In this document: positions 1-64,000 of the stretch, piece by piece | Position numbering within the stretch: the stretch's first letter is position 1 | How the letters are laid out: every line of letters begins with the position of its first letter | Origin: Minisyncoccota bacterium | GTDB taxonomy: Bacteria > Patescibacteriota > Minisyncoccia > Phycocordibacterales > UBA918 | Length of the DNA: 64,000 nt | Assembly (NCBI GenBank): GCA_041389025.1 | Contig: JAWKSP010000002.1 | Location: 184,079 to 248,078, forward strand | Direction: 5' to 3' | Program-made: the position numbers and the translations under genes | Notes under the pieces: generated by a model | Seen by the model: only the letters and a program-made list of their open reading frames with translations | Told to the model about the DNA's origin: nothing | Databases searched by the model: none

Positions 1-39
1 AATAACGGATATATCCCCATTTACCCCCTTTTTACGTTT

Positions 40-59
40 GCTGCCGGACAGGGACTCGT
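40..59. repeat. 20-nt exact copy of the 3' end of tRNA-Gln (tgctgccggacagggactcg)
   Basis: Identical to 232..251. A second fragment at 372..390 (accattagacgatccggca) duplicates the tRNA 5' end at 286..304. Confidence 0.5.
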
Positions 60-233
60 CCTGACGGTCACCAAGCTATTTTGTTTCCTTTCAGTCACAA
101 AAGTAGCTGGTGCCGCGGGACACGGCTCGCTCATAAATATCGCTCCGCCGTTCGAGTCCTGACGCAAGTGACGAAGGTCACTTGCTTCCGGCAGCACGAG
201 AAAAAGCGCACATAGGCGCTTTTAACTCTCGTG

Positions 234-304
234 CTGCCGGACAGGGACTCGAACCCCGATAGACGGTACCAGAAACCGTAGTCCTACCATTAGACGATCC
301 GGCA
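234..304 (-). tRNA. tRNA-Gln (anticodon CTG)
   Basis: Reverse complement folds as a cloverleaf: acceptor TGCCGGA/TCCGGCA (U1:A72 as in bacterial tRNA-Gln), U8, anticodon stem ACGGT/ACCGT with loop TTCTGGT, T-arm CGGGG-TTCGAGT-CCCTG. A hairpin plus T-run (aaaagcgc..gcgcttttt) follows on the minus strand. Confidence 0.6.
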
Positions 305-478
305 GCAATGAATACAAAATATAATGAACTACTTTTTATTTCCGAGCGAACGCAGGTTGTATGATTTAATACCATTAGACGATCCGGCAATGTTTTGTTT
401 TTATGTGGCGAAAGCTTCGCTTTCGCCACAAGTCACACTATACTGCCATAGACGGTAAAAGATTCAAGTTCATTATAA

Positions 479-1102
479 TTATCTAACCTTTTCACCTTCT
501 AATATCTCCCACCGACAACTATTCTCAGTATGAATATGACGCAAATGAATAATACCAGTGTTTGGCATTTTAAATACTTTCCACAAACGTTTTATTGCTC
601 GTAAGAAGCTCATTTTTTTATTGGTACATAAGTGCTCAAGAAAAATATTTATAAAAACTGAATGCGATATCACTACCACCTTAGCTTCCTCGGGAAAAGT
701 TTCTAAATACTGTCTAGCTTTAATAATGCGATCTATAAACGGAGTATATGTTTCCATCTCTCCTTTTAGTTTATAATCAAAAAACCAATGCCACATATAG
801 CGTGCTGACAGAAGACTAAAATGACTGCTGCCAATCAACCAATTTGGCCTGCGAATCTCTTCAAAAGAATTATTGGTTTCTGGTATCAGATCAAGCTCAC
901 AATTGGCGATAATTATCTTAGCGGTTTCTACCGCTCGTAGATTAGTACTAGTCACTATATGAGTCGGATTAATTTTCTTTATAACTTTAGCTAGGGTTTT
1001 AGCTTGAGCGGTACCTATTTCATTTATGTCAGTTTCATCATGTTGATGACGCTTAGCTACATTGCCATCGGTTTCACCATGTCTAATTAAATATACATCC
1101 AT
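479..1102 (-). CDS. histidine phosphatase family protein (phosphoglycerate mutase-like)
   Basis: N-terminal LIRHGETD (RHG catalytic motif); 207 aa. Confidence 0.65.
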   Translation of the reverse strand: MDVYLIRHGETDGNVAKRHQHDETDINEIGTAQAKTLAKVIKKINPTHIVTSTNLRAVETAKIIIANCELDLIPETNNSFEEIRRPNWLIGSSHFSLLSARYMWHWFFDYKLKGEMETYTPFIDRIIKARQYLETFPEEAKVVVISHSVFINIFLEHLCTNKKMSFLRAIKRLWKVFKMPNTGIIHLRHIHTENSCRWEILEGEKVR

Positions 1103-1120
1103 AAATTATCAAAATATTAA

Positions 1121-1750
1121 TCATTCGGCAAAATGCGCCATATCGTTAAAGCTTTCTAGTTGCCAAGCTTTATACTTATCATTAAAGACTAACGTGGTTA
1201 TACCTGTATTGGTCGTAATAACATTATTCATAATAGACCGCCAGACTAAAGGGTCTGGTTTTTGTCCCATCATAATGTAAAGAGTGATTATTTTAGTCAT
1301 TCTAGCATGAGTCACTAATACCACATCCCCATCAAGAGCCTCTAATTTAGTAAATAACTCTTTAATTCTATTTAATACATCATGAAAATTTTCACCATCC
1401 CCCAACCTCCAGTCTTTATCGGTTATGTTTTCATCAACTTCTTTTAAATAAGCCTTATACTCTGGTGAACTACTAGGCTTATTTTGAAATTGAGTTGGTC
1501 GCTTCATTTCTCGAAGTAAAGGTGTTGTTTCAACCTCTGTTTTAGTTACTTCAGCCAAAAACTGGGCCGTTTCTACCGCCCTCGTATAATCACTAGATAA
1601 CAGGTGTTTAAAATCAATATGAACAAAACGTTCTGCTAAAGCCTTAGCCTGACGCCTACCCTTTACTGATAAAGTAGAATCAGCTGTTTGCACAAGACCA
1701 TTAGCATCGTTATCGGTCAGACCATGTCTCACTATATAAATTCTGCGCAT
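1121..1750 (-). CDS. histidine phosphatase family protein (tandem paralog)
   Basis: N-terminal IVRHGLTD RHG motif; 209 aa; adjacent to a paralog. Confidence 0.65.
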   Translation of the reverse strand: MRRIYIVRHGLTDNDANGLVQTADSTLSVKGRRQAKALAERFVHIDFKHLLSSDYTRAVETAQFLAEVTKTEVETTPLLREMKRPTQFQNKPSSSPEYKAYLKEVDENITDKDWRLGDGENFHDVLNRIKELFTKLEALDGDVVLVTHARMTKIITLYIMMGQKPDPLVWRSIMNNVITTNTGITTLVFNDKYKAWQLESFNDMAHFAE

Positions 1751-1774
1751 AAAAAATACAACTTTGAATTATTA

Positions 1775-2809
1775 TTATTGATTACCAACTTGTTCAATTA
1801 AAGCTATTTCTAAAGGTAAGTAAGGTAACGGGGACCGATTACTTTCTTCTACGGTTTTAATTAATCTTAACAAAAGATGGGAATTTAAAGAAGATGATTC
1901 TTTGGCTAAACTTAACAATCTCTCTTTAGTATCTGGATCATAAGATGCCAATATCTCATCCTTTTCATCCGGCCGATTCCTAATCAACATAACCGCCCTG
2001 ATAGATTCTAAAAGTAATCGTAAAAGTAACTTAACATCAGTGTGAGAGGTAGTGGCAGTTTCTATCGCTCTAAGTCCTAAGGCTGTATCCTTCACACTAA
2101 AAGCCTGAAGTAAATCTAATATCACGACCCTTTTGGGTGCTCCAATTATACTTGCCACCTCATCAGCCGAACCGATCTTGTCACCTGAAGCCATTATGAC
2201 TTTTTGCGTCACGCCCAACGCGTCACGAAACGAACCGTCAGCAGCAATAGCAATCAACCCAGCGGCCTCTGGTGATAAAGTAAAACCTTCTTTTTTAGCC
2301 ACGTCAGTCACTGCATCAATTAAGACTTGCCTAGACGGGGAGTTAAAGCGAAAAACTAAACAGCGAGACAAGATAGTGTCTAACAACTTTTCTTCTTCAG
2401 TAGTAGCCAAAATAAATACCACGTGAGCTGGGGGCTCTTCTAGAGTCTTTAACAAAGCATTGAAAGCTTCTTTAGTAAGCATGTGTACTTCATCAATAAT
2501 ATAAACTTTGTACTTGGATTCATACGGTACAGTATGAACTGCTTCTTTTAGTTCACGCACATCATCTATACCACGATTACTGGCGGCATCTATTTCATAT
2601 AAATCTATGTTTTTTGTGCCAATTTCTTTAGCAAAAATACGAGCCAAAGTTGTTTTTCCAGTACCTCTGGTACCAGAAAATAAAAGAGCATGCGGTATAT
2701 CTCCTTTTTTAATAGCACCTTGTAAAACTGTAACTATATGATCCTGATCACGTACTTCCACAAAAGTTTGTGGTCGATATTTTCGGTATAAAGCTCCTTG
2801 TTCTGACAT
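1775..2809 (-). CDS. dnaX: DNA polymerase III subunit gamma/tau (short form)
   Basis: YRKYRPQTF..., Walker A GTRGTGKTT, DEVHML, SRC box (SRCLVFRF). Confidence 0.8.
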   Translation of the reverse strand: MSEQGALYRKYRPQTFVEVRDQDHIVTVLQGAIKKGDIPHALLFSGTRGTGKTTLARIFAKEIGTKNIDLYEIDAASNRGIDDVRELKEAVHTVPYESKYKVYIIDEVHMLTKEAFNALLKTLEEPPAHVVFILATTEEEKLLDTILSRCLVFRFNSPSRQVLIDAVTDVAKKEGFTLSPEAAGLIAIAADGSFRDALGVTQKVIMASGDKIGSADEVASIIGAPKRVVILDLLQAFSVKDTALGLRAIETATTSHTDVKLLLRLLLESIRAVMLIRNRPDEKDEILASYDPDTKERLLSLAKESSSLNSHLLLRLIKTVEESNRSPLPYLPLEIALIEQVGNQ

Positions 2810-2827
2810 AACAGACAGTATACCAGA

Positions 2828-3712
2828 TTACTCAAAAACCACGGCTTGACGAATAGATTCTCTAAGGGTAGACATATCTGACTTTAGATTGTTACTATCT
2901 AAAATTACATAACCAATTACTTTTTTCTCATTTCCAAATTCCTCCTCAAACAAAGACACGACCGTACGACCAGCCGCCTCAGTATAACCATGTTTTCCAC
3001 CCTGATAAGTTTTATCATAAACTGGGTTATTATTTATCCAGCCGGTATAACTACCGACATATTTTGACAACTTGGTAATATCTAAAATATTAGAGCTATT
3101 ACTATACATATACAATATCAGCAAAACCAAGTCAGAAGCAGTTGAAATATTGCCAGCAGAAAGACCAGAGGCATCAGAGAATTTTGTATCACTTAGCCCT
3201 ATTTCTTTTGTTAAATTATTCATGTTTTCAATAACCATTCCGTTAGTATCACGAATAAAAGCTGCCGCCACATCATTTGATGACTCAAGCAATAGCGGAA
3301 AAAGAAGTTCATGATATGAATAACTTTGTCCAACCTCAAGTTTTCCCGCTCTACCTTCTTCAGCTACGTCACTGTTTGTTATTACCAAATCTTTATCGAG
3401 AGGCCAATTCTTATCAATAGCTAAAGCCGTTACAAGCTTAGTGATAGACGCTATTGGTAACTGAGTATTAGGATTTTTAGAAAAAATTATCTCACCCGAC
3501 TCCACATCAAAAATAGCAAAAGATTGGGCTGGTATTTCTATGTTAATATTTTTATTAAATGAAATTGGAGTCTCCCTAACTTTTTCTATTTCTATAACTG
3601 ACACTTCTGAAGCCAAACTTTTAAAAGCAAATAAAGCCAAAAGCAATACCGCCATAATTGCGGTATTGCTCAAAACTGACCGTAAAAGAAAATTTGAATC
3701 TCTTTTGGTCAT
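2828..3712 (-). CDS. D-alanyl-D-alanine carboxypeptidase (PBP5/6-like, S11 family)
   Basis: SxxK motif ASITKL, SxN motif ESSND; N-terminal signal/TM. Confidence 0.7.
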   Translation of the reverse strand: MTKRDSNFLLRSVLSNTAIMAVLLLALFAFKSLASEVSVIEIEKVRETPISFNKNINIEIPAQSFAIFDVESGEIIFSKNPNTQLPIASITKLVTALAIDKNWPLDKDLVITNSDVAEEGRAGKLEVGQSYSYHELLFPLLLESSNDVAAAFIRDTNGMVIENMNNLTKEIGLSDTKFSDASGLSAGNISTASDLVLLILYMYSNSSNILDITKLSKYVGSYTGWINNNPVYDKTYQGGKHGYTEAAGRTVVSLFEEEFGNEKKVIGYVILDSNNLKSDMSTLRESIRQAVVFE

Positions 3713-3720
3713 AATATTTT

Positions 3721-4161
3721 TTAGGAAGAGGCCTTTTCTGCTGCTTTTGATACCTTATCGGCAGTCTTCTTAACTTTTTTAGCAGCCTTTTTTACTGCTT
3801 TTTTTGTTTTAGTCGCAACTTTTTTAGGCGCAGCTGTCTTAGCAATCTCGAGCCAATGTTCTTTCATTTCTCTTTTAAAGGCAGCCATATCAGCCTTAGT
3901 AGCATTTTGGATATTAGAATATGAAGTACTAACAGTATCGATTAGTTTATCGTATTCCTTTTTAGTCATATCTTGGGTGTTTTCTAAAGATTCCAAAATA
4001 TCTGCTTTAGCCTTAAACATCCAGCTTTTTACCGCCTTGCGATTTTTAGCTGCTTTTTTACTACCATACATGAAGTAAGCACCGACTGCCGCAGCTACAG
4101 CACTTAAGCCAACTGCTACCCCTAAATTATTTACCTTATTATCTTTTTTATTTGTTGCCAT
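3721..4161 (-). CDS. hypothetical protein, N-terminal TM helix, Lys-rich tail (YtxH-like?)
   Basis: ORF with GLSAVAAAVGAYFMYG hydrophobic segment and a KK-rich C-terminus. Confidence 0.3.
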   Translation of the reverse strand: MATNKKDNKVNNLGVAVGLSAVAAAVGAYFMYGSKKAAKNRKAVKSWMFKAKADILESLENTQDMTKKEYDKLIDTVSTSYSNIQNATKADMAAFKREMKEHWLEIAKTAAPKKVATKTKKAVKKAAKKVKKTADKVSKAAEKASS

Positions 4162-4179
4162 ATTTTTTAATTTAAAACT

Positions 4180-4527
4180 CTACTCATCATCTTCAACATC
4201 TCTTGCTTTAGTTCTTCTGGATCTACTACGAGACCGTCCAGCAGATCTTTTTGTACCGCCAAAATCACTGAAGTTGAAAAAAAGACCGAGTAAACGAGAA
4301 ACAAAACCACCATTCATTATCTGCATGCGTAATTCAGCTATATCATCAGCCAAAACTTCGCTACCAGCTTCAATTTTTTCGACAATTATTCGGATAGATT
4401 TTATTATTTTGATAATATGATAAAGAATTACCGAAATAAAAATCATAAAAACCACCGTACCGATACTGGCAATAAAAAAGAAAATGTTGGCGTGTAATAT
4501 CTCATTCATCTTTGTATATTTTAGCAA
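4180..4527 (-). CDS. hypothetical small membrane protein
   Basis: Single N-terminal TM; Arg/Ser-rich C-terminus. Confidence 0.3.
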   Translation of the reverse strand: MLKYTKMNEILHANIFFFIASIGTVVFMIFISVILYHIIKIIKSIRIIVEKIEAGSEVLADDIAELRMQIMNGGFVSRLLGLFFNFSDFGGTKRSAGRSRSRSRRTKARDVEDDE

Positions 4528-4584
4528 GTAAATTATAAATCAAGTGATAGATGAGTGGAAAAGTTTTTGTCGCATTGTTTTTCA

Positions 4585-5259
4585 TCAGTTATAACTCTGC
4601 TTGTTTCTTAATAAATTCCTACTCAAATATACAACAGGTGTATCAATCAAAGCCATTGTCCATTTAAGAATTATAGCAGCAACCATAAGCTTCCAAACAT
4701 CCCAACCAAACACTGGAAAAAGAAAAATTGGGTAAGCAACAACAACATCAAGGGTTTGGGTCATCATAGTACTCACGCAGTTTCTTACCCACAAATATCT
4801 TTCGCCAGTTACTTCTTTTATTTTACTAAATATGAAAATATCAACTCTTTGCTCAAAAAATATAACGATAGCAACGATAACAATACTAATCGCAGTCAGT
4901 GGGTTAAAAAAGCTTCCTAAAGCAATCGCCATTTCACTGTTTGGAGTAATAAAAATTAATAATTTAGAAAAAAGTATTGTACCCACAAAACCAGCCAACA
5001 TGGAATGGACCATTTTCTTTGCTTCCTTCTCACCAAAATTATCAGTAATAATATCCGTTCCTAGGAAAAAAGAGGCAAAAAATGCTTCTCCTAATAGAAT
5101 CGGCCAACCAAATATGTCCAAAGGCAATGTAATAGTAAAAGCTATCAAAACTCCAAGTCCAGCAAAAAGAGCGAGTGTGTATTCCAGCCCCTTACGTAAA
5201 GTTACTATAAGTAAGGAAAAGCTGATTAATAAAGTCATTACAAAAATTAGTAGGTCCAT
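4585..5259 (-). CDS. queuosine precursor transporter-like membrane protein (YhhQ/DUF165 family)
   Basis: Multi-TM protein with an LWVRNCVSTMMTQTLD motif typical of the YhhQ/VUT family. Confidence 0.5.
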   Translation of the reverse strand: MDLLIFVMTLLISFSLLIVTLRKGLEYTLALFAGLGVLIAFTITLPLDIFGWPILLGEAFFASFFLGTDIITDNFGEKEAKKMVHSMLAGFVGTILFSKLLIFITPNSEMAIALGSFFNPLTAISIVIVAIVIFFEQRVDIFIFSKIKEVTGERYLWVRNCVSTMMTQTLDVVVAYPIFLFPVFGWDVWKLMVAAIILKWTMALIDTPVVYLSRNLLRNKQSYN

Positions 5260-5302
5260 TATTTTTATTTAATTATTAGCCAATAAAATAAGAGTTGTTA
5301 CT

Positions 5303-5902
5303 TTATAATTTTTCTATATATAAAAAGTTACATCCATTTTCAAACCAAGGTAGACCTTTTGGTACAAGATCATCTGGACACTTTACAACATTAACAAAAA
5401 CATCACATTTAGCAATACGTTTTATATCATAGTCAGACAGTTCACCAGAAGGGTCTATAACTCCTACCGACGCACCTACATTGATTTTTTTTAGAATAAC
5501 TTCAACAGCAGGTTTAACATGCGCTAAAGCAAAATCTTTACCTTCTAAATTAGATTTTTCAGGACCTACCTCATACACAACCTTATCAATTTTCTTAAAA
5601 AGACTAACTTCTAAATTTTTCCAGTTATCATTTACTATTTCGGCGTTGGAAATTTCATTTTCTGCTCTTTCACACAACTCTCTATTTAACTCTACAATTA
5701 CATGCACCTTTGGTTTAATGTCAGCTATGGCTTTAGCGGACAAACCTAAACCGTACCCAATTTCTAGAACCTTATCTGATTTTCGAATAAATCTCTTAAT
5801 AAAAAATTCTTGTAACTCCTTTTCAGATAAAGCAACAAGAGGTTCTTCACCAGCATATAGAATATCGTTTTTCATTTCTGTTTTGACGTATTTAAATTTC
5901 AT
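5303..5902 (-). CDS. hypothetical protein with a methyltransferase-like GxGxG segment
   Basis: VLEIGYGLGLSAKAI resembles SAM-MTase motif I; the rest is unassigned. Confidence 0.3.
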   Translation of the reverse strand: MKFKYVKTEMKNDILYAGEEPLVALSEKELQEFFIKRFIRKSDKVLEIGYGLGLSAKAIADIKPKVHVIVELNRELCERAENEISNAEIVNDNWKNLEVSLFKKIDKVVYEVGPEKSNLEGKDFALAHVKPAVEVILKKINVGASVGVIDPSGELSDYDIKRIAKCDVFVNVVKCPDDLVPKGLPWFENGCNFLYIEKL

Positions 5903-5935
5903 AGTGTACGTTTTCCGGTAATTATTAACAGCTCT

Positions 5936-6955
5936 TTATATAGTCAAAAAATTTTCCACTATTTCTCCAACTGTCTCTGGATCATTCTGTTCCATTAATC
6001 TAGTTCTTAACTCATGCGCTCCAGCAAAATCTTTTACATAAGCTTTGTAGTGTTTTTTCATGATAGAAAAGTTTTTGAAAGGCAGGAGTTCGGCAAATAA
6101 TTCTGAGTGTTCTACCATCACTCGTAGTTTTTCTTCTATAGGCACATTATTAGCATCTTTTTCCGGATGAAAAAGCCAAGGGTTACCGAAGATCGCTCGC
6201 CCAAGCATTACTCCGTCGGCGCCGGAAAGCGAAGCTTTCCGGCGCGCATCCTCAAGTGACCAAGCATCTCCGTTCCCTACAATCAATGTTTTAGTGTCTT
6301 CCCCACTTTGTATTTCATCTCTGATTTCAACCGCACGCTTAATACGCTCCCAACGAGCCGGCACCTTACTCATTTCATTACGAGTTCGTCCATGGATGAT
6401 AATTGTAGCTGGCTTTTCGGTAAGTAAAATTGGTAACCATTCTTCTAATTGGTCTTGATTATACCCAAGACGAGTTTTTACCGACACCGGAACGCCGTCT
6501 TCTTCACCCATTTTTGCTCCCCGTTTTGCTGCTTGAATCACCTTTAAGGCTGATTCTGGATTCCGCATCATCGCAGAACCACATCCTTGCTTTTCGATGG
6601 ACCGATCCGGACAGCCCATATTGATATCCACCCCATCAAAACCAAGCTCGAGACAGAGCCTAGCCGCTGCTTCCATATGTTCTTCATTGGCAGAAAAAAG
6701 CTGAGCCACAATTGGTCGTTCAGCTTCTGTATAAATAAGATCGGCCATTAATTTCTTTTTTCCCTCTGAAGTGGCTCTCGCCAACCCATCAGCCGACACA
6801 AACTCAGTAAAAGTCACATCTGGACCACCGATAGTACCGTCAACTCTAGTATGCGCACTATACTTAGCGATTATACGGCGAAAAGGCGCGTCGGTGACAT
6901 CTGCCATCGGCGCTAATACAAAAAAAGGTTTTGGTAACTTTTCCCAGAAGTTCAT
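5936..6955 (-). CDS. dus: tRNA-dihydrouridine synthase
   Basis: LAPMADVTDAPFRR N-terminal signature; TIM-barrel Dus family. Confidence 0.8.
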   Translation of the reverse strand: MNFWEKLPKPFFVLAPMADVTDAPFRRIIAKYSAHTRVDGTIGGPDVTFTEFVSADGLARATSEGKKKLMADLIYTEAERPIVAQLFSANEEHMEAAARLCLELGFDGVDINMGCPDRSIEKQGCGSAMMRNPESALKVIQAAKRGAKMGEEDGVPVSVKTRLGYNQDQLEEWLPILLTEKPATIIIHGRTRNEMSKVPARWERIKRAVEIRDEIQSGEDTKTLIVGNGDAWSLEDARRKASLSGADGVMLGRAIFGNPWLFHPEKDANNVPIEEKLRVMVEHSELFAELLPFKNFSIMKKHYKAYVKDFAGAHELRTRLMEQNDPETVGEIVENFLTI

Positions 6956-6972
6956 AGGTGTTTAATTATTAC

Positions 6973-7386
6973 TTAGTCAGAAAATATAGTGTTAGAGACA
7001 ACTTTTATTGTATTCTTATAATCCGAACTATCCAGACTTTCTAAAAATACCGCTAATTCATCAAGCTCAAAACCATTCAAATGACACTGAAGATTATTTA
7101 TCTTACATAAAACCAAAAAGGTTAAAACAGCAGTCCTTTTATTACCATCTACAAAAGGATGATTTTTGATTAAAAAATAAAGGTAAGCAACGACTTTATC
7201 GGTTGATTTACTATAATTTTCTTCGCCGTAGTTTACTCCATTAACATTAGCTACAATAGCTTCAATTTTATTTATCACCCCTTTACCAACAGGAAAAACA
7301 ACCAGATTCTCATTAAGCAGAAGGTTGTAAATCTCGCAAATGTTCTCTGACGTTAGTGGTTGAAATATCTTTTTTTCCTTCGTCAT
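6973..7386 (-). CDS. doc: Doc/Fic family toxin (death-on-curing-like)
   Basis: HPFVDGNKRTA matches the Doc-type Fic motif HxFx(D/N)GNKR; 137 aa as expected for Doc. Confidence 0.6.
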   Translation of the reverse strand: MTKEKKIFQPLTSENICEIYNLLLNENLVVFPVGKGVINKIEAIVANVNGVNYGEENYSKSTDKVVAYLYFLIKNHPFVDGNKRTAVLTFLVLCKINNLQCHLNGFELDELAVFLESLDSSDYKNTIKVVSNTIFSD

Positions 7387-7547
7387 ATTCTTTAATGATT
7401 CAAAACCGTCCGATTTTTATCGAACTCTTGTTTTGCAAGGTCTTTCACATTCTGAGCCTTATTTTTATTTTTCTTAAAAAGATTAAACATAATTACTACT
7501 ATATAGATATTCACTAACAAATCAACCTTGTAGTGTTCAGTACAAAT

Positions 7548-8453
7548 TTATCCCTCTACAGAACCTTCGATATTTCCATCATCTAATAAAGTATTATCTG
7601 TACTACTAGCCAATCCTTCGTCTATATCTATCACCTCATTCACATACAACTTCTCCCCAAAACGCAGGTCAATATATTTAAAATTATCTGATTTTAGGTG
7701 TGAAAATTCATCTGAAGCCAAAAGTGCTTTTAGATATGAGAAAACTTCATTTGGATCATCATATAAAGTAGCTCTTAACTCTCCGCCACCGCTTAATATA
7801 TAAAAAACGTCACCAACCTGATTAACTTCAATATAGCTAACATACCACCCAATTTGTCCCAACAACCAAACGAATTTTTTAGTAGTAACAAAATCTTTTT
7901 CATCCATAAGAACTTCGCCAATCTGTGGTTTTTTTCCATTGTTTCTGTAACGGAGTAAGCTTTCTCCGGTTAAACTTGGTGCCAAACCAAAAGCATAAGA
8001 TTCGTTATCTATAAATAAACATTTTTGATTGTCATTATGATTATGATTATCACACCATAATGAATCTGGTATGTACTCAGAAAATTCTATCGTGATTTCC
8101 GTATTAGACACTTTTTTTGCTGAAACCTCCTTTATTCTTTCTATTTGTTTAAGATTATCTAAGACCTCTTTTTCAGGATAAAACCAAGTAAAACGTTTTG
8201 GTATAAGACGCCAATAATCACCTTTTAAAGTATTATCAACTATATTTTCTATCCTCTCGGCTTGGATAGTTTCTCCATCAAATACTGTTATTTTACTTAT
8301 AGTCATTGCCGGCAACCTAGTTAGATGCCAAATTCCCCAAATTAAAAATCCAAGAAAAAAGAATAAAACCAATCCAAAAAAGACTTGTTTTATTATAAGT
8401 TTTTGTTCCGGCGCCAGGTAGACTTTTTTATTTCGCTTCCGACTAAATTTCAT
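7548..8453 (-). CDS. cell division protein FtsQ/DivIB-like (POTRA)
   Basis: N-terminal cytoplasmic KR-rich segment, one TM, then a POTRA-like ISKITVFDGETIQAERI. Confidence 0.5.
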   Translation of the reverse strand: MKFSRKRNKKVYLAPEQKLIIKQVFFGLVLFFFLGFLIWGIWHLTRLPAMTISKITVFDGETIQAERIENIVDNTLKGDYWRLIPKRFTWFYPEKEVLDNLKQIERIKEVSAKKVSNTEITIEFSEYIPDSLWCDNHNHNDNQKCLFIDNESYAFGLAPSLTGESLLRYRNNGKKPQIGEVLMDEKDFVTTKKFVWLLGQIGWYVSYIEVNQVGDVFYILSGGGELRATLYDDPNEVFSYLKALLASDEFSHLKSDNFKYIDLRFGEKLYVNEVIDIDEGLASSTDNTLLDDGNIEGSVEG

Positions 8454-8470
8454 GACTGTAATGTTACCAT

Positions 8471-8532
8471 GAGTCAGAGAGTGTAAAAGGGGGCGGAAGC
8501 AAAGCTTCCGCCCCTTTTACACTCTCTGACTC
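8471..8532. terminator. near-perfect 29-30 bp palindrome hairpin
   Basis: gagtcagagagtgtaaaagggggcggaagc-aaa-gcttccgccccttttacactctctgactc; lies at the 3' end of the minus-strand CDS 8538..8876. Confidence 0.5.
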
Positions 8533-8537
8533 TCACC

Positions 8538-8876
8538 CTAACAAAGTCTATCTCCCAACCTAACTGTATATTTAGAAGGAGTTACCAATACATATCCATC
8601 TCCAGATGTATTTTTGAAACCAAGTGTCAGAACCTCAGAAATAAAAGGACCGACTTGCCTTGGTAGAAAATTTACTATACAGGCTACCAAAAGCCCTTTA
8701 AGTTCTTCTTTTTCATAAGTTCCTACAAGCTGCACACTAGAACGCTTAGTGCCAATTTCAGGTCCAAAATCAATCGTTAGTTTGTAAGCTGGCTTACGCG
8801 CCTCAGGAAAATCTTGAACTTCAATAATTTTCCCCAATCTAATATCTATCTTTTCAAAATCTTCTATTGTTGCCAT
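8538..8876 (-). CDS. tRNA-binding domain protein (CsaA/Trbp111-like)
   Basis: DFEKIDIRLGKIIEV... OB-fold tRNA-binding signature; 112 aa. Confidence 0.6.
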   Translation of the reverse strand: MATIEDFEKIDIRLGKIIEVQDFPEARKPAYKLTIDFGPEIGTKRSSVQLVGTYEKEELKGLLVACIVNFLPRQVGPFISEVLTLGFKNTSGDGYVLVTPSKYTVRLGDRLC

Positions 8877-8903
8877 AAATTTATTTTCTTAATTTTAAAA
8901 CTT

Positions 8904-9516
8904 TTACTGAAACTGAAATGATTTGTAAGTCTCCCAAAAAAGAGTTTTATCTTCAGATGACTGAAAGATTATTATAAGCGGAGGTATTTGCAGAAGACTA
9001 GGGATATAATCTATCTCTTTCATAGTTAACTTAATAGCCTTTTCATTTATATCCTCAACCTTAGAAACTTCTGACCACATAATATTAACCGTTCCAAAAA
9101 CACCCACTTGATTAACTAAAATATGTGTTTTATATAAAATATTTACAAGATTATTATCGACCACCCAATTATACTTTCCAAATAAACCAGTACCCTTTGT
9201 ATAACTAATTAAAAAAAAGAATAAAGAAAAGCCTATAAATAAAAACATAATCACAAAAAAAATCACTTGGTATAGAGTCGGTAATTACAAGAAAAAACCA
9301 AATAATTAAAAAAGTAAGCAAAACCCAAAAAGTCATACGAGTACCTATATATAAAGACTGTCTAATTGGTATAGTTTCCAAATTTATATATTGAAATTCA
9401 ACAGAATTTTTCTTCAAATCCGCTCTTTCTTTACTTATAGCAACAAGTTGTTCGTCTCTAGCTTTTCCTAACAACCAGTCTGATACCGAGCTTATTATCG
9501 CAAATATTGAATTCAT
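8904..9516 (-). CDS. hypothetical membrane protein; may be a single gene split by a frameshift in poly-A tracts
   Basis: Two overlapping minus-strand ORFs (8904..9266 and 9205..9516) join within a7-a8 homopolymers. Confidence 0.25.
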
Positions 9517-9600
9517 AATTAATGTTTTATAATTGTGTTAAAACACAATTACATTCTTTTCTGTACAAAAACCACAAGCTTTTCTTGCGGTTTCCATACC

Positions 9601-10866
9601 TTACCCAATCTTATCCTTCCCCATAAATGGTCGCAGTGCCTCTGGAATCATAATAGATCCATCCTCCTGTTGGAAATTCTCGATCAAAGACACCAAGATA
9701 CGCGGGGTTGGAATAGCGGTACAGTTAAGTGAATGAGCGTATTTCATCTTACCTTCAGCATCACGGTAACGGATATTGAAGCGACGGGTTTGAAAATCAT
9801 GAAAGTATGAAGCGGAGCTGATTTCACGGTAAGTTTGTTCCCCTGGCACCCAAAGCTCTATGTCATACTTTTTCACTTGTCCTTGCCCCAAGTCACCACC
9901 ACAGTTGAGCACTGTACGATACGGTATACCGAGTGACTCGATAAACTCTTCGGTATTGCGATTGATCTCTTCGTGCCATTTTACACTTTCCTCATGCGAG
10001 GCTTCACAAAGCACTACTTGCTCAAGTTTGAAAAACTCATGCACTCGTATCAGACCTTTTGTATCTTTTCCGTGACTACCAGCCTCACGCCGATAACAAG
10101 GTGAGAAAGCTAAAAATTTTACCGGAAATTCTGCTCGCTCCAAGACTTCATCAGCATAAAATCCCATGGCCGATACTTCACTGGTACCAATCAGATAATC
10201 ATCATCTTGGGTTTTATATACATCCTCGGCATCATTAGGTAAATGTCCAGTACCATACAAGTTACTCTGTCGAACAATCGACGGCACCAGAAGCGGTTCA
10301 AAACCTTTGTTTTGGAAAAATTGGTTAGCATAATTCCAAATCGCCCAAGATAACTTTGCTCCGTCACCACGCAAGAAATAACCACGAAAACCGTGCACCT
10401 TCACACCACGCTCAAAGTCCGCCATCTTATGTTTGGTCATAAGCTCAAGATGGTCCTTGGCTTCAAATGGAAATTTGGTTTTCTCACCCCAAGTTTTTAC
10501 TTCCTCATTATCCGCATCACTCTCACCGTCCGGCACTGACATATCAGGAATATTTGGCACCTGCAGCATTAGCCTTTGCCATTTCTTCATCACCGGCTTT
10601 AGATCCTCTTCGTTATTATGTATGTCAGTTTTTAGTGATTGCATCTCAAGAATCAACTGATGACGTCTGGTGCCATCACCACCAACCTGTGCAATCTCTC
10701 CCGACACTCGATTTTGCTCAGCTCGTTTGGCCTCGATAACGGTCATGAGCTCACGCCTTTTATCATCGATACTAATCAGTTTATCAATATCAACTTCTAT
10801 TTTCTTTTTCTTTGCTGCCAACTTAACAATTTCAGCATTTTCACGAATAAATTTAATATCTAACAT
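9601..10866 (-). CDS. serS: seryl-tRNA synthetase
   Basis: N-terminal coiled-coil, class II motifs, FRREAGS..., 421 aa. Confidence 0.9.
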   Translation of the reverse strand: MLDIKFIRENAEIVKLAAKKKKIEVDIDKLISIDDKRRELMTVIEAKRAEQNRVSGEIAQVGGDGTRRHQLILEMQSLKTDIHNNEEDLKPVMKKWQRLMLQVPNIPDMSVPDGESDADNEEVKTWGEKTKFPFEAKDHLELMTKHKMADFERGVKVHGFRGYFLRGDGAKLSWAIWNYANQFFQNKGFEPLLVPSIVRQSNLYGTGHLPNDAEDVYKTQDDDYLIGTSEVSAMGFYADEVLERAEFPVKFLAFSPCYRREAGSHGKDTKGLIRVHEFFKLEQVVLCEASHEESVKWHEEINRNTEEFIESLGIPYRTVLNCGGDLGQGQVKKYDIELWVPGEQTYREISSASYFHDFQTRRFNIRYRDAEGKMKYAHSLNCTAIPTPRILVSLIENFQQEDGSIMIPEALRPFMGKDKIG

Positions 10867-10970
10867 AAATGCAATTTTATAGTTATCAGATTATACCTTA
10901 TTTTTTTCTTTAAGCACTTCCTTGCTCTTATTTATAATGGTAAAAGCACTAAATAAACAGAGTTTTACAT

Positions 10971-11576
10971 GTGTTTATTTTTAATGAAATTGGTATAATA
11001 TCAGTCATGAAAACTAAATCTGTTTTCTTCTCTGCCATCTTTTTTTCAATTATTTTAGGCCTAAGCCACACCACATACGCAGAAATCACGAAAAGTGTAG
11101 TCGATTCTGACATTTTGAATTATCACAACCAAGCGGAAGTTGAGAAAAAAGTTCGTGAGTATTTTGCTGAAACTCCAGACATGATTGAAATTGCTCGTTG
11201 CGAATCAAATTTCCGTCAATATACTGACAGCGGAAAAGCTTTACGCGGTGGTATGAACAATCAAATGGTTGGAGTATTTCAGTTTAATGAGTCCCTACAC
11301 TCAGCTGACGCTAAAAAGCTTGGATTTGATATCAACACTCTCGAAGGCAACTTAGCTTATGCAAAATATGTTTATGACTCACAAGGCAACACCCCGTGGA
11401 TTTCCGTTCGCCACTGTTGGGAGAATCCTGTTTTACCTAAAGTAACGACTGTCTTTAATAATACCGAACAAAGCATTTCAAAACCAACCAAAGCTGAACT
11501 AAAAGCAAAAATAAAACAGCTTTTACAGCTCCTCCAACTTCTACAACAATTACAAAAACTGCAAGAAATGGTTTAG
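10971..11576 (+). CDS. secreted protein with an Rpf/transglycosylase-like CES motif and a Q/L-repeat C-terminus
   Basis: Signal peptide; IARCESNFRQ...GVFQFN resembles the lysozyme-like Rpf domain; C-terminal KQLLQLLQLLQQLQKLQ. Confidence 0.3.
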   Translation: MFIFNEIGIISVMKTKSVFFSAIFFSIILGLSHTTYAEITKSVVDSDILNYHNQAEVEKKVREYFAETPDMIEIARCESNFRQYTDSGKALRGGMNNQMVGVFQFNESLHSADAKKLGFDINTLEGNLAYAKYVYDSQGNTPWISVRHCWENPVLPKVTTVFNNTEQSISKPTKAELKAKIKQLLQLLQLLQQLQKLQEMV

Positions 11577-11595
11577 CTTTCTTATTATTCATACA

Positions 11596-11967
11596 TCAAC
11601 CCAAGATCTCTTGTATCTCTCTAACTCTCTCAATCAAATCAGCCAGACTTGTTCTCAAATATTCTCCTTCACCCTCTTTAGCCCACTTTGAGTGAGTGGT
11701 ATAGACAACTTTTATAAGGTCAGTATCGACTCTTTCTTTAAGAGCGTTAAATAGAGTGGTATTTCCATCAATTACTTTAAGTTCTCCAGATTCAGTTAAC
11801 CTAATAGAAATTTCTTTGTTTCTAAGGATTTCATAAATATCATCCCCTAATCTTTTTTGATCAATTTCAGATTTTGGTCGCCCAAAATTTATCGTCACTC
11901 CTACCACAGTTTCTTGGTGATTTTCATTAGTTTCAACTTTGTTGCGATTAAAAAGTTTTTCAAACAT
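11596..11967 (-). CDS. hypothetical protein
   Basis: 123-aa ORF with no recognisable motif. Confidence 0.35.
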   Translation of the reverse strand: MFEKLFNRNKVETNENHQETVVGVTINFGRPKSEIDQKRLGDDIYEILRNKEISIRLTESGELKVIDGNTTLFNALKERVDTDLIKVVYTTHSKWAKEGEGEYLRTSLADLIERVREIQEILG

Positions 11968-12130
11968 GTTTAGTTTTTAATTATGTTTATACAAAACTTA
12001 TTTCTTCCCCATAAAATCCAGTAGAAAAATACTCTCTTTCTTCAATACAGGGTCAAACTAACTGTAGCCCTGCGTACTTCAAAATAAAAACTTAGATTTG
12101 ACTTTATTGCATTATTAAAATCCACAAAAA

Positions 12131-12976
12131 CTAAGGTAATTCTATAATGATAGCATCATGGAAATATTCAGCACTTTTAATTTTACCAGCAGTAACGTCT
12201 TCAAATGGTATATTTTTATTATATCTAGCCACTATTAAGGCAGGTCTGATAGTGTTATCAAATATCATTTTACTAAAACAGTCACCGACACCACATTCAG
12301 ACACCAAAGAAAGGTTGTTGTTTAATTCAGTATATATAATCTTATCTTCACCAGTTAGATAATCACTTTCTACAACATCACTACCAGATACATGGTAATT
12401 TTTTCCTTTATACCAAATTCCATCCAACAATATGTTTCTAGGTACATTATTTATAACTTTAATCACCTTATGTGTAGGTTCATGAACCAGATAATCATCA
12501 AAAACACTTGAAGGATTATACAAAATCCGCATCAAAGTATGGTTATTATCTATTTTTATTAAATATGAATTTAAATCACTGAAAGTAGAACTGTCTGAAA
12601 AAGCGATTTTAGTATTTTCAGTATATAATTCTTTACCCTCTAAAACATATTTATTAATAATGCTATTTTTCATTTCTACATAATCACCAGATTTTAATTC
12701 TGAGTCAGCGGAAACCACTATTTTTTCATCAACAATTCCACTCTCTTCTTTTGTTACTAAATCATCTACTTCCTTAATAACCACTTTTTCCGGAGCGTAA
12801 TTATACCCAATCCAACTTCCAATAAAAGGCAAGGCAACGAACAGTGCCATTGCTAAATATTTTGAAACGGGTGTAACCTTTTTCAAATTAGCATAATAAT
12901 CATTATCAATTTCAGATTCGGGCGTGGTATTGTTTTCAATTTGCATTATTAAAATAGTAACACAATCGAAAATCAC
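12131..12976 (-). CDS. hypothetical membrane-anchored protein (shares its N-terminal anchor with 29518..30978)
   Basis: KVTPVSKYLAMALFVALPFIGSWIGYNY anchor followed by an extracytoplasmic domain. Confidence 0.4.
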   Translation of the reverse strand: MIFDCVTILIMQIENNTTPESEIDNDYYANLKKVTPVSKYLAMALFVALPFIGSWIGYNYAPEKVVIKEVDDLVTKEESGIVDEKIVVSADSELKSGDYVEMKNSIINKYVLEGKELYTENTKIAFSDSSTFSDLNSYLIKIDNNHTLMRILYNPSSVFDDYLVHEPTHKVIKVINNVPRNILLDGIWYKGKNYHVSGSDVVESDYLTGEDKIIYTELNNNLSLVSECGVGDCFSKMIFDNTIRPALIVARYNKNIPFEDVTAGKIKSAEYFHDAIIIELP

Positions 12977-13009
12977 AAAAACTATCTATCACCATGCTAA
13001 AATCTACTT

Positions 13010-13900
13010 ATGTCTCAGTATTCTGAAATCAAACTCCTCAATCCTTCGGATTTTGTACCAAACAATCTTGGTGCTTTACTAGAAATTCCTCAACCGCCCG
13101 ACCAACTTTGGTACCAAGGACAAATGCCGCCGGCAGACCTGAAGCTTTTGGCAGTGGTCGGCTCACGAAAATACACTACTTACGGCAAACAAGTGATTGA
13201 ACACTTGATATCTGGACTTGCTGACTATCCGGTCGGAATCGTGTCAGGCCTCGCACTTGGAATTGACGGACTAGCCCATGAAGCCGCTCTTAAGAATAAT
13301 TTGTATACCTTAGCCGTCCCCGGCAGCGGACTTGATGAGAAAGTTTTATATCCAGCTAGTCATCGGAGTTTGGCAAGGAGGATTGTGGATGGCGGCGGCG
13401 GTCTAATGTCGGAATTACCACCTACGACCGCCGCCGCCCCATGGACCTTCCCCCAAAGAAACCGCCTTATGGCCGGACTAGCACACGCCACTATTCTTAT
13501 AGAAGCCGGCGCCAAATCCGGCACCCTCATCACTGCTCGCCTGGCGGTCGACTACAACCGCGAGCTCTTAGCTGTCCCCGGTAGTATCTTTTCCAAAAAC
13601 TCCTACGGGACTCACCAATTTTTAAAGCTCGGCGCTACTTTAGTCACCGACGCTAGCGACATCCTCCTCACCTTAAATATAGAAGAGAAAAAAGCCGAGC
13701 AAAAAGCTAGACCAAAACTTTCCGACCTCGAGGAAAAAGTCATCACCCTCCTCCACGAACCCCTCGACCGCGACACCCTAATCAGACAACTAAATATCCC
13801 AGCCGCGGAAGCTGGGATATTGTTGATGAATATGGAAATGCAGGGGTATGTAAAGTATGAAGCTTTATTATATTACGACAATACAGAACGTAGTGTTTAA
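13010..13900 (+). CDS. dprA: DNA-processing protein DprA (SMF family)
   Basis: VVGSRKYTTYGKQV, GLALGIDGLAHEAAL, Rossmann-like DprA core. Confidence 0.85.
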   Translation: MSQYSEIKLLNPSDFVPNNLGALLEIPQPPDQLWYQGQMPPADLKLLAVVGSRKYTTYGKQVIEHLISGLADYPVGIVSGLALGIDGLAHEAALKNNLYTLAVPGSGLDEKVLYPASHRSLARRIVDGGGGLMSELPPTTAAAPWTFPQRNRLMAGLAHATILIEAGAKSGTLITARLAVDYNRELLAVPGSIFSKNSYGTHQFLKLGATLVTDASDILLTLNIEEKKAEQKARPKLSDLEEKVITLLHEPLDRDTLIRQLNIPAAEAGILLMNMEMQGYVKYEALLYYDNTERSV

Positions 13901-13924
13901 TAAAACTTTATATTTCAAATTAAA

Positions 13925-14830
13925 TTATCGTACAACAGTATATTTATCGGTTATTTTTTCACCATATTTATTGTAACAATCACTGGAAATACCGTAAACA
14001 TAATCTTTTTTCATAATTATTTTACCTTCTTTTATGTAAGCTATATCTTCAACATCTCTAATTTTTCTATGATAATCGAACTCAATAATTAGTTCATCTC
14101 CTTTTAAATAGGGAGCATCTCCAACTCTAACCTCATCATAATCGAAAGTTGTTTTTATTAACATATCCTTAGACATAGTATACATACTATAAGGATCCAA
14201 ATAATAGTGGCTCGATAATATCCTATACTGTCTCGAATCCGGATTATGAAAACATAAATATTGACCATCTAAGGAGTTACTTCTAACATAATTTATTTGC
14301 TCTTTTTTAACCTCATCAATCTTTATATCAATATATTCTTGAGATATTGGTGCAAATATTATTTTTACAAGATATATAAATAAAATTAAACCAAAGAGAA
14401 TAGCTATAGGAATATACTCATATTTTTTTAACCCTTCTCTGTATATATTCTTTTTCGCTCTAACCTTAAATATTATTAAGCTTAATAAAAATATTGCAAA
14501 AATTATAGGAATACCCCAAAAAGCAAGTATTACTATAGCTCCGAAAGAAGCGCCGTATTCAGCGCAAATTTGAAAATTACACATCACAGCATCAATACTT
14601 TCCGTTTGAAAAGCGGTAAACATGTTTACCGCAATAACAAATAAGACTGTTACAAGTGAAGGTAAAAAAACAACAGGAAGACGATCCTTTGATTTGGCAA
14701 AAAAAGTAGCCGCTAATATAAATGATACATAGATAGACAGTAGAGGTATGACAGAAAAGATTAGGATTGTTATTGGATCATATAACAAATCTAATATATT
14801 CCTGTACTTTTCCAACCAAACTAAATCCAT
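13925..14830 (-). CDS. hypothetical integral membrane protein
   Basis: Several N-terminal TM helices; the C-terminal soluble domain is unassigned. Confidence 0.35.
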   Translation of the reverse strand: MDLVWLEKYRNILDLLYDPITILIFSVIPLLSIYVSFILAATFFAKSKDRLPVVFLPSLVTVLFVIAVNMFTAFQTESIDAVMCNFQICAEYGASFGAIVILAFWGIPIIFAIFLLSLIIFKVRAKKNIYREGLKKYEYIPIAILFGLILFIYLVKIIFAPISQEYIDIKIDEVKKEQINYVRSNSLDGQYLCFHNPDSRQYRILSSHYYLDPYSMYTMSKDMLIKTTFDYDEVRVGDAPYLKGDELIIEFDYHRKIRDVEDIAYIKEGKIIMKKDYVYGISSDCYNKYGEKITDKYTVVR

Positions 14831-14963
14831 TAAAATTTATTATACACCAGAGAAAGTAACTATATACTCAAACTTAAGGGGATACTTAACGCTTTTACCT
14901 CCCCTCAACACCCTAACAGTTGACTTTATTCCCCATTCCTAGTATTTGTAACAGGACTAATAT

Positions 14964-17324
14964 ATGAGTAAACAAACTTTAGTAATCGTTGAGTCTCCAG
15001 CCAAAGCGAAGACCATCGAAAAATATTTAGGTAAGGATTATAAGGTTATGTCCTCTATTGGACACGTCCGCGACCTACCAAAAAGCAATACTGACGCCGT
15101 CGACATCGAGGGCGGTTTTATACCACGTTACATTATTTCCCCAGGTAAAGGCAAGGTAATCGATGGACTAAAAGCCGCTGCCGAAAAAGCTGATGCCGTA
15201 CTACTAGCATCCGACCCCGACCGTGAAGGAGAGGCGATCGCTTGGCACGTGGCTGAACTAATTAAAAAAGAAAATAAAAACCTCAAGCGAGTGGTTTTCA
15301 ATGAAATTACCGAAGACGCCGTCAAAGAAGCTATATCTCATCCGCGCAAAATCGACCTCCACCTTAAAGAAGCCCAGGAAGCCCGTCGCGTACTCGACCG
15401 CCTAGTTGGCTATGACCTTTCTGGTCTGATTTGGAAAAAAGTTCGCTACGGTCTTTCGGCTGGTCGCGTACAGTCTCCTGCGCTTCGTATCGTAATGGAA
15501 CGTGAGCGAGAAATTCGTGCCTTTATACCAGAAAACTATTTCACTCTGACTGCCGACATGAAAGCTGGCAAAAACAACATTCCTTTTCTTTGCTCAGTTG
15601 AGCCAAAGGAGTTAAAAGAAGCCGAAAGAATCAAGAAGGTTGGCGAAGCTAACAAATGGAAAGTTACTGGTCTTAAAGAAACTGAAGTGAAGCGTACGCC
15701 ACGCCCACCTTTCACTACCTCTACTTTGCAGCAAGTCGCTTCCACTCGTCTTGGTTTTGCTCCGTCTCGCACCATGGGCGCGGCGCAAAAACTCTACGAA
15801 GCTGGACACATCACCTACATGCGAACTGACAGCACGACTATTAGTGCCGTTGCGGAAAAACAAATCCTAGCTCTACTAAACAAAGAGTACGGCAAAGAAT
15901 ACGTTCAACCTCGTCAATTCAAGACTAAAAGCAAATCTGCTCAAGAAGCTCATGAAGCAGTCCGTCCGACCAATTTTGCTATTCGTAGTGCCGGTTCGAC
16001 CGCCGATCAAAAAGCTCTGTACGAACTAATCTGGAAACGTACTGTAGCCTCACAAATGTCTGACGCAATCGCTAAGCGTACCAAAATCACCACTAATATT
16101 GATAATACTAAGGAAACCATTCCTGACTTTGCAGTCACCGGCTCTCGCATCATTTTTGATGGTTGGCTTAAGGTCGACACTACAGCACGAGGTGAGGATA
16201 CTGAAGTGCCAAAAATAGCTACTGGTGACCCGCTTGATCTAAAGAAGATCGACATCGAAGCCAAACAAACCCAACCACCAAACCGCTACACCGAAGCCGG
16301 CCTGATCAAAGAACTCGAAAAACGCGGTATCGGCCGACCATCTACTTACGCTTCTATTATGAAAACTATTACCGATCGTGGTTATGTCGTAAAAGAAGGA
16401 CGTACTCTGATCCCGACCGACACTGGCGACGTGGTTTCTTCATTCCTTGAGCAACATTTTGCTGACTACATCAGTGACACTTTTACCAGTGAAATGGAAA
16501 CTGAGCTCGACGAGATAGCCGAAGGTGAACGTGAATACGCCAAGACTCTAAAAGATTTTTATAAACCCTTCCAAAAGGCCGTAACCGATAAAGAAGACAT
16601 TGAAAAATTAACCAACTTAGGCCCAGGACCAAAAGGTTTTCCTTGTCCGGATTGTAGTGCTGACATGATCATCAAGCTTGGTAAAGCAGGAACTTTCTTG
16701 TCTTGTAGTCGTTTTCCTGATTGTAACGGAGCGAGACTGATAGATGGTAGCGAAATGAAACCAGACGAACCAATCGGTAACCACCCAGACACCGGCGAAC
16801 CGATTTTTGTCATGAACGGAAAATTCGGTCCTTATGTTCAACTTGGTGAAACTCCGGAAAAGGTAAAAGGTAAAAAACAAGTCAAACCGAAACGTGCTTC
16901 CCTACCAACTGGCGTCAAACCAGAAGACGTTACTCTAAAAGACGCTGTGATGTACCTCACCTTACCTCGCGAACTAGGCGCACATCCAACGACCGGAGAG
17001 CCTATCGTAGCCAATACCGGCCAGTACGGCCCATACTTGGCTCACGCTGGTGATTTTCGTTCTCTAAAAGGCACTGACAACCCATACGAGATCACTTACG
17101 AACGAGCACTTGAAATATACAAAGAACCAAAGCAAACCCGTAAAGGCGAAACACTTATTAAGGAACTAGGGGTTAATCCAGCTACCAAAAAATTAGTTAA
17201 CGTCTTCGAATCAAAATCTGGACGTTATCTCAAAAAAGGCTTCAGACGCATCAGTATTCCCGACGAAATCAAAACCGAAGATTTGACTTTGGAGGTGGCG
17301 GTGGAGTTGTTAAAGCAGGGGTAA
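14964..17324 (+). CDS. topA: DNA topoisomerase I
   Basis: TOPRIM start LVIVESPAKAKTI, catalytic region, C-terminal Zn-ribbon repeats (CPDCSADM). Confidence 0.9.
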   Translation: MSKQTLVIVESPAKAKTIEKYLGKDYKVMSSIGHVRDLPKSNTDAVDIEGGFIPRYIISPGKGKVIDGLKAAAEKADAVLLASDPDREGEAIAWHVAELIKKENKNLKRVVFNEITEDAVKEAISHPRKIDLHLKEAQEARRVLDRLVGYDLSGLIWKKVRYGLSAGRVQSPALRIVMEREREIRAFIPENYFTLTADMKAGKNNIPFLCSVEPKELKEAERIKKVGEANKWKVTGLKETEVKRTPRPPFTTSTLQQVASTRLGFAPSRTMGAAQKLYEAGHITYMRTDSTTISAVAEKQILALLNKEYGKEYVQPRQFKTKSKSAQEAHEAVRPTNFAIRSAGSTADQKALYELIWKRTVASQMSDAIAKRTKITTNIDNTKETIPDFAVTGSRIIFDGWLKVDTTARGEDTEVPKIATGDPLDLKKIDIEAKQTQPPNRYTEAGLIKELEKRGIGRPSTYASIMKTITDRGYVVKEGRTLIPTDTGDVVSSFLEQHFADYISDTFTSEMETELDEIAEGEREYAKTLKDFYKPFQKAVTDKEDIEKLTNLGPGPKGFPCPDCSADMIIKLGKAGTFLSCSRFPDCNGARLIDGSEMKPDEPIGNHPDTGEPIFVMNGKFGPYVQLGETPEKVKGKKQVKPKRASLPTGVKPEDVTLKDAVMYLTLPRELGAHPTTGEPIVANTGQYGPYLAHAGDFRSLKGTDNPYEITYERALEIYKEPKQTRKGETLIKELGVNPATKKLVNVFESKSGRYLKKGFRRISIPDEIKTEDLTLEVAVELLKQG

Positions 17325-17411
17325 AAAACAAAAGTGAAATGAAGTAAACACTTGTAAAGTTACATTATTTGTGTTATAATTTGAGCGTTAAAAAACAGTA
17401 CTGGAGGAAAA

Positions 17412-17696
17412 ATGTACTTTATTACAAAGAAGAGCGGAAATGCTCACAAGTTCAAACAAGGGAGAAAAGCTGTTGTTACTTTAGCTAACAAAGATTTTGA
17501 GGTCACAATAGTCAAACATAACGAAATTTCACACGTTGACGTTGAGTTTGACGAGCCGATACTAATTAGAAAAGAAACTCACAATGTATCATGGTGGTTT
17601 CCAAAATTCTGTGAAAGGTTCTATATCGATGTGGAATATGAATGGACAAAAATCCTTCGTTTTCACGAGAATGAAGTTCATCTTACAGAAGAATAG
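17412..17696 (+). CDS. hypothetical small protein
   Basis: ORF with a GGAGG RBS 8 nt upstream. Confidence 0.35.
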   Translation: MYFITKKSGNAHKFKQGRKAVVTLANKDFEVTIVKHNEISHVDVEFDEPILIRKETHNVSWWFPKFCERFYIDVEYEWTKILRFHENEVHLTEE

Positions 17697-17776
17697 ACCC
17701 AACAAGATTTTATCACCTATACCTCGTATTATGTATCAAAAATAAATACGAGGTATATTTTTATGTATTATAACCA

Positions 17777-18607
17777 CTACAACGACCTCACAAATTTCTC
17801 CACATCACCCTGTTTCATTTTTACCGCTCTAGACTGTTTCCAAACGATATCAAACTGTGACCGCAAGGTCTTAGCTAGCTCAGCGCTTTCGATAATAAAA
17901 CCAAAGCTCTCCTGCCTGGAAGACAAAAAAGCAATCTTCTTGCCATAAATCCAATATCCCATTGAAAAATCGATGTTGCCGGGTGCAATTCTAATCTCAC
18001 GATTAAAGTCTTCTCCCGAACCTAGGTATGGATGTTTTTTGAAGTTTATAACTTGATTTTCTGGCCAAATGGCTCGAACCGAAATATTACGCTTTATCCG
18101 CTCTCGGTTATGTAGATCAAAAAACCTAGGTGAAAGTGTGTCTACCATAGTTTGGATTGGCCAAAGAGCCTCAGTTTCAATATTTTTATATAAGAGCATA
18201 TCTTTCAAAACTCTTTCTAGACTTTCTTTCGTGTCAAAAACCTCAAGTTTTGGAGAAACATAATAATCACTTAAAAGAGATCTGATGTCGGTCAGAGATT
18301 TTTTGAATTCATTTTCTGATAATTCCAACTCTTTCTTTTTTTCTTCAAAAAGATTTACTATCTTGTCCGGATGAATCGGTACAAAAAACTTTTTACCGTC
18401 TTTTCTTGATTCTGTTACCAAACCCTTTGTTATCAAGCGAGCCAACATCGTATAAACAGACGGTCTTGGTAAACCAGTCTGTTTTGCCAAGTCTCCGGCT
18501 GTCACCGACCCTGATGACAACATATTTATATAAAGTTTATTTTCTTCTGGACTGATACCTAGATTTTGTAATAGATTATTATTCATGTTGTCGTAACAAT
18601 ACAACAC
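17777..18607 (-). CDS. TrmB-family transcriptional regulator
   Basis: N-terminal winged HTH GDLAKQTGLPRPSVYTMLARLITKGLV plus a C-terminal TrmB-like domain. Confidence 0.55.
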   Translation of the reverse strand: MLYCYDNMNNNLLQNLGISPEENKLYINMLSSGSVTAGDLAKQTGLPRPSVYTMLARLITKGLVTESRKDGKKFFVPIHPDKIVNLFEEKKKELELSENEFKKSLTDIRSLLSDYYVSPKLEVFDTKESLERVLKDMLLYKNIETEALWPIQTMVDTLSPRFFDLHNRERIKRNISVRAIWPENQVINFKKHPYLGSGEDFNREIRIAPGNIDFSMGYWIYGKKIAFLSSRQESFGFIIESAELAKTLRSQFDIVWKQSRAVKMKQGDVEKFVRSL

Positions 18608-18687
18608 TATTTTATTTTAAGCAAGTAAATATTAATATAATAAAGGTTATTTTTTTGTTCTATAATTTAAACAAAAGAGGTGTAATC

Positions 18688-19296
18688 ATGAACTGTAAAG
18701 AAATTATTGTTTTACCGGGTGGTAGACTAGCAATATTACGCACTCCGTCACCAACCACACTTGATGGATACCGACTCGCCACTCACAGCGAGCTACTATC
18801 AGCCAACTTGTGTTACCCTTTTCCTTGGGGTAACTTACCGAGCGATAGCCAAGCTTCCAAACTTTGGCAAGATCATAAAGTAGGAATGGGTGGACTAATT
18901 CATTATCAGTGGTTTGTAACATCAGAGGGCCGTTTTGGTGGTGCTGATAATGTACCAAAATCTCTCCCTGGCTCACTCCGCTGTTCCATGTACTTAGATG
19001 GCGGTGAAGGATCAGGAGAAGAAAATGAGGGTTTTGCTCTTGTTACAAAGACTGACAAAATAACCCAAAATATGTATAGCAAAGTCCAGCTACACGCTCT
19101 AGAGCATGTAGTGGCTGATGGTGGACATATAATCGTCTCCCCAGTCTGTGAAGACAATATTGTCTACGTTGGTTTTGTCGGTCGCTGCCTGAGATGTCCA
19201 AACCCAGAAGTGATTTCGTTTAAACAACTGCAAAAAGCCGTTCCTGATTATAATTTTCAATTATTTCCCGAGTGGGAAAATTGGTCTTTAACTTAA
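18688..19296 (+). CDS. protein with a C-terminal Nfu-type Fe-S scaffold-like domain
   Basis: ADGGHIIVSPVCEDNIVYVGFVGRCLRCPNPE follows the Nfu pattern GHGG..L..I.EDG...L.F.G.CxxC. Start chosen at the ATG after the AGAGGTG RBS. Confidence 0.4.
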   Translation: MNCKEIIVLPGGRLAILRTPSPTTLDGYRLATHSELLSANLCYPFPWGNLPSDSQASKLWQDHKVGMGGLIHYQWFVTSEGRFGGADNVPKSLPGSLRCSMYLDGGEGSGEENEGFALVTKTDKITQNMYSKVQLHALEHVVADGGHIIVSPVCEDNIVYVGFVGRCLRCPNPEVISFKQLQKAVPDYNFQLFPEWENWSLT

Positions 19297-19434
19297 TTTA
19301 GACTGTTTTTATTTTCGTGAGCCACAAATTTCATTTGTGGCTCATTATATTTATACAATATTAATAAAATGAAACTTTTTTAAAATAAGATAAGTTATAT
19401 TCACTAGATTCTGCACAAACTTAAAGGAGTAAAC

Positions 19435-19617
19435 ATGGTACAAGTTAGAAATACCGTAAATGTAATGATAAATATGCAACAACACGAAGCAATAATACAA
19501 GAAATTTCTCATCCATATTATATAGTGAAATTGGTTACACCTATCAAGCATGGATCAGCTGATTATACAGAAATCATTAAGGTACACGTTAAACATGTTA
19601 ATGTGACTAAAATGTGA
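19435..19617 (+). CDS. hypothetical small protein (60 aa)
   Basis: Strong RBS AAAGGAG; followed by a hairpin plus T-run terminator at 19639..19685. Confidence 0.35.
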   Translation: MVQVRNTVNVMINMQQHEAIIQEISHPYYIVKLVTPIKHGSADYTEIIKVHVKHVNVTKM

Positions 19618-19638
19618 AATTTTGTATTGATGTGTTGT

Positions 19639-19685
19639 CGGGCGATAATTTTTATTGAAAGAAAAATTATCGCCCGTTTTTTCTC
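19639..19685 (+). terminator. rho-independent terminator
   Basis: cgggcgataatttt...aaaattatcgcccg followed by tttttt. Confidence 0.55.
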
Positions 19686-19702
19686 ACTAAGACCGCAAAA
19701 AC

Positions 19703-21292
19703 TTGCCAGATCTCCTACTCCCCCATACAATTACTCATATGACCGCTGAAGACATAATTAGCCATACCGCAGAACCAAGCGATTCTGACAAAGAATTAAT
19801 CAGACAGGCTTTTGCTTTTGCTGAAAACGCCCACGCTGAACAAAAACGTTACTCCGGTGAACCATACATGAGTCATTTAGCCCAAGTTGGCTTAATTCTT
19901 GCGAACATGGATATGGGCGCTCGCACTATCGCTGCTGGATTACTTCACGACACGATTGAAGACACTAGTGTTACTCCAGACGATATAAGGGAAAAATTTG
20001 GTGAGGAAATACTTTTTTTAGTAGATGGTGTAACTAAGCTTAGTTCCGTTCGTTATTATGGCAGTGATCGGCACAACGAAAGTTTACGTAAACTTTTTGT
20101 AGCGACTAGTCAAGATATCCGTGTCCTTATCATCAAACTAGCTGACCGCCTACACAACATGCAAACCTTACATCACGTGCCAAAAGAAAAACAATTACGT
20201 ATCGCTCGAGAAACTTTAGAGATATATGTGCCGGTAGCTCACCGTCTAGGCATGGGAAAAATCCGTAAAGAACTAGAAGACCTATCTTTTGCCTATGTTT
20301 ATCCGGAACAATACGAACGAGTCAAAAAATTACTAGAGACCAAAACTGGTCGCTCTAACGAATATTTAGAAAAAGAAAGGAAAGTATTACAAAAACGTTT
20401 AGCCGATGTTGGATTGCTGGATTTCAATACTTCTTACCGAGTTAAAGGTTTTTATAGTCTTTATCATAAATTAAAACGAAAGGATTGGGATATAAACTGT
20501 GTTTATGATCTTTTAGCTATGCGTGTAGTCGTGTCTACAGTAGAAGATTGTTATCGAGCCCTAGGAATTATTCATGAACTTTGGCGACCACTTCCTGGAC
20601 GAATGAAAGACTATATTGCCTTTCCAAAACCAAACGGTTATAAATCTATACATACTACCGTCACCTCACAAAACGGTTTAATTATGGAAATTCAAATCCG
20701 TACCCGTAAAATGCATCATGAAGCTGAGTTTGGTATTGCTTCACATATCACCTATAAGGAAAATAGTGTTTCTGGTGAAAAAGCATCCACCTCAGCACGA
20801 TTTATGAGTTTGATACCTAATCTTTTTAGACCTTTTTCTAAAACAGAAGATACTGTTGATCATTACCAAATTAGAAGTATGTCACCTCGTGACAAAATTC
20901 CAGTTTGGATTTCTCAAATTGGCCAGACCTACAAAAAGGAAAAATCTACCACCGCTGACTTTATTGAAGACATTAAGAAGGATTTTTTTTCTAACCGAAT
21001 TTTTGTTTTTACTCCAAATGGAGACGTGGTGGACCTACCAGTCGGTGCCACGCCAATAGACTTCGCTTACGCTATTCACTCAGAAATTGGTGACCACACT
21101 TTTGGTGCCAAGCTAAATAAAAAGTTAGTCCAACTTGATACCGAACTTAAAAACGGTGACATAGTAGAGATAGAAACTAAAAAATCCGCTCACCCGACTA
21201 GTAAATGGCTTGATTTTGCCAAAACCTCATTGGCTCGCCGTAAAATTAAAATCTCTATTGAAGAAGATGAAAAAAACAGTCACCATCGCTAA
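19703..21292 (+). CDS. rel: RelA/SpoT-family (p)ppGpp synthetase/hydrolase (short Rel)
   Basis: HD domain (HAEQKRYSGEPYMSHLAQV, HDTIEDT), synthetase domain, TGS domain (RIFVFTPNGDVVDLPVGATPIDFAYAIHSEIG). Confidence 0.85.
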   Translation: MPDLLLPHTITHMTAEDIISHTAEPSDSDKELIRQAFAFAENAHAEQKRYSGEPYMSHLAQVGLILANMDMGARTIAAGLLHDTIEDTSVTPDDIREKFGEEILFLVDGVTKLSSVRYYGSDRHNESLRKLFVATSQDIRVLIIKLADRLHNMQTLHHVPKEKQLRIARETLEIYVPVAHRLGMGKIRKELEDLSFAYVYPEQYERVKKLLETKTGRSNEYLEKERKVLQKRLADVGLLDFNTSYRVKGFYSLYHKLKRKDWDINCVYDLLAMRVVVSTVEDCYRALGIIHELWRPLPGRMKDYIAFPKPNGYKSIHTTVTSQNGLIMEIQIRTRKMHHEAEFGIASHITYKENSVSGEKASTSARFMSLIPNLFRPFSKTEDTVDHYQIRSMSPRDKIPVWISQIGQTYKKEKSTTADFIEDIKKDFFSNRIFVFTPNGDVVDLPVGATPIDFAYAIHSEIGDHTFGAKLNKKLVQLDTELKNGDIVEIETKKSAHPTSKWLDFAKTSLARRKIKISIEEDEKNSHHR

Positions 21293-21328
21293 GTAGATTA
21301 CTCATATACTTAGAAATTAGTCTTAAAT

Positions 21329-22879
21329 TTAAACGGTGAAATTTCTAATTGAATACAAATCACTTTCGTCCTCAGCTTTATTAATAGTAGTTTTTCCTTG
21401 AGACGTGTTTTGATTTATTGTTTCGTTATCAAGATTTTGACTAGCTTTGTTTGTTAAAACTTCACTGTTATTTTGACTTTGTTCAACAACTTGGTTTGTA
21501 TTTATCGTTTTTAAAGAATCGACTTCGGCTGTATTTTGAGCAACCTTATCTTCATTAACTTGATTTTGATTCTCTGGTTTTACCATAGGATTAAAATCTT
21601 GATTTTGTTTATAATCAGAAAAAACTGATTTATCTTCATCTTGATTCTGTACTGGAGTTGCAGCTTGAACTAAAGTAGTGTCTTGTTCTTGGGCTGGTGC
21701 TGGTAGATATTCCTCTTCTTCTGGTTCTTCAATTTTCTTGTAATCAGGACGAGACTCCAATCTATTGACTAATTCAGGATCTTCTAAGAGACTTTCAGGT
21801 TTAGGATCTTCTGGCTTGTTATCTTGATAATAGTTATAAGGATAATCGGTATTTTGTGTAACATTTTTTTCTTGATCATTATCTTGAGCACCAGATAAAC
21901 TTGGTCGACTAGAATTATTATCAACTGGAGAATTTGTTGTTTTTTCTTGTAGAGAATCATCTTTAATCACTTCTTGCACATTTAGTGGTGTATGTTTATT
22001 TAAAGAATCTGCCACAATGTCAGTAGTTGTAGCACCTAAAGAAGCAACCGCCTCGTCCCTTTTCATGCGTTGCAACATATCTTCCAAATCCTCTGGTGAA
22101 AAATAATCAATAGTCAAACGACCTCCGTAGTCAGTCTTTAATATCTGTACTCTAGTACCCAATGTCTCCATAAATCGCTTTTCCATTTCAATCACATCGT
22201 CATCAAACTCATGCGGATTTTTCTTACGTACCTTGTCGGTAGCAATCTTGCGTACAATTCTCTCCACTTCACGCACCGAGAGTTTCTTAAGTAAAATCTC
22301 ACGAAAAATTACATCTTGTTCTTGTGGTTTGTCATTTAGCATCAAGAGAGTTCTGGCATGCCCTTCAGTCATATCCCCTCTTTTTAAGGCATCCAACATT
22401 TGCTCCGGTAAAGCCAAAAGACGAATTGAGTTTGAAACATACTCACGACTACGGCCAACTTTTTTAGCTACCAAAGTATGCGACAAACCAAAAGTATCTG
22501 ATAGTTGCTTAAAAGCCAACGCTCGATCGACTGCGTTTAAATCTTCGCGTTGCAAGTTTTCGATAATAGCCAATTCCAATTTCTCTTGCTCACTATCCTC
22601 ACCTTCACGGATGATAACCGGTACTTGATGCAAACCAGCCAATTTACTCGCCCGCAAGCGACGTTCACCGGCAATAAGCTCGTACTCGGTATAAAAAGTT
22701 CCATCTTCACGTTGCACTTCCTTTCTAGTGACGGTAAGTGGCTGTAACACACCATACATTCTAATTGACTCGGATAATTCCTTTAATTTTTCCACATCAA
22801 ACTCACGCCGTGGCTGAAACGGATTTGGAACTACCTTCTCTACTTCTACCCAAAAAATTGAATCTCCCTGAAATGCCAT
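21329..22879 (-). CDS. parB: ParB/Spo0J-like partition protein with a long low-complexity C-terminal tail
   Basis: ParB box GERRLRASKLAG, HTH; about 250 aa of Q/N/E-rich disordered C-terminus. Confidence 0.75.
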   Translation of the reverse strand: MAFQGDSIFWVEVEKVVPNPFQPRREFDVEKLKELSESIRMYGVLQPLTVTRKEVQREDGTFYTEYELIAGERRLRASKLAGLHQVPVIIREGEDSEQEKLELAIIENLQREDLNAVDRALAFKQLSDTFGLSHTLVAKKVGRSREYVSNSIRLLALPEQMLDALKRGDMTEGHARTLLMLNDKPQEQDVIFREILLKKLSVREVERIVRKIATDKVRKKNPHEFDDDVIEMEKRFMETLGTRVQILKTDYGGRLTIDYFSPEDLEDMLQRMKRDEAVASLGATTTDIVADSLNKHTPLNVQEVIKDDSLQEKTTNSPVDNNSSRPSLSGAQDNDQEKNVTQNTDYPYNYYQDNKPEDPKPESLLEDPELVNRLESRPDYKKIEEPEEEEYLPAPAQEQDTTLVQAATPVQNQDEDKSVFSDYKQNQDFNPMVKPENQNQVNEDKVAQNTAEVDSLKTINTNQVVEQSQNNSEVLTNKASQNLDNETINQNTSQGKTTINKAEDESDLYSIRNFTV

Positions 22880-23031
22880 ACAATACTAAAAAACCGTAAA
22901 TAATTACCTCCGAACTCACGTTCGCTATTATTTTGTCATTGTACCATATTGAAAAAAATGTCACTGTTTATAACTTTTATTTTTCTAGATATCTGATACA
23001 CTCTTAAAATTATTGTTTATTAAAACAATCT

Positions 23032-23113
23032 GGGCGTGTGGCGGAATTGGTATACGCGCACGACTCAAAATCGTGTTCCGCAAGGATTGAGGGTTCGACT
23101 CCCTCCACGCCCA
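23032..23113 (+). tRNA. tRNA-Leu (anticodon CAA)
   Basis: Acceptor GGGCGTG/CACGCCC, anticodon loop CTCAAAA, long variable arm, T-arm GGTTCGACTCC; terminator hairpin at 23117..23150. Confidence 0.7.
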
Positions 23114-23154
23114 CTAAAAAACTACTTGAAAATTTATTCAAGTAGTTTTTATTT

Positions 23155-23544
23155 TTATCTAACAACGATGGCTAAGGTAATAATAATCATTTCTAGCATC
23201 CAAATCAAAATACTGATTCTAGTACAAGAACTGGCATTATCATGAGAAAGCCTAATATAGACCGATAAATGTATACAAGCCATAATGGCCCATGAAGGAT
23301 TACTAATTGAACTTATATCCTCTGCTGTCCAAGCTGACCAAACATTTGGTAAAAAAATTATTGGCCCAGACAAACAAATTATTGAAAGTATATTTTCTGC
23401 CTGTGGCATTTCAATAACTTTCCTTGTAACACCAACTACAGTTTTAGACAATCTGAGCTCTAAATTAACTATTTTATCAATAACTGAATAAATTACCTTT
23501 ATCCAAAAAGGTAAAAAATACCCAAAAGTGTAGACGTTCATCAC
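23155..23544 (-). CDS. hypothetical membrane protein
   Basis: 129-aa ORF with hydrophobic segments. Confidence 0.3.
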   Translation of the reverse strand: MMNVYTFGYFLPFWIKVIYSVIDKIVNLELRLSKTVVGVTRKVIEMPQAENILSIICLSGPIIFLPNVWSAWTAEDISSISNPSWAIMACIHLSVYIRLSHDNASSCTRISILIWMLEMIIITLAIVVR

Positions 23545-23636
23545 CCTCTCTCTTTAAATAAACAAATCAGCCGACATTATGACATAATTTTTAAATTAAT
23601 CTAGTCTTAATATTATTTTATGGTAAACTCCAATTT

Positions 23637-24545
23637 ATGAGTAAGCCAAAAATTTTAACTGTTGTCGGACCAACCGCTTCGGGAAAGTCTGACCTTGCCG
23701 TAGAATTAGCTCTCCGTTTTAACGGTGAGGTAATTTCTGCTGACTCAAGACAAGTATACAAAGGTCTTGATATTGGTTCTGGCAAGATTACTACTGAAGA
23801 AATGAGAGGTATCCCCCATCACCTCCTTGGTGTCGCAAACCCTATTTCAGACACTTATACAGGAGCAGATTTTCTACGTGATGGAAGAATCACTCTTGAA
23901 GGTATTTTAGGTAGAGAAAAATTACCGATCGTTGCTGGTGGAACTTTCTTTTGGCTGGAGCTTTTGCGTGGACGCAAAGCGGCCGCGCCTGTACCTCCAA
24001 ACCTCACCCTACGTGCAAAACTAGAAGAACTAACTACCGAAGAACTTTTTACTAAACTACAAGAAAAAGATGTAACCCGAGCAAATAATGTAGACAAAAA
24101 CAACCGTCGACGTCTTATTCGCTCACTTGAGATCATTGAAACCCTAGGTAAAATACCAGAAGTCACACAATACACAGAATCGCCCTATGACTGGATTATT
24201 ATCGGTATTGATATAGATAAACAAACTTTAGAGGAAAGAATAAAAAACCGCTTAGAAAAAAGACTTGGGACAGGAATGGTGGAGGAAGTAAAAAACTTGC
24301 TTGAGAAAGGTGTTTCTGCGGATAAATTGATTAGTTTTGGCCTTGAGTACCGGTACATAACCGAATATCTACAAGATAAAATCACCTATGAAGAAATGCG
24401 AGAGCAAATAATCATTAAATCAAGACAGTTCGCTAAACGTCAGTATACTTGGCTAAAAGCCGATCCTGACATAATCTGGAAAAAATTTCCTATTACTGTT
24501 AACGAACTTGAAGTAGAAATAAAGGCATTTTTATATAATAATTAA
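23637..24545 (+). CDS. miaA: tRNA dimethylallyltransferase
   Basis: P-loop GPTASGKS, SADSRQVYKGLDIGS. Confidence 0.85.
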   Translation: MSKPKILTVVGPTASGKSDLAVELALRFNGEVISADSRQVYKGLDIGSGKITTEEMRGIPHHLLGVANPISDTYTGADFLRDGRITLEGILGREKLPIVAGGTFFWLELLRGRKAAAPVPPNLTLRAKLEELTTEELFTKLQEKDVTRANNVDKNNRRRLIRSLEIIETLGKIPEVTQYTESPYDWIIIGIDIDKQTLEERIKNRLEKRLGTGMVEEVKNLLEKGVSADKLISFGLEYRYITEYLQDKITYEEMREQIIIKSRQFAKRQYTWLKADPDIIWKKFPITVNELEVEIKAFLYNN

Positions 24546-24602
24546 AAGTAAAATTACTGTTTTTAGTATAAACTTTTACTCAGTAAATCTTATTGTTATT
24601 TC

Positions 24603-24631
24603 TTGACCAATTACCATCTTTCCCCTAATAT
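24603..24631 (+). promoter_or_regulatory. sigma-70-like promoter (TTGACC-17-TAATAT) upstream of tRNA-Trp
   Basis: Hexamers with 17-nt spacing seen directly in the sequence. Confidence 0.4.
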
Positions 24632-24692
24632 TACTGACACCCGTCGCTTTCGACTTATTTAATGCGACTTATTTAACAAAACATAAATAAAA

Positions 24693-24766
24693 GGGCCTAT
24701 AGTTTAGTGGTAGAATTCTGGTCTCCAAAACCAGCGACCGTGGTTCGAGTCCACGTGGGCCCGCCA
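24693..24766 (+). tRNA. tRNA-Trp (anticodon CCA)
   Basis: Acceptor GGGCCTA/TGGGCCC, anticodon loop CTCCAAA, encoded CCA end. Confidence 0.75.
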
Positions 24767-24771
24767 AGGCA

Positions 24772-24812
24772 CATAAGAAAAGACCGATGCGTTGCATCGG
24801 TCTTTTCTTATG
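24772..24812. terminator. 19-bp perfect palindrome hairpin
   Basis: cataagaaaagaccgatgc-gtt-gcatcggtcttttcttatg. Confidence 0.55.
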
Positions 24813-24840
24813 TATCAAGCAAAGTAAGGTGAGGACTGTG

Positions 24841-25728
24841 CTAATACCCGTATATAGAAAAATGAGATGCAGAAATCCAATTACCCAATACTTTTATATC
24901 ATCACCAGAGGCACCTTGTGATATCAAACTATCTTTCTCCGCTTGGGTTTTAACCTCATAGACTGGCCTTAATCCATTTTTTTTAGCGGCATCTATAACC
25001 CTAACAACTTCTGCCCCAGTCATACCACCCGCCTTACTATAATCAATACAAGTTCCGTTATTGTGACATTCGCTTTTATGCGCACGGGTTGGTGGCATAC
25101 CTTCTGTAACTCTTGCTCCAGACACACCTGCATCTATATGAAACTGGTTTATTTTATCAACGATACTAGGTGATACACTACAACTACTTGCATTCTTACA
25201 CGGAGCAGCAAGAGGAACACAAGTCCCTCCAGTACAACCAGATGGCAACGGTCCTGTTGGTGGTGGAGTGTTAGGATCGGACATGGGATCCCCTAGCCAT
25301 TTAGTTGGCGCAGTCTGCACCTGACACTGTACATCTGTCCACGGTCCATAACCTTGAATTTCCCCACTACCACCCTTTAATAAACCTCGCATAATAGTAT
25401 CTACCAAAAGCCAAGCCGCCATCACAATAACCAGTCCGATAATAGCATTGGTAAACTTACTCTTAGCATCCTCTAAAGCTGAAGTGTTACCACCAGAAGT
25501 TATCAATTTAAAGCCAGCAACCGTCATCATAACCGCAAAAATCATAAAAATAATTCCAAACAACCATTTTATGACAATATTGGCTGTATCTACTAAATTA
25601 CACGCACTACAATCGACTCCATCACAAGTGAGGAAGCCTTGAGCATTTACAGACTCAGCCGGCACTATAAGCACTAAAAGAAATACTAATAATGGTGGAG
25701 AGATAAGTGTTAAAGTTTTTTTAATCAT
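24841..25728 (-). CDS. pilin-like two-TM module (TrbC/VirB2 or T4SS-pilin style) fused to a Cys-rich C-terminal domain with an M15-like HxxGxCxD segment
   Basis: Signal peptide, Cys cluster CDGVDCSAC, TM1, loop GGNTSALEDAKSKF, TM2 NAIIGLVIVMAAWLLV; C-terminal HNNGTCID. Confidence 0.4.
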   Translation of the reverse strand: MIKKTLTLISPPLLVFLLVLIVPAESVNAQGFLTCDGVDCSACNLVDTANIVIKWLFGIIFMIFAVMMTVAGFKLITSGGNTSALEDAKSKFTNAIIGLVIVMAAWLLVDTIMRGLLKGGSGEIQGYGPWTDVQCQVQTAPTKWLGDPMSDPNTPPPTGPLPSGCTGGTCVPLAAPCKNASSCSVSPSIVDKINQFHIDAGVSGARVTEGMPPTRAHKSECHNNGTCIDYSKAGGMTGAEVVRVIDAAKKNGLRPVYEVKTQAEKDSLISQGASGDDIKVLGNWISASHFSIYGY

Positions 25729-25749
25729 AAAATTATTACTTAAATTATA

Positions 25750-26766
25750 CTACAAAGCATCCGCCACACTAGTAATGTTTTTTACATAATTTCTAGTCTC
25801 TACATAACCAGTATTTGGCACACAACTAGAATTTTCAGTCTCATAACATCCTGGACTATCCCAAGCACATTCCCACCGCATCAGTCCCGGACAATCATTG
25901 CTAGGTAAAATTGCAGCTGGTCCACCATTATATTCAGCCAAAGCTCGACTGGTAGCGTTATCATAAGCTCGATGTTTTTCATACAATTGATCATAATACT
26001 TAGCACCTAAAGCTAAGCTATAATTATTATCATCTCGTAATTTTGTCGCTACTTCCTCATCGCTTAAACCTTTTAAACTAGGGTCCAGTCCTCGAGCAGT
26101 ACTAACCAACATCTGACTACAACCATAGGCTGTACCATATGGTGTATCTGGCCCTACTTTATTGGTACAGTTACCAGATTCTTGCATAATTAGTGACTTA
26201 AATATTTTTTGTTGGTACGGATCGTTTATACCATTTGCGACAGCTGTGTTTTGTATATCCGTTTGAATACTACCGGAAGAATTTATTGCATTTACTGCTG
26301 AATTAATTTCATTGGTATTAAATATATGATTATTACTACCAGTAGCTGTGGTCCTAGCAAATTGCTGAGCTGTTGGCTGAGCCACACACTGAATATCATC
26401 CCAGAAGTCATAAGTAGGACTGTTTACCATTACTTTCAAACCAAAATCCACCACAAACCAAACGGCTAAAAAAATAATGTAGCCAACAATTGCATTAATA
26501 AGATATTTTTTGATTTGCGTTCTGGCTCCAGCCTGACCAACCGAAGAAGCTAGCCATAAACCAAGCACCATTATCATGATAATTATAAGAACCCCCAAGA
26601 TAATACCTAGCCAATCAAAAATGTTTTGTATTAATTTAACAACGTGACAAGTTTGACAAGGATCTGCTCCATCTCCTCCACACGGCACCAATCCGGCAGC
26701 GCTCACCAAAATAGGAGAAACCATCAAGGTAAATAAAGTATAAACTTTCCACATATCCAAAATCAT
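25750..26766 (-). CDS. pilin-like two-TM module fused to a lytic transglycosylase (SLT) domain (VirB1-like activity)
   Basis: N-terminus parallels 24841..25728 (VPCGGDGADPCQTC, two TMs, INAIVGYIIFLAVWFV); C-terminal MQESGN...GCSQML...AEYNGG SLT motifs. Confidence 0.5.
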   Translation of the reverse strand: MILDMWKVYTLFTLMVSPILVSAAGLVPCGGDGADPCQTCHVVKLIQNIFDWLGIILGVLIIIMIMVLGLWLASSVGQAGARTQIKKYLINAIVGYIIFLAVWFVVDFGLKVMVNSPTYDFWDDIQCVAQPTAQQFARTTATGSNNHIFNTNEINSAVNAINSSGSIQTDIQNTAVANGINDPYQQKIFKSLIMQESGNCTNKVGPDTPYGTAYGCSQMLVSTARGLDPSLKGLSDEEVATKLRDDNNYSLALGAKYYDQLYEKHRAYDNATSRALAEYNGGPAAILPSNDCPGLMRWECAWDSPGCYETENSSCVPNTGYVETRNYVKNITSVADAL

Positions 26767-26890
26767 ACCATGTTGATACTTTGAAAAATCGACAAGGTGT
26801 GGTAATTTGTACGCTACATGAGCGAAAATCGCTGTATGTATAAATTTAAACGCTTAAAATAATCTAAACGTTCCAACAAAATGAAACATT

Positions 26891-26974
26891 GCGTCGGTGG
26901 CAGAGTGGTCAATTGCATCAGACTGTAAATCTGACGGGCTTCGCCCTACGGGGGTTCAAATCCCTCCCGGCGCA
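26891..26974 (+). tRNA. tRNA-Tyr (anticodon GTA)
   Basis: Acceptor GCGTCGG/CCGGCGC, anticodon loop CTGTAAA, long variable arm, T-arm GGGGGTTCAAATCCCTC; terminator hairpin at 26977..27012. Confidence 0.75.
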
Positions 26975-27112
26975 CAAAATATAAAACACCCTAAAAGGGT
27001 GTTTTATATTTTGTAGCAGTAATAAATATGTGCTTACCAAAATTTATTTATTGTTATTTGCTATACTAAGAGCAAATAAGTGATTTCATTTGATCTATGA
27101 TGTTATAAACAT

Positions 27113-27141
27113 TTGACAATATTATAGGTACCTCATATAAT
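27113..27141 (+). promoter_or_regulatory. consensus sigma-70 promoter TTGACA-17-TATAAT
   Basis: Perfect -35 and -10 hexamers with 17-nt spacing, about 48 nt upstream of the CDS at 27189; RBS AAGGAGAAG. Confidence 0.6.
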
Positions 27142-27188
27142 ATCGGCTGATTTTTTTGTTATTTATTTTACTCAAGGAGAAGTGAAAA

Positions 27189-27638
27189 ATGTCAGTTACA
27201 CAACCAATGTTTGTAATTTCTACAAAAAATTTGTTTAACAAATTTTTTAAAATTCTAACGAAGTTAATTGAAATAAAACCAGAAGTAAACCTAAACGAAC
27301 TAAGCGAGGCGCAAATTATTACTCATTTAGCCAGCAACCACAGACGAGCACGTATTATAGTCAGTGAATTAATCAAGAAAAACAATTCGATCAATACAGA
27401 CTATACAGACTGTTTTAGTAGCGGCGTAAAGTACGCCAATGTACTAAACACGCTTGGTATACGTAGTAAAGATATAGTATTACTGTACTATATCTACAAA
27501 AAAGATATCTTGAGCTTGAGACAAGCTTTGGTGGCTAACCATTTAGAAAATGAACAATGTTGCCATCATGATAAAATGAATGTAAAAGTACCCTTGTCTA
27601 TGGCTTTAGAAAAACTAAAAAAAAGACAGAGGAAATGA
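27189..27638 (+). CDS. hypothetical small cytoplasmic protein
   Basis: Own consensus promoter, strong RBS and terminator hairpin (27650..27680). Confidence 0.45.
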   Translation: MSVTQPMFVISTKNLFNKFFKILTKLIEIKPEVNLNELSEAQIITHLASNHRRARIIVSELIKKNNSINTDYTDCFSSGVKYANVLNTLGIRSKDIVLLYYIYKKDILSLRQALVANHLENEQCCHHDKMNVKVPLSMALEKLKKRQRK

Positions 27639-27743
27639 GACACCTAAACAACCCACCAATGGTGGGTTTAATTTTTTCTTATTTACAAACTAGCTTTTTA
27701 ATAGTACTTTAAAAATTAGACTTATTGTACGGAGGACATATAA

Positions 27744-28256
27744 ATGAACTTTTTTCCGCTTGTAGGCATAGCCCTTATGGCTACACTTTGTTTTTCTTTT
27801 GGATTTTATTTGGTCGGATTAATTTTTCTTTTGTTATTAATATTTTACATAGCTGTATTTCTCTACTTAGGTAATATATTGGTTTTGTTTATAAATATGC
27901 CGACTTCTTGGCAAAATATGTCCGAGACTATGGAAATAGCTAGAAAAAGTGGCTACAAAGTAGATGTAACCCAAATATATTCGGTATCTAGAATCTATTT
28001 AGCTATAAATATACTAGTAAACTGGCTTTTTGAAATTTCTGTTAACAAAAAAGTAGTAGCTGATTTTGAAAAAACATTTGTGAAAAAAGTAGTCGAAACT
28101 GAAGAAGTTCAAGACAAAGCTATTCATTATTTTACTGAAGTGAATAAAAAAAGACCTGATATTTTACTATACATAGTCAATGCTATAAAAGTCAGAAAAC
28201 GCTTTGGGTTGATGTCTAAAAATAAAGAAAGAGAAAGAAAAGAAGTTTTGAATTAA
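27744..28256 (+). CDS. hypothetical membrane protein
   Basis: RBS GGAGGA; two N-terminal TMs; bidirectional terminator hairpin at 28285..28313. Confidence 0.4.
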   Translation: MNFFPLVGIALMATLCFSFGFYLVGLIFLLLLIFYIAVFLYLGNILVLFINMPTSWQNMSETMEIARKSGYKVDVTQIYSVSRIYLAINILVNWLFEISVNKKVVADFEKTFVKKVVETEEVQDKAIHYFTEVNKKRPDILLYIVNAIKVRKRFGLMSKNKERERKEVLN

Positions 28257-28336
28257 AATAGCTTATTTTTTAAGCTAAAAAATAATCACCGAAACAAAAA
28301 ACGTTTCGGTGATTTTGTTAATTCATTTTACTTAAG

Positions 28337-29362
28337 TTAGTCAAAACTGTCGTCACTATTAAAATAGTCATCACCAAAAGACTCATTATCCGACACATTC
28401 TCACTCCTTCCATACTGATCGTCATCATATCCTATACGATCACTCTCTTCATGACCATCTTCATTGGTAGACTGATCATCAACTAAAGAGCCAGAAGCTG
28501 GATCAAAATCTTCCGGTAATTGAGCGTGCTGTTCAGCTAAATCTGGTGTTAAATCAAACACACTATTAACTGGTTCCACAAAACCAGCAACATCCTCACT
28601 AACAGCATTTTGCCAAGTATCGTCACCAACACCAGTCACCGCCATAGATGCATTTCTATCAACCTCATCAAACTCCAGCTGATCTACACTAGTGGCGTCA
28701 GCGTCGTTTGAACTAAGCAAAAGATAACCAAGACCGAGCAAAGCAATAGTACCAAGAGCGTAAGCTAATGGATTATTGGAACTATCCTTTCCAAACTTAC
28801 TCCATGGTTGCGCAGAATTAGCTTGGTTCGGTATTTCTTTTTCACCTTGTTTATAATTTAAAGCATGTTGATTTGGAATACCAATATCTTCCGCCTGTTT
28901 CCAAGAGTCAATATTTGCACCAAGATAAATAACTATCCAACCATCTTTACGTTTTTGCTCAATCAGCTTTTTAACATCAGCTAACTGGTACTTTTTTGAA
29001 CTATTTTCCAAACCATCAGTCTGAATAACTAACATATTCTTATTAGTACCACCACTTTCTACTATTTTAATAATATCAACAATGGCATCAAAAAGTGGCG
29101 TTAAAGCTCGTGGTTTATATTCTTGAACCTCTACCGGTCTGATGTCACCCATCAGTCCTTCTCGTAAGTTATCAAAACCCATAGAATCAAACTGTCTTAA
29201 GATAAAATTAGCCTTTCCACCTTTCGAATCAGCTTGCATCTTTTTTAAGAATAGGTTTATCGCTTCCACTACCTGTTTTTCGGTACCATACATTGAACCG
29301 GTACGATCCAACAAGTGGGCAACAGTAATATCACTACTAAAAACTAAGGGATGTATGGTCAT
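28337..29362 (-). CDS. von Willebrand factor A domain protein with a C-terminal TM and an acidic tail
   Basis: MIDAS-like LLDRTGSM near the N-terminus; vWA fold spacing; TM ALGTIALLGLGYLLL; D/E-rich C-terminus. Confidence 0.5.
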   Translation of the reverse strand: MTIHPLVFSSDITVAHLLDRTGSMYGTEKQVVEAINLFLKKMQADSKGGKANFILRQFDSMGFDNLREGLMGDIRPVEVQEYKPRALTPLFDAIVDIIKIVESGGTNKNMLVIQTDGLENSSKKYQLADVKKLIEQKRKDGWIVIYLGANIDSWKQAEDIGIPNQHALNYKQGEKEIPNQANSAQPWSKFGKDSSNNPLAYALGTIALLGLGYLLLSSNDADATSVDQLEFDEVDRNASMAVTGVGDDTWQNAVSEDVAGFVEPVNSVFDLTPDLAEQHAQLPEDFDPASGSLVDDQSTNEDGHEESDRIGYDDDQYGRSENVSDNESFGDDYFNSDDSFD

Positions 29363-29517
29363 ATGACCTCCTTTTTTAAATTTAAAAGAGCTTACTTAAG
29401 TTGATTTTTACTATCAACTTTAATTTTTTATAACATAGAAAAATTAAAGTGTAAATATATTTAAACTTCATTCAACCGACTATTGTCTAAATTGTTTTGT
29501 TGATATTAATTAAATTA

Positions 29518-30978
29518 TTAAAAAGTTAATTCATTTACATTCACCACCGCCTCTATTAAATCCCCTGTCTGACGTAAGTTATCGTATGACAAGTAAGTTC
29601 CCTCCTCCTCAACAATAGCGTTACTCTTAGACTGTTCTAATTTATTTAGTGATACAGCAAAAATCTCAACTGTGGTGTCATTAATCCAATTTACTCGTAT
29701 CTCAGCATCACCGTATCCATCTTTATAAAAATAAGTAAAATTATTTGGATCTATTTCATGTATTTTTACAGCTTTCCCTAAAACAAGGTCATAAATAAAT
29801 AATTCATATTTATTATTTTTAGGAAAAACAACTATATATCTATTATCAGAACTTAAAGTCTTGCGTGGGTAAGACTGCATAACAAAACCAGTATCCGTTA
29901 GGACATTTTCTTCAGTAGTCCTGTCAAAAACAACAAGTGAGGCGTAACCCTGACCTTCGTAAGGTGAGGACGTTAGATAAATTCTTTCTTTAGTGCTTGA
30001 TGAAGCTAGTAATTTTATAGAAGAGAAATTGAATAAATCATAATCAGAAGTGTCTAGTGTTTTTAATAATTCATATTTTCCTGACACGCTATTCTTATAG
30101 CATAAGTCCGTACTTTTTTTATAATAATCATCCTCATAAAAATACAGGAAGTAACTTACATCTTTGTCTTTATATTTTTCCGTATATCCTTCTTTTTCAC
30201 AGTAAAAGTTCATTACCCTTTCTTCATCCAATCCCTCACTCCAAGACTCTTTTTTCACATATTTTTCACCATCAAAAATATATTCTGTATATATCCATTC
30301 TTGAGCCGATTTAGCACTGGAAGTAATACTTTTATTTTCTATATCAAAAGTTGGGTTTACTAAGTTAGATAAATCAGGTTCAAAAGTAGAAAAATCATTA
30401 CTTAACTCTAAGAGACCGTTGTCAGGATTATAAAGATAAAAACGATAAAACCTATTTACTCCACCATATCCAACATTAGACAAGACCCCCAAATCCAAAT
30501 AATGGTCGTAATTTATATCGCGATTTGTAATCAAAAAAGATTCTTTATTGGCGATACCAGCTAATCCAGCAAAATTTACATCTATGGTTTGCACTACTTC
30601 GTACTTTTCATTCAGTACCTCGAGAACACTCTGATCATAGCGAATTTTATATTTACCCATATCAACCGTAGTAGTAGCTACAAGACCCTTATTTAAGACA
30701 AATTCATCCCCAATCTCTACTTTTTCCTCAGGTCCCGACGCTGTATCTTCCTCAATCATGACCCCCTCTACTTCTTCCACCACCTCCTCCAAAGCAATCT
30801 TATATCCCACATAAGCACCCACAAATGGTAGTAATATAAATAACACAAGCGCTAAATACTTTGACAACGGCGTGACTTTAGTCAACCTGTCGGTTGAGTT
30901 TTGTTGTTCTAAAGTTTCTGTTGAAACTTTAGTTTGAGTTTCTTCATCTATTTTATTTGTGTTTGTCTCTGGTGACAT
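29518..30978 (-). CDS. large hypothetical membrane-anchored extracytoplasmic protein
   Basis: N-terminal KVTPLSKYLALVLFILLPFVGAYVGYKI anchor shared with 12131..12976; Tyr-rich beta-rich ectodomain. Confidence 0.4.
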   Translation of the reverse strand: MSPETNTNKIDEETQTKVSTETLEQQNSTDRLTKVTPLSKYLALVLFILLPFVGAYVGYKIALEEVVEEVEGVMIEEDTASGPEEKVEIGDEFVLNKGLVATTTVDMGKYKIRYDQSVLEVLNEKYEVVQTIDVNFAGLAGIANKESFLITNRDINYDHYLDLGVLSNVGYGGVNRFYRFYLYNPDNGLLELSNDFSTFEPDLSNLVNPTFDIENKSITSSAKSAQEWIYTEYIFDGEKYVKKESWSEGLDEERVMNFYCEKEGYTEKYKDKDVSYFLYFYEDDYYKKSTDLCYKNSVSGKYELLKTLDTSDYDLFNFSSIKLLASSSTKERIYLTSSPYEGQGYASLVVFDRTTEENVLTDTGFVMQSYPRKTLSSDNRYIVVFPKNNKYELFIYDLVLGKAVKIHEIDPNNFTYFYKDGYGDAEIRVNWINDTTVEIFAVSLNKLEQSKSNAIVEEEGTYLSYDNLRQTGDLIEAVVNVNELTF

Positions 30979-31008
30979 ATTTATATACTAGAGTTAATAA
31001 ACTAATGA

Positions 31009-32001
31009 TTAACTATTTTTACTCATACGATCAAACAATCTAAAGTGATGTCCAGCACCAAACATAATTATTATAATAATGGCAGCAAAGTGTGGTAAGT
31101 GTCCGGTAAGTTCAATTGGCCCTAAAATAAATAGTGGTATGGTAAAAATAATTGCTGTTACAACCGCCACTAGACGAGTAGTGATACCAAGTAAAAGTAA
31201 TAAACCTAACAAAGCTTCAGTAGTTCCAGCCAACAAAACAAAAAGGTAATCAGATACCCCAAAACTAGCTAGAAAGTTCCAGTCATGTTGGGCTAAGAAA
31301 TTTAAACCCAGCTCTGGTCTAAAAATCTTTTCAGTAAAACCAAGAGTTACCAAAGTAATACCAGTACCGACCCGTAAAGTCGGTAACGCATAAGGTCTAA
31401 ATTTATAGACAAAACCTTTGATAGACCTTATAGACAAAACACTAAAGTAATCATTACCCATGATGATAATAAAGGAAATGATAGATAAGACCCAAATATT
31501 TTCAACCAGAGCTTCTAAACCGGCGTAAGGTAAAGCCAAAAACCAAACAATGGCCAACAATACTGCTCCCAAACGAGCAAAAATTCCTAAAAGAAACATA
31601 AGGCCAATCACAAACTGAACCATAATAAGTAACATTGGTACACCAGAATGAACGGTAAGATTGGGTGAAAATAAATATTCATGGGTACCAGCAATCATAA
31701 AGAAAGCCCCCGCCACCATAGTGAAAGTAGCTGCTACACGATTGAAAGCATTGACTGTTCTAGGACGTAAAAAATCTAACCGAAATAATTTCTTTTTTTC
31801 CAATACTGTACCAACAAAAACCACAAAAGTGGCTAATAAAAAACAGCCGGCTAAGTATAATGAAGTAGGTTCTTGTGTGACTAATGGCGGAATTTCTCCT
31901 TCTGCAAACCAACGAGTATGTGCCGAGGCAAGTAAAGGAATAAAAAATAAGGCTATTAAAAAAACACTTCTCTGAGAAAAAGTTTTAATCATGCCTAACA
32001 T
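31009..32001 (-). CDS. hypothetical polytopic membrane protein (DoxX-like?)
   Basis: About eight hydrophobic helices; no catalytic motif recognised. Confidence 0.3.
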   Translation of the reverse strand: MLGMIKTFSQRSVFLIALFFIPLLASAHTRWFAEGEIPPLVTQEPTSLYLAGCFLLATFVVFVGTVLEKKKLFRLDFLRPRTVNAFNRVAATFTMVAGAFFMIAGTHEYLFSPNLTVHSGVPMLLIMVQFVIGLMFLLGIFARLGAVLLAIVWFLALPYAGLEALVENIWVLSIISFIIIMGNDYFSVLSIRSIKGFVYKFRPYALPTLRVGTGITLVTLGFTEKIFRPELGLNFLAQHDWNFLASFGVSDYLFVLLAGTTEALLGLLLLLGITTRLVAVVTAIIFTIPLFILGPIELTGHLPHFAAIIIIIMFGAGHHFRLFDRMSKNS

Positions 32002-32048
32002 GATATAGATTTATAGATAATTTTGACTCAATTTATCCCCAGGGGTAA

Positions 32049-32110
32049 GTGAGGTGGGATAAATAAAAGGTGTTTCCTTAAGGAAACACCTTTTATTTAT
32101 CCCACCTCAC
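32049..32110. terminator. 29-bp perfect palindrome hairpin
   Basis: gtgaggtgggataaataaaaggtgtttcc-ttaa-ggaaacaccttttatttatcccacctcac, immediately 3' of clpB on the minus strand. Confidence 0.55.
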
Positions 32111-32119
32111 TATAAATCC

Positions 32120-34818
32120 TTAAGCGGTTACCGGTTCTTTTGCTTTTACAACACGTTTTGTGACAGGTTTTTTTCTTCCCCCTTTACTCTTTACGTCAAA
32201 ATCAATTTCACCCTTACGCATACAGACTTTTACCACTCCTTTTTGTAACATACCCTCACCCACCATCATATTAGCCACCGGTGTTAGTATCTTACTTTGG
32301 ATCAAGCGTTTTAATGGTCTCGCACCAAACTTTGGATCATAACCTTCTTTAGCCAAGTACTCCAGCACATCATCGGTTAAAGTCATAATTATTTCTTTAT
32401 TTTCTAGACGACGTTGTACTTCATCAATCTGAATAGAAACAATACTGCGAATAGTTTCTGGTGACAAAATATCAAAGACAATTATCTCATCAAGTCGGTT
32501 TAAGAACTCTGGTCGGAAGTAGTTCTTGAGACTATCCATTACTTTATCCTTGGCCTGCACATATTGAGTAGCATCATCTTTTTCAGCCGCAAAACCAAAA
32601 CTAGACATTCTATCTATATGCTCAGCACCAATATTAGAGGTCATAATAATAACTGTATTGCGGAAATTAACCTTTCTACCTTTAGCATCAGTCAAATGAC
32701 CAGAGTCAAGGACCTGCAATAGAATATTAAATACTTCAGGATGAGCTTTTCTATTTCATCCAACAAGATAACTGAGTAAGGACGATGTCGTACTCTCTCG
32801 GTAATTGATCCTCCTTCTTCGTGTCCCACATAACCAGGTGGCGAACCAATAATCTTAGACACAGCATGTTTTTCCATGAACTCTGACATATCAATCCGAA
32901 GTAAAGCATCAGAATCATTAAACATAAATTCTGCTAAAGCCTTAGATAGTTCAGTTTTACCAACTCCAGTTGGACCAAGAAACAGAAATGAACCGATCGG
33001 ACGATTTGGATCAGCAATTCCCGCTCGTGAACGCTTGATAGCGTCAGCCACCAGTTTAATAGCATGATCTTGACCAACTACTTTATTTTTTAGAACATCC
33101 TCCATTCTAGCTAGTTTACGAGCTTCCGCTTCAAGCATGCGAGACACCGGTATACCAGTCCAACGCGAGACTACAGAAGCAATATCTTCTTCAGTCACCT
33201 CTTCTTTTAGTAAACGACGACTGCGTTGCAGTTTTTTAAGACGTTTCATTTTATCATCAAGTGCTTTTTGTACTTTAGGAATTGAATCATAACGAATTTC
33301 CGCTGCCTGAGTTAAATCAGCCATTGCTTCAGCATTTTCTGCTTCTACTCTAAGTTCTTCTAATTCCTTCTTTAATTTACTAATTTCTCCAAGAGTATTT
33401 TTTTCATTACTCCATTTAGTTTCTAAAGCTGAAGTGGTTTCTTTTAGTTCACCGATTTCTCGTTCGATTTCTTTTATTCTGTCTTTTATTTTCTTCTTAT
33501 TTTCAGACACTTCTAACTCCTTTCGCAAAGCTTCACGTTCGATTTCTAAACGTCGCACCTGTCTGTCAGACACTACCAACTCTTCCGGTTTATTTTCTAG
33601 TGAAATACGTAAAGCAGAAGCCGCTTCATCAATCAGATCCACAGCTTTATCTGGTAAAAAACGATCAGTAATGTAACGAGAAGAAAGATTTACTGCTGAT
33701 ACAATCGCATCATCAGTAATTCGTACTCCATGAAAAAGCTCGTATTTTTCAGACAGACCACGAAGAATAGCGATAGTGTCTTCCGGTGACGGCTCATTTA
33801 CAAACACTGGTTGAAAACGTCGAGTCAAGGCCGGATCTCGTTCAATGTGTTTTTGATACTCTTTTAAAGTAGTAGCTCCGATTACTCTTATTTCACCACG
33901 AGCCAAAGCTGGCTTTAGCATATTAGAAGCATCCATCGATCCTTCGGCTTGTCCTGCACCAACTATAGTATGCAATTCATCGATAAATAAAATTATTCCT
34001 CCATCAGAAGCTTCTACTTCTTTCATCACTGCTTTTAAACGCTCCTCGAACTCACCACGAAACTTAGTACCAGCCACTAAAAGACCTAAATCAAGAGATA
34101 GAATCTCTTTTTCTCGAACTGACTCGGGTACATAACCAAGCACTATTTGCTGGGCCAAACCCTCAGCTATTGCAGTCTTTCCCACTCCGGCCTCTCCTAT
34201 CAACACTGGGTTATTCTTAGTACGACGAGACAGTATCTGAATCACCCGTTGTATTTCCACATCACGACCAATTACCGGATCTAGTTTATTTTCTTGTGCC
34301 AATTTAGTAAGATTTCTAGTGTATTTAGTTAGAGCACGATATTTTTTAGGAGCCTGAACGTCAGTAACATTATGTTCACGCAACTCCTTAACTGTACGTA
34401 TGACTTTCTCTCGATCAATTCCCGAACGCTGTAATAACTCAACCGCCGGCCCCGGATACTCAAGAACAGCTACAAACAAATGCTCTACTCCAACATAAGA
34501 ATCACCCATTTGCTCAGCTAACTTACCAGAAAACTCTAGCGCTTTAGCTAGATCAGGCGTCAAATAAAGTTGGTAAGTTGGTGAAATCGTAGTTTGCATC
34601 TCACTCACCTCTAATGCTTCGAGCATAATATCAGTAAAAGCAATCACGTCGACATCCATTCGGTCAAGAATTGAGATCACCATACTTTCATCCTGCATGG
34701 CCAATGCGGTCAAAAGATGAATTGGATTAACATGATTTTGTCCTCGTTCGATAGCTAGTTCATGCGCTTTTCTGATAGCTTCTTTAGCTTTTGATGTAAA
34801 ATTTTGAAAATTAGGCAT
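32120..34818 (-). pseudogene. clpB: ClpB chaperone (AAA+ disaggregase) interrupted by a 1-nt frameshift near 32745
   Basis: N-domain, NBD1, coiled-coil M-domain and NBD2 are all recognisable. Reading LLDEIEK then jumps frame; adding one g to gaaaag-ctcatcc restores [16 protein letters not shown]. Confidence 0.7.
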
Positions 34819-35037
34819 AACTCATTTAATTATACGATACAAATTGCGCATTCTTACATTCTTGCGTGTGTTTAAACCGTTCTGGCAATCAATCTATTTT
34901 GCAAAAATGTTTCGTTATCCCTATATTGCAATAAAAATAACTTTGAGTCAACTAAGAAATAGTATTAAAAAATAGGTCGGAAAATCGCTTCGCGATTTTC
35001 CGACCTCACCACTAACCTATCACCAAAAAAAAATAAA

Positions 35038-35691
35038 TCACTTCTCAAAAACCACCAAATATGCCAATTCACCAACTTTCTGATGATTTACCATAGTGAG
35101 CCCAGCTTTTTCTCCCAACTCTTTCAATTGCTCAAGTGAAAATTGTTCGGAGGTTACATTTCCTGAAGAAAGAGAGTAGATTATTGTCCCGCTCTCTCCA
35201 TCAACATCCAATATTGGAGCATCAATGGACTCACTCATAGCTATACGGATTTCTAAAGCAGTTTCTGCATAAGTACTTAAAAGTAATTTACCTCCACTTT
35301 TTAGCACTCTGGCAGCTTCCCCTATAGAAAACTCTTTCCTGTCACCTAAATTTGGCAATAACATAAGGTGAGTTACTAAATCAAAGGTATTAGACCCAAA
35401 CGTCAAATTCTGAGCCGTACACAACTCAGCGTAAACATTTGGCGAATGTCTGAACCTGTTATTGATCTCATTTACTGCCACAAGATCATTATCAACACCA
35501 ATTATTTTTTGGGTTTGCTTAATAATGGTTTCTATACCGCGACCATCACCACAACCAACATCCAAAACATAGGATTCACTTGGTATATTAGTTAACAAAA
35601 ATTCTCTCTCGGCATCAAAAAGTTTTTGAAACTCAGAGGTTGGACTCTCCACAATTTTCTGCCACCAATCAATATTTGTTTCTAGTACCAT
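35038..35691 (-). CDS. class I SAM-dependent methyltransferase
   Basis: Motif I VLDVGCGDGRG; acidic residue at the end of beta2. Confidence 0.6.
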   Translation of the reverse strand: MVLETNIDWWQKIVESPTSEFQKLFDAEREFLLTNIPSESYVLDVGCGDGRGIETIIKQTQKIIGVDNDLVAVNEINNRFRHSPNVYAELCTAQNLTFGSNTFDLVTHLMLLPNLGDRKEFSIGEAARVLKSGGKLLLSTYAETALEIRIAMSESIDAPILDVDGESGTIIYSLSSGNVTSEQFSLEQLKELGEKAGLTMVNHQKVGELAYLVVFEK

Positions 35692-35789
35692 TATTCACCT
35701 CCATTACATTATGTGACTTAAATTAAAACAACAAAATTCCTTGAAGTTATACGTCCTAAAACTACTTTAGTCAACAGTAAAAAACAAAT

Positions 35790-36359
35790 CTACTTAGTAA
35801 TAATTTTTACATTTTCAGATAAATTTTTGGTAATAAAATCTAAATCTTGCTTTGAATAGTTGGTACCGATTAAGTTTAATACCTTTAAGTTACTTAAATT
35901 ACTAAGTTCATACGGTAAACCAGTAATAGGATTGTTAGACAAATCTAAGACCTCAAGCTTTGATAACTGGCCAATTTCGGCTGGTACTCCGGTAAAATTA
36001 TTATCACTTAGATCAAGAGTTTGTAGATTTTGTAAATGTCTAATCTCAGCCGGCAATGACCCGCTTAGTTTATTGTGAGATAAATCCAAAACAGTGACTT
36101 CTTTTCTAGAAAAAATACCGCTTGGTTCTTTAGTTAGATTTTGGTAGCTCAAATCAATAACTTGATCATCATTTGCTTCTGATGATTTATCCAAGAGACT
36201 ATCTGGTACTGCTTGATTAACCATATTGTTTACTGTTTTTTCTGTATTTAATCTTTCTTCCAAGACTTTTTTACCAGCTGTAGTCTCGGTTTCATTAGAA
36301 ATATACATAAATCCAAAAACAATTATGACAATCGCGAGCAATAGACTAATTAAACCCAT
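35790..36359 (-). CDS. leucine-rich repeat protein with an N-terminal TM anchor
   Basis: At least five LxxLxLxxNxL repeats (LDLSHNKLSGSLP, LDLSDNNFTGVP, LDLSNNPITGLP...). Confidence 0.6.
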   Translation of the reverse strand: MGLISLLLAIVIIVFGFMYISNETETTAGKKVLEERLNTEKTVNNMVNQAVPDSLLDKSSEANDDQVIDLSYQNLTKEPSGIFSRKEVTVLDLSHNKLSGSLPAEIRHLQNLQTLDLSDNNFTGVPAEIGQLSKLEVLDLSNNPITGLPYELSNLSNLKVLNLIGTNYSKQDLDFITKNLSENVKIITK

Positions 36360-36385
36360 ATTCTTTAATTATACAACAAAAAAAA

Positions 36386-37021
36386 TTAATTGCAGATAAC
36401 CTTAATATTCCCAAACTGAGATACCGCTGATTCTAGTATCTGCCAACCAGAAATTTTTAGTAACTCCAAAAACTCTCCTTCTGTATAAAGGCAAACTGGT
36501 TTTAGAACACCAAAAACTTCTGCCTCCCGATCTGGTAGTTGAGCAAAACGTCCAATTACCGACTTATTTCTATCTGGATATGTCACACCAATTGCAGTAT
36601 TAAGACCGGTAACTGAAATATACAAACGATCAATCACTACCTTTCTTAATTCTTTTAAAATTTTTTCAGCTTCTTGATATGACAAATAATGAATAGTTCT
36701 CTGCAAACAACAATCATCAAATCTTTCGTTTTTTAGTATTTTAGTTAAATTTCTAATATCCCCTTGAATAAATTTTAGACAATCAGATGATAAGCTATTT
36801 TCTTCTCTAAGCTTAGAAAATTCTTGGCTATAGTCACAGATATCAACGGCAGTGACAAAAGCACCAGCTGTAGCTAGGCGCACTGACTGACCGCCCGCTC
36901 CCGATCCTAAATCCAAAATTTTTGGTTCATTTTTAGTAATAATATGAGCGATTAATTTCCGATCTAAATCATCAGCCCGTCGCAACGCCACATCTACACC
37001 GTAGTTTGTTTTTTCCTCCAT
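36386..37021 (-). CDS. class I SAM-dependent methyltransferase
   Basis: Motif I ILDLGSGAGGQS, motif II AVDI. Confidence 0.55.
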   Translation of the reverse strand: MEEKTNYGVDVALRRADDLDRKLIAHIITKNEPKILDLGSGAGGQSVRLATAGAFVTAVDICDYSQEFSKLREENSLSSDCLKFIQGDIRNLTKILKNERFDDCCLQRTIHYLSYQEAEKILKELRKVVIDRLYISVTGLNTAIGVTYPDRNKSVIGRFAQLPDREAEVFGVLKPVCLYTEGEFLELLKISGWQILESAVSQFGNIKVICN

Positions 37022-37027
37022 TAATTA

Positions 37028-37807
37028 CTAATTTTTCTTTAATTTTTCTTCCACACTAGCCTGTAACCATTCCTTAGTTCCTTCAAAAGCTCTAAGTACC
37101 TCAATAGGAGTAGCAAATACTACGGTATTGGATTGGTCTGATGATAGGTCGTTTAGGGTCTGAAGAGTTCTTAGGTGTAAAGCGCCTGGCGTACTAGAAA
37201 GTAGCTTGGCGGCTTTTTGGATATTTTCTGCCGCTACCACTTCACCTTCTGCCTTTATAATCACTGACCGTCGCTCTCTTTCTGCCTCGGCTTGCTTGGC
37301 GATAGTCCGCTCCATATCAGCCGGCAGGAAAAAGTCCTTCAGCTCCACATTATCAACCTTAATTCCCCACTGATTGGTCTCCTCATCAACGATATTTTGA
37401 ATTTGAGTCGACAACTTATCTCGCTCAGACAACGCTTCATCAAGCTCAGCCCCTCCGACCACGTTTCGCATGGTAGTTTGTGCCAACTGTGACACCGCAT
37501 AACGAAAATCTTCTACTTCGAGTATCGCCATCGCCGCATCTGACACTCGGTAGTAGATCACGGCGTTGATACTAGCTGATACATTATCCTTAGTAATTAC
37601 CTTTTGATCCTGTACATCAACCGCCTTTACGCGCAGATCTACTTTGTACATTTTTTGAAATACCGGCACGATAATACTCCATCCCGGCTTACGAAGACTA
37701 GTGTAGCGCCCCATAGTAAGCACCACTCCTCGTTCATACTGCTTTACCTCGCGTAAAAACGAAATCAAAACGATAGCAATAAGAAATAATATCCAAAAGA
37801 AATTCAT
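37028..37807 (-). CDS. SPFH/band-7 (stomatin/prohibitin-like) membrane protein
   Basis: N-terminal TM, SPFH core, C-terminal coiled-coil EAERERR. Confidence 0.7.
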   Translation of the reverse strand: MNFFWILFLIAIVLISFLREVKQYERGVVLTMGRYTSLRKPGWSIIVPVFQKMYKVDLRVKAVDVQDQKVITKDNVSASINAVIYYRVSDAAMAILEVEDFRYAVSQLAQTTMRNVVGGAELDEALSERDKLSTQIQNIVDEETNQWGIKVDNVELKDFFLPADMERTIAKQAEAERERRSVIIKAEGEVVAAENIQKAAKLLSSTPGALHLRTLQTLNDLSSDQSNTVVFATPIEVLRAFEGTKEWLQASVEEKLKKN

Positions 37808-37941
37808 ATTTAAAAAGTTAGAATCTGGTAATATGGTTTTATTATACGCTCATAAGGATATAAAGAAAGAGCTGTCTACTAATTTTGTAGACAGCTTCAC
37901 AACAAATCTTTTTTCTCTCCTATACAAATAGAATTTATTTA

Positions 37942-38286
37942 TTATTTTTCTTGCATGGCACTTATCTTAAGAATTAAGAAATCTACATAACTTACTGTGA
38001 ACTTATTTATTTTTATAGAAACATAACCTGTCTCCATGTCCACTAAAGCAGCTGGATCGCTATGAGCTGTACCATCCTTCGAAATTCTACCCACTAATTT
38101 TGCTCGATTACCATCCTTAAAAAAACGTACATGTTTTCCAGTTCCTCCATCATCTTCATAATACCCATCAAGTTCAACCACTTGTTTAATAAAAAATTTA
38201 CGTTGTTCTTTAGATAAGAGCCCGTTATCAGGCAAATTCAATAGATTTTTCGTAAATGATTTTAAAGGGATAGAGTCAAACATCAA
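37942..38286 (-). CDS. hypothetical protein
   Basis: 114-aa ORF, last gene of the co-directional string. Confidence 0.3.
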   Translation of the reverse strand: MMFDSIPLKSFTKNLLNLPDNGLLSKEQRKFFIKQVVELDGYYEDDGGTGKHVRFFKDGNRAKLVGRISKDGTAHSDPAALVDMETGYVSIKINKFTVSYVDFLILKISAMQEK

Positions 38287-38350
38287 TTACCTCCTTTGGC
38301 TAATTATATAGTGAACTGAACCCATAATAAACCACATTAATTTTAAAAAA

Positions 38351-39550
38351 TCAACCCCTCATCCGCTCACAAAACTTTACTAGAGCATCTACTACATATT
38401 CCAAATCTTCTTTAGTCGTATCTTCGCCGAGCGAGAAGCGGATGGTGGAGCGGGAGCAGGCGGCGTCAGCGGTCAGTTCTTTTACCACCGCGCTCTCGCC
38501 GCCGCCCGCTCCCGCACACGCGCTCTTGGTACTAGCAGCAATCCCTTGCATATCTAGATACACCACCGCGTACTCAGTATCAAAATCAAGCAAAGAAATA
38601 TTAATATTGTTAGCCACCCGCGCTTCACCGGTAGCACCATTTAAAACCGTCCCAGTCACTCGACCAAGCAACATTTCAATCATTTCGTCCCGAAGCTTAC
38701 CCACTCTCTCTGCTCGCTCTTTATAATTGTCCTGCGCCAACTCCAAAGCCCTAGCCATCCCTACTATCCCAGCTACATTTTCCGTCCCCGGCCGAAGTTC
38801 ATCTTCTTGTCCGCCGCCAAAAGCCACCGGTAAAAGTCCGATTCGCTTACTCATCGCAAGCACCCCCACTCCTTTTGGCCCATAACACTTACCAGCATCA
38901 AGGGCCATAGTATCCACCCCTAATTGCTTAAAAGCACAAGGAAGCCAAAGTGGTGCCTGCGCTGCATCCAAATGCACCATTATGGAAATATTATTTTCAC
39001 GCTCAAATTTACGAACCAACCTGACCAAACGCAACACCGGCTGTATCGTACCAATCTCACTGTTCACATAAGCAAACGTAATCAAAACAGTTTTTGAAGA
39101 TAGTAGTTTCTCCAACTCAGTCGGTGAGATTATCCCTTTTTCATCTACTTTTACATATTTTACCTTCACTCCCAAACCCTCAAGTTCAGCCATCACTTCA
39201 TCAACCGATGGGTGCTCTATCTTAGTGGTAACCACTTCCATATCAGAATAAGCCACACCTTTTTCTTTATGTAGGTAACGCAACCGACCCAAAATCGCCA
39301 AATTATTACTTTCAGTACCGTTGCCGGTAAAAAATACTCCGACCGGTTTTATTTCCAAAATTCTCGCCACTTTAATTCTGGACTCTTCCAGTGCTTGCTT
39401 GGTTTTTTGTCCCTCTTGATGAATCGAGCTGGCGTTACCAAAATTTTCCGTCAAAAACGGCATCATCACCTCCAGCACTTCAGGTTTTAACGGTGTCGCT
39501 GCCGCGTTGTCCATGTAGACCCTTCTTTTCTGGCTTTCTCCTTCATTCAT
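38351..39550 (-). CDS. cysteine desulfurase (class V aminotransferase, IscS/NifS-like)
   Basis: YMDNAAATPL, PLP-binding region, C-terminal catalytic Cys loop STKSACAG. Confidence 0.8.
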   Translation of the reverse strand: MNEGESQKRRVYMDNAAATPLKPEVLEVMMPFLTENFGNASSIHQEGQKTKQALEESRIKVARILEIKPVGVFFTGNGTESNNLAILGRLRYLHKEKGVAYSDMEVVTTKIEHPSVDEVMAELEGLGVKVKYVKVDEKGIISPTELEKLLSSKTVLITFAYVNSEIGTIQPVLRLVRLVRKFERENNISIMVHLDAAQAPLWLPCAFKQLGVDTMALDAGKCYGPKGVGVLAMSKRIGLLPVAFGGGQEDELRPGTENVAGIVGMARALELAQDNYKERAERVGKLRDEMIEMLLGRVTGTVLNGATGEARVANNINISLLDFDTEYAVVYLDMQGIAASTKSACAGAGGGESAVVKELTADAACSRSTIRFSLGEDTTKEDLEYVVDALVKFCERMRG

Positions 39551-39646
39551 TACGAAATCATGACATAAGGTGAAAAATATGTAAATCTCTGCTATACTCG
39601 CAATACTTTTAGTTGCAATACACCGTCTTTTGAGTGTCTTTACTAT

Positions 39647-41185
39647 TTGTTTATTTTATTAGCTGGTTTTTATATTTATTTTGTTATGAAAAAGAAAAAA
39701 AACAACCAACCGAACATCACTAAACGTCCACCAATAGTGGTGGTTATGGGTCATATCGACCACGGAAAATCGACTCTGCTCGACTACATAAGAAACAGTG
39801 ACGAAGTCGCCAAGGAAGCCGGAGGCATCACTCAACACCTCTCAGCTTACGTAGCAAACCACAAAACCAAAGAAGGTAACGAAGAATCCATCACCTTCCT
39901 TGATACTCCTGGACACGAAGCCTTTCAAAAAATGCGTCTTAGAGGAGCCGATGTCGCCGATATCGCTATCTTGGTAGTTTCCGCTGAGGATGGTGTAAAA
40001 CCACAAACTTTAGAGGCTTTAGAATCTATAAAACAAGCTAACATCCCTTACATAATAGCGATAAATAAAATCGATAAACCTGGCGCTGACATCACTCGTA
40101 CTCAAACCAGCCTAATCGAGAACGAAATATACATTGAAGGTATGGGGGGCGACATACCATGGGCACCAATCTCGGCTAAAACCGGTGAAGGTATTAACGA
40201 TCTTTTGGACTTAGTAGTCTTGGCCGCAGACTTGGCCGAGCTTAAAGGTGACTCCAATGCCGATGTGCGTGGGCAAGTAATTGAAGGTAAGGTAGATCCA
40301 AAACGTGGCAACACTGCTACCTTGATAATTAAAGACGGAACTTTAAAGAGCGGTTCATTTGTAGTGGCAGGAAAAGCTTTTGCTCCGGTAAGGATTATGG
40401 AAGATTTTCAAGGTAAAAGCTTAAAAGAAGCCAGTCTTTCCACTCCAGTTGGTATAGTTGGTTTCAATACTACCCCAACCGTCGGTAGTAGTTTTTATAC
40501 CGTAAGCACTAAAAAAGAAGCTGAGGCCGCTACCGAACAAGCCGATGGTAAAGAAAAAATCAAAATCAAAAACGACGCCAACCTACCGACTATTCCAATT
40601 CTTATCAAAGCCGGTACTCTTGGCTCTATCGACGCCATTGAGCATGAACTATCCAAATTTACTTCAGACCGTATTAATGTTCGTATCATCGACACCGGAG
40701 TTGGTGACATAACCGCCAACGACGTACAAAACGTCAGTGCTACCAAAGATGCTATTATCGTTGGTTTTGGTGTAAAAATTGAACGTCAAGCAACAGACTT
40801 AGCAGAAAGATTAAATGTAGAAATAGATACTTTTGACATAATTTACGAACTATCAGATTGGTTAAACACTGCTCTTAAAAACCGTACTCCTAAAAAAGAA
40901 GAGCAAGTCTTCACTGGTAAAGTAAAAATTCTAAAACACTTTAGTACTCAAAAAAATACCTACGTTTTAGGCGGAAGAATTGATGAAGGATATATTAAAT
41001 TAGGACAAAAAGTAAAGGTCTTAAGACGTGATATAGACTTAGGAAAAGGTACAGTTAAAAACCTTCAACAACAAAAATCAGACGTACAAAAAGTCGATGA
41101 GGGTGAATTTGGTATGCAAATCGAAACTAAAGTTGATATTGCTGCCGGTGACTACCTAGAGCCTTACGATTTAGTAATTACTTAA
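39647..41185 (+). CDS. infB: translation initiation factor IF-2 (compact form)
   Basis: G-domain VVVMGHIDHGKSTLLD, DTPGHEAF, NKID, then beta-barrel domains. Confidence 0.85.
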   Translation: MFILLAGFYIYFVMKKKKNNQPNITKRPPIVVVMGHIDHGKSTLLDYIRNSDEVAKEAGGITQHLSAYVANHKTKEGNEESITFLDTPGHEAFQKMRLRGADVADIAILVVSAEDGVKPQTLEALESIKQANIPYIIAINKIDKPGADITRTQTSLIENEIYIEGMGGDIPWAPISAKTGEGINDLLDLVVLAADLAELKGDSNADVRGQVIEGKVDPKRGNTATLIIKDGTLKSGSFVVAGKAFAPVRIMEDFQGKSLKEASLSTPVGIVGFNTTPTVGSSFYTVSTKKEAEAATEQADGKEKIKIKNDANLPTIPILIKAGTLGSIDAIEHELSKFTSDRINVRIIDTGVGDITANDVQNVSATKDAIIVGFGVKIERQATDLAERLNVEIDTFDIIYELSDWLNTALKNRTPKKEEQVFTGKVKILKHFSTQKNTYVLGGRIDEGYIKLGQKVKVLRRDIDLGKGTVKNLQQQKSDVQKVDEGEFGMQIETKVDIAAGDYLEPYDLVIT

Positions 41186-41194
41186 AACACACTT

Positions 41195-41527
41195 ATGTCA
41201 GACAGACACCAAAGAGTAGAGTCCTTAATTAGAGAGTTAGTTGCTAGCTACATCCAAAAAGAAGCCAATACCGATCCCCTTATTACCATAACCAGAGTCA
41301 CCTCTTCTCCGGACTATCGCCGCATGACCGCCTTTTTTACTACTATACCTGACGGACGAGAAGATGATGCTCTTATATTTCTAAAACGCACCGGTAGTGA
41401 CCTAAGAAGCTATATCAAGAAAAAAAGTAATTTGAAAATTATCCCTTTCTTAGAATTCAGCGTTGACTATGACGAACGTCACCGCCAGCATATTGATGAA
41501 ATCGCTCGAGATATTGAAGAAGAATAA
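41195..41527 (+). CDS. rbfA: ribosome-binding factor A
   Basis: 110 aa immediately downstream of infB; RVESLIRELVASYI KH-like fold signature; terminator hairpin at about 41533..41560. Confidence 0.65.
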   Translation: MSDRHQRVESLIRELVASYIQKEANTDPLITITRVTSSPDYRRMTAFFTTIPDGREDDALIFLKRTGSDLRSYIKKKSNLKIIPFLEFSVDYDERHRQHIDEIARDIEEE

Positions 41528-41568
41528 TTTTAAAGCGGATGACTTCGTCATCCGCTCTTTCTTGACAT

Positions 41569-42264
41569 TCACCTCCAGTCTATAAAACTTATAGTTGGAG
41601 GAATATTCAGTGGTGAATTGTATTTTTTCATTCCTGTAGTCAACTCAAGTTTGATATCACAACTAGGAAAATTTGTTTCTCTTACCCAGTCACACAAGGA
41701 ATTAAATAATCTTTTTCCTTCCTCTATTCCATTTATCCCTTGAACAGTAAAAACTGCATGTTCTTCCAAACCATTTACCGTTGACTTCTTTCTAGCAAGG
41801 AAATATATGCCATTTTCTACAAAAAAATCTACAATCTCATCTGATATGGAATTTCTAGGTACTGAAATATGAATATCCCAGACTTTATTCTCCTCATTAA
41901 GCTTTGACCTAAGTTTCTGAAACGGAAAATATTTTAACTTGAAAATTCTACTCGGAGTTATATGTACATCAGAAAGAATACACTCGCTATGCCAATACCC
42001 AACTGAATTTGTCTCAAGCATGATACCATCAACCAAAGATTCTAATCTCCTCAACTCAATGATGTCGTCAACCTTCTTTGATACATGAACAGCAATCAGA
42101 GGACAAGCGGTATAAAACCTTTGCGTATCTTCATTCATGATAATTCTCCTATCTACTAAATTATCATCAACAAAACCGATTTTTTTTAAAGCTGTACCAA
42201 CCACACTTCCATCGTCATTTTCTGTCGCAACATGCATATCATAAGTATACTTTTTATTACTCAT
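41569..42264 (-). CDS. hypothetical protein
   Basis: 231 aa, divergent from an HTH regulator gene. Confidence 0.35.
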   Translation of the reverse strand: MSNKKYTYDMHVATENDDGSVVGTALKKIGFVDDNLVDRRIIMNEDTQRFYTACPLIAVHVSKKVDDIIELRRLESLVDGIMLETNSVGYWHSECILSDVHITPSRIFKLKYFPFQKLRSKLNEENKVWDIHISVPRNSISDEIVDFFVENGIYFLARKKSTVNGLEEHAVFTVQGINGIEEGKRLFNSLCDWVRETNFPSCDIKLELTTGMKKYNSPLNIPPTISFIDWR

Positions 42265-42391
42265 ATCATCCTCACTTTTATAAAATTACTTCCACTCATG
42301 ACTTTACAAAACCATTATAGTTTTGTACAATCTTTCACATAATTTGTGATGAAAATCATAGAAAACATTAGGCATAACTAAAAATATTCAC

Positions 42392-43117
42392 ATGAAAATA
42401 CTTGAAGAAATAGGACTAACAAAAACAGAAGCTAGGATATATGAGCACTTGCTACGTCTGGGTGAGTCTCCTGTAAGTTCCCTGCAAAAATCCTTAGATA
42501 CCCATCCGCAAATTATATACAGGACGATCGATAATCTGACCAAGAAAGATTTAGTAACAGTCGTCAATAAAAAGAACAAAAAATTTGTTATTCCAGAACA
42601 CCCCAAAAAATTGGAAGAGCTAGAAAAAGAAAAACTTAACAAACTTAAAAACAGTCTTCCTGAACTGATAGATATCATGAACAAAACAGAAAGTACGTTA
42701 GTAAAAACTAGCGTAGGTTTTGAAGCTATCCGGTCGTTTCGTAGAATGGCCATCAATGAACTCAAAAGGAGTGAGACTTTATATATTATTGGTGGATCGG
42801 GAGACAGGTTTTATGATGTAATGGGAGATGATTATGAAGAGATTGAAAACAAACGAATCAAAAAGAAAATAAATAAAAAACTTTTAGCTTTCTCTCAAGA
42901 GAAAGAAAAGTTTAATCAAGACACAAACAGACTACATACGGACTTTCGATATTTTTCTTCCAATCACCCCACTCTGTCCAGCATTAATATCTTTAATGAC
43001 CATGTTGGAATCATAATATGGTCAACCGAACCAATTCTAATCCACATAAACAGTCATGAGGTTGCCAATTCCTACAAGCACTACTTTAATGAACTGTGGC
43101 TAAACAGCACAAACTAG
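42392..43117 (+). CDS. TrmB-like HTH transcriptional regulator
   Basis: N-terminal GLTKTEARIYEHLLRLGESPVSSLQKSL winged helix. Confidence 0.45.
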   Translation: MKILEEIGLTKTEARIYEHLLRLGESPVSSLQKSLDTHPQIIYRTIDNLTKKDLVTVVNKKNKKFVIPEHPKKLEELEKEKLNKLKNSLPELIDIMNKTESTLVKTSVGFEAIRSFRRMAINELKRSETLYIIGGSGDRFYDVMGDDYEEIENKRIKKKINKKLLAFSQEKEKFNQDTNRLHTDFRYFSSNHPTLSSINIFNDHVGIIIWSTEPILIHINSHEVANSYKHYFNELWLNSTN

Positions 43118-43200
43118 ACATAACGTTTGCATGAAAAAACCTTTCAGGTCAACACTTTCCTTACCACCACAATAATGCTAAAGTATTGGTTACTTTAATA

Positions 43201-43272
43201 GTCCTGGTGGCGAAGTGGTAACGCTGCGGTCTGCAAAACCGCCATGCGCGGGTTCGATTCCCGCCCAGGACT
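43201..43272 (+). tRNA. tRNA-Cys (anticodon GCA)
   Basis: Acceptor GTCCTGG/CCAGGAC, anticodon loop CTGCAAA, T-arm GCGGGTTCGATTCCCGC. Confidence 0.75.
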
Positions 43273-43322
43273 CACGGAGGAAAATTACACTTTCAGTGTA
43301 ATTTTCCTCCGTGAGTCCTGGG
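43264..43322. repeat. 27-bp perfect inverted repeat whose left arm is the 3' end of tRNA-Cys
   Basis: cccaggactcacggaggaaaattacac-tttca-gtgtaattttcctccgtgagtcctggg. Confidence 0.6.
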
Positions 43323-43329
43323 AGCAAAG

Positions 43330-43480
43330 TATTTTAATACTTTGCGTCGGGAATCGAAAAGCGAACGATCTGAGTCGCTTCTTCCTAAAGCGACGAAGCA
43401 GTGAGCTGTGGTCAAGCGAGTGAAATATTTTCATGTTTTAGAACATGAAAATATCCACGAGAGTGACCGATTCCTTTCCA
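43330..43480. repeat. diverged repeat R1 (related to 43808..43945), ending in a tRNA-3'-end-like segment
   Basis: Shared blocks cgggaatcgaaaagcg / cgggaattgaaaagcg, gagtcgct / gagtcgact, gtgaccgattcc / gtgaccaattcc; internal hairpins. Confidence 0.4.
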
Positions 43481-43675
43481 GCAAAACTCGAAACACTAAG
43501 TAACAACATACTCGACAGTATATTCGTTATCTATTGTAAGATTTAGTGGAGTTATTACATACCAACGTGGTGTAATCAGTAGATCACACTGTCCTAGAGA
43601 CATTCCTATAGGGACTTAAAGAAAGTCCCGTGACTAATTATATTATTTAGAGTAGGATTCAAAAAAAATATTAAT

Positions 43676-43765
43676 GCCGAGGTGGTGGAATCGGTAGACA
43701 CGAAGGACTTAAAATCCTTTGCCTATTTATACGGCGTGCGGGTTCAATTCCCGCCCTCGGCACCA
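43676..43765 (+). tRNA. tRNA-Leu (anticodon TAA)
   Basis: Acceptor GCCGAGG/CCTCGGC, anticodon loop CTTAAAA, long variable arm, encoded CCA. Confidence 0.75.
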
Positions 43766-43807
43766 AATTAAAAAGTAACAACTTCTTGTTGTTGCTTTTT
43801 AATTTAC

Positions 43808-43945
43808 GTAGTCAGAATGACGGGAATTGAAAAGCGTAATTTTAATTCGAATACTTGGAGTATTAAAATAGCTGGGGTCGAGGAGCTTAGTACTTTTTGG
43901 AGTCGACTAAGACGAACAAAAATACTTAGCGAGGTGACCAATTCC
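43808..43945. repeat. diverged repeat R2, ending in ccaattcccgcccttagcac (near-copy of the tRNA-Leu-TAA 3' end)
   Basis: The 3' end matches 43745..43763 (caattcccgccctcggcac) at about 17/19 positions. Confidence 0.45.
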
Positions 43946-44371
43946 CGCCCTTAGCACAAAAAAACAACGAGTCTACTTTGGTTGGACTCGTTGTTTGTAT
44001 TCTAAAGCTAGAATTTAGTGTAATGATATAATCTTTTCCGACAATACTCGCAGTCACTGATGGTAAGTTTGGTAGACCAATCCAAACCATAGTCACCGTC
44101 TGATTTATATAATCCAAGAAAACATAAAGCTCTTCGAGAAAGTAAAATAGACAACATACCCCGTATCTTCAAAAATAAGTTAGTTAATATTCCTTTAATA
44201 TTCATCAGATATGTTCCTCCATAAAGATAAAAACAACATTATACCCAGTAAACAATATAAAACTTTTTACTTTGAAGGACAACCTCATCGCCGTTAAATT
44301 TAAATCATCTAAATAAACAATTTTACGGCTTGTTTTTGACTACAAACTATTGTAAACTCATCGACACACAC

Positions 44372-44444
44372 CCACCCTTAGCTCAGTTGGTAGAGCAGCT
44401 CCCTCTTAAGGAGACGGTCCAAGGTTCGAGCCCTTGAGGGTGGA
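44372..44444 (+). tRNA. tRNA-Lys (anticodon CTT)
   Basis: Acceptor CCACCCT/AGGGTGG, D-arm GCTCAGTTGGTAGAGC, anticodon loop CTCTTAA, T-arm CAAGGTTCGAGCCCTTG. Confidence 0.6.
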
Positions 44445-44556
44445 CGCGAGTAAAACAAACTTCTCACTTTAAAAAGACAAGGAAGTTTGTTTTAATTTCG
44501 CGTCCGAGGCGTAACGATGTATTCTGCTCTACCTAGGCAGAAAACAGTAGAAGTGG

Positions 44557-45267
44557 CTATGAAAAATCACTTATATTATTCTCAATCTTTTCTACCACCT
44601 CAACCAAAGTCTCTAATAGATATAAATCTACAATTTTCTCGTAACCTTCTCGGTTAAAATGAATTCCATCACTTATCTTGTTATTTTTATCCAGAAAAAC
44701 TTCTGAAGTCATAAAAGGTAAAAGTAATATTTTGTGTTTTTTAGACAACTCCTCATACATAGAGTTAAACTTTTCTACATAACCAAGACCGGAAGTAATC
44801 GGTGCTTTCATTTGTAGCAATATCACCACTGGTGCATTTTCACCAGCTTTTAATGACAAAATAGTTTGGTCTAAGTTGTTATAAGTTTGGTCAAGATCAA
44901 TTGACCGAAGCGCGTCATTGCCACCGATACCCAACAATACAATATTCGGCTCTTGAGCTTTAATATCATCAACTCGAGCTAATACCTCACCAGCCACGTC
45001 CCCGTTTACTCCCTCGTTTACAACCAATACATTTAAGCCCAGACCTTTGAGTTTCGTCTCCAATATTGACGGGTAACTATCTTCTTTTGATAACCCATAG
45101 CCAGCGGTCAGACTATCGCCCAGAGCAATTATTTTTATTCCTTCACTTGGATTGGGTACCACGTGTTCAATGTCAGAAATCATAAACCCTGAATCATCCT
45201 TTAAAATAAAAAAGCTAACTATAAATAAAAATAGTGAAGCTAATATTATTAAGTGACTTTTCTTCAT
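44557..45267 (-). CDS. SGNH/GDSL-family hydrolase (lipase/esterase)
   Basis: Signal or TM N-terminus; GDSL block IIALGDSLTAGYG; GGNDAL block. Confidence 0.75.
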   Translation of the reverse strand: MKKSHLIILASLFLFIVSFFILKDDSGFMISDIEHVVPNPSEGIKIIALGDSLTAGYGLSKEDSYPSILETKLKGLGLNVLVVNEGVNGDVAGEVLARVDDIKAQEPNIVLLGIGGNDALRSIDLDQTYNNLDQTILSLKAGENAPVVILLQMKAPITSGLGYVEKFNSMYEELSKKHKILLLPFMTSEVFLDKNNKISDGIHFNREGYEKIVDLYLLETLVEVVEKIENNISDFS

Positions 45268-45347
45268 TATTCATAGTGTATCACTTATTTTATCTTTTAT
45301 TGTGAACTTCCGTAACTACATTATAGTGTTTTAAATTAGCTTTTTAT

Positions 45348-45376
45348 TTAGACAAATATCCTTTTTATGCTATACT
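45348..45376 (+). promoter_or_regulatory. sigma-70-like promoter TTAGAC-17-TATACT upstream of tRNA-Leu-TAG
   Basis: Hexamers and spacing read from the sequence. Confidence 0.4.
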
Positions 45377-45394
45377 CTCCTTCACATCCCAAAT

Positions 45395-45476
45395 GCGCGG
45401 GTGGCGAAATTGGTAGACGCGTTAGTCTTAGGAACTAATAGAGCAATCTGTGGAGGTTCAAGTCCTCTCCCGCGCA
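45395..45476 (+). tRNA. tRNA-Leu (anticodon TAG)
   Basis: Acceptor GCGCGGG/CCCGCGC, anticodon loop CTTAGGA, long variable arm. Confidence 0.75.
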
Positions 45477-45703
45477 CTAGTATAAAAATCAGCTTGACGA
45501 TTAGTCGGGCGATTTTTGTTAGTGCGCGGGAAGAAAGCAAACTACTTTGCTTTCGTGAGGGCTTGAAGACCGGAACGATGCCGCAGGCAAGTGAGGTGGG
45601 GTCGAGAAAATTTTGCTTTGCAAAATTATTCGTGACCAAGTCCTCTCCCGCGCACTAATATAAGAAATCAGTTCGACGAATAATCGGGTTTTTAATTTTA
45701 CTT
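45461..45703. repeat. direct repeat of the tRNA-Leu-TAG 3' end plus about 40 nt of downstream sequence (copy 1 at 45461..45517, copy 2 at 45639..45703)
   Basis: agtcctctcccgcgcacta(g/a)tataa(a/g)aatcag(c/t)t(t/c)gacga(t/a)ta(g/a)tcggg...ttttt, about 85% identity; a second acceptor-like gcgcggg lies at about 45524. Confidence 0.55.
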
Positions 45704-46174
45704 AAACCACCTCTCCCGCAACCAAGAAAGAACTCTTTTCATCTCATCTTCATTTAATTTCTCTCTCTTATCAGAATCAATATTGTTTTCTAGTGATTTA
45801 TTTAAAGCAGGATACCAACCTCCGGGACTTTCAAAATCCCCTTCAACACGCGGAATTATATGTAGATGCAAGTGCAAAACCGTCTGTCCCGCCGACTTAC
45901 CGTCTTGAATCGTCCAATCAAAACCGGTAGCTTTAAATTCTTTTACAATAAAATTGGTAACTTTTCTGGAAAAAGAAAAGAAATACTGGACTTGCGTTTC
46001 CGACAAATCATTTAGCGAGGTATGTTTCTGCTTCGGTAGGACAAGCACATGCCCGGGCACAATAGGAGCAATATTGTAGATAGCCAGACAATCATCTGAT
46101 TCTACAAACACACTATGTGTTACATCAAAATTCCCAAATCTATAATTTTTATCATTCATGTTACTTGCCACCAA
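45698..46174 (-). CDS. HIT-family (histidine triad) nucleotide hydrolase
   Basis: HLHLHIIPR histidine-triad motif. Confidence 0.8.
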   Translation of the reverse strand: MVASNMNDKNYRFGNFDVTHSVFVESDDCLAIYNIAPIVPGHVLVLPKQKHTSLNDLSETQVQYFFSFSRKVTNFIVKEFKATGFDWTIQDGKSAGQTVLHLHLHIIPRVEGDFESPGGWYPALNKSLENNIDSDKREKLNEDEMKRVLSWLRERWFK

Positions 46175-47327
46175 ACTCCCTCACCAACTTCACAAACACC
46201 GCATCAGTCCAACCAAACCCTTCTTGCGTCGGATATCGACCACTTTTTCCCACGTCAACTTTCACTACATTATATTTTTCCCAGAAAGTACCGGTTTTTT
46301 CGAAAACTTTACGATTTGTTTCAAGCCATTTTTTGGCCAGTCTCTCAGCTTCTTCTCTAAATCCATAACTTAAAAGTCCCTTGACAACTATCCACTGTTG
46401 ATTGGCCCAACCGTTTGGATAATCCCATTGCTTGTAGTCGCCCGACAACCCATCTTTTTGAGTGCTAGCCAACCCACCTTTACACTCAAACATTTTAATA
46501 TTTTCCAAAACTTTTTTAGCTTGACTTTTAGTGGCTAAGCCGGCCCATAGCGGATAAAATCCGGAAATTGCCCAAAAGTCGCTTTGTCGTTTGTTTACAT
46601 AATCGTAATCAAAGAAAAAACCTTTTTCGTTATCCCACATTAGTTTGTTTATAGTTTCTTTACGTTTCTTGGCACGCTCTCTGTATTTTTTTACCTTGTC
46701 TTTATCAGCTAAAATTTTGTATATAAAAGCTAAATCAACTTCATATTTGTACAGAAGACTATTTAAATCAACCGGTAAAAAATCCATGCATCTTTTATCA
46801 AAACGTGAAGTCATGTCCCAACCCGACTCATGCTCGGCTGTGTCGTCAGTATGGAGATGGTCACAATATCTAGACAAACCTTTATGTACTTTATGAACTT
46901 TCTTGCTGTCTACCCAATATTTATTTAATTCTTTTTCCGCTACTTTAGCTACGTATTCTAACCATTTTTTATCTTTGGTTTTGTTGTATACCTCTAAAAT
47001 CATTGAAGTGAGGAAAGGTGGTTGAGAAGTGCCCAAGTTGTAATAGCGGTTACGCGACGGCACGATACCAAAACGGTTACATAAGTAAACCAAATTATTT
47101 ACCATACCCTTAGCCATTTCTATCTGATCTGTTTCCACCAACCCAAGGATAATAAAATAACTGTCCCAATAAAACTGGTCATTGTCGTATATACCGGATG
47201 AAGCGGACGGGGCGATAAAAGGGTTTGGTAGACCAAGATGAATACCTTGGTCTTCAGGGAGATAGAAAGTTAATTCTTCTTGGTGGCTTTCAATATATTC
47301 AAGACATTTTTTGTATTTTGTCTTCAT
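46161..47327 (-). CDS. trehalase-like glycoside hydrolase (GH37-like)
   Basis: QFYWDSYF (trehalase signature 1-like), ESGWDMTSRF, QWDYPNGWANQQW (signature 2-like). Confidence 0.6.
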   Translation of the reverse strand: MKTKYKKCLEYIESHQEELTFYLPEDQGIHLGLPNPFIAPSASSGIYDNDQFYWDSYFIILGLVETDQIEMAKGMVNNLVYLCNRFGIVPSRNRYYNLGTSQPPFLTSMILEVYNKTKDKKWLEYVAKVAEKELNKYWVDSKKVHKVHKGLSRYCDHLHTDDTAEHESGWDMTSRFDKRCMDFLPVDLNSLLYKYEVDLAFIYKILADKDKVKKYRERAKKRKETINKLMWDNEKGFFFDYDYVNKRQSDFWAISGFYPLWAGLATKSQAKKVLENIKMFECKGGLASTQKDGLSGDYKQWDYPNGWANQQWIVVKGLLSYGFREEAERLAKKWLETNRKVFEKTGTFWEKYNVVKVDVGKSGRYPTQEGFGWTDAVFVKLVREFGGK

Positions 47328-47406
47328 TAGTTACCATTATACAATATAGGACAGTGTGACCAAGTGAAAAGGCCGGAAAGCTTTGCTTTCCGGCCTTTTC
47401 ACTTGG

Positions 47407-48441
47407 TCACACTGCTCGCAACCTCGCCTTTTTAAACTGTCTACCTCTAAAATAGCGATTGTAGTAGCGAGCAAAGGTTTTCTTAAAACCTGCCGGAAGC
47501 TTGTCGGTAAGCCCACACCACCGCGAACAATAACCCTCTCGCTTTCTCACACAATCGTCACACCCAAGGTACAGCACATGACAAATTTGATTCTTGCAGT
47601 GATAATGAGTGTCGCTCTTGCTCCTCCCACAAAGATGACAATGAGAAATTATCTCGTCACCGATTTTCTCACCTAGTCTCTCATCAAAGACAAAGTTTTT
47701 ACCGTAAAATTTGTTTTCCAAACCTTCATTTTCTACCTGATGCTTGTAGTCAATAATTCCCCCTTTTAAATGCTTCACATTCTTAAAACCATTATGTTTC
47801 AGCCAAGCACTCGCCTTTTCACAACGAATCCCGCCGGTACAATAAAGAGCAATCTTCTTATCTTTATGCTTCTCAAGCAAAGCAGGTGTGACTGCTAGCT
47901 CTTCACGAAAAGTGTCTACGTCAGGTGTAACAGCGCGAGCAAAATGGCCCACTTCACTTTCATAAGCATTTCTCATATCGACGATCACAGCGTTCGGATC
48001 GTCTATGTATTGGTTCATCTCCTTGGCAGTTAGATATTCACCGGTATTAGTAACATCAAAGGTAGAGTCATCCAAACCGTCAGCTACAATCTTTGACCTA
48101 ACTTTAATGGTTAGTTTGTAAAAAGACGATTCTTTCCCCTCTTCAACCGCTATTTTGTACGGCACATCAGTGAGCTCGGGCTGAGCTTGCACCCAACTAT
48201 CAAACTCCTGCCAGTTTTCGGTCGGTACGTTCATTTGTGCATTTATACCTTCATGAGCGACATAGATACGCCCTAAACAGCCTAGTTCTAGGCACTTTTC
48301 CAGCAACCTTTCACGAAACTCTTCCGGTTCAGCAACTTTTACATAACGATAAAAGGACACGGTGGTACGCGGTCGTTTATCAGCCAAAACCGCCTCTTTT
48401 TTCTCAAGGCGCGAGCGCAAATCTTTAGCAATTTTTCCCAT
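47407..48441 (-). CDS. trhO: rhodanese-domain tRNA uridine(34) hydroxylase-like protein (TrhO/YceA family) with a Cys-rich C-terminal extension
   Basis: Rhodanese active-site loop YCTGGIRCEK; C-terminal CHLCGRS...HCKNQICH...CDDC...CSRWCG zinc-ribbon-like segment. Confidence 0.6.
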   Translation of the reverse strand: MGKIAKDLRSRLEKKEAVLADKRPRTTVSFYRYVKVAEPEEFRERLLEKCLELGCLGRIYVAHEGINAQMNVPTENWQEFDSWVQAQPELTDVPYKIAVEEGKESSFYKLTIKVRSKIVADGLDDSTFDVTNTGEYLTAKEMNQYIDDPNAVIVDMRNAYESEVGHFARAVTPDVDTFREELAVTPALLEKHKDKKIALYCTGGIRCEKASAWLKHNGFKNVKHLKGGIIDYKHQVENEGLENKFYGKNFVFDERLGEKIGDEIISHCHLCGRSKSDTHYHCKNQICHVLYLGCDDCVRKREGYCSRWCGLTDKLPAGFKKTFARYYNRYFRGRQFKKARLRAV

Positions 48442-48767
48442 AACAATTACAACTTAAAGTATGCAAAATGGTACCAGAGAGACCAGATATAGGCAAATTT
48501 TGCATAATACTTTAGAAAATTATGAAATGTATGTAACAGAGGTGGTAAAGTAAAATGAGGGGCAAAACCTTCGGTTTTGCCCCTCATTTTATCTTGTCAC
48601 CTCACTCCACACCCCGACACCAAAACCACCAAATCTAACCAAAATCCTTGATTTTTTATGGATTTTATGGTATTGTATTAAACAGCAAAATTTATGTGGT
48701 TAAGCTGACTTTTGTCAGCATACTCACATCTTTAGATCTTTAAATTCAACTTAAAAGGAGATTTCAA

Positions 48768-50300
48768 ATGAAATTACCAAACTTCGAAATTCCAAAAGGA
48801 AAAAGCTGGGGTTGGGTTATTGTTTTTTTAGTCATCACAATCTTGTTAATTAGTGTTTATTTAAAACACTTAGAAGATTTCGGCATACAAGAAGCAAAAC
48901 CCTCGACAGTAACCCAAGTGTCTAATACTGAAACCGCAAAAACAGATACTTTGACAGAAAATTATGACGGAGGATCTGGGTTTTCTATATTTGATTGGAC
49001 ATTAATCATCTTACTTATTTGGTATTTATATATTCCACTTGGTGTCTACTTTGTTTTATTTGTATTTGGTATACCATTAGCTTATTTACTTGAAAACAAC
49101 TCGTACAGGGCAACAAACACGAAGTCTATTCTGGATAAATTTGGTTTTTTTACTATATTAGCACCAGGAAGAGCAAAATTAATTGTAAGAGGTGATGACA
49201 TTATTACAATACTAATGAATTTTCCTGGCCATACTTTTAAAGGTATGCGTGACAGCAATATTGATATGAAGTCAAAACCAGAAGACTATTGGGAGGTAGT
49301 AGAAGAAGTAGACGATAAGCCTAAGTATGAATTAATACCTTTTCCTAAATTTAATTTCTGGTTATGGAAATATCTCTTTCTTACATACGTTTATCCATGG
49401 TGGATGTGGAAAATATTTATTTTCAAATTCACTAGGCGTATTTTTACTGGAATATGGCCAATACAAACCGTATTCATCTACGCTATGCAAATGTGGGATG
49501 GTAAGGAGGGCGTGAAAAACAGTATTAGTGACCATGTTAGAGTAGAACCTTTTGATTATAATCTTTTAATCAGATCTGCTGGTACTAAAGACAGGTCGCC
49601 AGTAAGAATTGAGGTGACCTTTACAGCAATAGTCACCAACCCCTACAAAACTGCCTTTAAAACAGATAGTGGTAATTGGTCTGCAAGGATAAACAACTTT
49701 TTACCAGGTATTGTAGATAATTACACTCGCGGACTTCCCCTTGACATAGTATATGCAAGCAGCAACTCATATATTAGTGCAGTTATCAAGTCCTTAGGCG
49801 CAACCGAGGAAGAACTGCAAGAGGAAATAAGGGAGATTGTAGAAGGGCATGAAAAACATAAAAAAGATTCTATTTCCAAAATCAAAAATAATGCAAAAAG
49901 GCCTTTTTTTCATACTTTTGGGATTAAAGTAAATAAAGCCTCTACTCCAGACAGATCAGTTGTAGACAAAGAAATGGCGAAAAAATTACTTGAAGCAGCC
50001 ATTGCTAAAGCAATAAAAGAAGCCGCTATTACTGAAGCTGAGGGTGAAAGTCGAGCTAGTGTGATTCGTTCTGAAGGTCAAGCTAAAGCAATAGAAAACT
50101 TGATTGCCGCTGCAGCAAAACATGGCTCACTTGGTGAACTTATTGCTCAAATCGAAAGAGACAAGACTGTAACAGCAAATTTACCTGACGGTTCAAACGT
50201 CATCTTGTCTTTAGGAGGTAAAGGTTCTGGTAACGATGAGACACTGGAAACATTAAAAGCTATGCTAGCTAAGTTAAACGATCTTACTAATGCAAGTTAA
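48768..50300 (+). CDS. membrane protein with an SPFH/flotillin-like domain
   Basis: Three or four N-terminal TMs; central beta-rich region; C-terminal AEAE-type repeats (AITEAEGESRASVIRSEGQAKAIENL). Confidence 0.4.
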   Translation: MKLPNFEIPKGKSWGWVIVFLVITILLISVYLKHLEDFGIQEAKPSTVTQVSNTETAKTDTLTENYDGGSGFSIFDWTLIILLIWYLYIPLGVYFVLFVFGIPLAYLLENNSYRATNTKSILDKFGFFTILAPGRAKLIVRGDDIITILMNFPGHTFKGMRDSNIDMKSKPEDYWEVVEEVDDKPKYELIPFPKFNFWLWKYLFLTYVYPWWMWKIFIFKFTRRIFTGIWPIQTVFIYAMQMWDGKEGVKNSISDHVRVEPFDYNLLIRSAGTKDRSPVRIEVTFTAIVTNPYKTAFKTDSGNWSARINNFLPGIVDNYTRGLPLDIVYASSNSYISAVIKSLGATEEELQEEIREIVEGHEKHKKDSISKIKNNAKRPFFHTFGIKVNKASTPDRSVVDKEMAKKLLEAAIAKAIKEAAITEAEGESRASVIRSEGQAKAIENLIAAAAKHGSLGELIAQIERDKTVTANLPDGSNVILSLGGKGSGNDETLETLKAMLAKLNDLTNAS

Positions 50301-50354
50301 ATTTTGCTTTTAAATAAGCCGGTAAAGTAATTTACACTTTACCGGCTTTTTGTT

Positions 50355-51304
50355 TTATCTAAGGACATTTGTCACTTTTTCATATAGTACTTCATTAGGA
50401 CTCTTTCCATCAAGGGAACAATGTTCCAGGTTGTTATAGTATTCATTCCAAAGGCGAATTTTCTTTTTCAGATTGGTAACAGAAGTAAATCTGTTACGTT
50501 GATAAAACTTCTCCTCATCTTCTCTATGAGAGCGTTCAACGGTACCGTTCTGAGCCGGTTTCCCTGGATCAATCAGGTAATGAGTAATCTTGTGTTTAAT
50601 ACACCACTCATCTAAAGCATGAATAGTCTTTATGGTTAAGTCTGAACGTTTATTGGTGCCAAGGTAATAATTGGTAAAGGTACTATGATTATCGGTTTTG
50701 ATAGCTTGTATGGTATTGGGAAACTTCTGTTTAACTATCTCCATCATTCTAATAGCATGGTGAGTAGTTTGTTCATCAAATATTTCTAAATGTCTCCATC
50801 TACTAGCGGTATCTATGACTGTATATTGATAGTATTTAAGGCCTTGTATAGCCCCTGGAACATACTTCACGTCCATCTCTAGGAGTGTTCACCTGGTTGT
50901 CTCACTGCTTTTATATATTTATACTTTATCTTCTTAACTCGGTACTTACGTACTAATCCTGCATTTTTAAGTATTTTAGATACGGTACTATGTGGTACTA
51001 ACAACCCTTGTTTCTTCAATCTCCAATGCAGTTTCTTGGAACAAAGACCGGTTTGTTTACGGAGGGTGATAACTTCTTCTTTGATACGTATTGGAGTTTC
51101 GTTAGGTTGTGTCTTTGGTTCCGTACTTTTAGGTATCAATCCATCCAGGCCACGTTCTTTATATGCTTTCTTCCACCTTTTTAAACTACGTTCACTATGT
51201 GGACATACTTTAGCTACGTCTACCAACCTCATTTCTTTATTAATAATTGGTTTGATCCACCTCCACCTTTCTTCTTGTATAGTTTTTGCCATAGATATAC
51301 ACAT
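50355..51304 (-). pseudogene. IS481-family transposase split by a -1 frameshift between the HTH and the rve/DDE domains
   Basis: ORF A ...RQPGEHS* then ORF B MDVKYVPG...; in the -1 frame the join reads QPGE-LLEMDVKYVPG (IS481-like PGELxxIDVKKL); KTDNHSTF and PAQNGTVERSHR DDE-region motifs; no obvious slippery heptamer. Confidence 0.55.
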
Positions 51305-51340
51305 TTCTTAATGATAAAGAAAAGTGCCAAATGTGTTTAG
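50357..51340. mobile_element. IS481-family insertion sequence (about 985 bp) with imperfect terminal inverted repeats
   Basis: Left end tctaaggacatttgtcactttttc and right-end reverse complement tctaaacacatttggcacttttct match at about 20/24; encodes an HTH plus DDE(rve) transposase. Confidence 0.55.
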
Positions 51341-51425
51341 ACATTACCTTTTATATTTGATTTATATATATTTTTATGTTATAATATAAAAAATAGTTCT
51401 TATAAATTCAATCAAAGGAGTTAAA

Positions 51426-52307
51426 ATGGGCACATTTTCTATAGGAATATCCATTATTGTTACTGTGACACTGATAACGTGTGGCCTAATATTTATAACC
51501 TTACTTACTAAAGGTCTTGTAAATAAAAATACAGAACTCAATGATAGTCCAACTAAAAAAGATGGTCTCTGGACAAAAAATAAACCGTATCTTTTTGCTG
51601 AATTATTAGCACTTTTGTTAGCTTTGGCATGGTTTTTTTATGAAGATATACCTTTGTCAACTTATATTGACTGGATAAATTCTAAATCAAAACAATATCT
51701 TATTCCATATTTAGGTTCTAATTTAAGTACTTTAATCATTTATACCATGCATGTTTTAGTGGTGTTTTGGTTTATTGAGTTAATCTTACGGGCACGCCGT
51801 AAAGAACCAAAAGTTCTGGCACTTGGTTATTCGGGAAAATGGTTGGTGTTTTTGGTAACTATTTTAGTACTTTATATCTTTGTTATAGAGACATATAGTA
51901 AGAATGATAAAGTGACAGAAACTATCACCCAAACAAAAAAAATAGATAGGGTTAGCTTTTATAAAGTTGGGGAGGAAAAAACGGTGGTTTTATCAAACCA
52001 CAGTGATATCATACCGATTCACATAAGAGCACAAATGATCAGTGATGGCAAAACCACCTATGTGGTATGCGCCAAAATTGTTTCCCCAGACTGGGTACTT
52101 GCTTTGGAGGATTTTCCTTCAGAGCAAGTCGAATACAAAAATATAGAAAATACGGGTTATCAGTATGATCTTGGTCTAACAGAAAAAGTGAGAATTTTTC
52201 TTGCCAAGAAAAGTATCTATAACCCAATGAAGGTGGTCTTAGTACTAAAAACCGCCGATTATTGGAATTTGGACACTAGTAATATATGTTCTAATTCCAC
52301 TCATTAA
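51426..52307 (+). CDS. hypothetical polytopic membrane protein
   Basis: RBS AAAGGAG; several TMs followed by a soluble C-terminal domain. Confidence 0.4.
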   Translation: MGTFSIGISIIVTVTLITCGLIFITLLTKGLVNKNTELNDSPTKKDGLWTKNKPYLFAELLALLLALAWFFYEDIPLSTYIDWINSKSKQYLIPYLGSNLSTLIIYTMHVLVVFWFIELILRARRKEPKVLALGYSGKWLVFLVTILVLYIFVIETYSKNDKVTETITQTKKIDRVSFYKVGEEKTVVLSNHSDIIPIHIRAQMISDGKTTYVVCAKIVSPDWVLALEDFPSEQVEYKNIENTGYQYDLGLTEKVRIFLAKKSIYNPMKVVLVLKTADYWNLDTSNICSNSTH

Positions 52308-52377
52308 TTCAAACGGTATCAAATTTTTTAAAAAAATTTTTTTAAAATTTGATACCATTTTTTTATATTTATATAAA

Positions 52378-52758
52378 TTAAGGTCCGGTATTTGGATTAG
52401 AATTATTTGTATTATTAGTGTTATTATTTACTGGATTAAACACGGTATTACACTGTGCCGCCGTCGGATCTTTGGTACAGTCTAAAGTTTGTCCAAGACC
52501 AAAGGTATTTACAGCGATACTGAGTATCGCATAAGCTGAAGCCATAATAACCAAACCGATAATACCGTAAGTCATGTGTTTTTTTCCTTTATCACGCGCC
52601 TGCTCACTGGCACCATTAAAAATAAAGATCGCTGCCCCATAAATAAAAACCAGAAAAGCAATACCACTCAAAAGAGCTATTAAAGGAAATAGGATTACAT
52701 CATTTACCTTTTCGACAAATTTCCAAGCTTCGTTAGCAGCATCTTGCTGGGGTGACAT
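52378..52758 (-). CDS. two-TM pilin-like small protein (paralog family, T4SS-pilin/TrbC-like)
   Basis: TM1, loop NGASEQARDKGKK, TM2 HMTYGIIGLVIMASAYAIL; N/T-rich C-terminus. Confidence 0.4.
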   Translation of the reverse strand: MSPQQDAANEAWKFVEKVNDVILFPLIALLSGIAFLVFIYGAAIFIFNGASEQARDKGKKHMTYGIIGLVIMASAYAILSIAVNTFGLGQTLDCTKDPTAAQCNTVFNPVNNNTNNTNNSNPNTGP

Positions 52759-52851
52759 GCGTATAATTATATCACCTTGTTACGGCCAGTAAATAAATAA
52801 TACACAAAACAAAAAAGCCCAAACGGGCTTTTTATAGTAAAGTGCTAAAGA

Positions 52852-53307
52852 TTAAATAGGATTAACCTTCGGCTTCAAAGTCTGATCAAAAACTTCATCA
52901 GCACCTGTACTTGAAGCAAGTAGATTAATAACACCCCAGAATATAATGATTAAAACAAAACCTAGAATTGCGTAAATCATCAAACTCTTTCCTTTTTCTT
53001 TTGACTCTTCGTTGGCTCCACCAGCTATAAAGTATTGGAACATTCCCCAAACGAATACGAGAAAACCAATGCCAACAATAAATGGTATTAATACAGTGTT
53101 CGCAAAAACAAGTATGGTTTGAAGCAAATCGCCAAACCTACCTCCTCCTCCGGCTCCTACACCTCCTGGATCAGCTAATTGTGCAGAAGCATTTGCTATC
53201 GGCAAAAAAAACAAGACTAGACTAGTGAGAAGAAAATTAAAACGTTGCATAACTTTTTGTAAATTTATTAATAAATAATTAATCGTGTACCTTTTAAAAT
53301 TATACAT
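52852..53307 (-). CDS. two-TM pilin-like small protein (paralog)
   Basis: Signal peptide, TM1, loop AGGANEESKEKGKS, TM2 LMIYAILGFVLIIIFWGVINLL. Confidence 0.4.
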   Translation of the reverse strand: MYNFKRYTINYLLINLQKVMQRFNFLLTSLVLFFLPIANASAQLADPGGVGAGGGGRFGDLLQTILVFANTVLIPFIVGIGFLVFVWGMFQYFIAGGANEESKEKGKSLMIYAILGFVLIIIFWGVINLLASSTGADEVFDQTLKPKVNPI

Positions 53308-53358
53308 AAAATATTATTTTTTGGTATATCAGATTTGAAATATTGTGAATAATTTTAC

Positions 53359-53613
53359 TTAACCAAAAATTGATTTTCTAAGCATATTTATAATACCCCA
53401 TACAGAAATAATCAATACGACGACCAACACAGCCACTAAAGCCAGTCTTTTTCCTTCCTCTCGTTTTTTTTCGTCTCCAGCATTTATCACCCAGGCGTCA
53501 AACACCTTCCAAACCAAAAAAAGGAACACAAAAGATAAGAGCGTTGGTATTAAAATATTTATCAAGCCGATAAAGAGATTAACTAGTTCTTTAAATGTGG
53601 TAGGAGTATTCAT
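53359..53613 (-). CDS. two-TM pilin-like small protein (paralog)
   Basis: TM1, loop NAGDEKKREEGKR, TM2 LALVAVLVVVLIISVWGIIN. Confidence 0.4.
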   Translation of the reverse strand: MNTPTTFKELVNLFIGLINILIPTLLSFVFLFLVWKVFDAWVINAGDEKKREEGKRLALVAVLVVVLIISVWGIINMLRKSIFG

Positions 53614-53618
53614 AAAAA

Positions 53619-54023
53619 TTACGGAGAGGGTGGAGGGGTAAAAGCACTAACTAGGTTCTTAATAATCTCACCAATCGCATACGCTCCCAAAATAAGTACT
53701 CCACCAATAATAGCGTAAGTGAGGGCTTTTTTAGCAGTAGTTAGCTTAGTCTCGTCACCTTGAGCGGTCACATAGAGAAAGCCGGCATAGATAATGAAAA
53801 AAATAACTATCGGGGTGGCTATCACCACTACAATACCTAATATACCTTCCAATAAGTCTTCTATACTATTTACTGATAGCGGGTTATTTAGAGTTACATT
53901 AGTACTTGGAGGAGGAGCTGAATACGTCATTCTCGGTAGAAACAAAAATAACCATAATAAAAAACCATGGTTACAGAATTTTCGAACATCTTCTCCTTTT
54001 TCTTTAATAATATTCATATCCAA
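53619..54023 (-). CDS. two-TM pilin-like small protein (paralog)
   Basis: TM1, loop TAQGDETKLTTAKKA, TM2 LTYAIIGGVLILGAYAIGEII; Pro-rich C-terminus. Confidence 0.4.
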   Translation of the reverse strand: MDMNIIKEKGEDVRKFCNHGFLLWLFLFLPRMTYSAPPPSTNVTLNNPLSVNSIEDLLEGILGIVVVIATPIVIFFIIYAGFLYVTAQGDETKLTTAKKALTYAIIGGVLILGAYAIGEIIKNLVSAFTPPPSP

Positions 54024-54028
54024 AATAA

Positions 54029-55345
54029 TTAGTACACCGCTTGTAACCGACCTACCACATCATTAGCCGTTCTTGTGGTATCTTGTCTGTTGGCACTAAT
54101 ATCTTCTAATGCCCTACTAAGTATATCATCCGTCTGTTCCAAATCTGGATTCAACCATGCTCTAGTGTTGTAAGCTGATAAATAGATGATTCTTCCATAA
54201 ACGTCATTACTTCCAAGGGACAAAGAACTTCTATGGACCGGAGCCATGTTATATCCATCAGCTAAAACCTTAGCTCTATTCTGGCTCCCGATCTCACTCA
54301 TCACTTGATATGCTCCTTGTTTATTATTAGCACTTTTCGGTATAAAAAAGCCATAAAAATTTCCATATACGCGTTTGTTGGTGGAATTTTCACCCTGTGG
54401 AACTTCAGCTATATCGAAACTCAAATTGGGATTCTTTTCTTCAAGTCCACGCGCTTCACTGCCGTATCCGAAATAAAAAGCTAAATCTTCTCTCAAGAAT
54501 ACGTCTTGATCTAATCCTAAAGTTCGATTCCAGCTATATAGAGAGTTGTTTACATTACTAAAACTGGTATAGAAATCTAACGTTTTAGTAAGTGGAATCT
54601 TAACGCTATTTGATTCATTTAACTTAACCATATACTCATTGTTTTTACTTTCCGAAACCATTGGGCTACCGGCTTGAAGAAGTAGGGTAGATAGTATTGG
54701 AAAAGCATTTTTTACATTTACATATTCTCCCATCGCCAAAGTCGATAGTTGGATTCTTCGATTGAAGTCCCTAATAGTTATCAACGGCGCCATTGAACTT
54801 ACTAACTCTTCCCAATTTTTTGGTGGCGTTAAAAAACCATTATCAGACAAAATATCCCTATTCCAGTACATAACCAACGGATCAACCATAACTGGAAAAG
54901 CATACACTCCGTCTTGCAGAGCAAAGATGGAAGCACCATCTATATACAAGTTTCTAAAATCACGCTCTGGAAAAGAGTCATATGATATTGGTTGTAATCG
55001 ACTACGGTGCTTAACCAACCTTTCGTGAGACATAAAAAGTAAGTCAGGCGGAGTTTGGTCAGCCAATGCGTCGACAAGTACTTTGTCAAAATCTTCCGGC
55101 GGTATATAACGGTACGATACTGTCCTAAATGACTCATTATCTTCACGTAGGTCAATCATCATACTTGAAAATACATCGTCAGACAAAGTTCCCCATATAG
55201 ATACACCGCCCTTTAAATCAAGACATGTCCCATCTTCTTCGCAAGACGGACTCTCATATGTATTCAACAAAACCAATGCGGCAATCATTAAAACTCCAAA
55301 CGTCACTACCAACCCTAATTCAAACGGTCTTAGTTTTAACATCAT
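54029..55345 (-). CDS. extracellular solute-binding protein-like (SBP family 1-like) lipoprotein or anchored protein
   Basis: N-terminal TM; VYAFPVMVDPLVMYWNRDIL resembles the SBP_bac_1 hinge region; no adjacent permease or ATPase. Confidence 0.45.
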   Translation of the reverse strand: MMLKLRPFELGLVVTFGVLMIAALVLLNTYESPSCEEDGTCLDLKGGVSIWGTLSDDVFSSMMIDLREDNESFRTVSYRYIPPEDFDKVLVDALADQTPPDLLFMSHERLVKHRSRLQPISYDSFPERDFRNLYIDGASIFALQDGVYAFPVMVDPLVMYWNRDILSDNGFLTPPKNWEELVSSMAPLITIRDFNRRIQLSTLAMGEYVNVKNAFPILSTLLLQAGSPMVSESKNNEYMVKLNESNSVKIPLTKTLDFYTSFSNVNNSLYSWNRTLGLDQDVFLREDLAFYFGYGSEARGLEEKNPNLSFDIAEVPQGENSTNKRVYGNFYGFFIPKSANNKQGAYQVMSEIGSQNRAKVLADGYNMAPVHRSSLSLGSNDVYGRIIYLSAYNTRAWLNPDLEQTDDILSRALEDISANRQDTTRTANDVVGRLQAVY

Positions 55346-55891
55346 ATTTTTCTTACACTAAATCCATAATGATGGTCACCGGCTGGGAATTCGCGCTCCA
55401 TCACCATACCACCAGCTTCAAATAATGCGATAGCGGTATCTTTTTGTATTACGTCTGCCGGCTGTGGACCTAAACCTCCAAAAGATTCAGACCAATCAAT
55501 GACATGTATTACTCCACCATGTCTAATAACGCGACTTATTTCTCTTATAGCCGCTTCTTTATTTTCAAACTGAAAAAGTATTTAATAAAATACCCGTATC
55601 CAAACCTCATCATCAAGCGGAATTCCTGATTCTTCAAGATCACACCACAGAACTTACATTAGGCAAGCTATTGATACGAATAAATTCACTCAGTTTCTCC
55701 ACTAAAACTTTTTGTATTTCACAAGCATACACATGGCCAGTACTACCGGTCATTTCTGATAATACCTTTAGAAAAAAACCACTACCAGCTCCAAAATCTG
55801 CCACTTGGTCACCTTCTTTAATAAAAAAGTGGCTGGCAACGACATCAGGCACAACAAACCGTCCAGGTAAGATGTTATTCATACCCTTCAT
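55346..55891 (-). pseudogene. class I SAM methyltransferase broken into at least two frames
   Basis: The N-terminal ORF (55640..55891) carries motif I VADFGAGSGFF and stops. A different frame downstream encodes FQFENKEAAIREISRVIRHGGVIHVIDW... (the post-II LKPGG-like region). Confidence 0.45.
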
Positions 55892-55989
55892 TTTAATATA
55901 ATTTAATCTTTATTTAAACCTGTTGGGTGTGTAATCAAAAAAAAGAAAAGGGCGGTCGCTTCGCGACCGCCCTTTTCTTTCTTTTTTGA

Positions 55990-58461
55990 TTATTCTGATA
56001 CAAACACCACACTAGCAATTGAGTCTCCGTCACGCATCTTCATTACTCTTACTCCTTGAGTTTGACGACCTAAAGTAGGAACGTCTTTTAATGGTAGTTT
56101 AATTACTTGCCCTTTCTTACTCATTATTACCAACTCACCCTCCAATCTTTCTTCTCCTCTTAAGATGATTCCTGCTACTATTGTTCCTGTTTTATTGGTT
56201 AATTTAACTGTCTTAATACCTGAACCACCACGCTTCTGTACTTTATATTCTTTTGCTGGAGTCGATTTACCATATCCATGTTCTGTTACTATAAGTATCT
56301 CAGTATTTTTTTCACCTTTCTTTATCACATCAGCTGATACTACCTTATCGCCTTTTCCAAATTTCATGGCTGTTACTCCAGCGGCGGTTCTACCCATTTC
56401 TCTAACATCACTTTCTTTAAAGCGAATTGCTTGCCCATTTAAAGTAACCAAAGACATTTCATCTCCTTTCCCAACAAATTTAGCTGCGATTAGTTGATCA
56501 TCATCCTTTAAGGTAATAGCAATTAAGCCACTGCGACGCACATCTTTAAAGGCAGCTGCGTCACTTTTCTTAGCTACACCGTTCTTAGTCACCATCATTA
56601 AAGCCCAGTCACCAGCCCATTCTTCTTTACGCACAGCCAAGACCGAGGTGATATGTTCATCTTGAGTTAATGACAAGAAGTTCATGATTGACTTACCTTT
56701 AGTAGCTCGCCGACCTTCCGGAATCTCATACATTTTACTTTGATAAACCTTTCCTTTATCAGTAAAGAACAGAAGGTCGCTATGAGCAGAAGTGGTGAGT
56801 AAGGTAGTTACAATATCTTCCTCTTTGGTGTTCAAATCAACTACTCCAACTCCACCTCGTTTCTGGGTACGGTATTCACTCGGATTAGTTCGTTTAACAT
56901 AACCGCCCTGTGTAAGTACTAATACACTTTCCTCATCTGGGACCAAATCCTCCTGCGACATCTGTTTTACTCCACCCTTTACTATCTTAGTTCTACGATC
57001 ATCACCATACTTATCAGCAATTTCTAGTAAATCATCCTTAACTATCTTCATCATCTTAGCTTTACTTTTCAAAATTGCCTCCAACTCTTTAATCAACTTC
57101 TGAATTGCCTTTAATTCATCTTCAATTTTCTTACGTTCCAGTCCAGCTAACTTCTGCAAACGCATATCAAGAATTGCTTGGGCTTGAATTGCTGAAAATT
57201 TAAATTCCTTCATCAAAGCAGCGTGGGCTGTTGGTACGTCTTTAGCGGCACGTATCAGCTTGATAATCTTATCAATATGATCAAGAGCTTTCTTAAGACC
57301 AAGTAAAATATGTTCACGATCTTGTGCTTTACCAAGATCATAAGCAGTTCGACGTCTTATCACCTCAGCTCGATGCTTAACATATTCTTGCAAAATAGCC
57401 TTTAATGATAGAGTCTGCGGGACTCCGTCCACCAACGCCACCATATTGTAATGGAAAGTATCTTCCAGTTGAGTATGCTTGTATAGTTTATTTAAAACTG
57501 TCTGCGGTTGAGCACCAGATTTTAAATCAATCACCACTCGAATATCTGGAGGTAGACTCATCACGCATATCACGAATTCCTCAATCTTCTTGTCACGTAC
57601 TAGATCAGCGATTTTTACCTGCAAATCAGCTTTATTGACACGAAAAGGTATAGAAGTAATTACAATCGAAAAAGCTCCACGTTTATCCTCCACAATCTGC
57701 TCACCTCTCACCGTCACACCACCTTTTCCGTTAGCATAAGCGTGAGCGATATCTTTTTGGTTAAAAGCAATTGCACCAGTTGGAAAATCTGGACCCTTGA
57801 TATGTTTTAGTAAATCATCGGTAGAAGCTTCTGGGTCGTCAATTAAATGCGCTACCGCACTTGCTACTTCACGTAAATTATGCGGTGGAATATTAGTAGC
57901 CATACCAACAGCAATTCCTAGAGAACCAAGCAAAAGCAAGTTTGGCACGGCCGCCGGTAAAACTACCGGTTCTTTCTTACTACCATCAAAGTTAGGTCGC
58001 CAATCGACAGTATCTTTTTCTAAATCACGAAGCATCTCCTCGGCCACTTTAGACATCTTGGCTTCCGTATAACGATATGCAGCTGCCGAGTCACCATCAA
58101 TTGAACCGAAGTTACCTTGTCCAATTACCAACGGATACCGAGTAGAAAAAATTTGCGCCAACTTAACCATCGCTTCATACACCGAAGAGTCACCGTGTGG
58201 GTGGAAGCTACCAAGTACGTCCCCTACCACAGTCGCTGATTTCTTAAATTTAGCACTAGAAGTAAGACCATTTAGACGCATCGAGTACAAAATACGTCTA
58301 TGTACTGGTTTTAAACCATCTCGCACATCAGGCAAAGCTCGCTGAGTAATAACGGACATCGCGTAATTCAAATACGCATTCTCCATTTCACTAGTGATAT
58401 TTTGTGTTACGATTCCGCGTTGCGGTTCCGGATTTTCTGGAGCTATATTCTTCTTCGGCAT
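55990..58461 (-). CDS. gyrA: DNA gyrase subunit A
   Basis: N-terminal [22 protein letters not shown], catalytic Tyr region, C-terminal beta-pinwheel repeats. Confidence 0.9.
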
Positions 58462-58579
58462 AATTAATTTTTAAATAAAATCTAACGGAAATACTAAACC
58501 TTAAATAATGGCGGATTATAGCACGATATAGGCCTCTTACCTAGATATTGTTTTTATAACTTTTTATTTTGTAATTTAA

Positions 58580-59134
58580 TTAATGATTAGAACCAGTCGA
58601 AGATGCAGTACTAGTACTATTTCGACTAGAAGTAGTTACTATTTGGACTTCCCTATAATCTTGCTTTTTTTCAGAGGTAGTAGCACCATTTTCAGTAAAC
58701 ATCGTTCTGATAGTATTTGTGGCAGACTGACTGGAAGAAGCTTTTAGACCAAAAAGTGAAGTTGAAGCGTAACTGTTATTATCAATAGAAAAATTCTGTT
58801 CTTCAAAATCTTCATCGACTTTAGTGGTTTCAACTTCATTTTTGATTATTTCATTTAAATCAATATTTTCTGTTTCAGAATCAGAAGTTTCAGTTGAACC
58901 AACCGCTTCTTTTAGGCTAGCCATATATTCTTTTGATTCTTCAATGAAACCGGAAAAAGGTGAGTTACCACTATTATCTTCTTTATTATTAGAAAAATTA
59001 AAATAACTCTGATCCATACCAACCAACCAAACAATTACAATGATACCAGTAAAAATAGAAGCAAAAGCTTTAGCGTAAGCTACTCTAACTGATTTGGGCT
59101 TTTTGTGTAATTTTATAAGAAACTTACGTAACAT
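58580..59134 (-). CDS. hypothetical membrane-anchored S/T-rich protein
   Basis: N-terminal TM; Ser/Thr/Asn-rich low-complexity C-terminus. Confidence 0.3.
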   Translation of the reverse strand: MLRKFLIKLHKKPKSVRVAYAKAFASIFTGIIVIVWLVGMDQSYFNFSNNKEDNSGNSPFSGFIEESKEYMASLKEAVGSTETSDSETENIDLNEIIKNEVETTKVDEDFEEQNFSIDNNSYASTSLFGLKASSSQSATNTIRTMFTENGATTSEKKQDYREVQIVTTSSRNSTSTASSTGSNH

Positions 59135-59186
59135 AAATATAAATTATGTTTTATTTTAATCAGTATTTATTTTAAAAACAAATAAC

Positions 59187-59807
59187 CTAGGCTTTAAGTA
59201 CAACCACTTCTCCCTCCATTACAGATACATCTTTTCTTTTTATGGTTAATTTATCTACCGCTTTTTGCCCTTCTACACCAGCCTCCTTCAAGAAGGCTTT
59301 GAGTGCAGTATTGTCGTAATGCATCGGTATAATAGCTTTTGCCTCTAGCTTTACTGCCAATTTATAAGCCTGTGGCACATCAAGCACATCATCACCACCA
59401 ATTGGTAAAAACAACACATCCACATCACCGATCTCACCTAATATTTTAGGATCAATTTCTGCTGAACTTAAAGCACCTAGAAAAACCAAATTTATATCTT
59501 CCAGTCTAACTTGATAAATAGTGTTGTAGCGATCTACTTTTTCATAAACAGTTTTCACCCCAAAACCTCGAGCAGTAACATGACCAAACTCATATTCTCC
59601 AGGCCCATTTACGACAAATGGTTCTTTACTACCATGTGCTACCTGATCTACTCCATTGAAATTTGGATGATTTAAAGACACAAAAGCAAAGTCTGATCCA
59701 AACTTAACCGGCGATAATTTTGATTTTTTAGAAATTGGGTCAAAAGCCAAAGTTGTATCGCCAAACGTAACTTTGAAGCACTGCCCTCCGTGATGCGTAA
59801 TTACCAT
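59187..59807 (-). CDS. MBL-fold metal-dependent hydrolase (UPF0173-like)
   Basis: MVITHHGGQCFKV start typical of the UPF0173 family; beta-lactamase-fold His/Asp pattern. Confidence 0.55.
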   Translation of the reverse strand: MVITHHGGQCFKVTFGDTTLAFDPISKKSKLSPVKFGSDFAFVSLNHPNFNGVDQVAHGSKEPFVVNGPGEYEFGHVTARGFGVKTVYEKVDRYNTIYQVRLEDINLVFLGALSSAEIDPKILGEIGDVDVLFLPIGGDDVLDVPQAYKLAVKLEAKAIIPMHYDNTALKAFLKEAGVEGQKAVDKLTIKRKDVSVMEGEVVVLKA

Positions 59808-59985
59808 AGTGCCACTATCATACTAGACTGGTGGATTTTGGCAAAACATAACAAAAGTAATGAAAGATATTTTCCTTTTAATTCAACTAGACTAATTGAT
59901 TATTTTATACTATATTACCCACACCTTTTGAGGTAATTATTAGTTCCTAGCGACACACGTTTAACCCTGTACTCACGCACATGGC

Positions 59986-61197
59986 GTGGATAGAAGCGGA
60001 AAAATCGAAGATTTTTCCGCTTCTATCCCTCGAGAATCGGTTGTACAGACGCGTGTCGTCGGAAAATTATATATAAAATTTATTATGTCAGATGACACAT
60101 CAGTAGCAGCTGCTTCTAACAGCGCTGTTATGCAATCATTTATTAACGACACTCCGGAAGCTCCTAAGGAAGGACAACTAGTCGAAGGAGTGGTTTCAGC
60201 TATTGGTCGCGCCCGCGTTTATGTTGACCTACCACCATTTGGTACTGGTCTTATTTTTGGTCGTGAGTTTATGAACGCTCGTGACGTACTACGAAAAGTT
60301 TCTGTTGGTGACACCATCGCCGCTAAGGTAGTAACTCCAGAAAACGAAGACGGTTACATTGAACTATCACTTAAAGAAGCTCGTCAGGCTTTAATCTGGG
60401 CTGATGCCGAAGAAGCAGTAAAACGTGGTGCAGTTATGAGTCTTGAAGTTAAAGAAGCCAACAAAGGTGGCCTTATCATTGACTGGCAAGGTATTCAAGG
60501 TTTCCTACCAGCTTCTCAACTATCAGCTGACAACTATCCTCGAGTATCTGATGGTGATAAAGATAAAATCTTAACCTCACTAAATAACTTGGTTGGTAAG
60601 CACTTAAGCGTAGTAATGATCACAGCTGACCAAAAAGAACACAAGCTGATCTTCTCAGAAAAAGGTCTACAAGAAAAAGAAGAGAAGGAAGAGAAAGTTG
60701 GTAAATATGAAGTTGGGGATGTCCTAACCGGTGAAGTAACCGGAGCAGTAGACTTTGGAGTATTTGTAAAAGTTGAACAAGGTCTCGAAGGATTAGTACA
60801 TATTTCTGAACTTGATTGGGGCTTAGTTGAAGATACTCGTACTCTATACAAGGTTGGTGATAAAGTAAAAGTAAAGGTAATAGAAGTTAAAGACGATAAA
60901 ATTTCACTATCAATCAAACAACTTAAGAATAATCCATGGGCAGAAGCTGGAAAGAAATATAAGAAGGACCAATTAGTAGACGCTGTAGTCATTAAATACA
61001 ACAAGCATGGTGCTCTAGCTTCAATCGAAGAAGGTGTAGCTGGCTTGGTACACGTATCTGAATTTGAAAATGAAGCAGCTCTAAAGAGCGCTTTGTCTCT
61101 AGGTAATGTATACAAATTTAAGATCACATTGTTTGAACCAAACGAACAAAAGATGACTCTTACCTACAAAGAAGCTAACGAAGAAGGGAGTAAATAA
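59986..61197 (+). CDS. rpsA: S1 RNA-binding domain protein (ribosomal protein S1-like, four S1 repeats); the real start may be the ATG at 60085
   Basis: Repeated S1 motifs GQLVEGVV, GDVLTGEVTGAVDFGVFVKV, GDKVKVKVIEV, VDAVVIKYNKHGALASI. Confidence 0.7.
   Translation: MDRSGKIEDFSASIPRESVVQTRVVGKLYIKFIMSDDTSVAAASNSAVMQSFINDTPEAPKEGQLVEGVVSAIGRARVYVDLPPFGTGLIFGREFMNARDVLRKVSVGDTIAAKVVTPENEDGYIELSLKEARQALIWADAEEAVKRGAVMSLEVKEANKGGLIIDWQGIQGFLPASQLSADNYPRVSDGDKDKILTSLNNLVGKHLSVVMITADQKEHKLIFSEKGLQEKEEKEEKVGKYEVGDVLTGEVTGAVDFGVFVKVEQGLEGLVHISELDWGLVEDTRTLYKVGDKVKVKVIEVKDDKISLSIKQLKNNPWAEAGKKYKKDQLVDAVVIKYNKHGALASIEEGVAGLVHVSEFENEAALKSALSLGNVYKFKITLFEPNEQKMTLTYKEANEEGSK
59988..60028 (+). promoter_or_regulatory. 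19-bp perfect hairpin that overlaps the first in-frame ATG of the S1 gene (candidate leader or translational-control structure)
   Basis: ggatagaagcggaaaaatc-gaa-gatttttccgcttctatcc; begins 2 nt after the ATG at 59986. Confidence 0.4.
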
Positions 61198-61206
61198 TAG
61201 ATAATA

Positions 61207-61245
61207 CACACAATACCCCGCGGCTACGCCGCGGGGTATTGTGTG
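61207..61245. terminator. bidirectional terminator hairpin between convergent rpsA and pth
   Basis: cacacaataccccgcgg-ctacg-ccgcggggtattgtgtg. Confidence 0.55.
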
Positions 61246-61255
61246 TAACACCACA

Positions 61256-61858
61256 TCAATTAACTTTATTCATTGCTTTCTCTACCCCACTTTCGATAAT
61301 TATTTTTAGAGCATTACTCACTTTATCCTTCACCTCTTCCAGCTTCTCAATCTCCTTTTTACTAAACTCCTTCAACACAAACTTTGGCAAAGCTCCACCG
61401 GTAGGACGTTTTGGTTTACCAGTCCAAAAACTGACTGACGCAATACCTACTCTCACCCGCACAAAATCCTTACTGCCAAGCGAACTGATTATCGACTTTA
61501 TTCCATTATGACCACCATCTCCTTTTCCTATCGATATCTTCACTTCTCCAACTGGTAAGTCGACATCATCATAAACCACCACTAACTTATCAACCTCCGC
61601 CTTGCTCACTAGTTTTTTGACCGCTGTACCGGAGTTATTCATAAAAGTCTCTGGATACAAGAGCATAATCTCTTCACCAGAAATAACCCCTCCCGAAATT
61701 CGTCCAGCTACCGAGGAATTAGAAACAGGACTTGGTAAACCAATTTTAGTAACAAAATAATCCAACATTAACCACCCCACATTATGTCTGGTATTTTTAT
61801 ACTTCTCTCCTGGATTTCCTAAACCAATGATGTAATGCATATTTGAAATATTGTACAT
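61256..61858 (-). CDS. pth: peptidyl-tRNA hydrolase
   Basis: IIGLGNPGEKYKNTRHNVGW signature. Confidence 0.85.
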   Translation of the reverse strand: MYNISNMHYIIGLGNPGEKYKNTRHNVGWLMLDYFVTKIGLPSPVSNSSVAGRISGGVISGEEIMLLYPETFMNNSGTAVKKLVSKAEVDKLVVVYDDVDLPVGEVKISIGKGDGGHNGIKSIISSLGSKDFVRVRVGIASVSFWTGKPKRPTGGALPKFVLKEFSKKEIEKLEEVKDKVSNALKIIIESGVEKAMNKVN

Positions 61859-61887
61859 TAAACCAGAGTTAAAGCTATAATTATTTA

Positions 61888-62670
61888 TTGATTCTTAGTT
61901 ATGTTATCCTTATCACTACCATGTCAGAACCAATTCTCAAAATTGAAAATTTAGTCAAAACCTACGGCCAAGGCGACAAAGCCAAGCTCGCAGTCGATAA
62001 TATTTCACTAAGTATCCCGAAGGGTAGCTTTTTTGGTCTTTTGGGACCAAACGGAGCCGGAAAAAGTACCACCATTCACTGTATTACCGGTATTTCGCAG
62101 CCAACCTCCGGACAAATATTTGTTGATGGTACCGATGTAGTAGAAGAGTATAAACTGGCTAGAACAAAAGTTGGACTCTCTCCTCAAGAATTTAATGTCG
62201 ATATCTTTTCAACCGCTGAAGAATTAATGCATTACATGGGTGGTTACTACGGAATAGAAAAAATTGAGCGACAGAAAAGAATTAATGAATTAATAAAACA
62301 ATTCGACCTAGAAGAACATCGCAATGTACGATTCCAAAAACTGTCTGGCGGACTTAAACGTCGCACCATGCTAGGGCGAGCTTTGGTGCATTTACCACAA
62401 CTTCTAATTCTCGACGAACCAACAGCTGGTGTTGACATCAAGCAACGTCACGACCTTTGGGCTTATCTAAAAGAAATTAACCGACAAGGCACCACTATTA
62501 TTCTCACTTCACATTACCTAGAGGAAATAGAATATCTTTGTAACGATATTGCTATCATAAATCACGGAAAGATAGTCGCTCACGACACAAAAGAAAACTT
62601 TATTAAAGATGGACAGAAGCTTGAAGACGCTTATTTAAAAATTACCAAAGAAAAAGTAACTGAAAATTAA
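61888..62670 (+). CDS. ABC transporter ATP-binding protein
   Basis: Walker A GPNGAGKST, signature LSGGLKRR, Walker B LLILDEPT. Confidence 0.85.
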   Translation: MILSYVILITTMSEPILKIENLVKTYGQGDKAKLAVDNISLSIPKGSFFGLLGPNGAGKSTTIHCITGISQPTSGQIFVDGTDVVEEYKLARTKVGLSPQEFNVDIFSTAEELMHYMGGYYGIEKIERQKRINELIKQFDLEEHRNVRFQKLSGGLKRRTMLGRALVHLPQLLILDEPTAGVDIKQRHDLWAYLKEINRQGTTIILTSHYLEEIEYLCNDIAIINHGKIVAHDTKENFIKDGQKLEDAYLKITKEKVTEN

Positions 62671-62672
62671 TT

Positions 62673-63440
62673 ATGAAAACAAATTGGATTGGTCTTTTCA
62701 CGATGTTTGAACGAGAGATAAAGCGTACCTTAAGAGTTGCTATCCAAACCTTGGCCGCACCGGTAATATCCGCTGCTCTCTATATATTTATATTTGGTCT
62801 AGTTATTGGTTCACAAATAACCGAAATCGCTGGGGTTTCATACATTGCTTTTGTCTTTCCTGGCATCTTGATGTTATCCGTCATTAATTCGGCTTTTGCT
62901 AGCTCTTCTTCTGCCCTTTATTTCATGCGTTTTACGCGTGGTATTGAAGAAATACTAATCACTCCTTTTTCATACCTTGAAATGTTAATCGGCTTTGTCG
63001 GTAGTGCTATTACACGCGCTATCTTAGTCTCACTTCTTATTCTAGTTGTAGGTGTTGTTTTTGGCGCTGTTTCTCTACTCCATCCAGTTTTATTTATATT
63101 ATATGTTAGTGCGATTGCCGCTATTTTTGCTATGCTTGGGATAATTGTGGCTTTATGGGCTGAAAATTTTGAACAGCTCCAAGTTCTCAATACTTTTGTC
63201 ATTACCCCTCTCACCTATCTAGGCGGAATCTTCTACTCCATTACTTTCTTGCCGGAAACCGCCGCTACTTTAACCGCCTTAAATCCTTTTTTTTACTTTG
63301 CTGACGCTGTAAGATACAGCATGATTGGCGTTAGCGAAGCTAACGCCACTATAGGTGTGGTTATAATCATCACATTAGTTTTTGGACTTGGTATTTTAGT
63401 GACACATCTTTTTAAAAAAGGATGGAAGATAAGGTCGTAA
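62673..63440 (+). CDS. ABC-2 type transporter permease
   Basis: Six TM helices; translationally coupled to the ATPase (ATG 3 nt after its stop). Confidence 0.7.
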   Translation: MKTNWIGLFTMFEREIKRTLRVAIQTLAAPVISAALYIFIFGLVIGSQITEIAGVSYIAFVFPGILMLSVINSAFASSSSALYFMRFTRGIEEILITPFSYLEMLIGFVGSAITRAILVSLLILVVGVVFGAVSLLHPVLFILYVSAIAAIFAMLGIIVALWAENFEQLQVLNTFVITPLTYLGGIFYSITFLPETAATLTALNPFFYFADAVRYSMIGVSEANATIGVVIIITLVFGLGILVTHLFKKGWKIRS

Positions 63441-63659
63441 TTTTTTAAAACTACTTGTTCCAGCAATTCGTCCTAGGAAGGGACGAATTGGGAACTAAAT
63501 TCATAATAGTCGTTACACTCCTTTATTCATTTATCCTTGGAGGGTCGAAACTAACATTGTGCCTGCCTAAAGAAAACATAGTCGCGCTGCGCGCTCCTTG
63601 TTTTCCTTAAAATTTGTTTTTACTTTTTGATTAAAGTATAATAGTAGAAATTTTGCTTA

Positions 63660-64000
63660 TGAATCTGTTTTCAAAAAAAGATAATGAGTTAGAAAAAACA
63701 TCTGACAAAGAATCTGAAACAGAAATTCACCACGTCGAAAAAGAAGAACATCCTATATTAGAAATAATTCGCTTCTCAATTATTGCCTTGATTATAGTAG
63801 TACCAATCCGGATGTTTATCGCCCAACCTTTTATCGTTTCCGGTGCCTCTATGGAAAATACCTTTCATACCGGTGAATACCTAATTATCGACCAAGTTAG
63901 TTATTACCTACATGAACCAAATCGCGGTGATGTTATTGTGTTTCGTTATCCTAAAGACCCATCCAAATTCTTTATTAAGAGAGTTATCGGTCTACCGGGA
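63660..64000 (+). CDS. lepB: signal peptidase I (truncated at the window end)
   Basis: TM anchor then SGASMENTF (S26 catalytic Ser box) and VIVFRYP / IKRVIGLPG box. Confidence 0.7.

Follow-up and report, generated by a model that had tools for sequence, protein, structure and literature searches.

The long hairpin at the 3′ end of a tRNA-Cys gene is the left joint of an RtT-like tRNA-trailer element in a Paceibacterota genome

The tRNA-Cys hairpin and the unit behind it

Why should the 3′ end of a tRNA-Cys gene form the base of a perfect hairpin that runs on far into the trailer? The question arises in a window of 64 kb (the whole stretch of DNA analysed) from a sparsely sampled CPR/Patescibacteria bacterium (Paceibacterota). 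A protein encoded next to the hairpin shares 100% identity with one from a Candidatus Paceibacterota MAG, and the relatives that come after it reach at most 73%. The window is gene-dense, with a G+C content of ~37%, and carries eight dispersed tRNA genes as identified by ARAGORN and Rfam. The initial annotation had reported that the last 9 nt of tRNA-Cys and the next 18 nt are mirrored perfectly around a 5-nt loop, and the sequence agrees: cccaggact (43264–43272), the last 9 nt of the tRNA, is mirrored by agtcctggg at 43314–43322, and the 18 nt of trailer at 43273–43290 are mirrored by 43296–43313. The repeat finder returned even longer arms of 28 nt (100% complementary, 3 nt apart), because an additional T–A pair closes the 5-nt loop, so that the stem is 28 bp long with a 3-nt gap. 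In 20 block-shuffled windows the longest perfect stem was 9–13 bp, and the tRNA-Cys hairpin is far beyond chance. Furthermore, the fold of tRNA-Cys together with the hairpin gave z = −9.26, and none of 200 shuffles folded as well. Hairpin length alone is not tRNA-specific here, since the window holds 19 perfect hairpins of at least 12 bp, two of which, of 30 bp, lie 3′ of protein genes.

The hairpin is the centre of a longer, interrupted inverted repeat, which the initial annotation had missed. This repeat spans from the T-loop of the tRNA to 43358, and its only interruption is a 9-bp side hairpin (hp1) that sits exactly between the acceptor part and the T-stem part. The whole composite extends over ~290 nt and consists, in order, of the tRNA, the trailer palindrome, the inverted acceptor copy, the side hairpin, the inverted T-stem/T-loop, a core and a direct repeat:

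43201–43272, + strand: tRNA-Cys(GCA), no encoded CCA (Rfam RF00005, 65.7 bits; ARAGORN 43201–43273)
43264–43291, + strand: left hairpin arm, made up of the 9 final nt of tRNA-Cys (3′ strand of the acceptor stem with the discriminator) and 19 nt of trailer (repeat finder)
43295–43322, + strand: right arm of the hairpin, the mirrored trailer and then AGTCCTGGG (43314–43322), an inverted copy of the acceptor 3′ strand (repeat finder)
43323–43345, + strand: hp1, the 9-bp side hairpin AGCAAAGTAT-TTTA-ATACTTTGC, which folds and has equivalents with conserved loops in other genomes
43346–43358, + strand: inverted T-loop and T-stem 3′ strand, GTCGGGAATCGAA; reverse complement TTCGATTCCCGAC, against TTCGATTCCCGCC in the tRNA
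43359–43467, + strand: class A core, ~110 nt (match to model R1 at 43345–43479, 49.4 bits, E 7e-13)
43468–43487, + strand: decayed direct repeat of the tRNA-Cys 3′ end, from C56 of the T-loop, CGATTCCTTTCCAGCAAAAC against CGATTCCCGCCCAGGACTCA

Within the core of this unit the order is J1 (GAAAAG), hpA (a closing pair followed by tandem GA/GA), J2 and hpB. The base of hpB is GGTCA/TGACC in the Cys unit and GGUCG/UGACC, with a conserved G·U, in most copies. The direct repeat has decayed to 13 of 20 identical positions and the inverted arm still matches the tRNA perfectly, hence the weak closing helix in the Cys copy.

In predicted minimum-energy folds that included the tRNA, the inverted arm paired with the tRNA's own 3′ half. 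The earlier proposal that the hairpin sequesters the tRNA 3′ end is consistent with these thermodynamic folds, in which the 3′ strand is taken from the acceptor stem. A terminator scan did not call an intrinsic terminator at the Cys hairpin, where the stem is followed by GGGAGCAAAG without a T-run; the same scan does call the inner hairpin of the tRNA-Leu(TAG) unit described below. The suggestion of a termination or processing signal, raised together with the remark that the hairpin is longer than a simple terminator needs, has to be modified: the hairpin is indeed not a canonical terminator, but it belongs to a discrete RtT-like element and is not the tRNA's own processing hairpin. An att-like site had also been considered, which is true in part, since a direct repeat of the tRNA (T-loop to 3′ end) does lie ~200 nt downstream. 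The tRNA-Cys hairpin is the left joint of an RtT-like tRNA-trailer element, similar in layout to the repeats found behind tRNA-Tyr in Escherichia coli.

Recurrence in the window and in other genomes

RtT-like elements follow tRNA-Cys, tRNA-Leu(TAA), tRNA-Leu(TAG) and tRNA-Gln in the window, and a remnant follows tRNA-Lys. The units other than Cys are composed as follows:

40–304, − strand: fourth unit, tRNA-Gln(CTG) at 233–304 (ARAGORN; R1 47–164, 26.5 bits, E 6.5e-6), with inverted acceptor copy 187–201, hp1 164–185, inverted T copy 150–163, class A-like core and direct repeat 40–58
43676–43996, + strand: second unit, tRNA-Leu(TAA) at 43676–43765 (ARAGORN, repeat finder, R1 61.7 bits), with terminator hairpin 43765–43805, inverted T copy 43819–43831, class A core and direct repeat 43939–43957
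43962–43996, + strand: second, different terminator of the Leu(TAA) unit
44372–44520, + strand: tRNA-Lys(CTT) with a remnant, hairpin arms 44451–44463 and 44482–44494 (repeat finder)
45395–45690, + strand: third unit, tRNA-Leu(TAG) at 45395–45477 (repeat finder, R1 75 bits), with composite hairpin 45468–45531 (arms 45468–45486 and 45513–45531, including the last 9–10 nt of the tRNA), hp1 45533–45554, inverted T copy 45555–45567, class A core and direct repeat 45637–45655

That hairpins incorporating the acceptor end recur at other tRNAs of this genome, as had been noted at the outset, was borne out by the Gln and Leu(TAG) stems, both of which include the tRNA end. The outer stem of the Gln unit is 14 bp long and uses the last 8 nt of the tRNA, CCGGCAGCACGAGA pairing with TCTCGTGCTGCCGG around an inner terminator. 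At tRNA-Lys the outer stem GGACGCGA/TCGCGTCC (about 44442–44449 and 44498–44505) takes in only 4 nt of the tRNA and is followed by GGCGTAACGAT; model R1 did not detect this remnant. The hairpins behind tRNA-Trp, tRNA-Tyr, tRNA-Leu(CAA) and tRNA-Leu(TAA) do not reach into the tRNA.

The class A core was found in the 64-kb window after four different tRNAs only, including the Gln copy, which lay outside the R1 seed, and alignment showed the four cores to be diverged from one another. The regions downstream of Cys, Leu(TAA), Leu(TAG) and Gln have in common the motifs AGCGAACGAT, AGCTGKGGTCRAG and GTGACC. Direct repeats are well preserved in the Leu(TAG), Leu(TAA) and Gln units, and that of Leu(TAG) matches at 93% over 30 nt, running on into a diverged copy of the terminator; units often end with a second terminator after the direct repeat. 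When folded on their own, the elements behave alike: the inverted arm and the direct repeat form acceptor-like and extended T-stem helices around two hairpins, and hp1 branches off to the side. No tRNA-like cloverleaf was found in the elements with RF00005 (E ≤ 10) or ARAGORN, which returned only the eight true tRNAs. Relatives reached through the upstream TrmB-like gene showed at most 73% identity and did not conserve the gene order, so that they provided no orthologous empty site for tRNA-Cys.

To place these units in a wider context, we drew on two collection scans. Scan 1, with one genome per species, looked for a T-loop followed by its inverted copy 70–100 nt later and gave at least 120 loci; scan 2 searched metagenomes with the class A core alone and did not require a tRNA. 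Among the matches listed, the RtT-like design was present in more than 100 other genomes, mostly CPR, next to ~20 tRNA identities, tmRNA and 5S rRNA. CPR hosts among these matches include Paceibacteria, Saccharibacteria, Gracilibacteria and many ‘candidate phyla’, and hosts outside the CPR include Elusimicrobia, Treponema/Spirochaetaceae, Clostridia, Actinomycetota, Aminicenantales and cultured Oxalobacteraceae. Cultivable carriers include Pseudoduganella buxea KCTC 52429, in which tRNA-Ser has two minimal units in tandem behind it (L105), Herbaspirillum aquaticum IEH 4430 (L053) and Gemmiger formicilis An812 (L045). On a contig of one relative (L005) the same design follows both tRNA-Arg(TCT) and tRNA-Arg(GCG). 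About a quarter to half of the sampled CPR tRNA genes carry the element. Searches of the literature did not turn up any account of the CPR elements.

The arms copy the local tRNA and not merely the universal T-loop, because matches in the T-stem and acceptor exceed those of permuted controls. Among the 121 listed matches, all three variable T-stem positions were complementary in 54 (4.2 in permuted controls), and an exact inverted copy of 7 nt of the acceptor, the feature that extends the hairpin into the tRNA, was present in 28 (1.2 in permuted controls). The two variable T-loop positions were mutually consistent in 116 of these matches, where chance would give 50%. In 69 of the 121 the tRNA 3′ end was repeated directly 50–240 nt later (at least 15 of 20 positions). 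The direct repeat began at C56/G57 and ended at the discriminator plus 0–4 nt (17–21 nt) in 45 of 52 cases, and a few direct repeats extend through the terminator or represent tandem units. The tRNAs in these loci that had not been selected by the pattern showed a direct repeat of at least 16/19 in 14 of 83 instances and an inverted T copy of at least 12/14 in 17 of 83. Model R1 detected 62 elements in 100 other loci; a tRNA precedes 55 of these elements by no more than 450 nt, and several others follow tmRNA-like 3′ ends. In scan 2, 98 plausible elements were obtained among the matches listed. Of these, 69 are located downstream of a tRNA or tmRNA, 59 at a distance of no more than 140 nt (19 amino-acid identities) and 10 as second units; for 20, no tRNA was called. 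In many copies the arms are truncated and the cores intact. Most units have a terminator-like hairpin with a T-run between the tRNA and the element.

Each core class adjoins many tRNA identities, and arrays of different classes occur after a single tRNA, as in the order B then A behind one tRNA-Cys (L018) and A then B behind one tRNA-Gln (L030); a tRNA-Leu(TAA) in L018 is followed by a nested pair of units. Copies were also found away from tRNAs. Two of them lie in the 23S–5S spacer (L163, L156), inside a duplicated 5′ fragment of 5S rRNA that they divide and that directly precedes the intact gene. Another copy, with an 11–19-nt direct repeat, follows the stop codon of an L7/L12-like gene (L144), as judged by eye from the translated end. 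In a Yonathbacteria locus (L098), the element lies between perfect 56-nt direct repeats that contain a terminator hairpin, which looks like the outcome of a recent duplicative event. Apart from this case there is no sign of recent bursts, since near-identical copies are absent from within any one genome. Judging by the genes that they adjoin, the elements have their natural habitat in the transcribed spacers and trailers of stable-RNA operons, and they have evidently moved, copying the end of the neighbouring gene each time.

Core structure and competing explanations

The interiors of the elements fall into several dissimilar core classes, at least four or five. The class A structure was drawn by hand on an alignment of 24 sequences, and the Infernal covariance model R1 was built. 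The consensus reads GAAAG; N-CGGAGC...GCGAG-N′; J2; GGUCGNG...CNUGACC; and then the repeat. In the 24 sequences 83% of cells pair, compared with 73% in shuffles, and the covariation score is 0.291 as against 0.134 in shuffles (reached by 0 of 500) and 0.05–0.08 with slid partners. The closing pair N–N′ of hpA occurs as CG (10), GC (8) and AU (5), one G·U is conserved in 22 of the 24 class A sequences, and the P2 pairs covary with the T-loop variant (AU 11, UA 9). As modelled in this way, the class A core is a conserved structure, a predicted three-way junction. For class A, folding of the sense strand is more favourable than that of the antisense strand by 6.5 kcal/mol (p = 7e-7) and involves twice as many G·U pairs, a bias that points to an RNA made in the direction of the tRNA. 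Class B has a terminal hairpin (hpB) with a GUAA-type loop and strong covariation, and showed no strand asymmetry in sense versus antisense folding. In class C, orthologues after tRNA-Tyr in two Oscillospiraceae exhibit compensatory changes. Covariation alone would also fit a folded single-stranded DNA site.

It could be argued that the Cys hairpin is a long palindromic (bidirectional) terminator in the style of this genome that extends by chance into the tRNA and has nothing attached to it. The 19 perfect hairpins of at least 12 bp in the window, with the two of 30 bp after protein genes, are consistent with such a style, as are the plain terminators that follow tRNA-Trp, tRNA-Tyr and tRNA-Leu(CAA), which are 14–20-bp palindromes with A- and T-runs; in most related loci, moreover, what adjoins the tRNA is a hairpin with a true GC stem and a T-run. 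However, a T-run is missing at the Cys hairpin, the terminator scan does not report it, and its inverted repeat continues past hp1 to the T copy, behind which lie a conserved core and then the direct repeat. Inverted copies of the local tRNA's own acceptor (28 of the 121 listed loci, 1.2 expected) likewise argue against a chance extension, and we regard this explanation as improbable. Even less probable, in our opinion, is a cis-acting switch of tRNA maturation, in which the inverted arm would compete for the 3′ strand, the direct repeat would act as anti-sequestrator and the core would sense a protein or ligand. The A / A′ / A arrangement is that of an attenuator, in minimum-energy folds of entire units the arm finds its partner in the tRNA 3′ half, and the core is conserved and structured; yet at least four or five dissimilar core classes are not what a ligand aptamer would present, many copies combine truncated arms with intact cores, a terminator usually lies between tRNA and arm, only about a quarter to half of the tRNAs have the element and some copies are located away from tRNAs altogether.

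The strongest competitor is a miniature DNA element of the integrative type, or the attL/attR scar of one. On this account a tyrosine integrase acting in trans would cross over in the T-loop, the element would bring in a new 3′ end for the tRNA, the direct repeat would be the displaced tRNA end and the core would be the set of attP arms, possibly used as folded single-stranded DNA in the manner of integron attC or CTX-phage attP. The direct repeat does run from the T-loop to the tRNA 3′ end (plus 0–4 nt), which Williams is said to have described in 2002 as the classic identity block of T-loop-targeting integrases. In many loci the second terminator differs from the first, as would be expected of the original B′ flank, tandem arrays occur, tmRNA is also a target, and in one locus (L087) two copies flank a small island that carries SLATT and TIR genes. 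Against this, no recombinase or other protein family recurs near the 120 listed loci (the best was found at 8 of 120, in scattered positions), neither a cargo version nor a distant direct repeat was seen within the 8-kb loci, and scans of the viral collection with class A and B cores gave chance matches in GC-rich coding DNA or none. Conservative site-specific recombination does not explain how one core class comes to adjoin ~20 tRNAs with rewritten arms, and the copies at non-tRNA sites are unlike att sites. In addition, the sense-strand G·U bias of class A, its conserved G·U and its tandem GA are typical of RNA. The extent of the repeat and the arrays keep the integrative explanation alive, and the RNA-like features together with the lack of a recombinase or phage copy weaken it; overall, we consider it unlikely.

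Several other candidates were tried and rejected. Ribozymes (hammerhead, twister and others) found no Rfam support, and on inspection the junctions do not fit a hammerhead core. A retroviral-type primer-binding site or a cDNA of mature tRNA was ruled out because the repeats carry the trailer bases of the gene (e.g. CAA), and not CCA, where CCA is unencoded. A permuted or two-piece tmRNA was represented by a 15-bit sub-threshold match only, and ARAGORN reported no tmRNA. At permissive thresholds, Rfam gave only spurious microRNA-type hairpin matches on the palindromes.

We favour, as a probable explanation, that the Cys hairpin is the junction of tRNA-Cys with an RtT-type non-coding trailer element that can be released as an RNA and spreads duplicatively. 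According to this model, the element would be transcribed with, or just after, the adjacent tRNA, and its 5′ arm would have two alternative partners, the tRNA 3′ end (giving the long hairpin) or the 3′ arm of the element itself. The hairpin into the tRNA would represent the pairing of the inverted arm before processing. Once the tRNA had folded and its 3′ end had been cut, the inverted arm would pair with the direct repeat of the element to form an acceptor/T-stem-like helix closing the core. The nucleases of tRNA maturation might then trim the element to a discrete stable RNA, as reported for E. coli rtT, and by this analogy we infer a similar release for the CPR copies. Co-transcription with the tRNA would be limited by the terminator-like hairpin that lies between them in most units, and because a T-loop is missing from the closing helix at the 12-bp mark, this helix would not necessarily be recognised by RNase P, RNase Z or the CCA-adding enzyme. 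By duplication the family would pass, or would have passed, from one stable-RNA locus to another and take a copy of the end of the adjoining gene; template switching or an RNA-mediated route may be responsible for writing the arms. A more far-reaching version, which we put forward only tentatively and consider doubtful, is that the cores are tiny (about 60–130 nt) unrecognised non-coding mobile elements of stable-RNA spacers that spread by target-templated copying. Their copied termini would allow the tRNA-processing enzymes of the host to excise them cleanly, RtT and sX4 would be lineage-specific survivors, and the three-way-junction core would be active, either as a ribozyme or as a handle for a trans-acting enzyme.

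Significance and comparison with known elements

RtT, on record since 1978, has stood as an oddity of a single E. coli tRNA operon that lacked an explanation. The elements described here are a widespread and diversified new variant of these known but unexplained trailer elements, and they indicate that the same design is widespread and is abundant in CPR/Patescibacteria, with conserved interiors and with arms rewritten for each host gene. The question of RtT function thereby gains a comparative handle in the form of many sequences, several core classes and cultured carriers. A mechanistic problem is raised as well, namely how a non-coding module of ~100 nt comes to carry the end of its neighbour in two copies, one inverted and one direct. 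For annotation, the elements explain many ‘partial tRNA’ repeats, long hairpins over tRNA 3′ ends and orphan sRNAs adjoining tRNAs. They may also mark hot spots at which small islands accumulate.

With the tRNA att sites of the T-loop class and CIMEs, the elements share a direct repeat that begins in the T-loop and covers the remainder of the tRNA, an intact tRNA, the use of tmRNA as a target and the occurrence of arrays. They differ in being only 150–250 nt long, in having no genes and no linked integrase, in carrying an inverted copy of the target, and in their conserved, covarying interior, with one core family at many tRNAs. REP/BIME and MITE-like repeats are similarly small, non-coding, structured and multi-copy, and are found at gene 3′ ends near terminators. 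In contrast to these, the present elements are not near-identical, their ‘terminal repeats’ are copied from the neighbouring gene and the target duplications are long, at about 20 to 56 nt or more. What would be expected of MITEs, namely terminal inverted repeats that are fixed, a short duplication of fixed length and many near-identical copies in one genome, was not found.

The closest likeness is to RtT. The E. coli tyrT operon contains 178-bp repeats, which Egan and Landy reportedly described in 1978, and in 1991 Bosl and Kersten are said to have shown that rtT RNA is processed from the tyrT transcript and to have suggested an effect on the stringent response; to our knowledge, the function of rtT RNA is still not established. 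At tyrT/tyrV of E. coli MG1655 we found four RF00391 units (133–138 bits), one between tyrT and tyrV and three after tyrV. In each of them the 5′ arm GGGGAAGGAU is complementary to AUCCUUCCCC of tRNA-Tyr and the 3′ arm is the last 19 nt of tRNA-Tyr. The annotated rttR (171 nt) extends from 7 nt after tyrV to the CCA of the tRNA-Tyr repeat. Among E. coli genomes the copy number varies between 1 and 14 places, and RtT is absent from some strains; an RtT-free strain has a single tRNA-Tyr with different DNA after it and offers no clean empty site. RF00391 (gathering score 45 bits) found no match in 43100–45800 at E ≤ 10, in the whole window at the gathering score or in eight other loci at E ≤ 1, and R1 in turn found no match in E. 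coli RtT. Since neither model matches the other family, the likeness to RtT is one of architecture only: the window elements share the RtT architecture and are not members of RF00391.

Both kinds of element are located on the strand of the tRNA (as in all four window units), either in the trailer of its operon or in a spacer, and both end in a direct copy of the last ~19–21 nt of the tRNA, starting within the T-loop. In both, the 5′ arm is complementary to the T-stem/acceptor 3′ strand and the arms close a structured domain of ~100 nt (for RtT, according to the Rfam consensus). Tandem units are possible and the copy number is variable in each case. The E. coli RtT differs in being confined to tRNA-Tyr, whereas the new family adjoins ~20 tRNA identities, tmRNA and 5S rRNA and has several core classes. 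Furthermore, the inverted arm of the new family usually includes the whole T-loop, often together with hp1, and in about a quarter of the listed cases it takes in the acceptor strand and trailer as well, which produces a long hairpin into the tRNA such as that at tRNA-Cys.

A further parallel is provided by sX4 of Xanthomonas (RF02223), whose Rfam consensus comprises tRNA-Ser, a terminator, a hairpin and a G-run paired to the C-run of the T-stem/acceptor. The sX4 model gave no match in the window, and on a tRNA-Ser unit of Pseudoduganella it scored 41.7 bits, below the gathering score of 70. Unlike the elements described here, sX4 has been presented as an orphan sRNA and not as a tRNA-trailer repeat, and it covers the left half of the design only. 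Its northern signal was at 280–300 nt, compared with the 156 nt expected (PMC3300014). Taken together, sX4 appears to be another glimpse of the RtT-type trailer elements.

Recurrent modules within the elements

In the RtT-like elements that lie 3' of tRNA genes, comparison of loci from other genomes and metagenomes (L-numbers, found in scans for the element or its core) revealed two small recurrent modules. Some loci have the mini-module GA(A/T)A(A/G)NN-G(Y)G-TACT-C(R)C inserted between the core and the direct repeat, immediately 5' of the repeat (L080, L087, L104, L098, L038, L065 and L126). The hairpin made by this module has a UACU loop and a 3-bp stem, which covaries as GCG/CGC or GTG/CAC, and GUACUG is found at the equivalent junction in class B cores. 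The side hairpin hp1, which interrupts the inverted repeat of the element between its acceptor and T-stem parts, is near-constant in sequence (GCAAGCCAACTGCTTGGCTTGC) at many loci across distant genomes (for example L038, L127, L005, L022, L062, L093 and L020), with loops of CUGC, CCUGCG or CUGGGAG. Near-identical copies of hp1 adjoin different tRNAs and are combined with different core classes. The hairpin behaves as an independent, conserved module.

Elements and cores beyond canonical tRNA genes

We observed that tmRNA also has an element 3' of it; one locus has an Rfam call for the tmRNA, and at three others the element follows a tRNA-like 3' end.

Elements following tmRNA or a tRNA-like 3' end
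L077:7848-8000 (Duganella), element after tmRNA, the tmRNA 3' end being called by Rfam
L050:5828-5941, element after a ...TCCACA-type tRNA-like 3' end for which ARAGORN gave no tRNA call
L061:741-855, element after a ...TCCACA-type tRNA-like 3' end for which ARAGORN gave no tRNA call
L080:3897-3984, element after a ...TCCACA-type tRNA-like 3' end for which ARAGORN gave no tRNA call

Class A cores, the type present in the window, were also located away from tRNAs. L098:2592-2832 (Candidatus Yonathbacteria) has such a core with no tRNA nearby, where a tandem duplication holds it within its second copy. The 56-nt direct repeats here (2608-2663 and 2777-2832) match each other at 100% identity and include a terminator hairpin; the joint carries an additional 17-nt repeat and a TATG-TACT-CATA mini-hairpin. 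On two metagenome contigs, class A cores lie in the 23S-5S rRNA spacer (L163, about 9970-10140; L156, about 1060-1200). In both, a duplicated 5' fragment of 5S rRNA is interrupted by the core between nt 19 and 20, and the intact 5S gene follows about 55 nt downstream of this fragment.

L087 (Saccharibacteria) contains the same element twice, at 1392-1483 and 4431-4496, spaced about 3 kb apart. The copies have 180 identical nt in common, made up of one half of the core, the tRNA-Tyr repeat and some 120 nt of flanking sequence. Between them, at a tRNA locus, is a small island of the defence type, whose genes have DUF4231/SLATT and ThsB-like TIR domains.

Further features of the window

An exact duplicate of the tRNA-Gln 5' end (TGCCGGATCGTCTAATGGTA, from acceptor strand through D-loop) forms a 5'-side counterpart of the 3'-end duplications in the elements; the copy begins 85 nt ahead of the start of the gene. 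Two long palindromes follow protein genes.

Features of the window
370-389, minus strand, 20-nt copy of the tRNA-Gln 5' end, 66 nt upstream of tRNA-Gln (233-304)
47352-47414, perfect 30-bp palindrome after a protein gene
32048-32111, perfect 30-bp palindrome after a protein gene

Long, perfectly palindromic terminators seem to be habitual throughout this genome. Since the right arm of the palindrome at 47352-47414 overlaps the stop-codon end of the ORF at 47407-48441 (minus strand), these hairpins, too, may 'grow into' gene ends.

ClpB is seemingly in two pieces, encoded by overlapping ORFs of 199 and 708 aa (32120-34818, minus strand), and the IF-2 ORF (39647-41185, plus strand) starts with TTG and has just 512 aa. 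Frameshifts, pseudogenes or short CPR forms are possible explanations for both.

Relation to the sX4 RNA

Sub-threshold matches to the Rfam family sX4 (RF02223), a Xanthomonas sRNA whose consensus includes tRNA-Ser and a terminator, were obtained in L105:37-223 (Pseudoduganella buxea) and L067, where they run across the tRNA into the beginning of the element. It may be that sX4 is a mis-delimited member of the same tRNA-trailer element phenomenon.

Follow-up and report, generated by a model that had tools for sequence, protein, structure and literature searches.

Structured units that begin at C56 in the T-loop lie behind tRNA and tmRNA genes of Patescibacteria

The window, by which we mean the whole 64-kb stretch of DNA analysed and within which all tRNA, ORF, and unit positions are counted, yields eight tRNAs and nothing else at the Rfam gathering threshold. 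Four of the eight are followed by one copy each of a structured unit, designated R1 to R4 (Table 1). A sequence-only reading of this DNA had drawn attention to the interval 43323-43960 as ORF-free sequence around a tRNA-Leu with two diverged repeats. No ORF of at least 60 amino acids lies in the interval, the tRNA is found within it, and the repeats correspond to R1 and R2. R3 and R4 lie beyond that interval.

Table 1. Positions, within the window, of the four units, their parts, and the tRNAs that they follow
Feature	Position	Strand	Basis and remarks
tRNA-Gln(CTG) and R4 unit	40-304	-	tRNA 233-304; ARAGORN; covariance model
R4	48-163	-	follows tRNA-Gln
R4 parts	terminator; X'acc 187-196; H0 164-186; GU + X'T 153-163	-	sequence
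R4 variant core AACGGCGGAG...	59-152	-	sequence
Xr of R4	40-58	-	19/19 identical to tRNA-Gln
tRNA-Cys(GCA)	43201-43273	+	ARAGORN; Rfam tRNA 65.7 bits; X (positions 56-74) = 43255-43273, source of the sequence copied in R1
Near-perfect palindromic hairpin, starting within tRNA-Cys acceptor 3' strand	43264-43322	+	sequence; 3' arm = X'acc, 43311-43322
Hairpin H0 of R1 (agcaaagtattttaatactttgc)	43323-43345	+	sequence; optional conserved hairpin, X'acc to X'T
R1	43346-43478	+	follows tRNA-Cys
GU + X'T of R1	43346-43356	+	5' strand of helix P1; X'T = cgggaatcg, 43348-43356
R1 core: AAAAGCG, hairpin A, GAGCUGUGG, hairpin B, GAGAGUGAC	43357-43467	+	fold; covariance model; orthologues
Xr of R1	43468-43486	+	decayed direct copy of tRNA-Cys 3' end from C56, 12/19
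tRNA-Leu(TAA)	43676-43765	+	ARAGORN; Rfam tRNA model; X = 43745-43763
Trailer hairpin 3' of tRNA-Leu(TAA): A-run, stem, U-run	43765-43806	+	sequence; terminator-like
R2	43819-43949	+	follows tRNA-Leu(TAA)
GA + X'T of R2	43819-43829	+	X'T = cgggaattg, 43821-43829
R2 core: AAAAGCG, hairpin A, AGCUGGGG, hairpin B (GGUCGAGGAGCUUAGUA...UACUUAGCGAGGUGAC)	43830-43938	+	fold; covariance model
Xr of R2	43939-43957	+	direct copy of tRNA-Leu(TAA) 3' end from C56, 17/19
Terminator-like hairpin behind R2	43958-43997	+	sequence
Promoter-like site upstream of tRNA-Leu(TAG)	45349-45376		
tRNA-Leu(TAG)	45395-45477	+	ARAGORN; Rfam tRNA model; X = 45459-45477
R3 unit, left part	45478-45554	+	terminator hairpin + U-run 45492-45520; X'acc 45522-45533; H0 45534-45554
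R3	45555-45647	+	follows tRNA-Leu(TAG)
R3 GU + X'T + core, hairpin B in short form	45555-45636	+	covariance model; sequence; X'T = gagggcttg, 45557-45565
Xr of R3 and second, diverged trailer/terminator copy	45637-45695	+	Xr 45637-45655, 19/19

All units follow one design, in which X stands for the 3' part of the tRNA from C56. Counted from C56, a unit opens with the 3' end of the working tRNA and a hairpin or terminator. Next come, in order, X'T (9 to 11 nt, antisense to tRNA positions 56-65), a joiner rich in A, a three-way junction that is conserved and laid out as AAAA, hairpin A, hairpin B, and ...GUGAC, and finally Xr, which copies the tRNA 3' end directly, exactly from C56 to the discriminator. 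The unit boundaries are U55/C56 in the tRNA and GUGAC/C56 at Xr. X'T is an exact 9-nt complement of positions 56-64 of tRNA-Cys in R1 and of tRNA-Leu(TAA) in R2, and its pairing with X in R3 includes one G.U. The sequence-only reading does not mention the antisense segments of R1 and R2.

Two further parts, X'acc and H0, are optional. X'acc, an antisense counterpart of the tRNA 3' end, is part of the tRNA trailer palindrome; at tRNA-Cys that palindrome has no U-run after it and draws only generic hairpin (miRNA-like) scores from Rfam. X'acc is also present at the tRNA-Lys of the relative L070 (loci carry L numbers), where no unit follows, and H0-like hairpins (about GCAAGCAAAnnnnUUUGCUUGC) occur at the equivalent position in many loci; the R2 lineage has neither part. 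The idea of a self-contained tRNA-like stem, in which the acceptor part of Xr would be kept only together with X'acc, was rejected, as the two show no association (Fisher p = 1).

At R1 to R4 only tRNA positions 56-73 are copied. The R1 core is a divergent copy that has lost the tip motif of hairpin B and has orthologues in L070 and L003, and the R1 tail derives from the tRNA-Cys just upstream, not from tRNA-Leu. The reported copying of the tRNA-Leu 3' end in the R2 tail is borne out, the two X copies differing at two positions, 43758/43759 in the tRNA versus 43952/43953 in Xr, and elsewhere in the 64 kb every site falls short of 15/19 to this 3' end. Of the two small hairpins listed in that reading, agtattttaatact is part of the R1 H0 and aatacttggagtatt is the tip of R2 hairpin A. 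The R3 duplication begins exactly at C56 and reaches about 35 nt into the terminator, and its Xr is unchanged although the adjoining duplicated trailer has diverged.

R1 and R2 share one three-way junction fold (z = -5.4 and -3.3, respectively). A covariance model built from 37 copies and searched with filters off matches R2 (83.2 bits, E = 4e-26), R3 (70.1 bits, E = 1e-21), R1 (55.8 bits, E = 8e-17), and R4 (37.1 bits, E = 2e-10). The homology of the two repeats is clear because of this common fold and the family to which they belong; their direct MAFFT alignment, a check that the sequence-only reading had named, is poor. In alignment A3, which is itself fitted to the model, 94.6% of cells are paired versus 76.5% after shuffling, with none of 500 shuffles as high and slid controls at 25-41%. 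The covariation counts likewise come from alignments that are partly model-fitted: 20 of 23 pairs vary on both sides, and 13 of the 23 are compensatory in the MAFFT alignment. The fold lies on the tRNA sense strand, with one conserved G.U pair and 37 G.U versus 22 A.C oppositions. Conserved secondary structure with compensatory changes thus characterizes the units, and the earlier suggestion of an unrecognised structured noncoding RNA fits in so far as this is a conserved covarying fold without an Rfam family.

With DNA parameters, the unit from C56 to GUGAC is predicted to fold into a closed rod (z = -9.6) whose two ends meet at the junction. In the minimum-free-energy fold of tRNA-Leu(TAG) together with R3 (-121.7 kcal/mol, z = -9.2), the tRNA's own 3' part pairs with X' and its 5' acceptor strand with Xr, so that the unit forms a compact insertion separating position 55 from position 56.

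No Rfam 15 family matches the unit at the gathering threshold. A scan of 43100-44600 at E values up to 10 returned no family for R1 or R2 but only generic hairpins and a permuted tmRNA below threshold (43738-43884; 15.3 bits, E = 1.6, threshold 47), the latter running from the tRNA-Leu 3' end through the first half of R2. Neither canonical nor class II copies hit a family at relaxed thresholds, and the ribozyme and intron models, Intron_gpI included, have no match on the units. ARAGORN and the Rfam tRNA model are silent on R1 to R4, and R1 and R2 have neither a D arm nor an anticodon arm, contrary to the proposal of tRNA pseudogenes. The motif gaaagtcccg, in which a hint of RNase P had been seen, gave no such match at E up to 10 and simply forms one side of a local hairpin (43610-43629).

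Several other identities were rejected. The units are not group I introns, as Intron_gpI does not match them and the upstream tRNAs are complete, although in L001 the tRNA that units follow contains such an intron (Rfam, 60 bits). A 62-bit AdoCbl match in L079 lies 5.5 kb from the unit, and the resemblance of coordinates is coincidental. For a hammerhead or k-turn junction, the CUGANGA and box C/D consensus sequences are absent by eye and Rfam is silent. TIGR-Tas guide arrays (PMC12045711) consist of 36-nt dual-spacer repeats and are hence unlike the units. In contrast to a MITE, the only inverted repeat is X/X', which is target-derived and different at every tRNA, and the duplication is 19-55 nt long.

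When 185,579 species genomes were scanned for the core motif, about 50 loci were recovered, each in a Patescibacteria species genome, and R1 to R4 are members of a large Patescibacteria-specific family of units, each starting at C56 in the T-loop. The family is previously undescribed; no description of the element was found in the literature searched. Nearly all units lie 40-100 nt downstream of a tRNA gene (at least 14 identities) or a tmRNA gene (L034, L037, L054, L060), on the same strand, and their size is uniform (about 170-210 nt; median X-to-Xr spacing, 194 nt). X'T pairs with X at 9-11 of 11 positions in 41 loci, and its match to the working tRNA persists in copies with a degraded Xr. 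About half of the copies have a decayed Xr acceptor part, and Xr is 19/19 identical in R3, R4, L016, L032, L048, L053, L057, L072, and L079. The earlier observation is therefore confirmed and was understated: the layout of tRNA, insert, and partial 3'-end copy is genuine at four window tRNAs and in dozens of other genomes. Its interpretation is partly supported. To call the intervening DNA too short for an intact element presumes an element that carries genes, whereas the unit of roughly 190 nt is itself the conserved entity.

Compared with L070, tRNA-Leu plus R2 is 88.9% identical over 280 nt and tRNA-Cys plus R1 is 78.9% identical, versus about 70% in neighbouring coding DNA. R2 (about 85-89%) is more conserved than its coding neighbours and is thus no decaying scar, tRNA pseudogene, or RNase P RNA, nor is this the neutral decay that had been entertained. 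Core conservation spans many candidate phyla. A copy typically has as its nearest relative the one that follows the same tRNA in a different species; of 73 nearest neighbours, only five are in the same genome, three of them tandem duplicates, and this comparison gives no sign of recent within-genome spread. Occupancy varies at orthologous sites of the Cys-Leu-Lys-Leu tRNA cluster, as the sequence-only reading had thought worth looking for. Units are found at Cys, Leu-taa, and Leu-tag in the window, at Cys and Leu-taa in L070, at Cys only in L014, and at all four tRNAs, with two copies at Cys, in L044. These occupied and empty sites belong to relatives more distant than strain level: no strain-level pair with identical flanks was found, and an exact-protein lookup gave at most a 1.6-kb contig. 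Of 80 metagenome loci with an identical tRNA-Leu(TAG) 3' end, most have no unit, and none has flanks in common with the window. The copies in the window carry no cargo, are old and inherited vertically, and remain under purifying selection.

Elsewhere in the family, unlike units stand in tandem arrays with swapped order (b-ORF246-a in L061; a-c-cargo-b in L040), small cargo genes lie between X copies (L031, L059, L061, L040), and some tRNA-matched copies are 1-4 kb from that tRNA, behind cargo genes. A 150-aa cargo protein family (56% identity) is common to L059 and L040, where it resides in X-bounded cassettes that match tRNA-Asp and tRNA-Gly, respectively; the cargo ORFs have no Pfam matches. 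Several unrelated core classes with the X'T-core-Xr design occur behind one tRNA-Leu(TAG), and a 4.2-kb island is integrated at its tRNA in L055.

Most units have a terminator-like hairpin with a U-run ahead of them and no promoter-like site of their own, and no such site was found for the four window copies. No terminator separates tRNA from unit in L070, L044, and window R1, so these units are probably transcribed within tRNA operons, judging from the sequence. R1 of L070 sits between tRNA-Cys and tRNA-Leu, only 5 nt before the next tRNA, and the units of L044 directly abut tRNA. Clustering of all ORFs of 50 loci, together with Pfam scans, revealed only housekeeping synteny and unannotated cargo, and no recurrent unit-linked family. 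No recombinase or other element-specific protein recurs in the 8-kb loci, where the neighbours are housekeeping genes, and Pfam scans of the window neighbours and cargo ORFs contain no recombinase. An autonomous version of the unit was not found. There are no copies in IMG/VR, whose one match is a chance match inside a coding region, and no unit match among INPHARED phages or PLSDB plasmids.

Integron attC sites and the (+)-strand attP of CTX phage are recombination sites used in folded, single-stranded form. The units resemble them in that inverted repeats on one strand (X' and X) fold into a stem recreating the duplex target, and in being strand-specific and cassette-like, with arrays that may hold non-coding cassettes. 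Unlike these sites, they show no IntI/XerCD link and no integron integrase in the loci, and have no R''/R' (GTTRRRY / RYYYAAC) or dif-like consensus; the stem is each tRNA's own sequence and differs for every tRNA. Moreover, attC conserves structure only, whereas the loop domain of the unit is highly conserved in sequence. IS200/IS605 elements combine single-strand logic and structured ends with internal-guide base pairing for target and end recognition, all of which the units share, and protein-less copies could be mobilised in trans. However, the unit guide measures 9-19 nt versus 4 nt, the units have a long flanking repeat (at least 19 nt) where IS200/IS605 make none, and no tnpA or tnpB was seen in the general ORF clustering of the unit loci. 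The mascRNA-type tRNA mimics are small RNAs linked to tRNAs and freed by the enzymes of tRNA processing. Plant tRNA-snoRNA dicistrons, as cited in PMC12045711, release small RNAs in the same way. Like these, the units would be structured RNAs sharing a transcript with a tRNA directly ahead of or next to them, and many members have an acceptor-like stem; there is no sequence or model similarity, and the antisense match and duplicated 3' end have no counterpart.

Integrative elements target tRNA and tmRNA genes, with the T-loop as one sublocation (Williams 2002, as cited in PMC9897764), and tycheposons form arrays at tRNA genes (bioRxiv 10.1101/2020.12.28.424599). The units likewise have tRNA and tmRNA targets, a replacement 3' end that leaves the upstream tRNA intact, a displaced partial tRNA copy as boundary, tandem arrays with cargo at one tRNA, and occupancy that varies among relatives. 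In contrast to integrative elements, they are only about 190 nt long, have no integrase within or near them, and possess a covarying three-way junction and an antisense target copy, which no described integrative element does. Group I introns, protein-less and common in Patescibacteria tRNA genes (PMC13011429), are also structured, tied to particular tRNA genes, patchy, mostly vertical, and equipped with a guide that complements tRNA sequence; L001 combines the two in a single tRNA gene. The introns interrupt the anticodon loop, whereas the units are placed at 55/56 behind a complete, uninterrupted tRNA.

We tentatively propose, as the best reading but a plausible rather than a probable one, that the unit serves as recombination module for an integrative cassette that has no protein, targets the T-loop, and acts in folded single-stranded form. 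Such a miniature element, encoding no protein of its own, would occupy the T-loop site of a tRNA or tmRNA gene and leave the gene intact. In the single-stranded sense strand (lagging-strand template DNA, or RNA), X' would pair with either X copy and would thereby place both unit boundaries side by side at the base of the conserved junction, the geometry needed for strand exchange. Exchange at this point would excise or insert the unit, and the catalyst may be an enzyme encoded elsewhere or, conceivably, the core itself. The logic would be comparable to that of integron attC, the folded CTX phage attP, and the IS200/IS605 pairing of guide with cleavage site. The direct repeat of the tRNA 3' end from C56, a classical integration signature, argues for an integrative module, as do a target range known for integrative elements, varied occupancy, arrays of unlike units, X-bounded cargo, interchangeable core classes, the covarying sense-strand fold, the rod-like unit, the terminator ahead, and the lack of an own promoter. 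Against it stand the absence of a recurring recombinase, an autonomous version, phage or plasmid copies, and recent spread, with copies clustering by tRNA across species. The conservation across candidate phyla, in R2 above that of the flanking genes, fits a host function at least equally well, some copies are probably transcribed in tRNA operons, and the model leaves unexplained how X' and Xr come to match each new tRNA. It is unlikely that the unit is a base-pair-programmed mobile module, protein-less in cis, that resides in the tRNA or tmRNA T-loop with its own replacement 3' exon and a catalytic or guide junction. The junction would then be a catalytic or guide nucleic acid mediating strand exchange at position 55/56, by which a single-stranded circle of roughly 190 nt would be excised or integrated, or by which the T-loop insert would be removed at the RNA level.

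As the main rival reading, the units may instead be functional noncoding RNAs behind tRNA and tmRNA genes, produced as read-through or operon transcripts and freed by RNase P and RNase Z, a possibility that we consider real but somewhat unlikely. The body of such an RNA, often partly tRNA-like (acceptor-like stem, H0, extended T-like helix), would display the three-way junction and could act in tRNA 3'-half biology, e.g., in maturation, quality control, or the binding of a tRNA-recognising protein. Strong covariation with invariant junction nucleotides, the constant position downstream on the tRNA strand, conservation exceeding that of flanking coding DNA, inheritance with each tRNA across species, and an X'T that stays complementary to the working tRNA despite Xr decay are consistent with this, and so are the terminator-free R1 of L070, the abutting units of L044, and the precedent of the plant dicistronic genes. 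However, an exact C56 duplication boundary reaching into the terminator is nothing that an RNA gene needs, and the U-run hairpin ahead of most copies, the missing promoter-like sites in the window, the distant copies behind cargo genes, the interchangeability of unlike core classes behind one tRNA, and the dispensability of copies at orthologous tRNAs all speak against an RNA gene.

An intron-like T-loop insertion with a spare 3' exon, in which X' of a read-through transcript would capture the proximal tRNA 3' part and Xr would complete the tRNA, while the core as ribozyme or nuclease-ligase substrate would remove a 178-nt insert, possibly as a circle, appears improbable. The joint fold of tRNA-Leu(TAG) and R3, the meeting of the unit ends at the junction, the intact R3 Xr beside a diverged trailer, and the protein-less self-splicing introns in tRNA genes of this group and of L001 itself point toward it; yet a thermodynamic fold is uninformative on co-transcriptional folding, no ribozyme or intron model matches, Xr has often lost its acceptor part, and the upstream tRNA is always complete, so that splicing is not required. 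Direct repeats of tRNA 3' ends are also the usual mark (PMC9897764) of integrase-carrying prophages and islands, and islands do occur at some of these tRNAs, as in L055. Ordinary decayed attL/attR scars with a deleted interior are nevertheless very improbable: the interior is homologous, covarying, uniform in size, better conserved than coding DNA, and retained in about 50 species genomes at no fewer than 14 tRNA identities, an outcome on which independent deletions would not converge. It is scarcely credible that the units are tRNA pseudogenes, RNase P RNA, permuted tmRNA, another known RNA family, or chance similarities. Their 3' tails do resemble T-arm and acceptor sequences, and the permuted tmRNA match touches R2, but the copied 3' end is the sole tRNA-like part, the tRNA, RNase P, and tmRNA models are all non-significant on R1 and R2, and covariance-model E values of 1e-16 to 1e-26 together with the family context exclude chance.

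Units give rise to partial tRNA copies and long palindromes, by which tRNA annotation, island prediction, and assembly in these genomes can be led astray. Although Patescibacteria (the Candidate Phyla Radiation) have genomes that are tiny and streamlined, most sampled tRNA genes in some of them precede a unit of about 200 nt. If the units are RNAs, they would represent a new and abundant class of RNA linked to tRNA 3' halves within a major lineage of bacteria. If they are recombination modules, cassettes would be captured at tRNA genes without a linked integrase, by pairing to the tRNA 3' half, and the principle would be programmable. Should the junction itself prove catalytic or guiding, the units would make up an element class of a new kind, dependent on a ribozyme or guide, and would open a new way for small cassettes to build up at tRNA genes in reduced Patescibacteria genomes.

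Three plus-strand tRNA genes lie within positions 43201-44445 of the window, and no open reading frame of at least 60 amino acids was found within 43323-43960, the interval that carries two copies of a folded element, R1 behind tRNA-Cys and R2 behind tRNA-Leu(TAA). Both fold into a common architecture (z = -5.4 for R1 and -3.3 for R2) made up of a closing helix P1 (GGGAAUCG/CGAUUCC in R1; CGGGAAUUG/CAAUUCCCG in R2, with one compensatory C:G to U:A change), an AAAA joiner, hairpin A closed by (A)GC/GCU, and hairpin B closed by GGUC/GACC. Within the window, the CGGGAATYGAAAAGCG and GTGACCRATTCC motifs occur at the R1 and R2 sites only. The sequence-only reading had proposed that the R2 tail copies the tRNA-Leu 3′ end, which was confirmed (17/19 identical). 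It had overlooked that the tail of R1 duplicates the 3′ terminus of tRNA-Cys, the tRNA upstream of R1 (12/19), and that the 5′ strand of P1 in R1 and R2 is an exact 9-nt antisense to positions 56 to 64 of the respective tRNA. The gaaagtccc motif, once likened to the P4 strand of RNase P, forms one side of a simple hairpin; it sits in the ~190 nt that separate R1 from tRNA-Leu, a spacer missing from the Paceibacterota locus L070.

Coordinates of tRNA genes, element copies and associated features in the window and in compared loci (L numbers)
Feature	Sequence	Position	Strand	Remark
tRNA-Cys(GCA)	window	43201-43273	+	
tRNA-Leu(TAA)	window	43676-43765	+	
tRNA-Lys(CTT)	window	44372-44445	+	
R1	window	43346-43478	+	55.8 bits
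R2	window	43819-43949	+	83.2 bits
R3	window	45555-45647	+	70.1 bits; behind tRNA-Leu(TAG)
R4	window	48-163	-	37.1 bits; behind tRNA-Gln(CTG)
Tail copy of R2	window	43939-43957		
Triloop hairpin of R2	window	43885-43905		
Spacer hairpin	window	43610-43629		agggacttaaagaaagtccc
Insert	window	41569-43117		between rbfA and tRNA-Cys
tRNA-Lys palindromic trailer	window	44443-44506		
tRNA-Lys palindromic trailer	L070	7100-7165		
150-aa cargo protein	L059	4470-4922	-	HERIH motif; X-bounded cassette
150-aa cargo protein	L040	2135-2587	-	HERIH motif; X-bounded cassette
Class II units	L106, L136, L152, L140, L130, L101, L145, L116, L086			3′ of tRNA-Leu(TAG)
Group I intron	L001	386-698	+	Rfam, 60 bits
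Duplicated tRNA-Phe	L045	~3860-4020		element orientation (reverse complement of stored locus)
AdoCbl riboswitch	L079	1107-1252	-	62 bits

The fold of the element is genuine, as judged from covariation among its copies. RNAalifold on a MAFFT alignment of 37 copies found compensatory changes in 13 of 23 pairs, and a covariance model built from this alignment gave 85 matches from 51 sources. In an alignment of 73 matches, both sides vary in 20 of the 23 pairs and standard pairs fill 94.6% of cells versus 76.5% after shuffling (0/500 shuffles as high), figures somewhat inflated by fitting to the model, although the unfitted MAFFT/RNAalifold result agrees in direction. Sliding the partners by 1 to 3 columns reduced pairing to 25 to 41%. 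One G.U pair is kept in 65 of the 73 copies, and elsewhere 37 G.U versus 22 A.C oppositions were counted, which together indicate that the folding strand is the tRNA sense strand. Rfam 15 contains no family matching the window copies, the canonical copies, or the other core classes. Most apical loops are C(GNA)G triloops (GCGAAGC, GCGGAGC, and GCGUAGC, e.g., in L022, L057, L031, and R2). This sequence type forms very stable DNA mini-hairpins, and such tips may be a clue that the element takes a single-stranded DNA form.

Searching the window with this model, filters off, returned four copies (R1 to R4), not two. In R3 and R4, which lie outside 43323-43960, the displaced copy (Xr) of the tRNA 3′ end (X, from C56) is identical to its own tRNA at 19/19 positions; the R4 core is a variant (AACGGCGGAG...). 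The duplication in R3 starts exactly at C56 and runs on through the trailer and terminator, its tRNA portion identical and its trailer diverged, so Xr is either constrained or kept homogeneous with X. R1 is the most eroded window copy, with a remodeled hairpin B tip in addition to its degenerate Xr. No unit (the stretch from X to Xr) was found behind tRNA-Leu(CAA), tRNA-Trp, tRNA-Tyr, or tRNA-Lys of the window.

A scan for the junction motifs only (AAAAGCG..GCTGNGGTCNAG..GTGACC) across 185,579 species, one genome each, identified 81 loci, ~50 of them in Patescibacteria (Paceibacterota, Saccharibacteria, and Kaiser-, Yonath-, Nomura-, Zambryskii-, Vogel-, Lloyd-, Moranii-, and Yanofskybacteria). 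Loci of other phyla are GC rich, have no flanking features, and look like chance matches; the element is a family confined to Patescibacteria. In nearly all patescibacterial loci the motif lies 40 to 100 nt 3′ of a tRNA or tmRNA on the same strand; these upstream genes cover 14 or more tRNA identities and, in L034, L037, L054, and L060, tmRNA. The 19 to 20 nt past GUGAC directly repeat the segment of the upstream tRNA that begins at C56 and ends with the discriminator, and the repeat is identical at 19/19 positions in L016, L032, L048, L053, L057, L072, and L079. Between tRNA and core, a terminator-like hairpin comes first. In many loci it is followed by X'acc, an antisense of the 3′ acceptor strand, or H0, a conserved hairpin, or both in this order; GU and X'T, the antisense to tRNA positions ~56 to 65, come last. 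The distance from X to Xr varies little (median, 194 nt; interquartile range, 178 to 210).

In all 41 loci tested, X'T fits the working tRNA no worse than it fits Xr, typically matching the tRNA at 9 to 11 of 11 positions, while its ungapped match to Xr falls to 4 to 6 of 11 in L014, L036, L047, L049, L054, and L065; in L036 and L065 the cause is a hairpin inserted into Xr, not decay. The presence of X'acc showed no association with an intact acceptor part of Xr (Fisher p = 1). X'acc is part of the tRNA trailer palindrome and is also present without a unit, e.g., behind tRNA-Lys in L070. The tRNA genes of this lineage carry long palindromic trailers, the 3′ arm of which is antisense to the final 3 to 10 nt of the tRNA even where the element is absent, as at tRNA-Lys in the window and L070; this unusual arrangement would be a competitor of the acceptor stem. 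From tRNA C56 to GUGAC, the sequence adopts a closed, rod-like fold (z = -9.6) in which X pairs with X', the terminator forms the cap, H0 a side branch, and the core hairpins the foot. In the minimum free energy fold of tRNA-Leu(TAG) with R3 (z = -9.2), X' is the partner of the proximal 3′ part, and Xr that of the 5′ acceptor strand of the tRNA. Because X' can pair with either copy of X, both unit boundaries can meet at one junction.

L070 has its gene order in common with the window, and coding DNA is ~70% identical, versus 88.9% over 280 nt for tRNA-Leu with R2 and 78.9% over 318 nt for tRNA-Cys with R1, which is at odds with the decaying scar suggested from the sequence alone. Same-tRNA copies of different species have derived characters in common and are mutual nearest relatives; GCUGUGGUCAAG, for instance, is common to tRNA-Cys copies (window, L003, and L070) and tRNA-Pro copies (L042 and L073). 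The nearest neighbor lies within the same genome for only 5 of 73 copies, 3 of which are tandem duplicates. Conservation above that of coding DNA, together with this kinship, indicates that the units are old residents of tRNA loci under purifying selection. The conservation, covarying fold, Rfam, and family evidence contradicts three other readings, namely, decayed conventional scars, tRNA pseudogenes, and known RNA families.

Several features are signs of recombinational mobility, among them patchy occupancy. In the orthologous Cys-Leu-Lys-Leu tRNA cluster, three of four positions are occupied in the window, two in L070, one in L014, and all four in L044, which has two units behind tRNA-Cys. 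Most of 80 metagenome loci with an identical tRNA-Leu(TAG) 3′ end have no unit, and 13 of their 187 tRNAs/tmRNAs passed a strict test for the X..X'T..Xr design. Some occupied tRNA-Leu(TAG) loci carry quite different cores, such as class II (X'T, AAAA, a long hairpin, UGUACYGA, a 5-bp hairpin with a GUA triloop, and Xr), for which the loci scanned (L106, L140, L086, L116, and L152) gave no Rfam match. Unlike units are stacked in tandem in L001, L011, L015, L040, L044, and L077, and two unit types occur in reversed order behind tRNA-Gly(TCC) (b-ORF246-a in L061; a-c-cargo-b in L040). In L031, L059, L061, and L040, small genes are flanked by an X copy on one side and by the next terminator-X'-core on the other; one 150-aa cargo family, with no Pfam match, is found in tRNA-Asp-matched (L059) and tRNA-Gly-matched (L040) cassettes at 56% identity. 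The window also holds 1.6 kb of extra DNA relative to L070, L003, and L014, encoding a TrmB-like regulator and a 231-aa protein without a Pfam match; a TrmB-like gene is also cargo of the L040 array (34% identity over the helix-turn-helix).

Other features were seen in the compared loci. The group I intron of L001 lies within a tRNA gene that ARAGORN overlooked, with two units behind it, and this tRNA agrees with the intron-bearing tRNA-Asn/Asp genes of PMC13011429. In L045, a second copy of tRNA-Phe that extends from the anticodon arm through the 3′ terminus lies ~70 nt behind the gene, and the element comes only after it; with hardly any insert, this copy represents an att-like duplication of its own, located at the anticodon loop. 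The riboswitch of L079 has no relation to the element.

Several observations weigh against a simple mobile element. ORF clustering across 50 loci found no recombinase or other unit-linked protein, only housekeeping synteny (e.g., translation GTPases, represented by IF-2 in the window, RbfA, ValRS, SmpB, and FtsH); the units of the window neighbor IF-2, RbfA, the TrmB-like regulator, a GDSL lipase, a HIT protein, and a trehalase. Cargo proteins gave no Pfam matches except the one TrmB-like regulator, and the element motif was not found in IMG/VR, INPHARED, or PLSDB. R1 of L070 is placed tightly between tRNA-Cys and tRNA-Leu without a terminator, units adjoin the tRNA directly in L044, and promoter-like sites of the window occur only upstream of tRNA-Cys and tRNA-Leu(TAG). 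From this layout, at least some units are probably parts of tRNA-operon transcripts. Support for a functional RNA that is released by processing of tRNA transcripts comes close to that for an integrative module, although this reading is on balance somewhat unlikely; an "intron with a spare exon" in the T-loop, or a ribozyme version of it, is an improbable, minority but exciting possibility. Common to all these readings is one main gap, namely, how X' and Xr get matched to each tRNA.

The duplication boundary, target set, arrays, cargo, and patchy occupancy are as expected from site-specific T-loop integration at tRNA/tmRNA genes, for which PMC9897764 and the tycheposon arrays (10.1101/2020.12.28.424599) provide background. 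No description of the element was found in the full-text literature searched, nor is there an Rfam family; the closest paper on patescibacterial tRNA genes (PMC13011429) concerns group I introns that sit in the anticodon loop. Neither the covarying sense-strand fold nor the antisense guide is known from any described integrative element. They may recall attC, CTX attP, and IS200/IS605 ends, recombination sites that are used as folded single strands. Because the integration signature is combined with this fold and guide, we tentatively favor a protein-less integrative module, whose folded form would align both of its boundaries for strand exchange.

Follow-up and report, generated by a model that had tools for sequence, protein, structure and literature searches.

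The direct repeat at the tRNA-Leu(TAG) gene represents one member of an abundant family of folded non-coding elements, so far observed solely in CPR (Patescibacteria) bacteria and, judged against Rfam and the literature, apparently undescribed. Units are laid out in the order tRNA, terminator, S′, an optional hairpin P0, the conserved hairpins P2 and P3 that form the core, S and a second terminator. S′ repeats in antisense the last ~20–25 nt of the neighboring tRNA, from the T loop through the discriminator, together with a few nucleotides of trailer. S repeats this 3′ end in sense and brings a trailer and terminator of its own. When the tRNA-sense strand folds, S′ and S form a helix that closes a three- or four-way junction. 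Units measure 110–180 nt, with cores of 75–120 nt. With moderate confidence, we regard them as structured non-coding elements 3′ of tRNA genes whose S and S′ are personalized to the tRNA and which probably act as RNA and are probably maintained by templated copying; the most likely candidate is a tRNA-trailer RNA that would be kept matched to its own tRNA in this way.

Within the window, by which we mean the whole 64-kb stretch of DNA analyzed, both ARAGORN and Rfam (RF00005, 58.3 bits) called tRNA-Leu(TAG) as an intact gene with no encoded CCA. The 18-mer CAAGTCCTCTCCCGCGCA, which spans T-loop C56 to the discriminator A73 of this tRNA, occurs exactly twice in the window against zero occurrences expected from shuffles. 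The two exact copies are separated by 159 nt of non-coding DNA, and the repeat copies lie 178 nt apart from start to start; the 163 bp given in the initial annotation holds as the distance from the tRNA end to the second copy. A gapped alignment of 45459–45517 with 45637–45693 yielded 51 identical columns out of 56 aligned, with two small gaps, which bears out the direct repetition of the tRNA 3′ end and its trailer; identity is slightly higher than the roughly 85% over about 57 nt first read, and the repeat starts two bases earlier. As had been noted, both copies end in a T-run, which in each is preceded by a hairpin, and the direct repeat resolves into the tRNA’s own S plus terminator and the unit’s S plus terminator. 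The heptamer GCGCGGG does recur between the copies (45524–45530, inside S′), but it is the antisense of the 3′ strand and not, as had been read, the tRNA’s 5′ acceptor strand. The absence of D and anticodon arms from the interval was borne out: ARAGORN and the Rfam covariance-model search called a tRNA only at 45395–45477 and nothing at 45518–45657. This interval folds at −68.9 kcal/mol (z = −7.8), far beyond chance. The locus is neither a decayed tRNA, a prophage scar nor an intron; it is a member of a conserved family, and its parts are collected in Table 1.

Table 1 Parts of the tRNA-Leu(TAG) locus and the other family units of the window.
Feature	Position	Strand	Details
σ70-like promoter of tRNA-Leu(TAG)	45349..45376	+	TAGACA, 16-nt spacer, TG-extended TATACT
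tRNA-Leu(TAG)	45395..45477	+	ARAGORN; Rfam RF00005
S1, repeat copy 1	45459..45476	+	T-loop C56 to discriminator A73; repeat runs on via trailer to 45517
Trailer and intrinsic terminator T1	45478..45517	+	Stem-loop 45492–45510 between A tract and T tract
S′	45518..45531	+	GTTAGTGCGCGGGA; antisense of acceptor 3′ strand, discriminator and 5 trailer nt; inverted repeats
P0, 9-bp hairpin	45533..45554	+	GAAAGCAAA / TTTGCTTTC, loop CTAC, then GT junction
P1 5′ strand and AA junction	45557..45567	+	GAGGGCTTG; reverse complement of T-loop/T-stem 3′ strand
P2 hairpin	45568..45597	+	ACC/GGT base pairs, GGA/GA internal loop, covarying inner stem
P3 hairpin	45600..45637	+	GGTCG...GTGACC base, invariant G.U pair, bulged A, covarying distal stem
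S2	45637..45654	+	Exact second CAAGTCCTCTCCCGCGCA; makes P1 3′ strand and acceptor-like 3′ strand
Second trailer and terminator T2	45655..45693	+	End 5 nt short of the stop codon of the convergent HIT gene
Second family unit	43811..43959	+	3′ of tRNA-Leu(TAA) 43676–43765; 38.6 bits, E = 2e-8
Third family unit	43338..43488	+	3′ of tRNA-Cys 43201–43273; 19.8 bits, E = 0.003
Fourth family unit	38..171	-	3′ of tRNA-Gln 304–233, minus strand; 31.8 bits, E = 1.5e-6

A family model, R1, which combines the P1/P2/P3 junction, the conserved GGA/GA loop, the GGTCG...GTGACC base and a location 3′ of the copied tRNA, identified four units in the window and 117 matches in 527 kb of metagenome loci. The tRNA-Leu(TAG) unit matched over the full model length (73.2 bits, E = 5e-18), and four of the eight tRNA genes of the window have a unit behind them. 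At tRNA-Leu(TAA), P1 and S are rewritten to fit that tRNA’s TTCAATT loop; the tRNA-Gln unit retains S′, P0 and P1 and copies S exactly (GAGTCCCTGTCCGGCAGC), and the tRNA-Cys unit retains S′ (AGTCCTGG), P0 and P1 with a decayed S copy. At tRNA-Leu(TAG), the complementarity of S′ reaches 5 nt beyond the discriminator, into the trailer. The promoter in Table 1, whose sequence is conserved at locus L001, is the sole promoter-like site upstream of the whole tRNA-plus-unit module. Neighboring genes in the window encode a GDSL lipase, a HIT protein, a trehalase, a rhodanese and a TrmB-type regulator, with no integrase amongst them.

Outside the window, a gapped search pattern that left out the T stem and acceptor retrieved more than 120 metagenome stretches, and a junction pattern retrieved nine CPR genome loci, to which L001 adds a tenth; both patterns were derived from the tRNA-Leu(TAG) locus, so that sampling falls short of the family’s full diversity and host range. 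Across loci, the unit anchor lay a median of 144 nt from the tRNA end. A good intrinsic terminator separates tRNA and unit in most loci, including tRNA-Leu(TAG), whereas compact variants start 0–25 nt past the tRNA and lack such a terminator. The sequences at the unit ends are ...NTYGAA and GTGACC-CAAGTCC..., and a large share of the tRNA genes in related contigs also carry a unit behind them. Rfam searches of the window region at E ≤ 10 and of six other loci at E ≤ 0.1 returned only tRNAs and chance miRNA-like hairpins; the family is absent from Rfam 15, and a literature search found no description of tRNA-trailing units. An assembly artefact is ruled out by the many independent assemblies and by compensatory variation.

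One conserved core is fitted to many tRNAs. The same core stands behind Leu, Val, Asp, Ala, Ser, His, Gln, Cys and Gly tRNAs, and 11 tRNA species carry units in the pattern-selected set. In 60 of 91 units, which span 48 distinct 3′ ends, S agreed with the resident tRNA at all 11 positions compared; cross-tRNA controls never reached 11. A model-independent count gave the same picture, with a downstream copy of a tRNA’s own 3′ end behind 125 of 297 tRNAs vs 2 in the upstream control. At all eight informative positions where the acceptor stem of the resident tRNA has a G.U pair, S′ carries the Watson-Crick base, which identifies S′ as an antisense copy of the 3′ strand and not a copy of the tRNA 5′ half; this test relies on other family members, the acceptor stem of the window tRNA-Leu having no G.U. 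Both S and S′ track whichever tRNA stands upstream. In tRNA-Ala units G3.U70 is replaced by A-U, and this loss, together with a helix that passes the discriminator, disfavors an aminoacylatable tRNA mimic. A retro-copy of mature tRNA is rejected, because at genes that do not encode CCA it is the gene trailer, not CCA, that comes after S.

The fold itself is supported by covariation and is strand-specific. RNAalifold placed compensatory changes in 13 of 18 predicted pairs, and P0, a module of the full-length class of units, is conserved and covaries across 82 units, as do P2 and P3. In counts of the named structure, 79.9% and 86.7% of cells were paired, compared with 35–44% when partners were slid, and covariation scores of 0.40 and 0.44 stood against 0.15–0.16 for shuffled data, and none of 500 shuffles attained them. 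The T stem and P1 covary, and the T-loop bases are paired within P1. Of 83 cores, 82 were more stable as the sense strand (mean difference −7.3 kcal/mol, p = 3e-15), and with DNA energy parameters all 83 folded better in that orientation. P3 holds an invariant G.U pair across the family; at all but two positions of the MAFFT alignment, G.U pairs do not clearly outnumber A.C mismatches. Within the single window tested, units sit on both DNA strands of one replichore, always co-oriented with the tRNA.

The units turn over. Arrays grow beside the tRNA and distal copies decay, with cases of turnover and exchange in the comparisons of L009 with L015 and of L034 with L097, and tandem arrays stand at L010, L093, L080 and L095. 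Proximal and distal terminators can be unrelated (L009, L001). The core of the window tRNA-Leu(TAA) unit is ~96% identical to that of the Leu(TAG) unit at L001, whereas the tRNA-specific flanks differ. This pattern of frequent decay, tandem arraying and replacement is more reminiscent of a selfish element than of a function that the host maintains.

In the explanation that we favor, the folded molecule would be RNA, made together with the tRNA; the strand asymmetry of the fold and the co-orientation of units with tRNAs on both DNA strands lend this indirect support. Compact variants have no intervening terminator, and at other loci the unit would arise when transcription reads through the first one; with a T1-like terminator in between and no separate promoter found for the window unit, its expression would need such read-through. 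Matching of S and S′ may be kept by copying from the local template, through gene conversion with the tRNA 3′ end together with palindrome correction around the terminator, and cores may be exchanged amongst loci by ectopic conversion. The minimum-free-energy fold of the read-through RNA (z = −8.6) joins S1 to S′ and the 5′ acceptor strand of the tRNA to S2. The tRNA 5′ strands, S1, S′ and S2 would thus make up an a-a′-a-a′ set with two alternative pairings, by which the unit could serve as a tRNA-specific strand-exchange or decoy module on precursors. It is possible, and we offer this tentatively, that personalized trailer RNAs are new tRNA-specific RNA devices, capable of programmed strand exchange with precursor or damaged tRNA and of hairpin-templated, protein-independent rewriting; such a device might supply a spare T-loop-to-3′-end segment, or trap and redirect read-through precursors. 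Were this device reading true, its sequence programmability would be of a kind that is not known from non-coding RNA families. As RNA, the units would form an abundant structured class tied to tRNA biogenesis or quality control in CPR, a major and poorly understood portion of the bacterial tree whose genomes are tiny and streamlined, yet in which units trail many tRNA genes. Whether RNA or DNA is the acting molecule, one conserved core re-fitted to many tRNAs poses a directly testable mechanistic puzzle.

Structural parallels are found in RNAs built on an acceptor plus T-arm helix, such as the tRNA-like domain of tmRNA, YrlA Y RNAs, viral tRNA-like structures and mascRNA. The units share with them a coaxial acceptor-plus-T-stem helix in which non-tRNA domains replace the other arms, and full-length units are cloverleaf-like, built of an acceptor helix, a single hairpin and a lengthened T helix. 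They differ in that the T loop is abolished and its bases pair with a new 5′ strand, that the acceptor helix enters the trailer, so that no free NCCA end is predicted, and that the helix is personalized to the neighboring tRNA; no Rfam entry matched, and neither ARAGORN nor Rfam called a tmRNA at the window unit. E. coli 3′ETS-leuZ, a short unstructured sponge of one operon, shares the origin predicted here for the units, as non-coding RNA from the trailer of a tRNA transcript, whereas the units are a large structured family with built-in sense and antisense copies of the tRNA end.

The alternative that survives best, although we consider it rather unlikely, places the unit at the DNA level, as a miniature mobile cassette of S, terminator, S′ and core, non-autonomous and served by an enzyme encoded elsewhere. 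Such a cassette would insert by site-specific or short-homology recombination in the T-loop-to-3′-end segment of a tRNA, displacing the old 3′ end and supplying a replacement tRNA 3′ end and terminator. If so, it would be a very small mobile unit aimed at tRNA genes, lacking any dedicated enzyme in its vicinity. Much of the turnover fits this picture: new modules lie beside the tRNA and older distal ones decay (L009/L015, L034/L097, L001), the arrays are in tandem, proximal and distal terminators can be unrelated, and near-identical cores occur at different tRNAs of related genomes. The classic att signature is moreover a directly repeated tRNA 3′ end, and on this point the att duplication proposed in the initial annotation stands. 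Against its excised element, 90 of 91 unit loci are without a nearby recombinase, and within 4 kb no recombinase, transposase or reverse transcriptase recurs in the 91 loci. A search for a recurrent protein partner, in which 957 ORFs from these loci were clustered, recovered housekeeping synteny only (at most 12 of 91 loci per family; RluA-type pseudouridine synthase, L19, RbfA, IF-2, ParB and MiaA). A circular intermediate of 150–180 bp would be unusually small, and a double-stranded att arm is not expected to show hairpin covariation or strand asymmetry.

Comparison with known tRNA-targeting elements bears on the same alternative. Partial tRNA duplications at att sites (P4-type islands, tycheposons, tRNA-Val serine-recombinase islands) present the same 3′-end direct repeat with the intact tRNA proximal, and copies likewise accumulate serially with the distal ones decaying. 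Between the repeats of a unit, however, lies only a terminator hairpin, with neither recombinase nor cargo; the distal repeat adjoins a covarying two-hairpin core and an antisense copy of the target, and one core stands behind at least 11 tRNA species. Two tRNA-Val loci, L044 and L139, do have a serine-recombinase island between tRNA and unit. Each island ends at its own degenerate tRNA copy, a pseudo-tRNA arm that is different and unstructured, and similarity between the islands stops at the end of this arm, upstream of an ordinary terminator and unit; the conserved sequence beside the distal repeat is thus no part of the integrated element. The islands are separate insertions beside pre-existing units, and no other integrase islands were found. 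The L044 recombinase has no homologue at the other unit-bearing loci, and six homologue contexts show a family that integrates directly behind tRNA-Val or tRNA-Gly and carries a degenerate tRNA arm of its own. We therefore rejected this large serine recombinase as the mobilizing enzyme. An IMG/VR scan found the unit scaffold, or an excised or free form of it, on no viral contig, and a scan with the tRNA 3′ end as a candidate phage attP gave two chance matches inside coding sequence. MITEs and REP/BIME extragenic palindromes resemble the units in being short, multi-copy, hairpin-rich and intergenic, in their frequent position at gene ends and in their turnover. The terminal inverted repeats of the units, however, vary by locus and equal the adjacent tRNA 3′ end (48 sequences), the units have no fixed-length target-site duplication, and their surroundings yielded neither RAYT nor any other transposase. 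For annotation, the tRNA-end repeats made by units mimic att sites and could pass for prophage or island boundaries.

We judge it improbable that the unit is instead a folded single-stranded DNA site, comparable to integron attC or CTX-phage attP and used by a host recombinase or the replication machinery. Here the S′/S duplex would mimic the 3′ end of the tRNA gene, with P2 and P3 as structural caps, during replication or DNA uptake. Integron attC and CTX-phage attP are folded single-strand recombination sites, and attC core sites consist of R″/L″ and L′/R′ (RYYYAAC ... GTTRRRY) and occur with IntI or cassette ORFs. The units share with them inverted copies of a target flanking a variable structured spacer, a strand-specific fold that persists under DNA parameters, and cassette-like tandem arrays; structure is conserved above sequence, and no transcription signal is dedicated to the unit. 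Their arms, in contrast, copy a tRNA gene end and not dif or attI; they have no attC-type R″/R′ motifs, no associated integrase or HUH enzyme and no Rfam match. A single-stranded DNA site also sits poorly with orientation, which follows the tRNA on both replication strands of one replichore, with compact variants, which lie within the tRNA transcription unit, and with viral contigs, which show no excised or free form.

It is very unlikely that an intron-like or self-cleaving RNA interrupts the T loop of a tRNA here, which would require removal of the intervening ~180 nt. The initial annotation’s suggestion of an interrupted tRNA was apt insofar as the core occupies the T-loop position of a tRNA-like helix, and three further observations are consistent with it: the distal S is the partner of the tRNA 5′ acceptor strand in the minimum-free-energy read-through fold, the unit at L017 is joined to a tRNA-like 5′ portion with no separate intact tRNA, and tRNA introns are abundant in Patescibacteria (PMC13011429). 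Nearly all units, including that of the window, are nevertheless preceded by an intact tRNA with its own terminator, and the known Patescibacteria tRNA introns lie at position 35/36 of the anticodon loop, not in the T loop (PMC13011429). There is no recognizable catalytic core. At permissive thresholds no Rfam intron family matched, the group I intron model included (E ≤ 10 in the window, E ≤ 0.1 at six other loci), nor did hammerhead, hairpin, twister, pistol or hatchet ribozymes. LAGLIDADG endonucleases sit upstream of tRNAs and match what is known of anticodon-loop group I introns; we rejected them as part of the unit.

Least credible is an ordinary pseudogene, a tandem tRNA-Leu(TAG) duplicate stripped of its D and anticodon arms by random decay: the gutted duplicate first proposed was right about the acceptor-stem and T-stem sequences, which are kept and duplicated together with trailer and terminator, and L017 has its tRNA-like 5′ portion, but the D and anticodon arms and the T loop are replaced by the conserved, covarying modules P0, P2 and P3 with compensatory evolution at more than 100 loci and many tRNAs, S′ is antisense-derived with complementarity reaching the trailer, and covariation and cross-tRNA conservation of the core refute decay as a sufficient explanation.

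The 3' end of tRNA-Leu(TAG) recurs downstream of its gene as part of a structured element, and this feature is a member of a widespread family of such elements that shadow tRNA genes in CPR bacteria (Patescibacteria). The 18-nt sequence CAAGTCCTCTCCCGCGCA, which runs from T-loop C56 to the discriminator, has two exact copies in the 64-kb window, starting at 45459 and 45637, and none in shuffled sequence. With trailer and terminator included, the repeat (45459-45517 versus 45637-45693) is identical at 51 of 56 aligned columns, confirming the duplication described in the initial annotation with slightly corrected coordinates. GCGCGGG also recurs between the copies as reported, at 45524-45530; its sequence matches a 5' acceptor strand, but its origin is different, as it belongs to an antisense copy of the 3' end. 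ARAGORN and the Rfam covariance models found no tRNA or other known RNA in the interval 45518-45662, which folds at −68.9 kcal/mol (z = −7.8).

Features of the tRNA-Leu(TAG) locus and the other units detected in the window
Feature	Window position	Strand	Called by
tRNA-Leu(TAG)	45395-45477		ARAGORN + Rfam
Sigma-70-like promoter of tRNA-Leu(TAG)	45349-45376		
Intrinsic terminator of tRNA-Leu(TAG), followed by a T tract	45492-45510		
Unit after tRNA-Leu(TAA)	43811-43959	+	
Unit after tRNA-Cys, S copy decayed	43338-43488	+	
Unit after tRNA-Gln	38-171	−	

These units share one order: the tRNA with S (C56 to N73) at its 3' end, its trailer and terminator, an antisense copy S', a core, S again, and a second trailer and terminator. 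S' is the antisense of S plus a few trailer nucleotides, and often makes a long, perfect palindrome whose centre is the terminator loop. Many units, the window unit among them, form a class in which S' leads into an A, then P0 (a 9-bp hairpin looped by CTGC or CTAC), then GT; shorter classes lack P0 or the acceptor part of S', or directly follow the tRNA CCA with no intervening terminator. The 5' strand of P1 (NTYGAA) is complementary to the T stem and T loop, P2 carries a GGA/GA internal loop, and P3 combines a base of GGTCG...GTGACC with a bulged A and an invariant G.U pair. The minimum-free-energy fold of the window's own unit is the family consensus fold. Where tRNA genes elsewhere encode CCA, it is also present in the S copy; in this genome, tRNA-Leu(TAA) (43676-43765) has an encoded CCA end and tRNA-Leu(TAG) (45395-45477) does not.

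Two observations identify S' as an antisense copy of the 3' end. At acceptor-stem G.U pairs, S' has A rather than G in all eight informative cases, including G3.U70 of three tRNA-Ala genes, and the complementarity of the window S' continues 5 nt beyond the discriminator into the trailer. On both counts, S' does not derive from the 5' half of a duplicated tRNA. It is also unlikely that the unit is a chargeable tRNA mimic.

We searched one genome per species for exact matches to the junction query GACC-AAGTCCTCTCCCGCGCA, recovering nine more loci, all in CPR MAGs and all either 65-330 nt 3' of tRNA-Leu(TAG) or tRNA-Leu(GAG) or at a contig edge. A gapped pattern that leaves out the T stem and acceptor, CTTGAA..GGGGTCG..GTGACCAAGTCC, returned more than 120 metagenome stretches among the matches listed, with the scaffold preceded by tRNA-Leu(TAG, GAG, CAG, CAA, TAA), Val(TAC, GAC), Asp, Ala, Ser or His. 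The nucleotides 3' of AAGTCC copy whichever tRNA lies upstream: they are identical to their own tRNA at 11/11 positions in 60 of 91 units, covering 48 distinct tRNA 3' ends, a level never reached in the control against other tRNAs. R1, a covariance model built from 39 compact units, detected four units in the window, after tRNA-Leu(TAG), tRNA-Leu(TAA), tRNA-Cys and tRNA-Gln, and 117 hits across 527 kb of metagenome loci; tRNA-Gly and tRNA-Arg are also followed by units it detected elsewhere. Counted without any model, 125 of 297 tRNA genes have their own 13-nt 3' end copied within 450 nt downstream, compared with 2 in the upstream control.

At locus L017 (oriented 1195-1375; about 6626-6806 of the locus, minus strand), the genome-derived unit with the highest score (88 bits) has no separate, intact tRNA in front of it; instead GCGCGGG, a segment resembling a D arm and a degenerate body lead without a break into the unit, just after the L19 gene. 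This is either a tRNA-Leu whose T loop contains the core or the product of tRNA decay. At L016 (oriented 5280-5400), a unit-like element 3' of tRNA-Lys(CTT) follows the same logic with different P2/P3 sequences (CCGCCTA, a hairpin, GTCTAGGGCTCGAAGCC and on to GGTCGAGTCCCTAAGTAGGTGCA), which suggests further sub-families outside the reach of R1.

Several measures indicate that the fold is under selection. RNAalifold found compensatory double changes at 13 of 18 predicted pairs. Cells of the named structures were paired in 79.9% (82 units) and 86.7% (39 units) of cases, against 35-44% when pairing partners were displaced by 1-3 columns, and covariation scores of 0.40 and 0.44 exceeded shuffled values (0.15-0.16; observed values reached by 0/500 shuffles). 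Covariation links P1 to the resident tRNA's T stem (first variable pair: AU 33, GC 25, GU 8), and P0 covaries as well (e.g., GAAAGCAAA/TTTGCTTTC, GTAATGTGC/GCACATTAC, AGGAGACAT/ATGTCTCCT). In 82 of 83 cores the sense strand was the more stable of the two (mean difference −7.3 kcal/mol, p = 3e-15).

Measured against the defining tests, the unit does not qualify as a tRNA, tandem-duplicate pseudogene or tmRNA, a group I intron or known small ribozyme, or an integron attC or MITE. Rfam 15 contains no family matching the unit, and we found no description of such units in the literature searched; a 2026 survey of Patescibacteria tRNA introns, located at anticodon-loop position 35/36, does not mention them (PMC13011429). 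The interpretations offered initially, a gutted tRNA, an att-site duplication or an interrupted tRNA, gain partial support only. Of the features that define att duplications, the unit shares only the direct repeat. The window locus adjoins genes for a GDSL lipase, a HIT protein, trehalase and rhodanese, with no integrase among its neighbours. Around units generally we found no recurrent gene family beyond housekeeping synteny, and no viral contigs carry the scaffold.

At one locus, L044, 5.4 kb separate tRNA-Val from its unit and encode a large serine recombinase abutting the tRNA. No homologue was found in other unit-bearing loci; its wider family (347 homologues at E <= 1e-40, ~600 aa, CPR-wide) adjoins the 3' end of tRNA-Val or tRNA-Gly in 6/6 contexts examined. 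L139 has the same layout, and its island similarity to L044 stops at ...GATGGCTCAC, where a degenerate tRNA-Val copy carried by the element ends; the ordinary trailer, terminator, S', core and S that follow are particular to each locus. The islands were therefore inserted between the tRNA and a pre-existing unit, and the true att arm at both loci is unstructured and pseudo-tRNA-like. These islands (L044 7303-12640; L139; L138, L140-L143) span 5-7 kb and terminate in a degenerate, element-borne copy covering the 3' two-thirds of the tRNA, which places the apparent integration point immediately behind the discriminator. Separately, LAGLIDADG_3 homing-endonuclease ORFs lie just 5' of, or within, tRNA genes at five loci (L077, L094, L090, L014, L015), 0.3-1.2 kb upstream of units; at L077 and L094 the cognate tRNA-Asp-like gene has no ARAGORN call. 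These features fit the position-35/36 group I introns of Patescibacteria tRNA-Asp and tRNA-Asn (PMC13011429).

A Candidatus Paceibacterota MAG encodes a HIT protein identical to the window's, and relatives of this protein come from CPR bacteria. In the closest available relative, L001 (HIT 73% identical), an identical tRNA-Leu(TAG) has its 3' end copied twice more downstream, and the blocks GAGGRCTTGAA, GGGGTCGAG and GTGACC, common to the window interval, lie upstream of the first. The core of the window Leu(TAA) unit is about 96% identical to that of the L001 Leu(TAG) unit, with P1 and S rewritten to match each tRNA's T loop and stems. At L015 the order is tRNA, terminator X, unit, Y; in its relative L009, Z and then a new unit follow the tRNA, with X and then a decayed unit beyond them. 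L097 carries three units, identical in their 5' parts and differing in P2/P3 by compensatory changes, where the near-identical L034 has one; tandem near-identical units also occur at L010, L093 and L080, and S is decayed in about a third of units. We conclude that cores move or convert between tRNA loci, that tRNA-specific arms are re-templated locally, and that units are continually born and lost. Elsewhere, at L010 (6612-6800, +), the last ~43 nt of a tRNA-Leu(TAA) are simply repeated downstream of the gene, in direct orientation and without the scaffold, and one or two degenerate 5' acceptor and D-arm copies lie upstream of tRNA-Lys at L009 (2480-2640, +) and L015 (oriented 6500-6600).

Alongside the observed architecture, covariation, strand specificity and tRNA matching, we consider it somewhat probable that the unit functions as an RNA produced together with the tRNA, since compact variants sit within the tRNA transcription unit, no separate promoter was found for the window unit, and units are always oriented as their tRNA. 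A mini-cassette mobilised in trans at the DNA level, which predicts excision junctions, is a distinctly less likely explanation. A folded single-strand DNA site is less likely still; it predicts replication-strand bias, and in the window, where GC skew of the + strand is negative throughout, three units lie on + and one on −, each co-oriented with its tRNA, weakly suggesting that orientation follows transcription rather than replication.

For an RNA made with the tRNA, the most stable predicted fold of the window read-through transcript (−124 kcal/mol, z = −8.6) contains a single long hairpin through the terminator, in which S' pairs with the S of the tRNA itself, and the distal S pairs with the tRNA 5' acceptor strand. 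An alternative pairing would leave an intact tRNA beside a closed unit. With both pairings available, the four segments would form an a-a'-a-a' set capable of strand exchange, for which the trailer complementarity could provide a toehold. Such exchange may serve the rescue, trapping or marking of read-through precursors, or the element's own propagation. At the tRNA-Lys(CTT) trailer (44441-44506, +), where R1 found no unit and Rfam gives a spurious 'mir-787', a long A/T-flanked palindrome has arms reaching the tRNA's last 3 nt, and may represent the S, terminator, S' palindrome early in its formation.
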